From contig OX597816.1 in the NCBI GenBank assembly GCA_951406725.2, positions 177,816,001 through 177,880,000 on the forward strand: 64,000 nucleotides of DNA, in the 5' to 3' direction. This document shows, piece after piece, positions 1 through 64,000 of the stretch (position 1 is its first letter; every line of letters begins with the position of its first letter). The notes beneath the pieces are model-generated. The model saw nothing but the letters and a program-made list of their open reading frames with translations. It searched no databases and was not told the DNA's origin. A program made the translations under genes and the position numbers. The DNA comes from Octopus vulgaris. Taxonomy: Eukaryota.

Positions 1-1
1 C

Positions 2-76
2 ACCCCTAACCCTAACCTAAACCCTAACCCTAACCCTAACACTAACCCAACTCCTAACCCTAACCCAAACCCTAAA
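2..76 (+). repeat. Degenerate (CCCTAA)n telomere-like repeat
   Basis: About 12 imperfect CCCTAA units at the window start, with variants such as cctaaa, actaac and cccaaa. Confidence 0.8.
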
Positions 77-463
77 ACAGATTGAAATGCAAGGGTCATA
101 ATTATGGGTGGACACTAAAGAGGGAACGGTTTTGTTATCCAGCTCTGTTTACGAGTGACCCCTCAGTTTATGGCCACAGGGTATCTTTTTTTCTCATAAA
201 TAACAGGGACAAATTCATATGACACCGAAAATTATTGTTGTTGACAACGCTCCGGAGAAATTGTTTTCATCTTAATAGACGTCATTGATTGCCGAAATGC
301 AAGAAATTAAAGACCAAATAGCTTACGAACTACAGAATATTCTCAAGAAAGCCAAGAGAAAAAGATGTTTTATAAACACATTCTACCAGTATACGAAGCT
401 TAAAAGTGTTTAGTTACAAAGAAATTATTTAAAAAATCTGCCGGTCAAAGCGAAAAGATCCTG
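77..463. mobile_element. Probable non-autonomous repeat arm adjoining the (CCCTAA)n tract
   Basis: Complex sequence between the CCCTAA tract and an (AT)n run; no ORF or second terminus visible in the window. Confidence 0.3.
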
Positions 464-499
464 TATATATATATATATATATAAACTTGTTACCAGTTT

Positions 500-626
500 G
501 AATATGCTTCAAGCGTATTGGAACCCGTAAGAAAGCTATTCACTGTATTTTGTCATGGAGAAAAGTTTCTCGCTCCAAATATAGTGAATGGCTTTCTTAC
601 GGATTCGAATATGATTCAAGCGTATT
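500..626. other. Long imperfect inverted repeat (~52-bp arms)
   Basis: aatatgcttcaagcgtattggaacccgtaagaaagctattcactgtattt pairs with aaatatagtgaatggctttcttacggattcgaatatgattcaagcgtatt; several mismatches are G-U compatible. Confidence 0.75.
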
Positions 627-836
627 TCAACGCTTCCATTCCGCGCGCAATGTTCTGTGTGCGTCTGTATATAAAAGAAATACAAAAGTTGTTAGATAGA
701 TAGATAGATATCTGTAGAGTAAAGAGGAAAACAAAATGACAAAGTAAGTGAGATGAACCGAAACTAAAAACGATCACATAAAAAGAAATACTTTTCATAC
801 TGTTTCTGAGTTAATGAATATATATATATATATATA

Positions 837-996
837 TCACATGATCACGTAACTGACCAGACCATCAGATGTTGTTACACATCGCTGGTCACAATGCGCT
901 TCGCATTGTTTTAGCCTTCAAATGACGCCACCCCGCTGGCTAAGCGAGCAGGCCAACAGAAGAAAGAGTGAGAGAAAGTTGCGGCGAAAGAGTACA
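837..996 (-). mobile_element. SINE 3' fragment related to the 47040-47408 family, with a different tail
   Basis: Shares aagagtgagagaaagttgyggygaaagagtaca with 47224-47256; flanked by (AT)n. Confidence 0.6.
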
Positions 997-1092
997 TATA
1001 TATATATATATGTATATATATATATGTATATATATATATATAAATATATATATATAAATATATATATATACATATATATATATACATATATA

Positions 1093-1291
1093 TATTTCTT
1101 TACTACCCACAAGGGGCTAAACACAGAGGGAACAAAGAAGGACAGACAAAGGGATTAAGTCGATTACATCGACTCCAGTGCGAAATTGGTACTTTATTTA
1201 TCGACCCCGAAAGGATGAAAGGCAAAGTCGACCTCGAATTTGAACTCAGAACGTAACCGCAGACGAAATACCGCTAAGCATTTCTCCCGGC

Positions 1292-1295
<4 letters not shown>
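1093..1295 (-). mobile_element. tRNA-derived SINE family B (Deu/Nin-like central domain), 5'-truncated
   Basis: Minus strand has B-box gagttcaaat and gcctttcatcctttcggggtcgataaa...gtacc; matches other copies in the window. Confidence 0.8.
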
Positions 1296-1366
<71 letters not shown>

Positions 1367-1405
1367 CGTATTTAATAACACACACACACACACATATATA
1401 TATAC

Positions 1406-1454
<49 letters not shown>

Positions 1455-1466
1455 TATGTATGTATG

Positions 1467-1505
<39 letters not shown>

Positions 1506-1625
1506 CATATATATTTACGCGTGCAGGTATTCTAGTCAGTATTAAAATTGCACTGAAACGTTAAATAATTGGATGTTATCACTAGTATTTATCACCCAGT
1601 CAAATGACCTTGACTCCTATTTTAC

Positions 1626-1716
1626 CTGGATGCCATTTAGAGATGCTATCTTGATGAAGAAGCAAACAGGCTTCTAGTGGCGATGAGTGACATGGTTTTC
1701 TTATAATATCTACCAT
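1626..1716 (-). other. Possible short host exon (MVDIIRKPCHSSPLEACLLLHQDSISKWHP, then CAG|GTAAAA donor)
   Basis: Unique non-repetitive sequence; ATG-initiated frame ends at a plausible donor; no homology recognised. Confidence 0.15.
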
Positions 1717-2152
1717 ATGTTCTGACGGGTTTCAACGAACAAATATAACAGCTAGGAATAGAGATTTGCTGAGAACTGCTTCTATCACGAGGCAATAGAG
1801 TCAGATAAACTTTTCACGACTGGCCGCTATATTGCCAGTCTCTCTTACTTTTTAGACGCGATGCTGTTAGACAACAAGTTGGCACCAGATAGCGTACCAA
1901 CTCTTGAAACAGACTGCAGACCACACGCACAAATATCAGACGTATTTCTTAACTGACCTAATTTTTCTTCAAATACTTTTATCATACGGAATCCATGTCC
2001 TTCATATTTAATAGTCTGTCGCAAGCGTAAAAACAAAAACAGAAAAACAAGTTTGAGATATTCCTTTTCTCTCTCCGTGTTTCTCTCTTCCTCTCCTCCT
2101 CTCTCTCTCTCTTCCTCACCACCGCTCCATCACACACTCACACGTACGCGCG

Positions 2153-2193
<41 letters not shown>

Positions 2194-2875
2194 ACACACA
2201 CACACTCTCTCTCTCTCTCTCTCTTTCTTTCTCTCTCTAGATATAAAATTGACATTTAAAAGAATTAAGGAAAAAGATTTTCTGTTCACGAAGTTTATTT
2301 TTTTTCTTTAACAACTTTTTGTAATCTTATTTTTCATATATTCGAGCTACGTTTAAACAGTGTTGTAGTGATATGCTAATTATAATATGAATATATTTTA
2401 AACACTTTATTTAATATATATTTTATGTGTGAGTGAGTGGGTGTGTTTGTGTGTCTGTGTGCGTGCGTGTGTGTGTGTTCGCGTGCGTGAGCATACACAC
2501 ACATATATATATGAACAAACGTAGTCGTCAAGTTGCAGTAAGACAAGTTAATTAAGATGAATGATCGAATAATTAGTTAGGATAAGTAAAAAAAAAAATT
2601 CTCATTAAAACTAACCACCATAGATTAAAGCGGTTAAAAACACTCCATGAAAAATGAACATAAAGATTACTTCAATTTCATTTAACACACACGAGTAAGT
2701 GTTTGTGCCTCTGAGTGTGTATGTGTGTATATGTGTTTAAAAGTGTATGTGTGCAGTGCATATAGATGTATGTGCGCGTGCAAAAGAGAAATATGTATGT
2801 GAGAATATCATTTTTAAACACATATGCACACACACAGAGAGAGTCAGAGAAACATGTATACATACTCTTACTCTT

Positions 2876-3282
2876 TACTCTTTTACTCTTTTACTTGTTT
2901 CAGTCATTTGACTGCGGCCATGCTGGAGCACCGCCCTTAGTCGATCAAATCGACCCAGGGACTTATTCTTTGTTAGCCCAGTACTTATTCGATCGGTCTG
3001 TTTTGCCGAACCGCTAGGTGACGGGGACGTAAACACACCAGCATCGGTTGTCAAGCAATGCTAGGGGGACAAACACAGACACACAAACATATACACACAC
3101 ATACATACATATATATATATACATATATACGACAGGCTTCTTTCAGTTTCCGTCAACCAAATCCACTCACAAAGCATTGGTCGGCCCGAGGCTATAGCAG
3201 AAGACACTTGCCCAAGATGCCACGCAGTGGGACTGAACCCAGAACCATGTGGTTGGTAGGCAAGCTACTTACCACACAGCCA
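2876..3282 (-). mobile_element. tRNA-derived SINE family A (octopus OR/OK-type, tentative)
   Basis: Minus strand starts tggctgtgtggtaag (A-box) ... ggttcagtccc (B-box); internal (CA/TA)n; near-identical to 51780-52181. Confidence 0.85.
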
Positions 3283-3299
3283 TATATATATATTAATTA

Positions 3300-3536
3300 T
3301 GAAGGCTACTAGAGATAGCACCAACATGCTAAAATAGCAGTCAGAAACGACTTATGACTACAAATTTTCACAAAGGAGAAATCGGGAAAATGGGCAAAAA
3401 AACCATAAGACGCCATACAAATAACGAAAAAGATCGTAAATTGAAAAGCTTTTCAATTTATTAGTGAAAATTTGAGGTCATAAATCGTTTCTGACTGCTA
3501 TTTTAGCATGCTGGTGTCTATCTCTAGTAGCCTTCA
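3300..3536. mobile_element. MITE with ~75-bp TIRs and TTA target-site duplication (PIF/Harbinger, Tourist-like)
   Basis: tgaaggctactagagatagcacc...aaattttcac is inverted as gtgaaaattt...ggtgtctatctctagtagccttca; TTA at 3297-3299 and 3537-3539. Confidence 0.7.
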
Positions 3537-3541
3537 TTATT

Positions 3542-3940
3542 CTTTTCTACTGAAGGCACAAGGCCCCAAATTTTGGAGGAGGGGGCCAGTCGATTAGATC
3601 GACCTCAGTACGCAACTGGTACTTAATTTATCGACCTCAAAAAAGGATGAAAGGCAAAGTCGACCTCGGCGGAATTTGAACTCAGAACGTAACAGCAGAC
3701 GAAATACCTATTTCTTTATTACCCACAAGGGGCTAAATATGGAGGGGACAAATAAGGACAGACAAACGGATTAAGTCGATTACATCGACCCCAGTGCGTA
3801 ACTGGTACTTAATTTATCGACCCCGAAAGGATGAAAGGCAAAGTCGACCTCGGTGGGATTTGAACTCACAACGTAACGGTAGACGAAATACGGCTACGCA
3901 TTTCGCCCGGCGTGCTAACGATTCTGCCAGCTCGCCGCCT
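3542..3940 (-). mobile_element. Dimeric SINE family B
   Basis: Full head ggcggcgagctggcagaatcg + core + tail 1, then a second B-box/core + tail 2; same junction at 55361-55740. Confidence 0.85.
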
Positions 3941-4029
3941 CAGTATCGTTTATAATTTATTAATAATTATTTACATTTATGGTTTTTTATGCATGCTAAG
4001 CCACTTATATATATATATATATATATATA

Positions 4030-4415
4030 TTCTTTTATTCTTTTGCTTGCTTCAGTCATTTGACTGCGGCCATGCTGGAGCACCGCCTTTAGTCGAACAA
4101 ATCGACCCCAGGACTTATTCATTGTAAGCTTTATACTTATTCTACCGTTCTCGTTTACTGAACCGCTGTATTACAGGGACGTAAGCACACCAACGTCAGC
4201 TGTCAAGCGATGGGGGGGGGGGTACAAACACAGACACACAAATACATACATACATACATACATATATAAATATATATATATATACACGACGGCTTCTTTC
4301 AGTTTCCGTTCACCAGATCCACTCACAAGGCATTGGTCGGCCCCAGGCACTTGTCCAAGGTTCCACGCAGTGGGGGTACTGGACTCGGAACCATGTGGTT
4401 GCGAACCAAGCTCCC
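4030..4415 (-). mobile_element. SINE family A, diverged
   Basis: Aligns by eye to 2876-3282 with deletions. Confidence 0.8.
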
Positions 4416-4416
4416 G

Positions 4417-6380
<1,964 letters not shown>

Positions 6381-6387
6381 ATAGTAT

Positions 6388-6470
<83 letters not shown>

Positions 6471-6624
6471 CTTGAGATAGACACTTGTATTCTGCATATT
6501 CATTTGTTTGACTGTTCATGTTTGTGTGTGTGTGTGTGTACCTTTGTCTCTTTGTGGGCGCATGTTTTAGTGTGTCTATGTGATTGGTTTTGAATAACTG
6601 TGCATGCTTGAATAAAATGCGGAT

Positions 6625-6822
6625 GCCTAGTTCACCAAGTTGCCTCCATGCTGGTCTTTGGCCTGTTGGCAGAGCATGGAGGACTGTTTTTTTTTGTTGT
6701 CATATTGTCTCAAATATTCATTCAGCCTCCCCGCAATGATTCTAGAGGTTTCACTTATGTATATCATGTTCTTGTCTTTACAAGTACCCTCTATGCACTT
6801 TATGCGTAGACTACATTTCTAG
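6625..6822 (-). mobile_element. Decayed PLE GIY-YIG endonuclease fragment
   Basis: Frameshifted minus-strand translation RNVVY/IKCIEGTCKDKNMIYISETSRIIAGRLNEYLRQY. Confidence 0.6.
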
Positions 6823-6930
6823 TTCTTTATACATATATATAAAGTTAATCCAAACATGAAAACACAAAGAGAAAACACGTGGAACAAGTATAGTATTATT
6901 GGACGCTCAGGAAAGAAGGAAAGAAGGAGG

Positions 6931-6965
6931 GGTTAACGTTCCGAGCGGAGCTCTTCGTCGGAAAC
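6931..6965 (-). ncRNA. Minimal hammerhead motif family 3 (CCGACGA core; GAAA mutated to GGAA)
   Basis: gttt-CCGACGA-a gagc tcc gctc-GGAA-cg-TT-aacc. Confidence 0.55.
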
Positions 6966-7104
6966 ATAGGAAAAGAAAAGAGCCAAAGAAGGGAAGACGG
7001 AGGGAAAAAAATCGCCAACGGTACACACGAGGTCACATTTTGAATGACTGGAAGGGAATGGGTGAAGTAAATGTTTTTTCACAGACAGGAGAGTGCAAGA
7101 GGAG

Positions 7105-7194
7105 GTATGCGTGTGTAAGTGTAGATATGTGCGTGCGTGCAGGTCTGCGTGTGCGCGTGTGTGTATGTGTGTTTGTGTGCAATGATAGCACGTG

Positions 7195-7227
<33 letters not shown>

Positions 7228-8490
7228 TTGTGTGTGTGTGGTTGGGCTCAGTATCGTTTAAGTTCAAGGAAGAATGAAGTAGGAGTGGCTCTTGTGTCTA
7301 TCTACCCATAGTCGGTGAAAGGTACTGGTAGTTTGAAGTATGTGTGTGTGTGTGCGTACGTATATGTATTGTGTGTGTGTTTTGTTTGTAGTGTATGTGT
7401 GTGTATGCGTAGAGGTTGTGTGTGTGGGGAATAACTGTGCTTTAATTTGTGTATGTGTGCATGTGTGCTTGTATGTGCGTATGTGTGTATACATGTATGT
7501 ATAATTGTGTGCGTGTATGTATGAGTGTGCGCTGTGTGTATGGGAGGTATGTGTGGGTTCATTTGTGTGTGTGTGTGTGTATGTGCGTACGTGTCATATG
7601 TGCGCGTAGTTGTGTGCGCGTGTATATGTGCATGTGTATGTGTGTACATGTATGCGTATGTAGGTGTATATACGTGTATCCGTGGGGTTGTGAGTGTTAG
7701 GTGTGTGCATTTGTGTGCGTGTGTGCGCATGTTTGTGTGTGCGTGTGTGCGCATGTTTGTGTGTGCGTGTGTGTGTGTGTGTGCGTGTGTATGCATATAT
7801 TGTGTGTGTACGTATATGTATAGGTGTGTATGTGAATTTGTGTATGCGTGTGTGTGGGGGGTGGTTGTGGGGTTTGTGTAGGCGTAATGTGTGTGCATAT
7901 GTTTGTGTGCGTGTGTGTGCTTACGTGCGTGATGCGTGTAAGTGCGCGTGTGTCTGTGCCCATGTGTGTATAATTGTGTGCGTGTCTGTATGAGTATTGT
8001 TTGTTGGAGGTAAATGTACGAACCTGTGCAGGTGTGCGTGTGTATGTACGTGTGTATATGTGTGTGTGCGTGTATTATGTGCGTATGTATGTGCGTGTGT
8101 GTATGTGCATGTGTGCATGTGCGTATGTGCGTGCGTGTGTATATGTGTGTATGAACATGGAGATGTGTGTCAGGTTGTGTGCATTTTGTTGTGTGTACGC
8201 GCGTGTGCTTGAGTATGTGCGTGTATGTGGTTGTGTGTACGTTTATATGTGTGTGTGTGTCTAAAGGTAAGTGTGTCTGTGTGTGCGTGGGGTTGTATGG
8301 GATAGGTTTCTGAGCATTCCTGTGTGTGCGTATATGTGGGGTGTGTATATGTGTATGTATGCGTGTGTGTATGTGATTGGAAGTATATGTGTGTATATGT
8401 GCATGTACGTATGTTGTATGTGTGTGGTGTGTGGGAGGTATATGTGTGTTCGTGGATACGTGAGTATGTGTGTGTATGTGTTCGTGTATA
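7105..8490. repeat. Degenerate (GT/AT/GC) low-complexity tract
   Basis: ~1.4 kb of scrambled TG-rich dinucleotide repeats. Confidence 0.85.
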
Positions 8491-9383
8491 AAAACAATAA
8501 TTTATAAAAACAATAAATTATAAACAATAAAAAAAACAAAAAATTATAAAAACAATAAGATGTAAGGAAGTTGATCCAATATAAAAGAAAGAAGAAATAA
8601 AGTTGCTTGTTGCGGGAGGTGTAGGGGCAGTCTCTAAGAGGGAGGGGCTGCGTTAAGTCCGTGCGGGATATTAGTCCGTAAACTGAATATATAGCGCTGT
8701 TCCAAGTGAAGCCTGGATTGTGGCGATCCATTGTGTAGGACGAGACCAAACACAGAGATGTTAGAGGGGGAATGGTTGGCCAAGCGGAAGTGACGGGCGA
8801 CGGGAAATGTTGGAACGTAGCCGAACACCCCTTAGATGTTCGGTGAACTGGTCGGCCAGTCGGCGGCCCGTCTGACCTACATAAAGCATCCCACAGAAGA
8901 TGCATTTAATGCAGTAGATGAGGCCAGATGAAGTGCAAGTAAAGGAATGTCTAATAAGTACAGTTTGTTGGTTGGAACCAGTGATAGAAGTGGTGTTGGT
9001 GATGAAGGGACAAGTGTTGCAGCGGGATCTGGAGCACGGGAAGGATCCATGTGGGGCTGAGGGGGAGAGGAGAAGGTGCTACGGACCAGGAGATCGCGTA
9101 GGTTCCGGGCTCGTTTGAAGGACGACAAGGGTGGGTTGGGGAATGTGGGGTGGGTGGTGGGATCGAGTTGGGGACGACGGAAGGCCCGTAGTATCCGACG
9201 ACGACGGAGTAAAGTGGAGTGGTGGAAAAGGAGGGGAAAGGGGGTGCGGTTAGGGGGTTGGTGAGAGGAAGGAGAAAGGGCGGTGGTGCGGTCGATTCGA
9301 CGAGCGCGGGCAAGTGCGTTCTGGACCAGGGTTGGTAGGGGTATCCTCGATGCCTGAACAGGCGGGCCAGGTACTGTGACTGG

Positions 9384-9414
<31 letters not shown>

Positions 9415-9477
9415 TGTATGTATGTATGTATGTATGTATGTATGTATGTATGTATTATGTATGTATATATACATGTG

Positions 9478-9597
9478 TGTGTGTCCCATCACTGCTTGAC
9501 AGCCGGCGTCGGTGTATTTACATCCCCTTAAACTTGCGGTTCGGCAAAAGATACCGATAGGATAAGTACCAGGCTTTAAACGTACTGGAGTCGATTA
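9478..9597 (+). mobile_element. SINE family A 3' fragment
   Basis: Matches 10960-11090 by eye. Confidence 0.6.
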
Positions 9598-9934
9598 TAT
9601 ATTCATACATACATACATATATGTATGCATGCATGTATGTATATGTATATACATGTATATATTTGTATAAACACACGCATACACAAAGAGAATTAGAAAC
9701 GCATATTTTTAGTGTCGTGACCCCACTCGAAAAATAATTTAATAAGTTAATACAACATTTGTGGTAAAAAGAATAAGCATTGTGATACTCCTCAGAGACG
9801 CAAATTAATTAACTGAGCTTAAGCTGTGAGGAGTCAATAAGATATTTAGAACAACTCCGAATATGTTTCGTTCATATTGGACCTTTTCAGCAAAGCATTA
9901 TTGTTTGTACATATCGGACTTTAGAGTATCTAAG

Positions 9935-10620
9935 AATCTCTCTCTATATAAACGGCAGTTTGTCTGTCTGTGTGTTTTTGTGTCTGTCAGGTTGTACCCT
10001 CACCCTGACCACGGCTTTCAACCGATTCTGATGAAACTTGACACACACATAGCCCAATATTATAATTCAAAACTAACGCAGCGAAAATTTTGAAAAGTTC
10101 CCCCAGTTCTGAAAAAATCGATAAATACGACATGGGGTCGAACATCTAAGCTTTTTATATGCAACACATTTTCTGTCGTAGTTTTCGCAACTTGCAATCG
10201 ATTTTCACCAAACTCATGGTGAAGCTTAATGTTACCCTAAGAGACTTAATTCTGACGTTAGTTTTCCATGCAATACCTTACCATCAGAAAAAATCGATAA
10301 AATCGATAAAATCATGCCATTTTGGGAAATCGCGTTCAAATTCAAGATGACATATTTTCGACAATATCTTTCACAAATTGGCAGGAATTTTTTTTTAAAT
10401 TCACAGCGAGCATCATGTCTGCTCCAAGGAGCTATATGGCCCTTTTTATTTCAATAGGATATTTTATTATGCCTGCTGTAGAAACAACATATAGTAAAGT
10501 GGGAACTAAAGTAGTTAAAGAATTAAATCTCTGCAAAATACTTAATCAATTAAAGTTACATGACAATCGTATTCCGAGACTTTGATCTATATTTTGCGCA
10601 TGAATACAGGACAAAATGTT
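9935..10620 (+). mobile_element. Non-autonomous Helitron-like (DINE-1/Lep1-type) element, 5' part
   Basis: atctctctctatataaa start, (GTCT)n, accgattctgatgaaactt motif repeated internally; same 5' architecture as the minus-strand element ending at 59437; right boundary uncertain. Confidence 0.55.
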
Positions 10621-10718
10621 GCTTGATGTTTGCGATTCTATTGCGTTATGAGCAGAGCCTGGAGCAGAAATGTTTTCAGTTTGAATAAAGGTATTCATAG
10701 AATTTGAAATCTGTCTGA

Positions 10719-11135
10719 GGCTGTGTGGTAAGAAACTTGCTTCCCAACCATATAGTTCCGGGAGGTGTCTTCTACTATAGCCTCGAGCCGAACAAAGCCT
10801 TGTGAGTGGATTTAGTAGATAGAAACTGAAAGAAGCCCGTCGTATATATATATTTATATATATATATATGTATTTATATATATATATATATATATATATA
10901 CATACATGGATGTATGTATGTGTATGAGCGTGCGTATGTGTGTGTCCTTGTGTCTGTGTTTGTCTCCCATCACCGCTTGACGACCGGTGTTGGTATATTT
11001 ACATCCCCGTAACTTAGCGATTCGGCAAAATAGGTCGATAGAATAAGTACTAGACTTAAAAAGAAAGTCCTGGGCTCTATTTGTTCGACTAGAATCCTTC
11101 AAGGCGATAGTCAAATCATTGAAACAAGAGGAAGA
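10719..11135 (+). mobile_element. SINE family A
   Basis: ggctgtgtggtaagaaacttgcttcccaacc head, internal (TA)n, family tail. Confidence 0.8.
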
Positions 11136-11145
11136 ATAAAAGAAT

Positions 11146-11510
11146 TTATTCTTTTACTTGTTTCAGTAATCTGACTGTGGCCATGCAGGAGTACGGCCTT
11201 TAGTCGAACAAAACAACCTCAGGACTTATTCTTTGTAAGCTTAGTACTTATTCTATCGGTCTCTTTTGCTGAACCGCTAGGTTACGGGAACGTAAACACA
11301 CCAACAATAAAGGTCAAGCGATGATGGGGGGGGGAAAAACAGATGCAGAAACATATGTACATATATATACGATGGGCTTCTTTTAGTTTCCGTCTACCAA
11401 ATCTACGCACAATGATTTCGTCGGCCCCAGGCTATAGTAGAAGACATTTGTCCAAGGTGTCACACAGTGGGACTGAACACGGAAACATGTGGTCGGGAAG
11501 CAAGCTTCTT
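11146..11510 (-). mobile_element. SINE family A lacking its extreme 5' end
   Basis: Homology stops at caagcttctt; the usual accacacagccac end is absent. Confidence 0.8.
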
Positions 11511-11642
11511 TATTTCATTTAATTGGCCACAAGGGATTTACACAGAAAGGAAGTCTCGGGCTGGACACACACACATAATGATATGAATGACAAATGAAAT
11601 GGGGGAAAATGAGGGCAACAGCAACGCCCGCCGATTACTGTA

Positions 11643-14600
11643 TTACCAAACAGCCACCTCTGTGGCTTCTTACCAAACAACCACCTCTGTGGCTTCTTAC
11701 CAAACAGCCACCTCTGTGGCTTCTTACCACACAGCCACCTCTGTGGCTTCTTATCACACAGCAACCTCTGTGGCTTCTTGCCAAACAACCACCTCTATGG
11801 CTTCCTACCACACAGCCACCTCTGTGGATTCTTACCAAACAGCCACCTCTGTGGCTTCTTACCACACAGCCACCTCTTTGGATTCTTACCAAACAGCCAC
11901 CTCTGTGGTTTCTTACCACACAGCCACATCTGTGGCATCTTATCACACAGCCACATCTGTGGCTTCTTACCAAACAGCCACCTCTGTCGCTTCTTACCAC
12001 ACAGCCACCTCTGTGGCATCTTATCACACAGCCACATCTGTGGATTCTTACCAAACAGCCACCTCTGTCGCTTCTTACCACACAGCCACCTCTGTGGCTT
12101 CTTAACAAACAGCCACCTCTGTGGCTTCTTACCAAACAGCCACCTCTGTGGCTTCTTACCAAACAGCCACCTCTGTGGCTTCTTACCACACACCCACCTC
12201 TGTGGCTTCTTACCAAACAGCCACCTCTGTGGCTTCTTACCAAACAGCCACCTCTGTGGCTTCTTACCAAACAGCCACCTCTGTGGCTTCTTACCAAACA
12301 GCCACCTCTGTGGCTTCTTACCAAACAGCCACCTCTGTGGCTTCTTACCAGACAACCACCTCTGTGGCGTCTTACCACACAGCCACCTCTGTGGATTCTT
12401 ACCAAAAAGCAACATCTGTGGCTTCTTACCAAAGAGTCACCTCTGTAGCTTCTTACCAAACAGCCACCTCTATGGCTTCATAGCAAACAGCCACCTCTGT
12501 GGATTCTTACCACACAGCCACCTCCGTGGCTTCTTACCACAAAGCCACCTCTGTGGCTTCTTACCAAACATACACCTCTGTGGCCTCTTACCACACAGCC
12601 ACCTCTGTGGATTCTTACCACACAGCTACCTCTGTGGATTCTTACCAAACAACTACCTCTGTGGCTTCTTACCAAACAGCCACCTCTGTGGCTTCTTACC
12701 AAACAGCCACCTCTGTGGTTCTTACCAAACAGCCACCTCTGTGGCTTCTTACCAAACAACCACCTCTGTGGCTTCTTACCACACAGCCACCTCTGTGGCT
12801 TCTTAACAAACAGACACCTCTGTGGCTCCTACCAAACAGCCACCTCTGTGGCTTCTTACCACCAGCCACCTCTGTGGCTTCTTACAACACAGCCACCTCT
12901 GTGGCCTCTTACCAAACAGCCACCTCTGTGGATTCTTAACACACAGCCACCTCTGTGGCTTATTACAAACAGCCACCTCTGTGGCTTCTTACCACACAGC
13001 CACCTCTGTGGCTTCTTACCAAACAGCCACCTCTGTGGCTTCTTACCACAAGCCACGTCTGTGGCTTCTACCACACAGCCACCTCTCCAGTGGCTCCTCT
13101 CACCAAACATCCACCTCTGTGACTTCTTACCAAACAACCACCTCTGTGGCTTCTTACCACACAGCCACCTCTGTGGGCTCTTACCAAACAGCCACCTCTG
13201 TGGCTTCTTAACAAACCGCCTCCTCTGTGGCTTCTTACCACACAGCCACCTCTGTGGCTTCTTACCACACAGCCACCTCTGTGGCTTCTTACCACACAGC
13301 CACCTCTGTGGCTTCTTTCCACACAGCCACCTCTGTGGATTCTTTCCACGCAGCCACCTCTGTGGCTTCTTACCAAACAGCCACCTCTGTGTCTTCTTAC
13401 CACACAGCCACCTCTGTGGCTTCTTTCCACACAGCCACCTAAGTGGCTTTTTAACAAATAACCACCTCTGTGGCTTCTTACCACACAGCCACCTCTGTTG
13501 GTTCTTACTAAACAGCCACCTCTGTGGCCTCTTACCAAACATCCACCTCTGTGGTTTCTTACCACACAGCCACTTCTGTGGCTTCTTACCAAACAACCAC
13601 CTCTGTGGCTCTTACCAAACAGCCACCTCTGTGGATTCTAACCACACAGCCACCTCTGTGGCTTCTTAACAAACAGCACCTCTGTGGCTTCTTACCAAAC
13701 AGCCACCTCTGTGGCTTCTTACCAAACAGCCACCTCTGTGGCTTCTTACCAACACCACTCTGTGCTTCTTACAAACAGCCACCTCTGTGGCTTCTTACCA
13801 AACAGCCACCTCTGTGACTTCTTACCAAACAGACACCTCTGTGGGTTCTTACTAAAAAGCCACCTCTGTGGCTTCTTACCAAACAGCCACCTCTGCGGCT
13901 TCTTACCAAACAGCCACCTCTGTGAAACAGCCACCTCTATGGCTTCTTACCAAACAGCCACCTCTGTGGGTTCTTACCAAACAGCCACCTCTGTGGCTTC
14001 TTACCACACAGCCACCTCTGTGTATTCTTACCAAAAAGCCACGTCTGTGGCTTCTTACCAAACAGACACCTCTGTTGCATCTTACCAAACAGCCACCTCT
14101 GTGGGTTCTTAACACAGCCACCTCTGTGGCTTCTCAAAAAACAGACACCTCTGTGGCTTCTTAACAAACAGACACCTCTGTGGCCTCTTACCAAACAGCT
14201 ACTTCTGTGGCTTCTTACCACACAGCCACCTCTGTGGCTTCATACCAAACAGCCACCTCTGTGGCTTCTTACCAGACAGCCACCTCTGTGGCTTCTTACC
14301 ACACAGCCACCTCTGTGGCTTCTTACCACACACCCACCTCTGTGGCTTCTTTCCAAAATGCCACCTCTGTGGCTTCTTACCACACAGGCAACTCTGTGGC
14401 TTCTTACCACACAGCCACATCTGTGGCTTCTTAACACACAGCAACCTCTGTGGCTTCTTACCACACAGCCACCTCTGTGGCTTCTTACCAAAGAGCCACC
14501 TCTGTGGCTTCTTACCAAAGAGCCACCTCCGTGATTTCTTACCAAACGACCACCTCTGTGGCTTCTTACCACACAGCCACCTCTGTTGGTTCTTACTAAA

Positions 14601-17600
14601 CAGCCACCTCTGTGGCCTCTTACCAAACAGCAACCTCTGTGATTTCTTACCAAACAACCACCTCTGTGGCTTCTTACCACACAGCCACCTCTGTGGCTTC
14701 TTACCACACAGCCACATCTGTGGCTTCTTACCACACAGCCACCTCTGTTGGTTCTTACTAAACAGCCACATCTGTGGCTTCTTACCAAACGGCCACCTCT
14801 GTGGTTTCTTTACAAACAGTCACCTCTGTGGCTTCTTACCAAACAGCCACATCTGTGGCTTCTTACCACACAGCCACCTCTGTGGCTTCTTACCAAACAG
14901 CCACCTCTGTGGCTTCTTCCCAATCAACAGCCACCCCTGTGGCTTCTTACCACACAGCCACATCTGTGGCTTCTTACCACACAGCCACCTCTGTGGCTTC
15001 TTACCACAGCCACCTCTGTGGCTTCTTACCAAACGGCCACCTCTGTGGTTTCTTTACAAACAGTCACCTCTGTGGCTTCTTACCACACAGCCACCTCTGT
15101 GGCTTCTTACCAAACAGCCACCTCTGTGGCTTCTTACCAAACAGCCACCTCTGTGGCTTCTTAACAAACAGACACCTCTGTGGCCTCTTACCAAACAGCC
15201 ACCTCTGTGGCTTCTTACCACACAGCCACCTCTGTGGCTTCTTACCAAACAGCCACCTCTGTGGCACTTCTTACCTTAACAGCCACCTCTGTGGCTTCTT
15301 ACAACAGCCACCACTGTGGCTCTTACCAAACAGCCACCTCTGTGGCTTCTTACCACACAGCCACCTCTGTGGCTTCTTACCACACCACAACACCACCTCT
15401 GTGGCTTCTTACCACACAGCCACCTCTGTGGCTTCTTACCAAACAGCCACCTCTGTGGCTTCTTACCAAACAGCCACCTCTGTGGTTCTTACCAAACAGC
15501 CACCTCTGTGGCTTCTTACCAAACAGCCACCTCTGTGGCTTCTTACCACACAGCCACCTCTGTGGCTTCTTACCCAACAGCCACCTCTGTGACTTCTTAC
15601 CAAACAGCCACCTCTGTGGCTTCTTACCACACAGCCACCTTTGTGGTTTCTTACCAAACAGCCACCTCTGTGGTTTCTTACCACACAGCCACCTCTGTGG
15701 CTTCTTACCACAGAGCCACCTCTGTTGGTTCTTACTAAACAGCCACCTCTGTGGCCTCTTACCAAACAGCAACGTCTGTGATTTCTTACCAAACAACCAT
15801 CTCTGTGGTTTCTTACCAAACAGCCACCTCTGTGGTTTTCTTACCACACAGCCACCTCTGTGGCTTCTTACCACACAGCCACCTCTGTGGGTTCTTACTA
15901 AACAGCCACCTCTGTGGCCTCTTACCAAACAGCCACCTCTGTGGCTTCTTTCCAAACAGCCACCTCTGTGGCTTCTTACCACACAGCCACCTCTGTGGCT
16001 TCTTACCAAACAGCCACCTCTGTGGCTTCTTACCAAACAGCCACCTCTGTGGCTTCTTACCACACAGCCACCTCTGTGGCTTCTTACCACACAGCCACCT
16101 CTGTGGCTTCTTACCAAACAGCCACCTCTGTGGCTTATTACCAAACAGCCACCTCTGTGGCTTCTTACCAAACAGCCACCTCTGTGGCTTCTTACCACAC
16201 AACCACCTCTGTGGCTTCTTACCACACAGCCACCTCTGTGGCTTCTTACCACACAGCCACCTCTGTGGCTTCTTACCACACAGCCACCTCTGTGGCTTCT
16301 TGCCAAACAGCCACCTCTGTGGCTTCTTACCACACAGCGACCCCTGCGGCTTCTTACCAAACAGCCACCTCAGTGGCTTCTTACCACACAGCCACCTCTG
16401 CGGCTTCTTACCAAACAACCACCCCTGTGGCTTCTTACCACACAGCCACCTCTGTGGCTTCTTACCACACAGCCACCTCTGTGGCTTCTTACCAAACAGC
16501 CACCTCTGTGGCTTCTTACCACACAGCCACCTCTGTGGCTTCTTACCACACAGCCACCTCTGTGGCTTCTTACCACACAGCCTCCTCTGTGGCTTCTTAC
16601 CAAACAGCCACCTCTGTGGCTTCTTACCACGCACCCACCTCTGTGGCTTCTTACCAAACAGCCACCTCTGCCTGCCACCAACGCTTCTTACCAAACAGCC
16701 ACCTCTGTGGCTTCTTACCAAACAGCCACCTCTGTGGCTTCTTACCAAACAGCCACCTCTGTGGCTTCTTACCACACAGCCACCTCTGTGGATTCTTACC
16801 AAACAGCCACCTCTGTGGCTTCTTACCAAACAGCCACCTCTGTGGCTTCTTACCAAACAGCCACCTCTGTGGCTTCTTACCAAACAGCCACCTCTGTGGC
16901 TTCTTACCAAACAGCCACCTCTGTGGCTTCTTACCAAACAGCCACCTCTGTGGCTTCTTACCAAACAGCCACCTCTGTGGCTTCTTACCAAACAGCCACC
17001 TCTGCTTGACTTCTTACAACACAGCCACCTCTGTGGCTTCTTACCAAACAGCCACCTCTGTGGCTTCTTACCAAACAGCCACCTCTGTGCCTTCTTACCA
17101 AACAGCCACCTCTGTGGCTTCTTACCAAACAGCCACCTCTGTGGCTTCTTACCAGACACAGCCACCTCTGTGGCTTCTTACCACACAGGCCACCTCTGTG
17201 GCTTCTTACCACACAGCCACCTCTGTGGCTTCTTACCAAACAGCCACCTCTGTGACTTCTTACCACACAGCCACCTCTGTGGCTTCTTACCAAACAGCCA
17301 CCTCTGTGGCTTCTTACCAACACCTCTGTGGCTTCTTACCCACACCTCTGTGGCTTCACCACACAGCCACCTCTGTGGCTTCTTACCTTACAACAGCCAC
17401 CTCTGTGGCTTCTTACTAAACACCAAACAGCCACCTCTGTGGTTCTTACCAAACAACCACCTCTGTGGCTTCTTACCAAACAGCCACCTCTGTGGCTTAA
17501 CACCACCCTGGTTCTTAACAGCCACCTCTGTTCTTACTCTGTTTAAACAGCCACCTCTGTGGCCACCTCTGTGGCTTCTTACCAAACAGCCACCTCTGTG

Positions 17601-20600
17601 TCAACACCACCTCTGGCTCTTCCACAGCCACCTCTGTGGCTTCTTCCCAATCAGCCACCTCTGTGGCTTCTTACCACACAGCCACATCTGTGGCTTCTTA
17701 CCACACAGCCACCTCTGTGGCTTCTTACCACACAGCCACATCTGTGGCTTCTTACCACACAGCCACCTCTGTGGCTTCTTACCAAACAACCACACCTGCG
17801 GCTTCTTACCAAACAACCACCCCTGCAGCTTCTTACCACACAGCCACCTCTGTGGCTTCTTACCACACAGCCACCTCTGTGGCTTCTTACCATATCACCA
17901 CCTCTGTGGCTTCTTTCCACGCAGCCACCTCTGTGGCTTCTTACCACACAGCCACCTCTGTGGCTTCTTACCACACAGCCACCTAAGTGGCTTTTTAACA
18001 AATAACCACCTCTGTGGCTTCTTACCACACAGCCACCTCTGTTGGTTCTTACTAAACAGCCACCTCTGTGGCCTCTTACCAAACAGCCACCTCTGTGGTT
18101 TCTTACCACACAGCCACTTCTGTGGCTTCTTACCACACAACCACCCCTGTGGCTTCTTACCTAACAGCCACCTCTGTGGCTTCTTACCAAACAGCCACCT
18201 CTGTGGCTTCTTACCACACACCCACCTCTGTGGCTTCTTACCAAACAGCCACCTCTGTGGCTTCTTACCAAACAGCTACCTCTGTGGCTTCTTACCACAC
18301 AGCACCTCTGTGGCTTCTTACCACACAGCCACCTCTGTGGCTTCTTACACACACCACCTCTGTGGCTTCTTACCACACACCACCTCTGGATTTACCAAAC
18401 CTCTGTGGCTTCTTACCAACACCACCTCTGTGGCTTCTTACCAAACAGCCACCTCTGTTCTTACCAAACAGCCACCTCTGTGGCTTCTTACCAAACAGCC
18501 ACCTCTGTGGCTTCTTACAAACAGCAACAGCCACCTCTGTGGCTTCTTACCACCACCTCTGTGGCTTCTTACACAGCCACCTCTGTGGCTTCTTACCAAA
18601 CAGCCACCTCTGTGGTTCTTACCACACAGCCACCTCTGTGGCTTCTTACCACACACAGCCACCTCTGTGGTTCTTCCCAAACAGCCACCTCTGTGGCTTC
18701 TTACCACACCCACCTCTGTGGCTTCTACCACAGCCACTCTGTGCTTCTTACCACACAGCACCTCTGTGGCTTCTTACCACACAGCCACCTCTGTGGCTTC
18801 TTACCACACAGCCACCTCTGTGGCTTCTTACCACAACCACCCTGTGGCTTCTTACCACACCCACCTGTGGATTCTTACCAAACAGCCACCTCTGTGCTTC
18901 TTACAACAGCCCCTCTGTGGTTCTTACCAACAGCCACCTCTGTGGCATTCTTACCAAACAGCCACCTCTGTGGCTTCTTACCAAACAGCCACCTCTGTGG
19001 CTTCTTACCACACAGCCACCTCTGTGGCTTCTTACCACACAGCCACCTCTGTGGCTTCTTACCAACAGCCACCTCTGTGGCTTCTTACCAAACAGCCACC
19101 TCTGTAGCTTCTTACCAAACAGCCACCTCTGTGGCTTCTTACCAAACAGCCACCTCTGTGGTTTAAACAACAGCCACCTCTGTGGCTTCTTACCACACAG
19201 CAAACCCCTGTGGCTTCTTACCAAACAGCCACCTCTGGGCTTCTTACCACACAGCACCTCTGTGGCTCTATAGCCCCCCGTGGCTTCTTACCAACACAGC
19301 CACCTCTGTGGCTTCTTACCACACAGCCACCTCTGTGGCTTCTTACCAAACAACCACCTCTGCGACTTCTTACCAAACAGCCACCTCTGTGGCTTCTTAC
19401 CACACAGCCTCCTCTGTGGCTTCTTACCAAACAGCCACCTCTGTGGCTTCTTACCACACAGCCACCTCTGTGGCTTCTTACCAAACAGCCACCTCTGTGG
19501 CTTCTTACCAAACAGCTACCTCTGTGGCTTCTTACCACACAGCCACCTCTGTGGCTTCTTACCACACAGCCACCTCTGTGGCTTCTTACCACACACCCAC
19601 CTCTGTGGCTTCTTACCACACACCCACCTCTGTGGATTCTTACCAAACAGCCACCTCTGTGGCTTCTTACCAAACAGCCACCTCTGTGGATTCTTACCAC
19701 ACAGCCACCTCTGTGGATTCTTACCAAACAGCCACCTCTGTGGCTTCTTACCAAACAGCCACCTCTGTGACTTCTTACCAAACAGACACCTCTGTGGGTT
19801 CTTACTAAAAAGCCACCTCTGTGGCTTCTTACCAAACAGCCACCTCTGTGGCTTCTTACTAAACAGCCTCCTCTGTGGCTTCTTACCAAACAGCCACCTC
19901 TGTGGCTTCTTACCACACAGCGACCCCTGCGGCTTCTTACCAAACAACCACCCCTGCGGCTTCTTACCACACAGCCACCTCTGTGGCTTCTTACCACACA
20001 GCCACCTCTGTGGCTTGTTACCACACCACCACCTCTGTGGCTTCTTTCCAAGCAGCCACCTCTGTGGCTTCTTACCAGACAGCCACCTCTGTGGCTTCTT
20101 ACCAAACAGCCACCCTGTGGTTTACCAACAGCCACCTCTGTGGCTTCTTACAACACAGCCACCTCTGTGGCTTCTTACCAAACAGCCACCTCTGTGGCTT
20201 ACCAAACAGCCACCTCTGTGCTTCTTACCAAACAGCCACCTCTGTGGCTTCTTACCAAACAGCCACCTCTGTGGCTTCTTACCACACAGCCACCTCTGTG
20301 GCTTCTTACCACACAGCCACCTCTGTGCTTCTTACCACACAGCCACCTCTGTGGCTTCTTACCAACAGCCACCTCTGTGGCTTCTTACCACACAGCCACC
20401 CTCTGTGGCTTCTTACCACACCCACCTCTGTGGCTTCTTACCAAACAACCACCTCTGTGGCTTCTTACCACACAGCCACCTCTGTGGCTTCTTACAAACA
20501 GCCACCTCTGTGGCTTCTTACCAAACAGCCACCTCTGTGGTTCTTACCACACAGCCACTCTGTGGCTTCTTACCACACACCACCTCTGTGGCTCACCCTA

Positions 20601-23600
20601 AACACCACCTCTGTGGCTTCTTACCAAACAGCCACCTCTGTGGCTTCTTACCACACAGCCACCTCTGTGGCTTCTTACCAAACAGCCACCTCTGTGGCTT
20701 CTTACCAAACAGCCACCTCTGTGGCTTCTTACCACACAGCCACCTCTGTGGCTTCTTACCACACAGCCACCTCTGTGGCTTCTTACCCACACAGCCACCT
20801 CTGTGGCTTCTTACCACACAGCCACCTCTGTGGCTTCTTACCAAACAGCCACCTCTGTGGCTTCTTACCAAACAGCCACCTCTGTGGCTTCTTACCACAC
20901 AGCCACCTCTGTGGTTTTACCAAACAGCCACCTCTGTGGCTTCTTACCAAACAGCCACCTCTGTGACTTCTTACCAAACAGCCACCTCTGTGGCTTCTTA
21001 CTAAACAGCCACCTCTGTGGCTTCTTACCAAACAGCCACCTCTGTGGCTTCTTACCACACAGCCACCTCTGTGGCTTCTTACCAAACAGCCACCTCTGTG
21101 GCTTCTTACCACACACCCCTCTGTGGCTTCTTACCAAACAGCCACCTCGTGGCTTCTTACCACACAGCCACCTCTGTGGCTTCTTACCCACACAGCCACC
21201 TCTGTGGCTTCTTACCACACAGCCACCTCTGTGGCTTCTTACCAAACAGCCACCTCTGTGGCTTCTTACCAAACAGCCACCTCTGTGGCTTCTTACCAAC
21301 AGCCACCTCTGTGGCTTCTTACCACACAGCCACCTCTGTGGCTTCTTACCACACAGCCACCTCTGTGGCTTCTTACCACACAGCCACCTCTGTGGCTTCT
21401 TACCACACAGCCACCTCTGTGGATTCTTACCAAACAGCCACCTCTGTGGCTTCTTACCAAACAGCCACCTCTGTGGCTTCTTACCAAACAGCCACCTCTG
21501 TGACTTCTTACCAAACAGCCACCTCTGTGGCTTCTTACTAAAAAGCCACCTCTGTGGCTTCTTACCAAACAGCCACCTCTGTGGCTTCTTACTAAACAGC
21601 CTCCTCTGTGGCTTCTTACCAAACAGCCACCTCTGTGGCTTCTTACCACAGCGACCCCTGCGGCTTCTTACCAAACAGCCACCTCTGTGGCTTCTTACCA
21701 AACAGCCACCTCTGTGGCTTCTTACCAAACAACCACCCCTGCAGCTTCTTACCACACAGCCACCTCTGTGGCTTCTTACCACACAGCCACCTCTGTGGCT
21801 TCTTACCAAACAGCCACCTCTGTGGCTTCTTACCACACAGCCACCTCTGTGGCTTCTTACCAAACAGCCACCTCTGTGGCTTCTTACAAACAGCACCTCT
21901 TGTTACCAAACAGCCACCTCTGTGGCTTCTTACCAAACAGCCACCTCTGTGGCTTCTTACCACACAGCCACCTCTGTGGCTTCTTACCACACAGCCACCT
22001 CTGTGGGCTTCTTACCAAACAGCCACCTCTGTGGCTTCTTACCAAACAGCCACCTCTGTGGCTTCTTACCAACAGCCACCTCTGTGGATTCTTACCAAAC
22101 AGCCACCTCTGTGGCTTCTTACCAAACAGCCACCTCTGTGGCTTCTTACCAAACAGCCACCTCTGTGGCTTCTTACCAAACAGCCACCTCTGTGGCTTCT
22201 TACCAAACAGCCACCTCTGTGGCTTCTTACCAAACAGCCACCTCTGTGGCTTCTTACCAAACAGCCACCTCTGTGGCTTCTTACCAAACAGCCACCTCTG
22301 TGGCTTCTTACCACACAGCCACCTCTGTGGCTCTTACCAAACAGCCACCTCTGTGGCTTCTTACCACACAGCCACCTCTGTGGCTTCTTACCACACAGCC
22401 ACCTCTGTGGCTTCTTACCAACAGCCACCTCTGTGGCTTCTTACCAACAGCCACCTCTGTGGCTTCTTACCAGACAGCCACCTCTGTGCTTCTTACCAAA
22501 CAGCCACCTCTGTGGCTTCTTACCAAACAGCCACCTCTATGACTTCTTACAACACAGCCACCTCTGTGGCTTCTTACCAAACAGCCACCTCTGTGGCTTC
22601 TTACCAAACAGCCACCTCTGTGGCTTCTTACCAAACAGCCACCTCTGTGGCTTCTTACCACAGAGCCACCTCTGTGCCTTCTTACCACACAGCCACCTCT
22701 GTGGCTTCTTACCAAACAGCCACCTCTGTGACTTCTTACCACACAGCCACCTCTGTGGCTTCTTACCATATACCCACCTCTGTGGCTTCTTACCACACAA
22801 CCACCTCTGTGGCTTCTTACCTAACAGCCACCTTTGTGGCTTCTTACCAAACAGCCACCTCTGTGGTTTCTTACCACACAGCCACCTCTGTGGCTTCTTA
22901 CCAAACAGCCACCTCTGTGGCCTCTCACCAAACATCCACCTCTGTGACTTCTTACCAAACAACCACCTCTGTGGCTTCTTACCACACAGCCACCTCTGTG
23001 GGCTCTTACCAAACAGCCACCTCTGTGGCTTCTTACCAAACAGCCTCCTCTGTGGCTTCTTACCACACAGCCACCTCTGTGGCTTCTTACCACACAGCCA
23101 CCTCTGTGGCTTCTTACCACACAGCCACCTCTGTGGCTTCTTTCCACACAGCCACCTCTGTGGCTTCTTTCCACACAGCCACCTCTGTGGCTTCTTACCA
23201 AACAGCCACCTCTGTGTCTTCTTACCACACAGCCACCTCTGTGGCTTCTTACCACACAGCCACCTAAGTGGCTTTTTAACAAACAGCCACCTCTGTGGCT
23301 TCTCGCCAAACAGCCACCTCTGTGGCTTCTCGCCAAACAGCCACCTCTGTGGCTTCTCGCCAAACAGCCACCTCTGTGGCTTCTCGCCAAACAGCCACCT
23401 CTGTGGCTTCTCGCCAAACAGCCACCTCTGTGGCTTCTCGCCAAACAGCCACCTCCCTGGCTTCTCGCCAAACAGCCACCTCCGTGGCTTCTCGCCAAAC
23501 AGCCACCTCCGTGGCTTCTCGCCAAACAGCCACCTCCGTGGCTTCTCGCCAAACAGCCACCTCCGTGGCTTCTCGCCAAACAGCCACCTCCGTGGCTTCT

Positions 23601-24045
23601 CGCCAAACAGCCACCTCCGTGGCTTCTCGCCAAACAGCCACCTCCGTGGCTTCTCGCCACACAGCCACCTCTCTGGCTTCTCGCCACACAGCCACCTCTC
23701 TGGCTTCTCGCCACACAGCCACCTCTCTGGCTTCTCGCCACACAGCCACCTCTCTGGCTTCTCGCCACACAGCCACCTCTCTGGCTTCTCGCCACGCAGC
23801 CACCTCTCTGGCTTCTCGCCACACAGCCACCTCTCTGGCTTCTCGCCACACAGCCACCTCTCTGGCTTCTCACCACACAGCCACCTCTCTGGCTTCTCAC
23901 CACACAGCCACCTCTCTGGCTTCTCGCCACACAGCCATCTCTCTGGCTTCTTACCACACAGCCACCTCTCTGGCTTCTTACTAAACTTCCACCTCTCTGT
24001 CTTCATGCCACACAACCACCTCTGTGGCTGTTTACCACACAGCCA
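11643..24045. repeat. 27-bp minisatellite array, ~460 units: ACAGCCACCTCTGTGGCTTCTTACCA(A/C)
   Basis: Direct reading; 9-codon periodicity in the ORF track (TATSVASYQ/H); internal hairpin AGCCAC-ctct-GTGGCT. Confidence 0.98.
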
Positions 24046-24117
24046 AGTGGTGGTAGTGGTGGTGGTGGTTGTCGCGGTGGCGGTGGTGGTGGCGGTGCTT
24101 GTGGCGGTGGTGGTAGT
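24046..24117. repeat. Imperfect (GGT)n
   Basis: Direct reading; abuts the right end of the satellite. Confidence 0.8.
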
Positions 24118-25437
24118 GTACGTGTAAATATATGCATATTGATGTGTAATGATTTCAACGTCAAGGTCCGTATTCTAAAGACAGAAGCCTAAAATATTTT
24201 GATTGCATCACCTATTATCAGTATTTGTCTTTACGCTCAAACCAACAGACCTTAAATAAAACGAGTAACATCAGAAAGAGAAGCTACAACCTTATCAGAT
24301 AAATTACCAGATTTGCGACCATTTAGCTTACTTGCACAACTCACAGCGGTCTCTGGCGTAGGAACAGGGAATTGTAAAACAAAGCATTCAACCTTTAAAA
24401 TGCATTACAAAATAATTGTACATTAACAGTATCAACATCATTCTACACAGGAAATATTCATTTCATATTCCCATTAAATAGTGCCTTGTGACAGAAGCAA
24501 AAGTGGAAGGAGCGTTACGCCCTTAGAATAATTGCGTAAGCCAGATAATTTTTAAGTTGTCTCTGAAAATGTATAGTGGCAGGATGTGTGGGTTTCGATC
24601 TTATCAAAACATAGACCTGTTTCTGCTCCGTTACTGGGTGTGAAGATATTTGTAAGAAAAGACCAGGTCGAATATCAGTATATGATGAAAAGGATTCAAC
24701 TCTCCACGCCCTTTTACACCGGTAAACATAGACAGAACACCGACACAGATCCAGATACGTAGAAATATGCTGACGCATACAAATATACATGTATTGACGG
24801 GCTTTGTACAGTTTTCGCGAGTCAAATTCCTTTTACAAGGTATTGATATATAACTTCAGCCTACTAGCTTTTGCTATAATACATTCATATATGTCTAAAC
24901 TAAATTCCTCGAAATGACAATGGATTTGACATTTGTACTACCCCTTCCTCTATCTATAAATAGAAAAAATTCTTGTTTGTCTCTATTGAACCAAGAATAG
25001 AAAACCGCCTCCCCACTGTTAGATCTAAATAACAAAGTGAACTCAGTGATAAAATCTACAAAAGGAGAAGAACATACTACCACCATGTTCTTAATGATGA
25101 AATTAACCTCTCTGTCTATATATCTACCCTCTTTGTAATGTTGGCAAATGAAATAAGTATAAGAATGTGCATTGTCCGTTTAATTAAAAAAAATCTATAT
25201 GTGACTAAAGATTGCTCAACATTTTAAAACTGATATAATACTTACAGTGTTTAATAAAATGAAGTAGCATGAAACAATTGTACTACACTACCTTGGATAT
25301 CTTTGTTGCTTATTTTGATTATAATCACCCCACTTGATTTATATGGATAATACCATACAAAATTCTGGTGCCTTTAACTTAAGTACCACATTCATCTGAA
25401 TCTAAATTTTGGTGAACTTATATATATATATATATAT

Positions 25438-25557
25438 CTTTTACTTGTTTCAGTCATTTAACTGCGGCCATGGTGGAGCACGCCTTTAGTCGAAGAAATC
25501 GACCCAGGACTTATTCTTTGTAAGCCTATCGGTCTCTTATATATATTCTATCGGTCT

Positions 25558-25560
<3 letters not shown>
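25438..25560 (-). mobile_element. SINE family A 3' fragment
   Basis: cttttacttgtttcagtcatttaactgcggccatg matches the family tail. Confidence 0.75.
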
Positions 25561-25611
<51 letters not shown>

Positions 25612-25644
25612 CTTTATTTTAAGCAGCAGAAAATTTAACAAAAT

Positions 25645-25682
25645 CTGTTACTCTGAGTTTCTCGTTGCCGTTCATCAGACAG
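25645..25682 (-). ncRNA. Minimal type I hammerhead motif family 1
   Basis: Reverse complement of 27235-27272. Confidence 0.75.
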
Positions 25683-26436
25683 TTTTTGCTAGATTGGAAC
25701 CGATATATCAATTCAATCTAGACTCTTACAAACGCTACACCTTTAAAAAGAAATGGACTTGTTTGATTGGCCCTTTAGAAAAAACGGTCAATCTTCGAGC
25801 GATAAACAAAAAGGTCAAAAATATATGTATATATATATAAAATCACTTATAAAAATTATAAAATCCGAGGAAAAAACCTTACATTGAATAAAATACATAT
25901 TGACGTTAATGAAGACGTTAATGCATAGAAATTAAACCTGTTATAAATATTACACTGCAATACATATTTATATTAAAATGTACATATATATATCAACATA
26001 CACAAAAGGATGCGCGCAAACGCCATACATATACATACGTATGAATATAAATCTAAATATACACATAAATGCATGTGTACATATATTCACGCAAACCATC
26101 TCGCACGCAAGTTTAAAATCATCTATGTAGCGATTCTCATATACTGAGTAAGGGGGTGAACGAAAGAAAGGAAGAGAGAGAAAAAGGAACGAAGGAGGGG
26201 TGGGGAAAAAAACGAAATAAGAAAAAATTATGTATACAAGCTGTGTAACGGCATTATTGGCATATATGGAGACAAGTATACAAACACAAGTTCGAATGGA
26301 TACATATACATACAGTCGTGTATATGTGTGCTTAAGCACAAACATACTCTCACTTACACATACACAGATACGCATGCTTACAAATACATATCCTTGGCTA
26401 TACACATACTTATATCCACATTCTAATTTTGACAAG

Positions 26437-26498
26437 ATTGCTTTTTTTAAAAAAACATTGCTTTTTTTAAAAAAAACATTGCTTTTTTTTAAAAAATA
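26437..26498. repeat. ~21-bp tandem repeat x3 (attgc-T7/8-A5/8-c)
   Basis: Direct reading. Confidence 0.8.
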
Positions 26499-27234
26499 GG
26501 TGCATTAATAAAAATATATACGAAAGACATATAAAATAAAATATAACACCCTATTTTGGATCATTTATAAATAATCAAGGTAATATAAATAATCAAGGTA
26601 ATCCTATACAATACAATACCATGAAAACAAGGTCGAAGGTTTTTCCTAATGTATATGTAGAAACATAAGTCTTTGCTATACGGATTAAGATCCACATAGC
26701 TTGGAAACAAAATCCATCGTAGCGCTCATCGTTCAAGAGTCAAAATCAAAATTTCAAAAATCAAATATACAAGAGAATCGCTACATAGTTGATTTTTAAC
26801 TTGCGTGCGAGATGGTTTGCGTGAATATATGTACACATGCATTTATGTGTATATTTAGATTTATATTCATACGTCTGTATATGTATGGCGTTTGCGCGCA
26901 TCCTTTTGTGTATGTTGATATATATATGTACATTTTAATATAAATATGTATTGCAGTGTAATATTTATAACAGGTTTAATTTCTATGCATTAATTTATAC
27001 TTTTTTCATTAACGTCAATATGTATTTTATTCAATGTAAGGTTTTTTCCTCGGATTTTATAATTTTTATAAGTTTTTTATATATATATACATATATTTTT
27101 GACCTTTTTGTTTATCGCTCGAAGATTGACCGTTTTTTCTAAAGGGCCAATCAAACAAGTCCATTTCTTTTTAAAGGTGTAGCGTTTGTAAGAGTCTAGA
27201 TTGAATTGATATATCGGTTCCATTCTAGCAAAAA

Positions 27235-27272
27235 CTGTCTGATGAACGGCAACGAGAAACTCAGAGTAACAG
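27235..27272 (+). ncRNA. Minimal type I hammerhead motif family 1 with canonical core
   Basis: ctgt-CTGATGA-a cg gcaa cg a-GAAA-ctc a gag-TA-acag; predicted cleavage after A27268 (GUA). Confidence 0.75.
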
Positions 27273-27374
27273 ATTTTGTTAAATTTTCTGCTGCTTAAAA
27301 TAAAGCATATTACTCTACCACTGGTATTTGAGTACTCTTTTTTCCACCTTGTTTCACATTTATGTGTTTACTCC

Positions 27375-27430
<56 letters not shown>

Positions 27431-27435
<5 letters not shown>

Positions 27436-27690
27436 ATATGTTACATTACTCAATAGTCAAGATAAAACTCTGAGTTTCAGATGCCGAAGTGGAAATCCAC
27501 AACACCATCTCTTCGGTTGGCCAGATAACCGAAGAGATGGTGTTGTGGATTTCCACTTCGGCATCTGAAACTCAGAGTTTTATCTTGACTATTGAGTAAT
27601 GTAATATTATTTAATAGATAAATTTCCTCTATTTACATAATATTGAGGTCTCCTTCTTTCTTTTGTTATCTTACCGTTTTTACCAATATA
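27431..27690. mobile_element. Fold-back pair of HHR family 2 terminal repeats
   Basis: 27431-27518 is inverted at 27527-27612 with a very short loop; (AT)n flanks. Confidence 0.8.
27524..27584 (+). ncRNA. Type I hammerhead motif family 2, CCGAAGA variant (mirror copy at 27461-27520, minus)
   Basis: gataa-CCGAAGA-gatg...catc t-GAAA-ctc a gag-TT-ttatc. Confidence 0.65.
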
Positions 27691-27988
27691 TATATATAAA
27701 CTATCACCAAAATAAGTAGTTTAATTTTTCATTTTATGTTATTTTTCTGATATTAATCTCCTATTTCATTATTGTTATATTTCAATATTAAATATAACAA
27801 TATAATGTTTACTTAATACAGTTAATATACGTTGTCAAGTTATTTGCAAAGACACTCGCGCACACACAACAGTGCGAAACATTGTATTGCATTCATTTTG
27901 GTTTCTGGTTTGAGGATAGCTAAACCTCATTATCACAGAGGATCTCTCATGACGAACGCACACCTAGGACCCCATCGCAAACACTCAC

Positions 27989-28385
27989 CTTTCACCACAG
28001 AATCAGAAAAAGCATGAGTTTCTAACAATAACTGACTTTTATAAAACTTTAGTAAAACCCACACTAGATTGCTTCTGCTGCATCTGGGGCGGTACTGCTA
28101 CTGCTGCTGTTATTACACACACAAATATCTTAGAATCAAGCCAGAACGAAGCCACTCACAGGCACACGCCAGGCTCTAACTCACAGACGTCCCACGTCTG
28201 CCTTTAATGCTGCTACTACAATGGCTTCGGCTGCGTGTACCTAGCTGGTCTCGTTCCAAGTCACTCGAATACCCACCAAATTAATAGGCTTCTCATTTCA
28301 TAATCCTGTTTGTGTCCAAAGTTCATCAGGCCTCATGCTATTCACTATACAAAGCCCTTCTGCACCAGAACGCCTGGAGACCAAG
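27989..28385 (-). other. Possible non-coding (5' UTR) host exon
   Basis: Unique, relatively GC-rich island ending on the minus strand in a consensus donor AAG|GTGAGT at 27988. Confidence 0.2.
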
Positions 28386-28388
28386 CAA

Positions 28389-28460
<72 letters not shown>

Positions 28461-28859
28461 ATTATGATTAAGGGTATAGAAAAAGTCTAACCTATATGCT
28501 GAAAAGAGGCTCTAAATCGTCCAAACACTTTAAATCATCACAAAATTACACACGTGCTGAAATCGAGGGAGTAAGCTATTATACATTATGTAGTCGAAAG
28601 ATACACACGTGTTTTAAACAGGTATCGTTATTTTTCTTGTTTTTTTTCCTTGCATATTTCATTGATAAAGGATTCACCCTAAAGCTTGATCTACCTGTGC
28701 CTTTTTCTTTGTTTTCGCATACAATTCACTGTCAACAGCTTTTATCTTATGTTGTGCGTGTTCACATTTTCTGCCTCATTTTTGAAATTATTACATTCCT
28801 CTAAATATGTTCAATTGTCTGTCGCATATTACCTTTGTTTCATTTGTGTAATCTCTCTC

Positions 28860-28897
<38 letters not shown>

Positions 28898-30085
28898 ATA
28901 CATATATATGTGTATATATTAAAAGGCAGGATGTGTGTGTGTGTGTGTGTGTGTGCGTACGTGAATGTAATTTATGCACGTCCACAAACTAGAACGCATG
29001 TCGCTCAAATTTTAGGGGGACATGCGTCATGACCCTAGCTGTATTTTCGTCAACTTATTTTTCCGAGAGGCACAAGCGAATAGCAGTAAAAATAAATTTT
29101 CAACCAAAACTTTTAACCATTTTCAAGTCGGAGAAATCATCATTGCTAGCAAACAGGAGTTAAGTCCCCTTCTAGTGACGAGTAAGTTTTTGTTAAGACT
29201 TGTTGTTTTTTTTCCATCTAGGAAAAAAGTGTTTTGTTTACATACGAGCAACACACACACACACACACACACACACGAATATGTATGCATACCAAAAACA
29301 TATATGAAACAGGTGTACGTACGTGCGTGTGTGTATGTGTGTGTGTTGCCCATATATATATAACTCAAGTTATACCAATCATCACTAGAAAAATATGGCG
29401 CCTATTTTAATTGCTACTTAAAGGAGAACTGGAAGAGATATTTGGATGATTGCTTCATACTTTGGAAAGACAGCATGGATAAACTCCTTGATTTCAAAAG
29501 AATGCTCAACAACATACACAGCAATATACAATTCACTATGGAACACAACAGTAAACAAATCCCTTTTCTAGACATCTTAATTAAATAGTTAACAACCACA
29601 TAGAAACAGACATCTTTTATAAACCCACAGATTCTAAACAATACCTATTATTTAACTCCTGCCACCCCAAACACATAAAAATCAACATACCCTTTAACCT
29701 AGCGAAAAGAATCTGCACTATAGTTTCGGATACATAAACTCGAGAACAAAGACTCCTTGAACTTAGATCTACACTAACTAAAAGACATTACCCAATCTCA
29801 TTAATAAATAAAGGCATTAAAAGAGCTAAGGAAATAGATATACAAATGTTAAGGAAAACTAGCCGAAATACTAAACCAGACTCAAAAATACTCCCGTACC
29901 TTTCCACACATAACCCTAAAAACAACGAAGCCTTCAACATCATCACCCAAAATCTTCCCATCCTCACAGCAGACAAAACAATGAGCGAAATTTTAAGCTC
30001 TTACAAAATTATAAAAAGCAACCGAAGTCACTAAAAAAAAATATTAACCAGCGCAAGACTGTATCCACTAACAACAGAGCCAAAA

Positions 30086-30514
30086 GTGACAAAATGTGGA
30101 CGTACTAACTGTGGAACATGCCCCCACCTTCTGGAGGGTTCAGAATTTCACTTCAAACAAGGAGAAATATTTAAGATCAAATCAAATTTCACCTGCGCCT
30201 CAGTAAATGTAATATATGTAATGACATGCATAGGATGTGGTAAACTCTATATTGGACAAACAGGAATTCCACTCCGTCAAAGAGCCACTATTCACAAAGA
30301 GCAAATCCGCCACCCACAATACAGACAGTTAAAGGTGAGTGAACACATAGAAAGGTGTGCCAGGAATCTTAATCCCAATTTCCAAATCTTCCCCTTCTAT
30401 CAATGTTCACAGAACACCACAATACAACAAAGGTTGAATAAAGAGGCATTTTTCATCAATAAATATCTCCCCCAACTAAATATGAGCACACAATTCAATA
30501 CAGAACAGCACTAA
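30086..30514 (+). pseudogene. PLE GIY-YIG endonuclease domain
   Basis: VIY...CxxC...YIGQT motif, conserved R and E, terminal P-x-LN. Confidence 0.85.
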
Positions 30515-30653
30515 CCCTTCAATTTAAACCACTAACCCCTATACACTCCCTACACCAGTCACATCTCTAAATCCAGAACTACTTACCTCCCTTACAAATA
30601 ATCTTTTTTATCAGAACCTATAAGACCTGACATCGTGTATTAACCGGTGTTTT

Positions 30654-30694
30654 CAAAGCGATGAATAGATTTGCGGAAACCATGGTACGCTTTG
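30654..30694 (+). ncRNA. Hammerhead-like motif with altered left core in the PLE 3' UTR
   Basis: caaagcg-[atgaata gatttgcg]-GAAA-ccatgg-TA-cgctttg: 7-bp stem I and palindromic stem III, but no CUGANGA. Confidence 0.45.
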
Positions 30695-30892
30695 TTTTCT
30701 GACTTTATAATGATCTTATAATCTTCTCATAATAATGACTTTTATGACTTAGTCAGTCTAAATGTATATATTTGTCGTTACCTGTCATAAAAAGCCTTTT
30801 TTATTTACAATGTGCATTTTCGTTGATTTTTCATTTCTTACTCTTACATTTCAACGTGTATTTTATATTTTCTTTTTGTAACATATTTCTAC

Positions 30893-30969
<77 letters not shown>

Positions 30970-30971
<2 letters not shown>

Positions 30972-31340
30972 AATGTAATATGTGACAATTATTCGGTTGC
31001 CATGATGAAACTCCGAGTTTCGGATGCCGAGGTGGAAATCCACGCCGCCATCTCTTCAGTTATCCGACCACCGGAAAAATACTATGAAAAATGACCGTTT
31101 TACAAATGGAAGTTACTGTGTGATTGACCGTTATTAAGACAAAAGAGCTATTTGCATGACCGCTAAGTGAGGTGAGGGAGTGAAAGTAAGGCGGTAAAAA
31201 AGTTCACAGTATTGGCGTAAGCGCGCATGTTCATACCTGCACATGCCCGCCCGCACACCCCCGTGCGTGCGCCTAAAAGTATACATTCAACCACCCTCAC
31301 TTGAAACGTACACATACTCACTCGGACCATTCGCCAAATA
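30970..31340 (-). mobile_element. HHR family 2 terminal repeat
   Basis: Reverse complement of 32210-32535 and 33070-33400. Confidence 0.8.
31004..31064 (-). ncRNA. Type I hammerhead motif family 2
   Basis: gataa-CTGAAGA-gatg...catc c-GAAA-ctc g gag-TT-tcatc. Confidence 0.7.
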
Positions 31341-31356
31341 TATATATATATATATA

Positions 31357-32105
31357 AATGGATGAATGAATAATCCTTTGTTTACCGTTAGCTTGGAAAA
31401 TTCAATAAACAGTTACCAGGGTAGCAAAATTCACGCAAGTAACAAGGATGTAGCGACCTATTCAAAGATAGAAACTCCGGGTTAATGTGCAGTAATTTGT
31501 GTAGTATAAGTAAATAAATGGTGTTAAACGCAGATGCTATTCAAATTCTCTTACTTTCGACATATGTTTCGAAGACAACATTGGTTTTATTCCAAAGCAA
31601 TCTTCTCATCAGGAATGAAAGAGAGCCTATCTCAACAACAAGACATTATAACAATTTTGATGACTGCATAAATGATAAACAGAACGTTATTAAGTATTTT
31701 TTAAAAACCGTTAGTAGATTCGACATCAAAGGAAGAGAAGGGATAAAAAAATAATAAGTAGAGAACAAATAAAGAGGGATATATTGGTTGAAAATATGTT
31801 CAAAGACTTGGAAGTAGATTTCTCTATTGAAGTAAAGTGCAAGTTGAACTAACTTTTCAAACTATAAAGACTGGTAAAATCATTTATATGAACTAAAGGT
31901 ATGTTTCTGCCAGTGCTTGCATTTGCAAGATCGCTCTAGAAGTGTGTTAACAAGGGGATTCTTAGAGAAGAGAATATGGAAGTGTTCAGAGCTGCAAATG
32001 TTACAAAATCCTTTGCCCTTATCATAAGGAAAAGATATGGACAGGATGAACCAATCTAACTTAAAATTCTTATTGTTGTCTTTAACATACCAAACCAATA
32101 TCTCT
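31357..32105 (-). mobile_element. PLE 3' fragment (EN C-terminus CxxC...CxH plus HHR 3' UTR), tentatively Naiad-type
   Basis: LVWYVKDNNKNFKLDWFILS..PYDKGKGFCNICSSE...N..LE..CKCKHWQK*; same family as 44562-45130. Confidence 0.7.
31554..31617 (-). ncRNA. Type I hammerhead motif family 4 with canonical core
   Basis: cattc-CTGATGA-gaagat...gtcttc-GAAA-catatg-TC-gaaag (GUC cleavage triplet). Confidence 0.8.
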
Positions 32106-32432
32106 ATAAATATGCAAAAAATATAAATAAAAATATACAAGAAATATAACTAAAAGGTATAAAGAGATAAAAAGCTTGTACGTGGACACAATATAGAAAG
32201 CAAGTTCTATCTGTATACTTTTAGGCGCACGCATGCGGGTGTGCGGGCGGGCATGTGCAGGCATGAACATGCGCGCTTATACCAATACAATGAACTTTTT
32301 TACCCCCTTACTTTTTCTCCCTCCCCTCACTTAGCAGTCATTCAAATAGCTCTTTTGTCTTAATAACGGTCGATCACACAGTAATTTCCCTTTGTATAAC
32401 GGTCATTTTTCATAGTATTTTTCTGATGGCCG

Positions 32433-32493
32433 GATAGCTGAAGAGATGGCGGTGTGGATTTCCACCCCGACATCCGAAACTCGGAGTTTTATC
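32433..32493 (+). ncRNA. Type I hammerhead motif family 2
   Basis: gatag-CTGAAGA-gatg...catc c-GAAA-ctc g gag-TT-ttatc. Confidence 0.75.
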
Positions 32494-33301
32494 ATCGCTA
32501 CCGAATAATTGTCACATATATTTCTTACATATTTATAGAGATTTTGGTTTATACGTTTATTGCTTATATAATTTTACATATAATTTTTCTGTATTCTACC
32601 TTCCGCCCTGCATTTTTCCCTGTGCGTATATAGACGTGTATATGGAATCTTTTATGCACGCGTGTGAATGTGTGCATGTGTGCAAGTATTTGCGTATATA
32701 GATGTATGCGTGCAGGCGAGTACTGCGTATATAGATCTATTTTACTCGTGTTTTTACACACTTTCCTGTACTTTTGCTCTTAGCCCTGTTTTTTCTTGTG
32801 TCTGTTCACATATAGACGTATGTACGATCCTTTATGTGCGTGCGTGTGTGTGAGCGTATATAGATGCGTGCGGGTATGTGCGTATATAGGTGTGTGTGTG
32901 CGTGCATAAGGGTATGTGTGTATACAGACGTGGCTTACTCTTTGTATACTCCCTTGTGCCCTTTTTCTGTATTGTTACCCTTAACCCTGTTTTTTCTTGT
33001 GCTTGTGCGTATATAGACGTGTGTATGAACCTTTGGCGAAAGAGGAGAGTGAGGATGTGTACGTTTTTCAAGTGAGGATGGATGAATGTATACTTTTGGG
33101 CGCACTTACGTGAGTGTGCGGGCGCACATGTGTAGGTATGAACAGGCGCGCTTACGCGAACATTATGAACTTTTTACCCCCTTACTTAGCGGTCATTCGA
33201 ATAGATCTTTTGTCTTAATAACGGTCAATCACACAGTATATATCACACAGTAATTTCCCTTTGTATAACGGTCATTTTTCATGACATTTTTCCGATGGCC
33301 G

Positions 33302-33362
33302 GATAGCTGAAGAGATGGTGGCGTGGTTTTCCACATCGGCATCCGAAACTCGGAGTTTTATC
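33302..33362 (+). ncRNA. Type I hammerhead motif family 2
   Basis: Same architecture as 32433-32493. Confidence 0.75.
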
Positions 33363-33409
33363 ATGGCTACCGAATAATTGTCACATATTACATTTACACA
33401 TATATATAT

Positions 33410-33527
33410 AAACCAATTTCGGATTTCGCCTGAATTTGACGTCGATGTTATTTAGTTTGGTTTGAAAGAAAGAAATTGATTAGCTTAATAATCCTAACTT
33501 AATCCCGGGCAAAGCCGAGTTATACTG

Positions 33528-33531
<4 letters not shown>
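33410..33531 (+). mobile_element. Helitron-like 3' end fragment
   Basis: cccgggcaaagccgag hairpin followed by ...tgCTAA, then (AT)n. Confidence 0.45.
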
Positions 33532-33593
<62 letters not shown>

Positions 33594-36277
33594 CATATAT
33601 ATAATCAATTGTAACTTTTGTAACAAATATTAATTTGCACATCCAACTTAACATGGATGTGTTTCTTCTGCCAATATAATCTGTGCTATACGAGATGACT
33701 TCTTAGGACGATTATCGCAGCTTACGGCATGTAGAGCAATGCATCGAAGTTGCATGTACAAATTACTATTCATGCTTACATACATGCATACATACATATG
33801 TTCACGTTTGTGTATGTGTGTGCGAGTATGTATAGCAGTTTTATCGATAAGATCCATTTGCTGTCACTACCCATTCTGTTAGGTTTCAGAATGACCAGTA
33901 ACCAATCGCACTGTTGTTTAAGTTAGTAACTGAGTCTTTCCCAATCGCTTGTCAAGGTCAATAACACCATTAGTATTCTGGAGCAGGAGGAGGAGCAAGA
34001 TAATGTTGTCTATAACCGAAGAATGATATTATTTTTGTGTATTTTCTATAACCGAAGGATGATATTATTTCGTGCAAGAAATATATAATTCGAACGCTTC
34101 AACATTTATATGAATGCACCACACTATGTGGTAGGAAAATAAGGTTATGAACACAGCACACTGGGTTTTTTTTACTGTTTATTTTTATAAATATTTAAAA
34201 AGAAAAAAAAGATAAAACGTCTGGTGAACTGTTTTGTATTAAATTACATTCTAAAGTATTTTACTTCGCTGGCTGAACAAAACTGAGAGTAATCTGCCAT
34301 AATAAACAATGCACATCTGTTGACCTATACAAAAGTGTAGAAATATCGAACATACGTATCAGGAAAAAAAGATACCGACCTAAAAGTAATATGAAACGTG
34401 GAGTTAATTTTTTAAGTATTGAAGGTAAAAATAGTATAAAATAGAAAATAAAGAAATTATACAATAAGAAACACTCGAGTTTATAATCACCTGAGACTGA
34501 ATTTTTGCATCACAGTTTGTGACATTCCTGACAATAATTTGAAGGATAAGTTCCTGACAAAAACATCCGTTACTGGAACACCTAAAACGTGCAATACATT
34601 GCTTTATATTGGCGGAAGAAAATAGCTTTTATTCATTTGTCTAAAGCTTTCGATATATTGCCGACATCTGCTCAGTTGTAGTATAAAGAAAGTAGAGACG
34701 TTTTCAACTCATTAACTTTTGTGGTACTTTTGGGAATCGGCTTCGGTATTATATTTCCTTATTTTGGCTTTTCCATTATCTTCTTTTTACTGGGTTTAGC
34801 TTTTCATTCACTGGTTCCTGATCTGTGACGCTGGGTTTCTTAAGGATCCAACAAAGGTAGCACTGGGTGTGGAACGAGTTACACTCAAAGTATAAAAGTC
34901 TGCACTGTAAAATGTATAATTATTCTTACGTGTCTTTCAACTGATAAAACCAACTGGAAAAAAATGCTTGTTATCAGTTGATAAAACTGGCTTATTGAAC
35001 AGACACATATATCTAAAACCTGCTGGTCATTGAAAAATTCATTTAAATATAAGGGGTTCTTGGTAGTGAAATATTTGGGAGCTACTGGTCTAATTTGTAC
35101 TTTCTTAAATTATTTTCTTACGCAAGAAAAACCAAATTGTTTCCCTGTTTTAATCAGTTATCATTTACTTTCTTCTTGATATTTTAGTAGATCATTTATG
35201 GTTCCATTGTTACAGTTCTATATTTGTAAAAGACTTAATTTGGGTGAGTTGGTCGATTGGTAAGTTCAATGTATACCATTCTTTAGGAAATGGATTCGCA
35301 CTAATGAGTAGTTTACTGGTTTTTAAATTTAGGATCTTCGATGTAATGCATATATTACCTTATTTCTGACATTGAGTTCTGTATGTTAATATCAGTCTAA
35401 CTCGTGCTAATCCCACCGGTACACATTTTGCCTTTTATCCAGCTCGGGTCAATTATAGAACCACTTCCATCAGTGGTGTTGTTCTAATGTTCTAATTTCA
35501 ATGTAAAAACCTTAATACCGAGAGTTCCAATTAATTCGCTTGAGTTATCGTTAAGTACATTTGTTTAATTCACTTTGACGTAAGAAGTTTCAAACGAAGT
35601 GCTCTCGTTGATCGTATCTGGTTACCATATCTAAAATAAGTACTTTAATTTTTCATGCTACGATATATCTTTTTTTTTTAAATAATACTGTACTTCCTTA
35701 ATAATTTTTCATTTTATGTTATTTTTCTTATATTAGTCTCCTGTTTTTCTATTTTGTTAAATAAGGATAGGCCTTTGACTTTTTGTTGTATTTTCATAAT
35801 TTTTTCCCTATGTTGTTTGGTGGGCTTAACTGAGGTGATTTATTCTTTTAGAGTCGAACCCATTTCCGCGATTCTGCCAATGAGTCAGGTTCGTTGAGTA
35901 CTTATGATCAGATTTACTACTGTCAAAAAGAATATCTTGGAGCTATGTTTAGTTTGTATATTTCCGCTGATTCATGTAGATTTTCGTCATAGTCAGTTCC
36001 TGCACATGGTTTATTGCTTCTATTATATTCTTCATTGTTAATTATATTTCTTCTGTTAAGATATGTCCACTGAACGCATTTCCTTCCGGCCTTATAACCA
36101 GGCATCTCATTATTCATTACATAGGGGGAGGAGCAATATAGCGAATTCTATCGATTAGACTACTGTCAGCGGAATTTGACTGGTTTGGAAATTTACGATA
36201 CATCAGCAGATATAGAGTGTAACAAAAATCTTTAAGCCGTAACAACTGTCAAGCACACGCAAACACACACAAACACA

Positions 36278-36338
<61 letters not shown>

Positions 36339-36926
36339 AGCCTCCCTTTCTCTCTTATACACACACTCATGCATATACGCGAAAGACTGAGCGCGCGTGA
36401 ATACACATATGACGTGTGCGTTCGTAAATTTTTACATATGTTACTGTGTATGTTTGTGTGTGATATATGCTGTTATGAGATAAGCAAAACAGCTGATAAT
36501 GTATGCATTCAATTGTCTTACGCAGTCCTTTCCGCTAAATATCTCTTCCTATATATGATGCAATCAACTCGCAGAAATGTTGAACATTCTCTCTTCTATA
36601 TATTTTTAAGAGGAAATAAAACTGTCAGTATCCTTATTTAAACATCACATCGGAAATTAGAATATCTGGGGTAACAGTTAATCAGGACGTTTTATCTGCG
36701 GTTATAGCATCCTGAACAGAAACCCTTATGTTTATATAGCTCACCAGGTCAAACCAGAGTCTGCTAAAAATATTGACAGAAAGCTTATACTGCTATTCTA
36801 GGCCCAAACACATAACAGACACTGTATAATTCAAGACTTAAATATTTTTATTATGGTAATACATTTAATATACACAGCTCATATTAGGCTGTTGCTTCAA
36901 AGAAACTACTATTATATAAATCTATG

Positions 36927-37345
36927 AGGCGGCGAGCTGGCAGAATCGTTAGCATGCAGGGCAAAGTACTTAGCGGTGTATCGTCCGTCTTTACGTTCTG
37001 AGTTCAAATTCCGCCAAGGTCGACTTTACCTGTCATCTTTAGGGATGGATAAAATAAGTACCAATTGATCACCGGGGTCGATGTAATCGACTTAATCCCT
37101 TTGTCTGTCCTTGTTTGTCCCCTCTATGTTTAGCCCATTGTGGGCAATAAAGAAATATATTATATAAATCTATGAGGCGGCGAGCTGGCAGAATCGTTAG
37201 CATGCAGGGCAAAGTACTTAGCGGTGTATCGTCCGTCTTTACGTTCTGAGTTCAAATTCCGCCAAAGTCGACTTTACCTGTCATCTTTAGGGATGGATAA
37301 AATAAGTACCAATTGATCACTGGGGTCGATGTAATCGACTTCACA
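36927..37345 (+). mobile_element. Two tandem SINE family B copies (248-bp period)
   Basis: Both are preceded by tattatataaatctatga and share private substitutions; their 3' tails differ. Confidence 0.85.
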
Positions 37346-37434
37346 CCTCCCGCCAAATTGTGCCATGGTTTGCATCCGATATACAAATTTACTGTCTCTG
37401 TTATGAAAAGAACTTTAGAGACATACGCACATTA

Positions 37435-37890
37435 ATGAAGCCTCTACATGATTGCTAGAAATAGCTTGACATAGTTGCAAAATCCCTCTCAAATTATACC
37501 CACAATCATTAAATAAAAAGAGAAACGCGCTGGACAATGAAAGACGGGATTATCACAGCCGGAAGGCCTTTGATCATCAGGAATGACTTGGAGCTAAACA
37601 ACGACAACAATACCAATAACAACAACGACAATAACAAAAACAACAACACTAACAACAACAATTTCAGCGGCACGAGCAAATGAGGTAGTTTCTTATGTGA
37701 TCACTTGACCTGAAAGAGACAACCGCCAAACTTTTCCCATATCGCATCCTATTGTCATCAAATAGACAGAACACTGGATAATGTAATACTAAATAGTCCT
37801 TGTCTAAATGAAGGTTGAGATGGTCACGGCTGCAATACCTTTGATCATAGATACATCTGTTCTCTCAGAGCAGACTTAGGGCTAAACGAA
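37435..37890 (+). mobile_element. Two old SINE/LINE 3'-end remnants (...cctttgatcat...gctaaac, (AAC)n tail)
   Basis: Mutual similarity by eye; a similar end occurs at ~53340-53455. Confidence 0.4.
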
Positions 37891-38537
37891 TTCTCGTAGA
37901 TTAGTAACTAACTTTGATCATAATTTGAAAGATAAATATATTCCGATGCCGTGAATAAAATTTGTAAAGAACGTCTTGATAAGTATTGAGTTAAATGATA
38001 AAGGTGACGAATTGGCAGTATCGTTAGAAAGTTGAAGAGCATGAATTACATTATTAATTAAGACTCTGCGCTCTGGTTTCAAAACCCGCCAAGATCACTT
38101 TGTCATCTTTCGGAGGTCGATAAAAAAAGTACAAATCCAGGATGGTGGAATGTCAGTGGAATGACGGTTAAGAATCGGATGAGATGTCTTACGATATCTG
38201 TTTGGTCCTTTACTTTCAAACAGTAATGTCTACATCACTAGTACCAAGATGTATCATCCCAAGTCAGCAGCCTTTCCTTCGCTTGCACGTATGGGCAACT
38301 GCAAGTCTTGGTATAAAACCTTTCTAATGCAGTCATTATTAAATACACAATTATTCCTTATTCTACAATTACACTTTCTACGTTGTTGTACAGAGTTTAT
38401 GTTATTGAGGTTAACAGTCAGTATATTATTACTATTTCTCAGGTTATTGTCTATCTGACTAATATTATTAATGCTTATATTATTATGATCATTACTATTA
38501 GTATTATTCTTGTTATTTCGACTTGCATTTTCACTGA

Positions 38538-38571
<34 letters not shown>

Positions 38572-38574
<3 letters not shown>

Positions 38575-40863
38575 TAGTTTTATTTTTATAGCGTACTTTC
38601 ACTTCACAACCGAGCGCAGCTCTGTGTGACTTGGGTATGATCTGTGATTTGTTGTGATGCTCTGATGGTTATTGTATGGAATGTGTTCTGCGTAGGATGT
38701 GTGCAGTGCCTAGTAGTGCAATTTTCTGTATGTTATATGTGTTTGTAAGTCCTGGTGTTTTTGTTATGTATTTGTCTGAATATTTTTTATCATACCTAAT
38801 GCACCTACTATGATAGGAATTGTTTCTGTTTTTAGATTCCACATTCGAGTTACCTCTATTTCCAGGTCTTTGTATTTTGAAAGTTTCTCCATTTCATTTA
38901 GAGACACGTTGTCATCAGCTGGTATTGATGCATCAATTAGAAAGCATTTTTTTTCTTCATGATCTCTGACAACTATATCTGGTCTGTTGGCCTTAATTTC
39001 TCTATCTGTGTGTATCGGCATATCCCACTGTATGGTTGCTTTCTCGTTTTCTGTGACCTTTTCTGGTGTGTGCCTATACCATCTTTTTTCTGTTGTTATT
39101 CCATAATGTTGGCATAGCTTCCAATGTATGTAGGTTCCAACTCTGTCATGTCTGTGAATATATTCCTTCTTAGCCAGGACTGGGCAGCTAGAGATAATAT
39201 GATTTATTGTTTCTTGTCCATCTCCACATATTCTGCAGTTACTTGTTATGTTTCTTTTCATTATATGTTTTTGGTGGGAAGGCTTTGGTCTTGTGCTGCA
39301 ATTAAAAATCTCCCCGTCTCTGCTTTGAGTCCTGAGCTTCTCAACCATTGCTGGGATTTTTCTTTGTCTATTTCTTTTGCATTTAGCTTAGTCCAGTATT
39401 TGCATGAAGGAGCTTTTCTTCCCATCGTTCCCTTCTTCTTCTTCTTCATATTTGTTAGGTGGTATGATTTCTTGTTTGTATTTGTCAGCTTCCTTAAATA
39501 CTGAGAACAGTTTTTTGCTTTGCTCGTGTTTTGCTGCTATTTGTATCAGTTTCCCTTGCTTCTGAAGTAGATATTTTTGCAGTCCTATGGTGGTTATTTT
39601 ATAGTAGTTTTCCAGCTGTATAAGTCCTCTACCACCTTCTATACGTTGTATATATAGCCTTTCTATGTCAGATTTTGGGTGATGCATCCTAGATCCTGTC
39701 ATTATTTTTCTTGTTTTCCTATCTATTTTGGTTAGTTCATTTAGCGTCCAGTTAAGGATATTGTAGCTGTAACTTATAACTGGGACGGCTAAAGTGTTAA
39801 TACCTATTATCTTGTTTTTAGCATTGAGCTCTGTTTTTAGTATTGATCTAACTCGTCTATAATATTCTTTCTTTATTTTCTCTTCCATTTGTGTGTGTTG
39901 TGTCTTACCTAGTTCATGGATTCCTAAATATTTGTAAGTTTGGCTTTGGTCTAATTCTCTTATTTCATTGGTTTTATCTAATGTGATGTTGCTACTCTAA
40001 ACTAGTTTCCGTTTTTTCAGGGCTACTTTGGCGCATTTTTCTAATCCAAATTTCATATCTATTTCTTTGGTAAATCCATGAACTGTCTTTAATAGTGTTT
40101 CCAGCTGTTTGTCATTTGCAGCGTATAGTTTTAGGTCATCCATATATAAAAGGTGGCTGATCGTTTTGCCGTAACATTTGTATCCGCATCCAGTCCTATT
40201 TAGCATATCAGATAGAGGTGTCAGTGCTAAGCAGAAAAGGAGTGGAGAGCGCGTGTCTCCCTGGAATATTCCTCTTCTAATGGGGATGACTTTGGTTTTC
40301 AAGAGGCCCTCTTTTGTTTGGAGCTGTAGCACTGTCTGCCATTTATTCATGGAGTGTCTTATGTATTTTATAATTGTTGGTGCTACCTTGTTAAGGGCTA
40401 TTGTTTCGAGGATCCATGTGTGGGGAATGCTATCAAACGCCTTTCGGTAGTCGATCCAGGCCATACTGAGGCCTTTCTTCTTTCTGCGGTTGTCTTCAGT
40501 TATGGCTTTATTGATCATTAGTTGATCTTTACAGCCATATGAGCCCTTGCAGCATCCTTTCTGCTCTTCTGGGACGAGGTTGTTTTCGTCCAGGTGCTTG
40601 TTCAATCTTTGCGATATTACTGCAGTAAGGGCTTTGTACATGGTAGGGAGACAGGTTATAGGTCTGTAGTTTTGTGGTTTTGCTGTTTCATTGGATTTGG
40701 GAATTAAGATTGTTTCCCTTTCGTGAGTCATTCAGGCATTGTCTCTGGCTCTGCCAGTATGTCGTTAAAGTTTTCAGCCAGCTTTTTGTACATTCCTGTC
40801 AGATATTTCAACCAGAAGTTGGGGATCTTGTCTTGCCCAGGTGCCTTCTTGTTGCTTAGTCTT
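38572..40863 (-). mobile_element. R4/Dong-clade non-LTR retrotransposon (RT + RLE), 5'-truncated
   Basis: KAPGQDKIPNFWLK, YRPITCL, IDYRKAFDS, GIFQGD, YMDD; CRIC...H....C knuckle, RHD, RPDIV...LID (PD..D endonuclease); 3' end abuts (TAA)n. Confidence 0.9.
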
Positions 40864-41229
40864 ATTCCTGCTATTATTTTTGTTATTATTATTACCTATA
40901 GTTCGTTTTTGGATTTGGTTTGCAAGGTTCTTTATATGAGTTCGTGTGTTGAAGCATATTCTGCTGTGTCTGGGGAGAGTCATTTTCTTTTTGTGCTTTA
41001 TAATGTAACACACTCACCGGTAAAATTTCCACTTATTTCTTATTTTCCTATAATTTTCATTGCATCTTATTCTTATTTTTATAATTTTTATATTTAATAG
41101 TATTCTTTTTGTTATAATTATTTCTATTATTACTAAAGATTTCATTATTGTTATTGTTATCATAATTGTTGTTGTTATTCTATCATCATCATTATTATTA
41201 TTATTATTACTATTATTATCATTATTATT

Positions 41230-41803
41230 GAGTGAGAGAGCAGTGCATGCCATCAAAGTGAGAGAGCAGTGCATGCCATCAAAGTGACACTGGGGTAAAA
41301 TATACGAAGCCCAGTATACCCAGTATACCCATCTGATAAAGGCACACCAGGCACATGCTTGAGAACCATATGTGTGCGACATGGTGATCTCATAACAAGA
41401 TAAACAGCGCATGACCTTGCGGGTGGGGCCCAGTCACAATTTTCTTCTGGTTGGGTAACCCATCCCACTCAAAAGGTCCCTGATTAAGGGTTGTCTAAGG
41501 ATATTGAACGAAACAGCTGTTTCCAGAGATGAATCATTCAAACCCCAAAGAATCCCTCTCAACACACGGCTATGATGCTCCCCCACTACTTCTGCTCGTG
41601 ATCAGAGATGCACATATCGTCAGCCACTAAGGGACATGCTCAACTGGTTAAGGTCAAACAACTGACAAGCAAATCTGTGGTATTGAGCAGAATATTTGCT
41701 GTAGCCCATCTTTTATACCAAGACAAAACAATGTACATGATAACACTTCCAGTCAGTTAAGATCAGAAGCCATGAGAGCCACTGCCTGGTACTGCATCAG
41801 GGC

Positions 41804-41807
<4 letters not shown>
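41230..41807 (-). mobile_element. Non-coding ~580-bp element inserted in (TAA)n
   Basis: GC-richer block flanked by (ATT)n on both sides; 26-bp tandem duplication at one end; no ORF or tRNA head; orientation inferred. Confidence 0.65.
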
Positions 41808-41866
<59 letters not shown>

Positions 41867-44120
41867 CATTATTTATTATGGGTTGTCTTATCTTATTTAT
41901 AATATTTCTATATTTTATTATTATTGTTGTTATATTTATTTTTGTCTGTGGTAATGTTATATTTGTCTAAACTAAGTTGTTTGCGGTAGTTATTCCATCC
42001 TGGGTATTAAAGTTAATATTATTGGGGAGGTATTTGATTTTACCTTTATATCCTGCATTTTGTAATGCTTTATTTTATTTTTCTTTATGCTTATTTAATA
42101 TCTCTTCATTAGAAGATAGGTTTGAAATTCTTTTACTTATATTTAAAAGTAGGGTTATTTTGCGCGGGGTAGTTACTAGAATTGCTTACATATCTTAGAT
42201 TAGAATTTTCTTTTACATAAGATTCATGGATTCCAATATTAAGGCTACAATTTACATCTCAATAGTTTATAGAATAATTTTCATTTTCAATAGTTATGGA
42301 TAGGCCAAATCTATTAAATAATTTATGTAAACGCTTTTCTAAGGATTTCGAGACGTCTATTCGAAAGGTTCTTAACTAGGAATAATGCGTCATCTCTATA
42401 TAGACCTCCAGTTAATTCAGGGAATTCCCTACCTATATTATCTAATAAATAAAGACCTACCAGGTCAGTCGTTTCCGCTGAGTCTAGCGATCCCATTGTA
42501 ATATCAAAGAGGTCTGGTGTGTCTTTTCTTGCCCATAGTTTGTTATCAAATTCAATAACAGTTTTACGGGCAGTAAGTATTACTTTTATTTCTCTCATAC
42601 TTAGATTAGTGTATCTCTTTGCGAAGATGAGAGCACTATTAAGTATTACAAGGTTTATAGATGCATAATAATTTTGTATATCAATTTGAATTAATTTTTG
42701 GTTATGCCCATTTCCTATCTTTATACTGGAAAACCAATCTAATTGAGTTTAACTTTATTTCTAATTATAGGTAGGTATTTATCTAATATTATTTTACTCA
42801 ATTTACCTAAGTCTGATTTATTGGGACAAATTAGTCTAACCTGTGTTTTGTTAGGCAAGTTCTCCTTGTGATCCTTAATTGTTATGCGTGGTCTTATAGG
42901 AGCAAATGGTTCAGTTTTTTCACCTAAATTAAAATCTAACATAATATTTCTTGCTTCTAAGTTAATCTTTGTTAGTGCAGCATTAGGTACAACCTTACAT
43001 TTTTTGTTATTTCCCTATAGAATAGTTCATGGTATGTGTAGGTGTCAATATTATATATGTTTCCAGTTTTATCAGAATGTGTTAAAATACCATTTTTGGT
43101 ATCAAATGTTCTTATAAGTTCTTTCAATTTTCTCTGGTAAAGATTATGTCTGAGTGGGTGGTTCTTAAACTTGATGTTTTTTTACGGTACTCCAAAGATC
43201 TTGTTCAAAGTTATCCTGATGTTTTGTAGCTGGTGGTGCTTTTCTAGATTTGAATGTATCTTTAGTAAGTTCCAGTATTTCTTCGTTGTTATTATTATTT
43301 CTAGCGTAGCTGTATTCGTTGTAAGTTTGAGAGTCCAACTGGTTAAGTTTCTTTTCATGAAGATATTTTCTCCAACGAATTGTATATTCATTTATCCTAA
43401 AGATTAATTCCTTAATATATGTGTCTTTAGGTGGGATAGGTATGTCCTTCGGTGACGAGTCTATCTTTATCAACTCCATTTTTCCAGCAGTATTCATTAG
43501 ATAGATATTTTTGAGGAATTAATAAATAAGTAGTTTGTTAATTAAAGGACTTAACAATATTACATGGAATCTTGCAGTATAGGTATTTGGAAAATGGAGC
43601 CTTGCATCTGAAACAATTTGCCAGATACAATAGATTTTTAACATAATTGGAGGCAATTTGTCAGATATAATAGATTTTGAAAATATTTTTAACAGTAATG
43701 AATACAATTTGATATGTAGGTATAGTTAATAATAGAAGGGAATTGAGAATATCTAAAATTAATTCTGGAAGTAAGTTTAACGATTAACAATATATTGAGG
43801 AGATATATACAATAAATTTGATATTTTATTCCTGGTTTGAGTTTGATCCAACTGATTTCCGACATGCATTTCAACCCACTTAAGTTACTAAATATATTAA
43901 TAACTCACATAGTTGAACTCATACATATAATATTATTTTTATTATTGTTATTATTATTATTGTTATTGACTTTTTTTCTTCTAAATAACTTGTAATAACT
44001 TACTTCTCATATCTACTATATTAAAATATTTTAAAATAATATTCCCTTAGTATATAACTTTAACCATTAATTCATATGTCTGTATGTGTGTGTATGTTTG
44101 TCTGCGTGTATATATATATT

Positions 44121-44177
<57 letters not shown>

Positions 44178-44181
<4 letters not shown>

Positions 44182-44512
44182 ATTGAACGCCTTCCATCCG
44201 GCCCTTACTCTCCGTGAGCTCTCCTTTTCGATATCTCGGCACATATTTACTTCCTGTCCCAGGGAGACATATTCCCTTACTGCCTCTATTTCATCACTGC
44301 CGATCATCATTCGACCTGTTGGTACGTTGTCTGACCGCATGAAAAGAGACCACCCGGAAGACCTCCACGACGGTGGAGCTACGATTTCAGGAGGACGATT
44401 GGGATCATGTAGATGAGAAAGGCGCGATCCAGAGAGGAGTGAACAGCGTGCTGTGACCAGCGGTGTCAAATGGACGCCTGACGGACTGGTCGGTCAAGGT
44501 GATCAAGGTGAT
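44178..44512 (+). mobile_element. Short RTE-clade LINE with 5' inversion
   Basis: 44178-~44340 minus: IEAVREYVSLGQ...RRVRAGWKAF; ~44341-44512 plus: KRPPGRPPRRW and a (caaggtgat)2 tail; inside (AT)n. Confidence 0.7.
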
Positions 44513-44525
44513 ATATATAGTTATA

Positions 44526-44561
<36 letters not shown>

Positions 44562-44563
<2 letters not shown>

Positions 44564-45130
44564 CCGTATCTTTTCCTTTCGATAAGGGCAAGAGATTTTG
44601 TAACATTTGCAACTCTGAACTCTTCCATATTCACTTCTCGAAGAATCCCCTTGCAAACACACTCATAGAGAGATCTTACAAATGTAAACTCTGGCAGAAA
44701 CATACATTTTACTCATATAAGTGATTTCGCCAGTCTTGATAGTTTGAACAGTTAGTTTACCTTGCACTTCACTTCAATAGAGGAATCTTTTCCTAAGCCA
44801 TTGAACATTCTTTTAATCAACGTATCCCTCCCTCTCTATTTGTTCCCTAATTACTATCCCTTTAACCCTTCTCCTCCTCCTATCTGCCTTTGACGTCGAA
44901 TCTACTAACGGTTTTTTTTAATACTTAATAACGTTCTGTTTATCATGTAGGCAGCCATCGTAATTGTTATAACGTCTTGTTGTTGAGAGAGGCTCTCTTT
45001 CTTTCCGGATGAGAAGATTGCATCTTACACCGTTTATTCCTTTGGAATAAAACCATGCTGTCTTCGAAACATATGTCGAAAGTAAAGGAATTTTCTTAAC
45101 ATCTTCGTTCAACTCCATTTATTTATTTAT
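44562..45130 (+). mobile_element. PLE 3' fragment (same family as 31357-32105)
   Basis: SVSFPFDKGKRFCNICNSELFHIHFSKNPLANTLIERSYKCKLWQKHTFYSYK*, then an HHR-bearing UTR. Confidence 0.75.
45001..45082 (+). ncRNA. Type I hammerhead motif family 4 (U4>G in core)
   Basis: ctttc-CGGATGA-gaagat...gtcttc-GAAA-catatg-TC-gaaag. Confidence 0.65.
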
Positions 45131-45137
45131 TCATGTC

Positions 45138-45217
<80 letters not shown>

Positions 45218-45537
45218 TTCACATTTTCAACTACTATTGTTCTGTTAACGATTTGTTTTATTTCATCGTTTATCAATTAACCAACCGTAACTGAGACAAA
45301 GTAATTCAAAAAATTGTTAACCAATTAGATTAAGTAAATGAATATAAATAATCCATCTCCACTTCCCGCAAGATTTAAACTACTGCAATAATAATAAACA
45401 ACGGAGAAAAACATACCACGTTTCTCTCTCTCTATATATATATATATATAAATATAAATTAGTCTGCGCATTATCCTACATTCCAATACACATATAATAG
45501 TATGTACATATAAGTATGTTTGAATGGAAAATATATA

Positions 45538-45604
<67 letters not shown>

Positions 45605-45872
45605 GTTGTGACCCCCTTCGGTCAGACACTGACCATAGGATTGCACCTAGAAAGTTACCCTCCCAGGCACAAGTCTGGGCAAGGTTGTTTGTATGGAAGA
45701 CCAGCAGTCGCCCATGCATACCGGCCTTCCCTCTCCACATCATCAGTGTTATCCAAGGGAAAGGCAAAGGGGCCGATACAGCTTGGCACCTGTGACGTCG
45801 CAACTCATTTCTACAGCTGAGTGAACCGGAACAATGTGAAATAAAGTGTCTTGTTCAAGAACACAACACGCA
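45605..45872 (-). mobile_element. SINE fragment with CORE-like domain, head missing
   Basis: Minus strand gtgttcttgaacaagacactttatttcacattgttcc...cactcagctgtagaaatgagt. Confidence 0.6.
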
Positions 45873-46273
45873 TATATATATGCGTATATGTATGTGTGCA
45901 TATGCATATATACGTTCCTCGTGTGTATGCAGATTCCTTCTGACATAACTGTAATAACTCTATGATATATTGATTGTAAAATTACTATCCTTATAACTTT
46001 CAAAAATATCTGTTTATATATTAAATTCTATATTATATCTATTGTGAATAACAAAATGCATCTAATATTAATAATATTAGTAATAACTGATTATTGTGTA
46101 TGCTTATAAATGCAAATATGTATGTACATTTCAGTATATATATAAGTATTTGTGTATATCTATATTTGTATATATGTATATGTATATCTATATATATACA
46201 AGTATTTAAATGTGTGTGTATGTTTATTTATTTTATATTTATATTTATTTACAGCTTAACATTATGTACTTTA

Positions 46274-46400
46274 TAATCTTTGACGAAGCCTAGAGAAACA
46301 CCCAAGTACCTCAATTTCATCTACATATTACTTCAGTCTACTTTAGTAATAAATGTAGAATGAGGTATTTTTACCTCTTGGCTGAAACAGCTCTAAGTTA
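46274..46400 (+). ncRNA. Degenerate hammerhead-like motif with long extended stem II
   Basis: TTGACGA-agcctagag...[tacctca/tgaggta, ctacat/atgtag, attact/agtaat]...ctcttggct-GAAA-cagctc-TA. Confidence 0.45.
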
Positions 46401-47039
46401 TTTTCCCAATTTATATTCATGTATGTATAATATCTATATATAACATCTATCCAATATCTAACCCATTTCAAAGATTTAAGATTACGTCCAATAGCGGTTG
46501 TACATTTGATGATTTTATTTTGTTCGTCGTTTAATTAGACGTATTTGAAATCTTGAAATACTGCATATTGCTAAATCACCATATCATACTTGTGTGTCTT
46601 ATGTAAAATAAAACAGAAAATTATTCTTAGAACGGTCTTATATGAATTGCAAGATTCCTCGTGAAAAGGGACGAATATCTCAAATTCCCAATTATCATCT
46701 TCCGTTAAAACAGACTTGATACTGATATATGAAACTAAATATGTAAATTTTCTATTATAATTCCATTCGTATCTAGTATACCATTATAGGAATGTCAAAT
46801 AGGCACCAGTAATCGACTGTTACTTTATATTATCGACTCTGTAACTATGAAAAGCAAAGCTAACCTCGACGGGATTTAACTCATAAAAAGCTCCAAAAAA
46901 GTGACATCATTTGAAATGTGAATATCTGAATAAGTACATGTCCTAAGCAAAAGAAATTAAATGGCCTTCATGTTGAACAATAAAGGATTTATCCATCAAA
47001 ATTCGAACAAGAGATTCAGAATGATGTAGATTTGTAACT

Positions 47040-47408
47040 GATTTCGATGAAGGTTCCGGTTGATCCGAATCAATGGAACAGCCTGCTCGTGAAATTAACG
47101 TGTAAGTGGCTGAGCACTCCACAGACACGTGCACCCTTAACGTAGTTCTCGGGGATATTCAGCGTGACACAGAGAGTGACAAGGCCAGCCCCTTGAAATA
47201 CAGGTACAACAGAAACAGGAAGTAAGAGTGAGAGAAAGTTGTGGTGAAAGAGTACAGCAGGGATCACCACCATCCCCTGCCGGAGTCTCGTGGAGCTTTT
47301 TAGGTGTTTTCGCTCAATAAACACTCACAACGCCCGGTCTGGGAATCGAAACCGCGATCCTATGACCGCGAGTCCGCTGCCCTAACCACTGAGCCATTGC
47401 GCCTCCAC
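47040..47408 (-). mobile_element. tRNA-derived SINE family C, full length
   Basis: Minus strand tggctcagtggttag (A-box) ... ggtttcgattccc (B-box); decayed 3' relative at ~63130-63235. Confidence 0.85.
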
Positions 47409-49074
47409 GTTCAATATATGCACCGCCTGTGACATTATACACGACAGATCGGTAGTCTAGCTCCAGCATGTCTTGCGTAACGTTCTCCAGCGCCTCAGGG
47501 ATTCTCTGCGCGAGGAAGAGGACGGATATAGAGCAGTTATTTCACACAGCCCTATAGAAAAAAATCACAAGGTGTCAAGTCAGATGAATGTTATGGCCAT
47601 TTCAGCAGCACATTGGCATTATCACTGGCATGCCCGATCCAAACTTAGTTTCTATACATTTTGTTAAAATTTGAGGTCATTTGAGCGAGAATTGGCTATG
47701 CTTAGACTCCGAAATAATGTCAATTTTAGGGGGACCATAATAACTACCACACACATTTTGTACGACGCTTACGTTTCCACCGATCCACCACCCTAATCAA
47801 GTATTTCTAATTCTATATACTGTTTGTGCAACCACACTAGGCGTTGTGCTTTAGTCCAAATATCATAAATATGATGGAGCGTTTCCATTTTTGTTGTATG
47901 ATTGAACAGATTCTTATAATTCTGAGTGCTACATTGAAGTATTTTGGGATTCATCTCAATTTTCAGAACCTTCTTCCAGAACAGTACCGTTAGGCTATCA
48001 TAGATACTGCCTAATGTAATGCAAATTAACTTATTAAATGTGTCCTTTCTTCTCTTCCTTTTTTTTTTTTAAATAAAAGCTAGCGGAGTGTGTTTCAACG
48101 ATGATTTGGCTGCTATTTCTAGCAATTCAAGTATCGACATAAAGGCTTCATCATTAATTCGTAACAGCACATGTAAGAAGAATATGTGGTGTACTTAATA
48201 GAGATGTGTATTTTTTCAGTGAACTGTATCCAGTACTAGGTTCCAGTTACCAACTCATACTAACTTCACTTACATTACTAATGATCCTTTATGTCATTAC
48301 TGAACACTGTTGAATTTACAGATATATGCTATAATTATTTTGCTTTCGAACAACCTCTGCGGCCCGCCGCTACTAATGATGATTACCTTCAATTTCCGCT
48401 GGCTTCAACTACACTAGGCAATAAATAACTTTTCATACACATTGAATATGAAGCATTTCCCCATAAAAATTTTTTCACGATACTCGAACGACATGGCAAA
48501 TACCTCATGCCAAATTCGCTGGTTAATTTTTAAAATGTAAGACTTTATAAAAACAGTTATTCGGTCGGGATATATTATTTATATCCGGTCTGAGAAAACC
48601 ACATTAGACACATAGCTGCTGACCGTCTCCTTCAAAATATATTCACCTGTACAAAATTCCGGCTAAGTACAAAACTGCAGCTTACAATTGGAACATTTTC
48701 ATAAGTTTGGTGTAAACATTCATGCTTGTATTCAGACTTTTAGGTAACCCTTGCTTCCTACATTCTAAGTAATCTAAAGCTTTCTTTTCATAAGCCTTAA
48801 ATTGCACTGGCGGTTGAAAAAAATTGCAATTGTGTGTCATATATGATGCATGGACGCCAGGGAAAGATGTCCTGTGTAGCACATGTGGTAGACACAGTGC
48901 AGGTAAATGGTTAAGATTAGTCGACTTTAACTTCCGTTAATGTATATGATCGACAGATCATCAAAGAAATTTATTTGCGATAGTTGTGTATGTTTATTTA
49001 CTGAGTTCGAAATCTTAAAGGGGTCTATTTTCCTCTTTTCGGGATTCAGGAAATAAGCGACAAGTTCTTACTCA

Positions 49075-49289
49075 CGAGTTGGGTACTGAAAAATTTCTGG
49101 TTTTAAATAAGAGAAAGTACAGGAGAATCAGTTTATGATTTTATTAAACATATTCCCCTCTCAGATTCACACATTTTTGCAGTGGTCTTTCAGCATTTCT
49201 AAGCCCTGTAGAAGAGCTCGGAAGGTTACGCCTCCAACCAAAGCCTTTCACGACACCCTCAAAACCAGGAACTTTTCAGTAACCCCTCG
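49075..49289. mobile_element. Mariner-like MITE
   Basis: cgag..gggtactgaaaaatttctgg / ccaggaacttttcagtaacccctcg-TA termini; relative at 55947-56122. Confidence 0.65.
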
Positions 49290-50132
49290 TAAACGATAAA
49301 ATCGATAGATCACCAACGAAATTTTACTTGCGGTACATTCATTTACTGACTTCGAAACCTCAAAGAGATCTATTTTCGTTTTTCCGGGATCCAGGAAATA
49401 AGCGACAAGTCCTTACCCACTTAAGTTTGTAGCCGTATCCCAACCTCAGAAATTCATATAATATTTTCAACGAGGTTAATGAGAAATGGAGCAACAATAA
49501 AGCACTGAACCAAGTGCATTGGCGTATCCGTTTACGTTTCGTACTTCTACGCTTTGAATTCAAATCCCACCAGGATCGAATTTACATTTCACCCTCATCC
49601 GTTAAGACCATAAACAAAATGCCACATGCCATGTACCTATTTAAAACATAAAATTAATCTGGTGGGCAATCAAAGAAAATCAAAGTTTTGTTTTGGCTTT
49701 CCTACATCTGTATTCAAGGATAAAGACGTAACGCAAAAATCCAAAAGTACGAATCAGCTAAATGCACACACACACACACACACACACACACGCGCGCGCG
49801 CGCGTACGTACATACATATATATTTATATATATATACATAGGAAACAAATTGAAAACACTAAAAATGAATTGGTAACATAAATCTTATAAACCAGAGATC
49901 TCGTTCTAGATCGTTTTTGCTTTCGTCTTTTTTTTAACACAGTAATTGGAAAAGCTTTCTTTTGGGTAGTGTTTCTAATTGCACTCAGGTTGTAAAGAAA
50001 AACAACAGACAGACCGAGAACCTTTGAAAACCTGCCAACAGCTTACATATATATATATGTATATATACGTATGTATGTATATATATATAAATATATATAT
50101 ATATATAAATATACACACACACACACACACAC

Positions 50133-50172
<40 letters not shown>

Positions 50173-50459
50173 CATACGTATATATACATATATATATATG
50201 TAATTATGTAATTATATATATGCATGTATGTGTGTGTGTGTGTGCGCGCGCGCGTTCGTATTAGTGTGTAACTGTGTGGTTGTATGTTTGTGTGATTATT
50301 CTGTTTCGATGTGTGTTTCTGTCTACAAATGCGTGTGTCTGCGTGTACGAGCACGTGCAAATATATTTTTGTAGGTTTACATGTATGTATGTATGTATGT
50401 ATGTATAAGCATAAATACACACACATATACACACATATATATATATATGCACACACACA

Positions 50460-50496
<37 letters not shown>

Positions 50497-50615
50497 GAGA
50501 GAGACTTGTAAGTGCTTGTGCGTGTTTGAGTATTAATATGTATTCATGTACATACACTGTTCTAGGTATAGTTATATTAAGTGCAAGTATATGAATATAC
50601 ACATAGATATATGTG

Positions 50616-50680
50616 ACTACTACTACTACTACTACTAATAATAATAATAATAATAATGATGATAATAATAATAATGAATG

Positions 50681-50769
<89 letters not shown>

Positions 50770-50782
50770 GCTGCTACTGCTG

Positions 50783-50826
<44 letters not shown>
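50616..50826. repeat. (ACT)n-(AAT)n-(ACT)n compound microsatellite
   Basis: Direct reading. Confidence 0.95.
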
Positions 50827-50827
<1 letters not shown>

Positions 50828-51779
50828 ACAGTACCTCACTAAAACACTCACTTAAAAATTCAGCTCCTATTAACGGAATATACTTTCTATCTTACTGCTG
50901 AGATATCTCCTGTAGATCAACAAAAAACTCGCAGAACGCACCATTCTTTTGAAGTATTGCCAAAATAGCAACTTCCGTTAATGATACAGAGTAGTCTTAC
51001 TCCATCAAAAACTCTCCTAGCATCTTTGGTCTAACGGCTATTTTTGTAGCAAGTCATGATATAAGAAAGAAGATAATATATATATAAGATGTTCGTTTTT
51101 ATTTGTGTTATATTCTTTCGTTTGTGTTTTATTTTATTTTATTTTAGGTATTTGTGTTAGAGATAAATTTGATATTTTCTTAAAATAATTACTTTCAGAT
51201 ACGCAATTTAATTGAGATAGTTAAAGAGATGGAACACAATAAAGGATAAAACTTCAAACTGAACGTCTGTACAGAAGGAAATGATCCATAGCTTGTATGT
51301 TTATATTTTCGTGACATAATTTAATAAGACATCAAGATCTAAAAGAAAATTTGGACTGCTAAACACATTGTGTGTTGATGTATTTATTTTACATATTTTT
51401 ATGGATTTTTCCCCAGAAAGATTTGACTGGTGTAATCTCCAATGTTTGGCAGTTACATACAGAATATTTTCGGTTAGACAGTACCATATAAATTACTAAC
51501 CAAAATATATCTACATTCATACTCCTACACAGCAACAGAATATCGAAGACTAAATTTCAGTTGAATAGGGATATATTTAAATGGTGTGTAAACTTTGAAA
51601 GTGCCATATAGGTAGTTGTTTCCGTTGAGATTGAAAACACTTCAGCTTTGATTTAATCTATGGCTTCAACCCTCTTATCTCTACAAACAAAAATATATCA
51701 GCTTTAAATCTGTTTTAGTATGGACTACTGTGGTATTAAAACCGATGCTAGGCTTACTCTCTAGATTTTCATTTTGTAC

Positions 51780-52181
51780 TCTTTACTCTCTCTTTTACTC
51801 TTTTTACTTGTTTCAGTCATTTGACTGCGGCCATGCTGGAGCACCGCCTTTAATCGAGCAAATCGACCCTGGGACTTATTCTTTGTAAGCCCAGTACTTA
51901 TTCTATCGGTCTCTTTTGCCGAACCGCTAAGTGACGGGGACGTAAACACACCAGCATCGTTGTCAAGTAATGCTAGGGGGACAAACACAAACACACACAC
52001 ACACATATATATATATACATATATACGACAGGCTTCTTTCAGTTTCCGTCTACCAAATCCACTCACAAGGCATTGGTCGGCCCGGGGCTATAGCAGAAGA
52101 CACTTGCCCAAGATGCCACGCAGTGGGACTGAATCCAGAACCATGTGGTTGGTTAGCAAGCTACTTACCACACAGCCACTC
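51780..52181 (-). mobile_element. SINE family A, full length
   Basis: Intact head ggagtggctgtgtggtaagtagc and a (AAGAGTA)-like tail. Confidence 0.9.
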
Positions 52182-52667
52182 CTGTAATAACGTTTTGGAT
52201 TCTTTTCTTTTTCTGCAGGGATCTGTATGTTTATATTTTTATTTTATTTAATAGTGACATTTGATCTTCATTTTTTCAATTCTCGTGTGTCCCGCTATTC
52301 ACGATTTGCTTATTTTTGCCCTGATCAAGTATTTTCGATGTTCTTCTATTATGATATTAAAGAGCGGTTCATAAATTTCTCTCGCACATGCTATTCCTCA
52401 AATAAAAAGGTTAAAACATGCGTAATATTTTTAAGCCGGGAAGGGCAGTCAATAGATAGAAATGGTAGAACACGGAATTATCTGCGGATTCAGTCTGAGG
52501 TCAATCTATTCTGACAATTATCCCTTCACTATAAGAGAACTTTGCACTCAATCAACTCGGATCAATATTTTTATGTATGAGAAATATAACACTGAAATTA
52601 ATTGGAGTTATAGAATGGTGAACTTTTTGTGAAAATATGTATAAGAATGTAAATAATCCTTAGTATG

Positions 52668-52930
52668 AGGTCGTATGGGCTAATGGTTAGGGTGTTGCAC
52701 TAACGATCTCGGGATCGTGGTTTCTGCTCCTAGGTCGGGTATTATGTTGTGCTCCAGAACAAAAAAACTTAATCCCACGTTGCTCTACGATTACTTCGAC
52801 ATATTGCGTGTGGTACACTGTGGACTTGATGTAGGGAGTGAGCTAACGTACTCACTCTAAATATATCATTTGTGCCAGTTAAGTTGTTCGGCAAGAAATT
52901 GCAGAACAGGCTTCCTTGGACGACGTGAGA
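52668..52930 (+). mobile_element. Old tRNA-derived SINE
   Basis: Degenerate A-box tgggctaatggttag, B-box-like segment and CORE-like segment. Confidence 0.45.
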
Positions 52931-53132
52931 CTACCACTAATAAATCCTTAGGGTTCTATTGATATTTCATGAAACATTTAACCATAGTAACGTGTTTTAG
53001 TATTGCGTACATTAAATCTTTCCCTAGTATATCTTTCATTAAATTTATTGGTACAGTGAAGCTAGTAGTCTTGCTAATGCGCTGAAACTGCGTCAGCAAC
53101 TGATGAAGGAATATATGTAAATGTGTGTGTGC

Positions 53133-53163
<31 letters not shown>

Positions 53164-54381
53164 CCTTTGAGTGTTTGTGTTTGTCTTGTCCCTTTCGTTT
53201 GTTTGTTCCTGTGCTTAATTTTGATTGTCCAGTAAAATTGTTGAACACCTGTATAATATGACAGTGGAGAAAGTAAAATATGACTACACTACATACAATA
53301 CGATTCTTCTCCGTACAACGGATTTTCCAGTATAGGCCAATCATGTATCACCGTAAAGACTGATCTCTGAGTTATGTCCAGCCGTTCGACCGTCTACTTG
53401 CATGCGATAGAATTGCTCGGTCAAAATTGACCTCTGGCTAAACAACAGCAACAGACTGGGAGATGTGCGATGTCGACCTTATACAAGATCTGGTATCTGA
53501 GCATACTGGATATAATTTTAATTATCGAAACTTCTCCTGTGCTTCCTTTTTATCTTAGTTGTTTTCTTGTCGTTCCTTATTCTGTTAAGTAATCAAATTT
53601 ATATTATTTTATACACTTAACTATAGTATTTGCAAACAACACTACTCTGTATCTAAACAAAATTATTATGGTTTTAAAGAGACATCAATTCTAATCTTCG
53701 ACGTCGGAAAGTTACTAATGTGGGTGTAGGTGTGGGTGGGGTGAGTGTGTGTGTGCGTGTGTGAGTGAGTGTGTGTGTGTGTGTGTTTCTGCTTAGATGT
53801 GTGTGTATTCACATTTGTACATCTATTGAAATTGTAAGGTAACCAATGCTATGAGAATAATTCGAACCACTAAAACACAGCCATTGACACTCTCGAGAAT
53901 TATGGTCAGTCAAAGGAATCGGCTTGGAGAAATCAGATGTATATGCAGCTACTGTCGCGTCTAGCATTAGCCAAAACGGCTTTGATGATATAGATGTAAC
54001 TCTAATCAATTTAAGAACAGAATCTATAGATATAATGACACATTTCGAACATTACAAAGGTGGAAACAAATATAGCAACAAGTGCGGTTCTTATAAAAAA
54101 AATAGTGATATATCTAGTATCGTTAAACAGTGTCGAGCAGATAAAACACCAAACTAAACGTAAACAAATACCTTCTTTAGCCATAACAGACTAAAATATT
54201 TTTGTAAGCAGCGACTTAAATCATAATATTCCAATAGAGTGACAAGGAAATCTGACAAAACACATTTTCTCTTCATGCTCTCTCTTCTCGTCAAAAAAAT
54301 GTTTTGTGCGAAATGTGCAGAATCGTAAGACGGACCTGACTTAAGCAGAAAGGTTCTGAGGATTTCTCAAACAACAGAATA

Positions 54382-55319
54382 CAGGCATACCTCGACTTAA
54401 GTTATTTCGATTTAAGTCGTACTTGATTATACGTCGGTTTTCAGAAATAATATACGGAAAAATAAAAATCAAGTTAAGTCATTTTACTCGTTTTTGCGTC
54501 TGCCCGCCACAAATATTGGAATCGTAAAAATCACTAGAAAACTGTTAAAAACACATAAACCCATGTTACTGTACAATAAATAGGAATAAAAGCATATAAA
54601 ATCATATTAAAATACGTACAGTAAATGTTAAGATACACACCATAAAGTAGTGTAGCTTAGTGAATGAAATCATGAGATCAGCTGTGTTGTCTTATTTATC
54701 GGTATTTAGGAGCTCGTATTGCACTGTAGTTTCAATATCTACCGTTAGAGGTCGTTGTCACTCGCGATTCCCACGATTGTTTTGAATTCAGATTTGTTTG
54801 TGTCTGTTGATCAGCTACTTTCTCATTCTCGTCGATTTGTGACTTTATTTTTTGCGCCCATGGCTCCTAAGAAAATACATAGTGAAAGTGGTAAGCGTCA
54901 TGAGAAAGGTAAAACGCCATGAGAAAGGTGAAAACGTGTAGTAATTGCACGCTCATTTGGGATGAGTCGGACAACTGTATTGACGATTGTACATAATAAG
55001 GACAAGATTTTATCGCGTCCGCGATGTACGGTAAACACCGCTAAATTGTACTCGTAAATTTAGATTCCTTTTTTTTACTGTACTGTATTAGAAGATAAAT
55101 ATTATTTGTTTGTAAGCTTAAAATAGGTTTTTATTAACCATGTATTATTGAAAATGCATTCATAAATAAAGTACAGAACTGGGAATGGTTATTATCGGTT
55201 TAGAGACAAGTAAATTCGGCCCAGCCTAGCCAACAGACAAGTTAATTCGACTTAAGTCATTTTTCGACAAAAGTTACGTCTCCTGGAACCAATTAACGAC
55301 GTAGAGTGAGGTGTGCCCG
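54382..55319 (+). mobile_element. Internally deleted Tigger/pogo DNA transposon
   Basis: TA-CAGGCATACCTC ... gaggtgtgcccg TIRs; remnant MAPKK...HEKGE...IARSFGMSRTTVLTIVHNKDKI (CENP-B/psq-type HTH) at 54860-55010. Confidence 0.75.
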
Positions 55320-55360
55320 CATAATGAATAAACTGGAATATTCGTTCCTCATTCCATATA

Positions 55361-55740
55361 TTCTTTTCTACTCTAGGTACAAGGCCCAAAATTTTGGGGG
55401 AGACGGCTAGTCGATTAGTGGTACTTAATTTATCGACCCCGAATGGATGAAAGGCAAAGTCGACCTCGGCGGAATTTGAAGTCAGAATGTAAAGACGGAC
55501 GAAATACCTATTTCTTTACTAACCACAAGGTGCTAAACACAGAAGGGACAAACAAGGACAGACAAACGGAATAAGTCGATTACATCGACCCCAGTGCGTA
55601 ACTGGTACTTAATTTATCGACCCCGAAAGGATGAAAGGTAAAGTCGACCTCGGTGGAATTTAAACTCAGAACGTAACGGCAGACGAAATACCGCTAAGCA
55701 TTTCGGCCGGCGTGCTAACGTTTCTGCCAGCTCGCTGCCC
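55361..55740 (-). mobile_element. Dimeric SINE family B
   Basis: Same two-core structure and junction as 3542-3940. Confidence 0.85.
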
Positions 55741-55784
55741 TTCTTATTCTATATATTCGCGTATCTTTTTTTTTTTTTCACCCT

Positions 55785-56280
55785 TGCTTTAGTCAGCGGT
55801 TTAATTCTTTAAAGCCAGGTATTTATTCTAGCGATCTTTTTTGCCGAACCGCCAAGTTACGGGAACATAAACAAACTAACAACGGTTGTCTAGCGGTGGT
55901 GGTGGGGACAAACAGAAATACACGAGTGGGGACAAACACAAGCATACGATTGGGGTGGGGATGAAAGGTTCCTGGCTTTAAGGGTGCACGAAATGCCTGG
56001 CTGGAGGTCCAACCTTCCGAGTTCTTTTAAAGAGTTTAGAGGACTGCTGTAAAAATTGTAATTAACTGATCCCCCTGTATTTTTCTTTTACCCAAAGCCA
56101 AGAACTTTTCAGCACCCTCTCGCATATACATGACAGGCTTCTTTCAATTTCCATCAACCAAATCCTCTCACAAGCCTTTGGTCGGCCAAGGTCAACAGTT
56201 GAAGATACTTTCTGAAGGGATTGAACCTGGAAACGTGTAGCTGGGAAGCAACCTCCTTACTACACGGTCACACCTGAACC
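55785..56280 (-). mobile_element. Old SINE family A copy with a mariner-like MITE (55947-56122) nested in its central microsatellite
   Basis: SINE halves flank the MITE TIRs. Confidence 0.65.
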
Positions 56281-56329
56281 TATAAGAAGTTCCTTCTCGA
56301 GACATAGAATCATAAGGCCGTTTTCCAGG

Positions 56330-56545
56330 TTCTGTGGCATATAAAACCAGCCCCACCCCATGAAGGGACGGGACGCCAGTCGCACGCATGGTTACTCATT
56401 TTTGCCATTTGAGTGGATTAGAACTGGAGCAACATGAAATGAAATATTTTGTTCAAGAACACGACGTATCGTCCGGTCCAGGAATCGAAATCACAATCTT
56501 ACGATCATAAATGCAACACCACATCAATTAAACCGCGTTCCTCTA
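56330..56545 (-). mobile_element. Old CORE-like SINE
   Basis: Resembles 45800-45872 and has a B-box-like tttcgattcct. Confidence 0.5.
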
Positions 56546-57295
56546 TAATATGCACACAACTGCATCCTAAGACTCTTAGTAATGCTTTATTTCCAACATC
56601 TCTAAATAAAGCAATTAAGCTATTTTCTGAATACTGTCATGAGTTTCTTCCATATATTCTTATTGGTGGTGTATTCAGTTTAATTTTCATTTAGTGTTTT
56701 GAAGTATTGCTTCGTCCTAAGAACTTCCAGAAACTCGACTTAATGAAAGGTTTCAGAAAACAACTTAAGCAATGAGAATGCTTTGACATGTGCAGAAATT
56801 GCACAGACTGGCAATGAAATGAACATTTAAAGATACAAATGTTTATAGAATGAGTTTAATATTGTTTATAGGTAATTATTTATACTGTTTAATATTATTT
56901 ATTGTAATCTATAAGTATTATATTAATTTAGTAATCTGTAAGTAATTCATATTTTGCGGGTTAATTTCTCGATGCCTTACCGAATCTGATTCGGATATTT
57001 TATGTTCTACGCTAATGACAGGAGACAATATCTGTGCAACCAAATTTCTGTGGAAATAGTTGAGTACGTTTTGGTTCTCAATGTTCAGTAATGGTGCTCA
57101 AATTCATCATAATATAAGTATAAAAAGTAAATGATGAATAACAGGCTCCTGTTTCCATTGTCAAAGTACTTGCTGTTCAGTTTCGAGCTAAAAATTTAGT
57201 TCTAAATTTAATGAACTTACATATTTTCCTGCTAAAATTTGAACTGTTAATTTCCTGCTAAAATTTGAACCGTTAAATTGCGCACGCGTGTGAGC

Positions 57296-57341
<46 letters not shown>

Positions 57342-57396
57342 CACTTGTTTCTACTTAAGGCAGAAGACCAGCAGTTCATGGAAATAGGTTAATCGA

Positions 57397-57600
57397 TTTT
57401 CTTTTACCCAAAGCCAGGAACTTTTCAGCACCCCTTCGCATATACACGACATGCTTCTTTCAATTTCCATCAACCAAATCCTCTCACAAGCATTTGGTCG
57501 GCCAAGGTCAACAGTTGAAGATACTTTCTGAAGGGATTGAACCTGGAAACGTGTAGCTGGGAAGCAACCTCCTTACTACACGGTCACACCTGAACCTATA
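57397..57600. repeat. ~200-bp direct duplication of 56080-56283
   Basis: Near-identical MITE-end plus SINE-head composite. Confidence 0.85.
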
Positions 57601-57604
57601 GTGT

Positions 57605-57745
57605 TTCACTGGTAATTTATTTTATCGACCCCGAAAAGTTGGAAGGAAAATTTGACGTCGGCGGGATCTGACCTCACTACATAAAAGATAGAAAGAAATA
57701 TCGCAAGATATTTTTTGCGAAGCTCTCACGATTCTAACATTCCGA
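57605..57745 (-). mobile_element. Decayed SINE family B
   Basis: actggt...ttttatcgaccccgaaa core. Confidence 0.5.
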
Positions 57746-58199
57746 CAGATATTGTGGAATGATGTCCTAATCCCATTCTTTCATTTCTGGAAATGATTTG
57801 AACTCAACACTTGAAGGTAGTGGAATACAATGTGATTGCTGCTTACAGAAGATAACAGTAATCTGTTTTAGTTCCTATTTACAACCCTTTAGATAGGTTA
57901 TTGGGAGATAAATAAGTTAAGCAGGGACGCATAGCAAAACTAATAAAACACTAATTCTTGAATCGGTAGGATGGATAGATTTAGAAAGAGGAGATATGTA
58001 TATAAGATAACGGATTATATATCATGTGTTGTCTTTGAATGTTAGTTGATTTGTTTTGCATTATTCCATCGGGCGAACATGAAACAAATGAAACTCATGC
58101 TTTGGTAATATATATACTTTCAACCGGGTGATCCATATGACTTTTAGACGAATCGCTGAAGGAATCTATTCAAAATATGTCAACTTCCAAATATCTTGA

Positions 58200-59123
58200 A
58201 CTAGCACTATGACCCGGCAACGCCGGGTCATAGTGCTAGTTTGGTATAAATTTGTTAAATTAAAAATTTGGGGTAATAAAACATACAATGACATATTAAA
58301 AAGACGAATTAAAATTCCAGAGAAAAATACATAGAAGATAAATATACAAATTTACAAAAATTGACACTCCCCTCGTCAGGATGTTTTTTACACACAACAC
58401 ATAGTACACGGAAACAAATGCACAATTACATACTTGCTACATGTGAAAGACCAGACATTACGTACTCCCAAAAATTCTCATAGATACTGAATGCTACTTT
58501 ATAGTAAATGGTATGCGCACAGCTCCATCTGGATTAATTCACTTCTGCACCCAATTAAATTTTTCATCTTTTAATTTCTCCCATTCGTGCAAAGCCACAT
58601 ATTCGAGTTCAAGTCCTTGATACATTTTATACTAATTGCTATTTTTTCTTTTAATTGTTATATTACGATTTAATTACCATTTTAATAAAATAATTGTTAT
58701 ATTACGATTTAATTACCATTTTAATAAAATAAAATATATTTAATTACTACTTACTATATTTAATTCAATTGTTATTATTACCTCTAACATTTATTGCAAT
58801 TTTTATTTCTAAATTTATTATGGAACGTCGAGTGGATCTTATGCGTACAATATATTTTTATATGATGTTTATATATTTATATATTACTATATATTTCTAA
58901 ACGTCGGGTTTTATGTCTGTTCTGTAGATATAAATGAATATATGAATATATGTATGTGTTTGATCTTTCTGTGGATTTTGTAGTGCTCTTGTAGTTGCTG
59001 CTCGCATTGCCTCCCCTCGGATTAAAAAGTGTATACAGCTCATTTGAACACTACTATTCCAGTCTGTTATATATTTTGAGCGTTGTTGTCACTAACGATC
59101 TCAAGATATAACTTTATATTTTG

Positions 59124-59176
<53 letters not shown>

Positions 59177-59437
59177 CATATACATACAATAGAGAGATGT
59201 TTCTGTTTCACTTTTAACACGTAATACTGAAATAGTGGAGATGATATGATATTGCTGTGGGCTCGCTCTAGGCAAGAAGTTAAATATTTCTTTTGCTCAT
59301 GACACTACATGGACCCTAAGTAAGGCATGTGTAAAATTTGAATGAAATTGTTTGTGTAGTTCTCAAGTTTTAGGGAAACACACAGACAGACAGACAGACA
59401 CACACACACACATTCTCAGTTTTATATATAGAGAGAT
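58200..59437 (-). mobile_element. Non-autonomous Helitron-like element (DINE-1/Lep1-type)
   Basis: Minus strand 5' aTCtctctatatataaaac...(GTCT)n; 3' hairpin ending CTAGt at ~58200. Confidence 0.7.
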
Positions 59438-60829
59438 ATATATTTGTTTTGTCATTAGCGGAAATTTAGTCTTAAACACAAACATTATTAGTCATAAATA
59501 AAATTAATAATGATTGAAATAAAGGGAAATGAATTATGATGTCAATAAATGTTCTTAATTAATATATTATTCCCCTGTTGTATCCATAAAAAGATTCAAA
59601 CTCGTTATCCTTGGTCGCTAATGTGGTGTACATTTGTGAATTCATATTCCCAAGTTGCCCATGTCAATCTTATTCTTTCTTTGATATATCAGTTGTATAT
59701 ATCAACTGTGAATAATTTCTGGCACACAGCCCAAATAGTTTATTCGGGGCTAATTTAGTCATAATAGTTATAATTCAATAATTCAGCGCTACTTACACAC
59801 GCATGTTTAAAATTATTTTTATGCCTAAAAGTCTGATATGAACAAAAAAGATTTTCTAACCAATCTTTCTTCATATTCCGGTTGGTCCAGTTATTGAGAT
59901 CTACTGGCCTGCAATAAGACACAACAATATTCTTTGCATAATCTTTGGGATGTATATAATATAGAATGGGACGTTTTGTGATTCTCGTATTCTGATCCTT
60001 TTATTATAAGTACTTCGTACAATATTTAGAGAAACAGATTTTTACTAGCGGTATATTCGTGTTAAATTTCTACACAAAAACATATTTGATGGGTATAACT
60101 GAGCGATTCGCAAATATGTTGGTACAGTTAATGAACTGTCCAAAGTTAGTTTTCTTTCACCGATATTGCATTGTAACCGTGAACAAAATACTGAACTCTG
60201 AAATAGCTCAAAATATCTAGCTCCGACAAGTTTCTACTAGGCTTCCAGAGCTTAAATCATCTCTTACTGTGCATTTGACTTAATGAGAGACAGGTTTCGT
60301 CAGACTACCTAGCTTGAGCGGTACGTTAGGTCCTACAGCAAGGTACTTTATTTCATGTTGCTCCAGTTAACTCCACTGAAAATAAGTACCAGTATAGTGC
60401 TGAGGCAGCCTTTTCTCTCTCAAGCAGTTACATCTTCGATATTCCACTTGACCAGTAGGAAGGAAACCGAAGGAAGGAGACAGCTTCTTAATGATACTCG
60501 TCTGCGAGTGACGGTTGAAAATGGTTTAATCAATAACATGATACACTATAACACAGTAGTCTTCACTAATTACCACCTAATTGCTTATAGGTGTTGTGCC
60601 TATAAGATGCAATTATCTTCGAATTTTTAATTTATTTGCATCTCGTATATATTGCCTATTTTTGTACTAAATTCGATAAGCAAAATTTTTATTCTGTTCA
60701 TAAGTGTCAACCAGTCATTAGTTGTTTTCTCATACATATACTTTCACCAATCATTCCCAGAAATTTGACTTGAAAATAACACATGGAAGTATTGAGGATG
60801 TTATGTAACCAAAGCACACTCATATGTAA

Positions 60830-60908
60830 ATATGTATGTATGTATGTATGTATGTGGGTATGTAGCCTGTACTGTATGTGCGTGTACGTTGGTATGTATA
60901 ATTATATC

Positions 60909-60939
<31 letters not shown>

Positions 60940-60961
60940 TGTATGTATGTATGTATGTATA

Positions 60962-60997
<36 letters not shown>

Positions 60998-61095
60998 TGT
61001 ATGTATGTATGTATGTATATATATATATGTATGTATGTATTGATGTATGTATGTATGTATGTATGTATGTATGTATGTATGTATATATATATATG

Positions 61096-61129
<34 letters not shown>

Positions 61130-61151
61130 TGTATGTATGTATGTATATATG

Positions 61152-61182
<31 letters not shown>

Positions 61183-61254
61183 ATATGTATGCATGTATGT
61201 ATGTATGTATATATGTATGTATGAATGTATGTATGTATGTATGTATGTATGTAT
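60830..61254. repeat. (TATG)n microsatellite
   Basis: Direct reading. Confidence 0.95.
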
Positions 61255-62300
61255 TTGTTGTTTACAAGATTACCTTTTATTGCGTCTAATGGCTCGAAGT
61301 ACATTTCAAAGAGTGGGAGTATAATTAACATCGTTCATATCAAAGATATATTTTATTGTCGATGGCAAAATCTTTGAGGAGTACCTAAATAACTTGGCCA
61401 ATTTCAAAGAGACTCATCATTATATTGAACAACGACAAACATCTCCAAACATTCACTTGTTATATAGGATATAAAATAAAAAGTAATTCTCTACAACATG
61501 ACCCGAACAGGTTGAAACCTCTCATTGATTACCCGGCACCTTGTAATATTATTTACTGCCTAAAACAACGAGCAGACAGAATCATTTGCACACCGGGCAA
61601 AATGCTTAGCGGTATCTTGCTCATCTTCATGTTTTGTGTTCAAACTGAGGTCAACTTTGCCATTCATCCCTTCGGAATCGATTAAATAAGTACCAGTTGA
61701 AAACTGACGTCGATGAAATCGACTTATACTCTCCCCGAAATAGTTGACTTTTTTCCAAATACTGAAATCAGTATTATTTACCGTTCAACTGCACACTTTA
61801 TTCAAACATTGTCAAATCCTACTTTACAGTTCAAAAAGAAAAAATATATTTTTTTATTTCGAAGCTATTTTACATTTATATTAGAACCGATCTCGTATTT
61901 AGTCAAAAAATAAGATAAAAAAACGATTATAAGATTCTTTATTGGCGCACCGAACCGTCACTTTACAGTTATGACTCTTGACACATAGCTAGCATAGATA
62001 ACATGTTTATCTCCTAGAATTTTAGATTTTTTATGTGTCATTCCGGAGTTCTTCCGCTAGCTTCCAGATATTTCCTGTGAAATCATTTTTGTTACTTCCG
62101 GTTCCGGTAACTTATGGAATAAAACTAATGGCTCCACCAGGGCATCTGATAGTGAATAAGAACGTCATGAGTTCAAATGCAACGATTTGCTTCTCAGCAA
62201 TTCTTGCCACAACAATGCCTTCATACCGAAAGTTGTCACCACCACGATGTTGGATCACGTTATAAATCGAAATGATCTGGTCAAACTAAGTCGATGAGCT
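61255..62300 (+). mobile_element. Highly decayed Gypsy-type LTR retrotransposon pol remnants, interrupted by a SINE B at ~61570-61740
   Basis: FTRLPF..SNG, LNNDK, IGYKIKSNSLQHDPNRLKPLIDYPAP resemble the Gypsy RT C-terminus; weaker post-integrase similarity near 62060-62270. Confidence 0.45.
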
Positions 62301-62659
62301 TATAACTCAATATCATAAGCAGAAAGTCTTCTCATGGCACCGTTACCCAAGGAGGTCCGCTTAAGATCCAGTTCAGTTCCCAATTATTTACATTGCTTAG
62401 GAATCGATAAATTTCGCTCAAAATCTTATACATAATCAGCAGTATAAATTTCCAGTAGGCAATTCAGCCAAATGCTATAGGCTAAAACCTGTGTTAGAGA
62501 AAGGCAGATGCTTTATATAAGATAACATACAAAATAAGAAAGAAATTTTTGATTCAAAGTGTAAAGAAAATTTACACTTTTACATCCAAAAGCTTTATAT
62601 ATATAGCAATATTGCAATTTCGCCGCAATGTCTCTACTTAATACAGCGAGCCAATAGGT

Positions 62660-62849
62660 CTTTTGCGTATGTGACCTCGTGAGTACCGCCAGCGATTTTT
62701 TTTCCTCTGTCTTCCCTTCTCGGGATCTTTCCTTCTCCAATGTTTCCGACGAAGAGCTCCGCTCGAGACGTTAAACCCTCCTTCTTCCCTTCTTTCCTGA
62801 GCGTCCACGTCCTCGCGTTGCTGTGTTTTTTGTGTTTTCTTGTTTGGAT

Positions 62850-62853
<4 letters not shown>
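62660..62853 (+). mobile_element. Solo terminal repeat of the 6838-9385 PLE family
   Basis: Aligns with the reverse complement of 6841-7040; ends ggattaact-(AT)n. Confidence 0.8.
62742..62776 (+). ncRNA. Minimal hammerhead motif family 3 (GAAA mutated to GAGA)
   Basis: gttt-CCGACGA-a gagc tcc gctc-GAGA-cg-TT-aaac. Confidence 0.55.
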
Positions 62854-62891
<38 letters not shown>

Positions 62892-62896
<5 letters not shown>

Positions 62897-62987
62897 CAAA
62901 TTTACAGAAAGCAAAAGACGAAGACAGGTGTATTACTTTGGCGTTCGGGAAGAATGGAAAAGTCTTTGACGTCTCGAGCCTGCGCTA
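62892..62987 (-). mobile_element. Short PLE-type terminal fragment with the right half of a hammerhead-like motif
   Basis: Minus strand agcgcaggctc-GAGA-cg-TC-aaagac; tail-to-tail with 62660-62853 across (AT)n. Confidence 0.35.
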
Positions 62988-63665
62988 GATTATAAGACAA
63001 ATGTCATTTTCTAAAGCTTCAGGATGACCCATATCTTGTGAGTGAAAATTGGGTATAGCAGCCGATCGAATGGTTTGTGATTCAAAACGTAGAACCTTGG
63101 CACACATTGTGTCACATTGATGTTGGCTGAACATTACGTTAAGGGTACACGTATCTTTGAAATGATCAATAACTTAAACGATAATTCAGGAGCAGCTAAT
63201 TCGTACAACTGAATCTTCGTCGTCCAAAGACGGAGATCCACTACCACCACTACTACAATCAAACGTGTGAGCATGTGCATATGTAAATATAAATACACCA
63301 ACAAACATATATATTCACATACATATATTCATATATATATATATATGTATGCAAAGTATGTAAAAAATTGTTTTCATTCTAAACTGAGTAAACTGTTTCT
63401 TTATTGGCCAATTTCCATTTCCAAAAATATAAATTATTTTTCTTTTTTTTTAATCTTCATTTACTTCTTCCTTATTTCTTAATAATTTACTCCATTTTCG
63501 TGTGTTTGTATGAGTTTATTTGTGTTTGTCTTCGTTGTTTTGTTTTTATTTTCTAAGATGACTTACTGCGAGAGATATACGAAATTCACTACCGACCTCA
63601 ATGTTTGCATATCAACCTACGCTTTTCTTTCGACCACCATGTTATGTATTTGTATGTTTGAAAGA

Positions 63666-63785
63666 GATGATGATGATGATGATGATGATGATGACACGAA
63701 GGAGGAGGAGGAGGAGGAGGATGTCGATGATGACGATAAAGATGATGAAGATGAAGATGATGATGTGAATGTGGTTAATGATGAT
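63666..63785. repeat. (GAT)n/(GAG)n microsatellite
   Basis: Direct reading. Confidence 0.9.
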
Positions 63786-63799
63786 ATATATATATATAC

Positions 63800-63860
<61 letters not shown>

Positions 63861-63904
63861 TATACATATATATGCATATGTATAAATATGCATATACATA
63901 TATA

Positions 63905-63978
<74 letters not shown>

Positions 63979-64000
63979 GAAACTAATTAAAGTATCCCAC

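Follow-up and report, generated by a model that had tools for sequence, protein, structure and literature searches.

SINE-derived satellites are already known, both from squamates and from the Alu and B1 families, and minisatellites derived from the latter two were reportedly described by Jurka and Gentles in 2006 and by Bois in 1998. In the Alu- and B1-derived arrays, a short unit cut from a SINE has expanded in situ, as is likely for the octopus array analyzed here; however, as far as the available parts of the sources go (PMC3389668, PMC6947457), the Alu-derived arrays average 2.3-2.4 units and the partial Alu averages 89 bp, as opposed to a 27-bp promoter piece repeated ~465 times in the octopus. 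The available part of PMC3389668 also reports 136 partial-Alu duplications at 5' ends, for which the L1 endonuclease site was proposed as the cause. In the accessible sections of PMC10702118, the squamate satellites sSat1-3 resemble the octopus array in that a segment of a tRNA-related SINE is repeated in tandem and the terminal unit, longer than the others, runs on into the remainder of the SINE, and resemble the octopus genome-wide series in having many short loci and a few long ones (there up to ~950-1200 units), with a single very long locus in one squamate species. The two systems differ in that the units of Squam3, to which this comparison refers, are 67-215 nt long and mostly include box B or body, whereas the octopus units are 19-34 nt long and comprise the head only, with an A-box but without a B-box; further, in the octopus a second element interrupts the terminal unit, and the target site of this element overlaps the junctions of the doublings. 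The same study, in those sections, left open whether SINE-derived satellites exist outside squamates. The second element, hereafter X, is like the target-specific non-LTR retrotransposons of the Tx1 clade and their passengers (Tx1-Mar, SINEU) in its variable 5' truncation, A-rich end, single site within another repeat and short duplication, SINEU also showing recurrent addition of RNA-derived heads at 5' ends (PMC4494074, in the part available). Unlike the elements described there, X offers a weak zinc-knuckle match alone: a Pfam scan of seven X-derived frames gave this single match, below the cut-off, and neither a reverse transcriptase nor an endonuclease. Our literature search found no paper on octopus SINE-head arrays, and what is new here is that the hot spot is confined to the head and overlaps the target site of a retrotransposon.

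The array occupies positions 11643..24045 (- strand) of the 64-kb stretch of DNA analyzed (the window), where the sequence-only reading had placed a 12.4-kb minisatellite of ~460 copies. Its extent and copy number are borne out by TRF (period 27, 462.5 copies, 86% matches) and by unit-by-unit alignment, which resolves 465 units, 371 of them exactly 27 nt long; it is a long, homogeneous, head-to-tail array of the kind that characterizes sSats. The unit extends from about base 4 of the SINE 5' end through the end of the tRNA-like D-arm and includes an A-box-like 11-mer. Perfect copies number 98 for the A variant and 76 for the C variant; the A variant is the majority one, 269 of 463 units having A at position 9 of the unit, and the 371 full-length units carry on average 4.2% substitutions when this A/C site is left out. 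There are 202 distinct unit types, arranged in ordered sub-runs, and signs of local growth are evident both in identical rare variants that run together at 23301-23760 and in short variant runs common to units that are 170-369 units apart. Units rich in indels concentrate at 17-21 kb, where three 1-kb bins of ~38 units each contain 14-18 of them. Every unit junction is spanned by a 6-bp hairpin, with a z of about -5 on both strands vs. 0.03 to -1.8 in the 33-bp arrays described below. The outermost unit (24030..24046, - strand) is a 5'-truncated head without the 7-nt spacer and adjoins a (CAC)n simple repeat (24047-24118, + strand); the last unit (11643..11664, - strand) ends after GGTAA, which we interpret as the left half of an interrupted SINE head.

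The array represents a single locus. A 20-mer of the unit, allowing up to 3 mismatches, matches the window 389 times vs. 0.02 expected from shuffles, and all 183 exact junction 26-mers of the 2.8-Gb genome fall inside the window. A search for other arrays of the 27-mer, as proposed with the sequence-only reading, found exact junctions in the window only; 33-bp head arrays exist on contigs C21 and C3. The 27-bp unit does not recur at many loci as that of a multi-locus satellite would, and related units with other periods exist elsewhere. The CCCTAA run at 4-75 was considered as a mark of a subtelomeric position, and this reading of it was rejected: the window stops 4.6 Mb short of the end of its contig, which is 182 Mb long, and the run, together with the sequence following it, recurs within an interspersed element at locus L022.

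The likeness of the unit to the SINE proved to be more extensive than the 20 of 27 nt first claimed: the match stands, but all 27 nt of the C-variant unit align without a gap to the SINE 5' end, 23 of them identical to the majority of 41 SINE copies chosen by a downstream anchor. Of the four differences, two correspond to variants common among the SINE copies, giving 25 of 27 when these are allowed, while the two remaining unit bases deviate from all 41 or from most copies. Taken by itself, the 7-nt spacer agrees with common head variants at 5 of its 7 positions (chance ~0.03). The tandem unit, therefore, shares homology with a portion of a SINE resident in this genome, the head 35-mer of which has 1876 exact matches there. 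The SINE copies quoted in the sequence-only reading, at 52159-52179 and 10719, are present as written. Its view that the SINE is tRNA-derived receives moderate support: ARAGORN at a relaxed 80% threshold called 18 of the 41 heads vs. 0 of 41 shuffles, with inconsistent anticodon calls, but made no calls on these heads at 90%, and an Rfam search of the head gave no tRNA match.

The sequence next to the array identifies the SINE from which it probably came. A ~130-bp 3' fragment of element X with an A-rich end (11511..11642, - strand) is followed by a headless SINE body (11150..11510, - strand) that begins at SINE position 24 (AAGAAGCTTG), i.e., in the SINE where the last array unit ends, so that array, X fragment and headless body are consecutive on one strand. 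The terminal unit thus runs on into the rest of the SINE, as in the sSats, across a 130-bp insertion. The headless body shows 9 differences from the SINE majority in its first 74 nt, other copies averaging 7.3; a second SINE copy (10719..11128, + strand) lies tail to tail with it, outside the array. At other loci, X shows variable 5' truncation and occupies this same position within SINE heads: among 11 copies fetched (from a search in which 40 matches were scored among 269 candidates), 8 are followed by a headless SINE body and 5 are, by eye, preceded by the left half of a SINE head, 4 of the latter with a duplication of ~10 bp (by eye); at L022 another element sits between the half head and X. 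X therefore uses a sequence-specific target and duplicates it, although the duplication at the array locus is 2 nt, not 10. Since the headless body starts where the last unit ends, and the X fragment between them occupies a site shared by 8 of 11 other X copies, the array most likely represents the neighboring SINE's own head. Only one short-read contig crosses the X-array joint, with 40 letters on one side and 28 on the other, which is below our bridging rule. The short-read run concerned (X1) may be the assembly's own source. A Pfam scan of 26 of the 83 longer frames outside the array gave only mobile-element domains and no host gene, short exons being expected to escape such a scan.

Head doubling is a genome-wide hot spot. 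The doubling pattern matched 762 times for the SINE head vs. 51 for a body control and 9 for a B-box control, which on contigs C1 and C2 corresponded to 72, 8 and 1 doubled loci, respectively (hand count); of 62 copies chosen neutrally, 16, 16 and 9 retained both anchors (same order). By eye, the junctions at the 72 loci fall right after GTGTGG (29), within the next 2-7 nt (22), after AGC(T) (20) or elsewhere (1), the left edge of this spread being fixed by the search anchor. One fixed junction for all head doublings was rejected, as a freer pattern gave three clusters over ~10 nt. We compared 45 head pairs, the inner heads having been picked by the search patterns themselves and ~6 of the pairs lying inside arrays. 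In 15 pairs, 5' SINE sequence is present in the inner head but missing from the outer one; in 28, both heads are full, and several of these share private variants or flank (L063, L106, L121). The array's own outermost unit is truncated, like the outer heads of those 15 pairs. The series extends to larger arrays, ~140 x 33 bp at G000:C21:41960871-41965549 and 45 x 33 bp at G000:C3:17389251-17390733, both of which end in an intact SINE body, that is, with a terminal unit that continues directly into the SINE; 19 of 21 head runs examined do so (1 partly, 1 not). The C21 array lies 5.0 Mb from its contig end and the second C3 array 17 Mb from the start, and the 465-unit array is the largest found in the series. 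Separately, a strand excess of 141 vs. 76 hints at a further short-period array on a later contig. With the headless body of the array's own SINE adjoining, and independent head arrays entering intact bodies, the proposal that a SINE 5' head was amplified into a satellite is supported more strongly than the sequence-only reading had argued.

Accordingly, we consider it probable that the array derives from the head of the SINE found, headless, 130 bp farther on, and that a doubling of this head expanded in situ to give a single-locus minisatellite, which is likely neutral. How the first doubling arose is a more delicate question, and we lean only slightly toward an origin during retrotransposition as opposed to plain slippage. 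Under this hypothesis, a second SINE 5' end would have been joined at or near the spot also used by X, either because that nick served for priming or insertion and the outer body was lost, or through a template jump at the SINE 5' end. Alternatively, plain replication slippage or unequal exchange within one SINE head could have made the first doubling, via the AG microhomology of the 27-bp register (internal AAGC over 5' TAGG), with the X site coincidental. We regard this as rather unlikely, even though it is the textbook route of Alu and B1 minisatellites (PMC6947457, in the part available), 27-bp doublings in the same register occur at 11 fetched loci (L129, L132-L141), and the body control, too, shows microhomology-type duplications. 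Further, the full heads in 28 of the 45 pairs, with their shared private variants or flank, are as DNA-level duplication predicts and count against a retrotranspositional first doubling. So does the scatter of the junctions over more than one base, and further points against our overall reading are the 2-nt duplication of X at this locus, the lack of a reverse transcriptase or endonuclease match among the X frames, the two deviating unit bases and the single short-read contig over the X-array joint. However, with anchor retention equal, doublings of the head are about nine times as numerous as those of the body control; in almost every case the second copy begins at the SINE 5' end; and the 15 pairs with a longer inner head cannot be yielded by local copying of the outer head. 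Plain nested insertion of a whole SINE with the outer body kept was likewise rejected, as no second headless body was found within 1.5 kb behind the doubled heads at any of 23 loci. Whichever way the dimer arose, its subsequent amplification at the DNA level by slippage and unequal exchange is highly probable, and the junction hairpin of the 27-bp register may explain why this array outgrew the 33-bp ones (one case vs. two). X would have inserted at the last head, before or after this growth, parting head from body.

The remaining explanations concern what the array is or does. The sequence-only reading had described an array of A-boxes of the form TRGCNNARYGG, with no B-box of its own, pointing at the B-box of the adjacent SINE, and such an array might act as a Pol III/TFIIIC element, i.e., as an A-box reservoir pairing with the neighboring B-box or as an insulator-like landing pad. 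The direction is right: 139 units keep TRGCNNNRYGG, 132 of the units have the exact SINE-type 11-mer, and all are directed at that B-box. The repeat was also found in DNA runs under three organism labels, and yeast SNR6 works with widely separated boxes joined by a nucleosome (PMC9136082, in the part available). However, when that same consensus was applied, 0 of 465 units fit it: the array, like 34 of 41 SINE copies, has T in place of its invariant A, and the majority A-variant unit erodes the box further by losing the consensus R as well. A search of the array indeed found no B-box, and the nearest one, a B-box-like motif of the headless body (11470..11479, - strand), has its first G changed to T and starts 178 bp from the start of the last A-box, as opposed to ~44 in an intact SINE copy (from the SINE profile) and to the 31-93 bp downstream of a type 2 Pol III arrangement. 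In the available part of PMC11724288, yeast TFIIIC binds the B-box at nanomolar but the A-box at micromolar affinity, natural box spacing is 31-93 bp, and a pseudo-A-box failed to replace the real one, all of which weighs against this reading. A look-up of RNA data carrying the repeat listed none, a result that speaks neither for nor against expression. With no consensus A-box in the array, no B-box within it and the nearest one mutated and 178 bp off, promoter function, and cooperation with that B-box, is unlikely; we judge the Pol III/TFIIIC reading improbable, and as a regulatory element the array is probably unimportant. Even less credible is a coding exon, with the nine-codon repeat specifying a mucin-like, Ser/Thr-rich protein and its SINE likeness secondary. 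The unit length is a multiple of three, 5 of 6 frames are open in the consensus, and stop-to-stop frames reach 1122 codons, but the consensus-open frames show no synonymous excess (18-21% seen vs. 20-28% possible), all three possible stops are present in the Ser/Thr frame, the flanks are mobile elements, and the indels are mostly frame-breaking (of the 92 off-length units, just 12 deviate by a multiple of three, some indels probably being read errors); hence this candidate was rejected. An independent satellite resembling the SINE by chance, or an assembly artefact, is similarly implausible and largely refuted. The indel-rich clusters at 17-21 kb do suggest that read error may account for some of the variation and affect the exact length, but the match is gap-free over 27 nt, the array is continuous with a SINE body, its unit types form ordered sub-runs, and tandem units with 0-1 differences over 53-60 nt occur in contigs of four runs from four studies.

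Finally, it is tempting to hypothesize, as a tentative reading that we hold to be possible rather than probable, that a target-specific retrotransposon system nicking the SINE A-box region serves as a minisatellite factory, seeding a single spot with head-only doublings of 19-34 bp, hundreds in number, with a hairpin-forming seed running away to 12 kb. In a bolder variant, the outer heads may be copies of SINE RNA 5' fragments, cut like tRNA fragments and captured by template jumps. If the factory reading is true, one genome would hold the whole series (2, 3-10, 45, 140 and 465 units) together with a defined trigger of satellite birth. Of the steps by which a minisatellite is born, the first duplication is understood least, and here one SINE family provides many seeds dated by divergence, with varied periods and at one hot spot beside a candidate trigger, three of these seeds having grown large. 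The head-array series thus permits a direct test of the conditions under which arrays start and expand; it also makes the array locus a likely hypervariable marker and extends SINE-derived satellites to what is probably a cephalopod.

Tandem Repeats Finder returned a period of 27 and 462.5 copies for the minisatellite array at window positions 11643-24045, which reads on the minus strand as a SINE 5' head (the end with the A-box-like motif). Wrap-around alignment resolved 465 units, which fall into 202 types and of which 371 are 27 nt long, bearing out the ~460-copy, 12.4-kb minisatellite of the sequence-only reading. Two variants (A and C), one base apart, account for 98 and 76 perfect copies, respectively, and full-length units diverge from the majority by 4.2% with the variant base left out. 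Other arrays of the 27-mer, a search proposed in that reading, were sought in the 2.8-Gb genome (G000) with a junction-spanning 26-mer; all exact matches (183/183) fell within the window, and therefore the 27-bp unit is single-locus. At least two tandem units with 0-1 differences occur in contigs assembled from four DNA runs, each belonging to a different study, under three organism labels; hence, the repeat is real and found beyond one assembly, its length being as assembled. Read errors may explain the indel clusters that the array shows at 17-21 kb.

The C-variant unit, minus strand, agrees with the SINE 5' end (41 copies chosen via a downstream anchor) at 23 of 27 places with no gap, and two of the mismatched positions correspond to variants that are frequent in the SINE family. 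The 7-nt spacer matches common variants of the SINE's first bases at 5 of 7 places (chance ~0.03) and derives from the SINE 5' start as well. That is, the 20-nt likeness to the SINE reported earlier is present but was drawn too short, since all 27 nt align, spacer included. ARAGORN, at a relaxed threshold only, made 18 tRNA-like calls on 41 SINE heads vs. 0 on shuffles, and Rfam gave no tRNA match for the head. For SINEs that carry A- and B-box-like motifs, derivation from a tRNA is established, and the tRNA origin of the parent SINE leans partly on this general case.

The last array unit (minus strand) ends after GGTAA at 11643 and is followed by ~130 bp of the 3' part of element X, an interspersed repeat (11511-11642), beyond which a SINE body (11150-11510) begins at SINE position 24, the exact cut point of the head. 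This body is one of two SINE copies in opposite orientation, tail to tail (10719-11510), that meet near 11130-11150. X has at least 40 relatives; a headless SINE body follows it in 8 of 11 fetched copies, while, by eye, the left half of a SINE head lies upstream in 5 of 11, four of these five with a duplication of ~10 bp at X. The 5' truncation of X copies is variable (one spans ~1.95 kb), and one X frame has a weak zinc-knuckle match. Most simply, array, X and body can be read as a single SINE, the head of which was amplified and, afterwards or before, split from its body.

Telomere-like CCCTAA repeats (window 1-140 and ~1225-1330 of L022, a fetched locus) lie within an interspersed element, away from a chromosome end; in L022 this element sits between SINE head and X. 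The window also holds a retroelement fragment with a 409-codon frame (4691-5917, plus strand; partial reverse transcriptase match, C2H2-type zinc fingers), a GIY-YIG nuclease domain (30035-30511, plus strand), presumably from a Penelope-like element fragment, and a broken LINE (38767-40731, minus strand; reverse transcriptase and zf-RVT matches). Two diverged minus-strand SINE copies (56132-56285 and 57446-57600), near-identical in sequence, sharing their downstream flank and lying 1.3 kb apart, are a local duplication.

Genome-wide, the head-doubling pattern had 762 matches vs. 51 and 9 for equivalent SINE body and B-box patterns (backward controls: 1, 0 and 2), and a hand count on contigs C1 and C2 gave 72, 8 and 1 loci, respectively; among 62 SINE copies picked neutrally, 16, 16 and 9 still have the corresponding anchors. 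Among the matches listed, head doublings have periods of ~19 to 34 bp and are mostly dimers. Fetched runs hold 3 to 10 heads each, plus one of 45 33-bp units with several interleaved variants that runs into a SINE body (G000:C3:17389251-17390733; L102:4252-5734) and one of ~140 33-bp units, 96-97% alike, that opens with a complete SINE 5' end and finishes in an intact body with B-box (G000:C21:41960871-41965549; L122, L123). A SINE body ends 19 of 21 head runs (partial in one, absent in one). This series, drawn from the first 100 matches of each pattern search, comprises at least these arrays, and further large ones may exist elsewhere; on contigs after C16, the head pattern for short periods shows a strand excess (141 vs. 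76) that hints at an additional array, roughly 60 units long. Other parts of the SINE also seed arrays, more rarely, as shown by a short tandem run with a 26-bp period that comes from the SINE body (G000:C21:16022821-16022924).

We lean slightly towards a first head doubling that would have been a join tied to retrotransposition. The second head starts at the SINE 5' end in nearly all doublings, junctions fall within ~10 nt overlapping X's site (three clusters of 29, 22 and 20 of 72 loci), and the inner head is longer than the outer in 15 of 45 pairs, all of which favour such a join. Counting against it, both heads are full in 28 of 45 pairs, some with private variants or flank in common, the search patterns preselected the inner heads, the left bound of the junction spread was fixed by the anchor, and none of 23 doubled-head loci has a second headless body. 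The full-head pairs speak instead for plain slippage as the source of the seed, which we consider doubtful given the longer inner heads and the near-constant 5' start. Array growth is probably a process at the DNA level, as we infer from stretches of identical rare variants around 23300-23760 and from short strings of variants repeated 170-369 units apart. The 27-bp register puts AGCCAC and GTGGCT on either side of a 4-nt loop (z = -5.4 and -4.7, vs. 0.03 to -1.8 for the two 33-bp arrays), and this hairpin may account for the array's size, in a comparison of one case with two.

From the parts of the sources compared, the array fits the same class as squamate SINE-derived satellites (PMC10702118) and Alu- and B1-derived minisatellites (PMC3389668, PMC6947457). 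It differs in its very short head-only unit, although squamates may have head-only variants too, and further in a doubling hot spot that overlaps the site of a target-specific element (compare PMC4494074). Portions of PMC4824008 and PMC9327148 provide general background only, and the literature searched, with subscription papers mostly outside its scope, yielded no account of octopus SINE-head arrays.

The array had also been read as A-boxes pointing toward an adjacent B-box, and a joint function of the two finds no support: none of the 465 units fits TRGCNNARYGG, no B-box lies within the array, and the nearest, in the neighbouring SINE body, lies 178 bp away from the array's final A-box, with its first G changed to T. 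In the portions of the yeast work compared, TFIIIC binds chiefly via the B-box, the boxes lie 31-93 bp apart, and a pseudo-A-box failed to replace an A-box (PMC11724288). Long spacing can work, as at SNR6 (PMC9136082), and promoter function of the array is thus unlikely. Separately, coding tests of the array as a coding repeat were negative. The C21 array, with its intact body and B-box, is a better place to ask whether upstream A-boxes matter.
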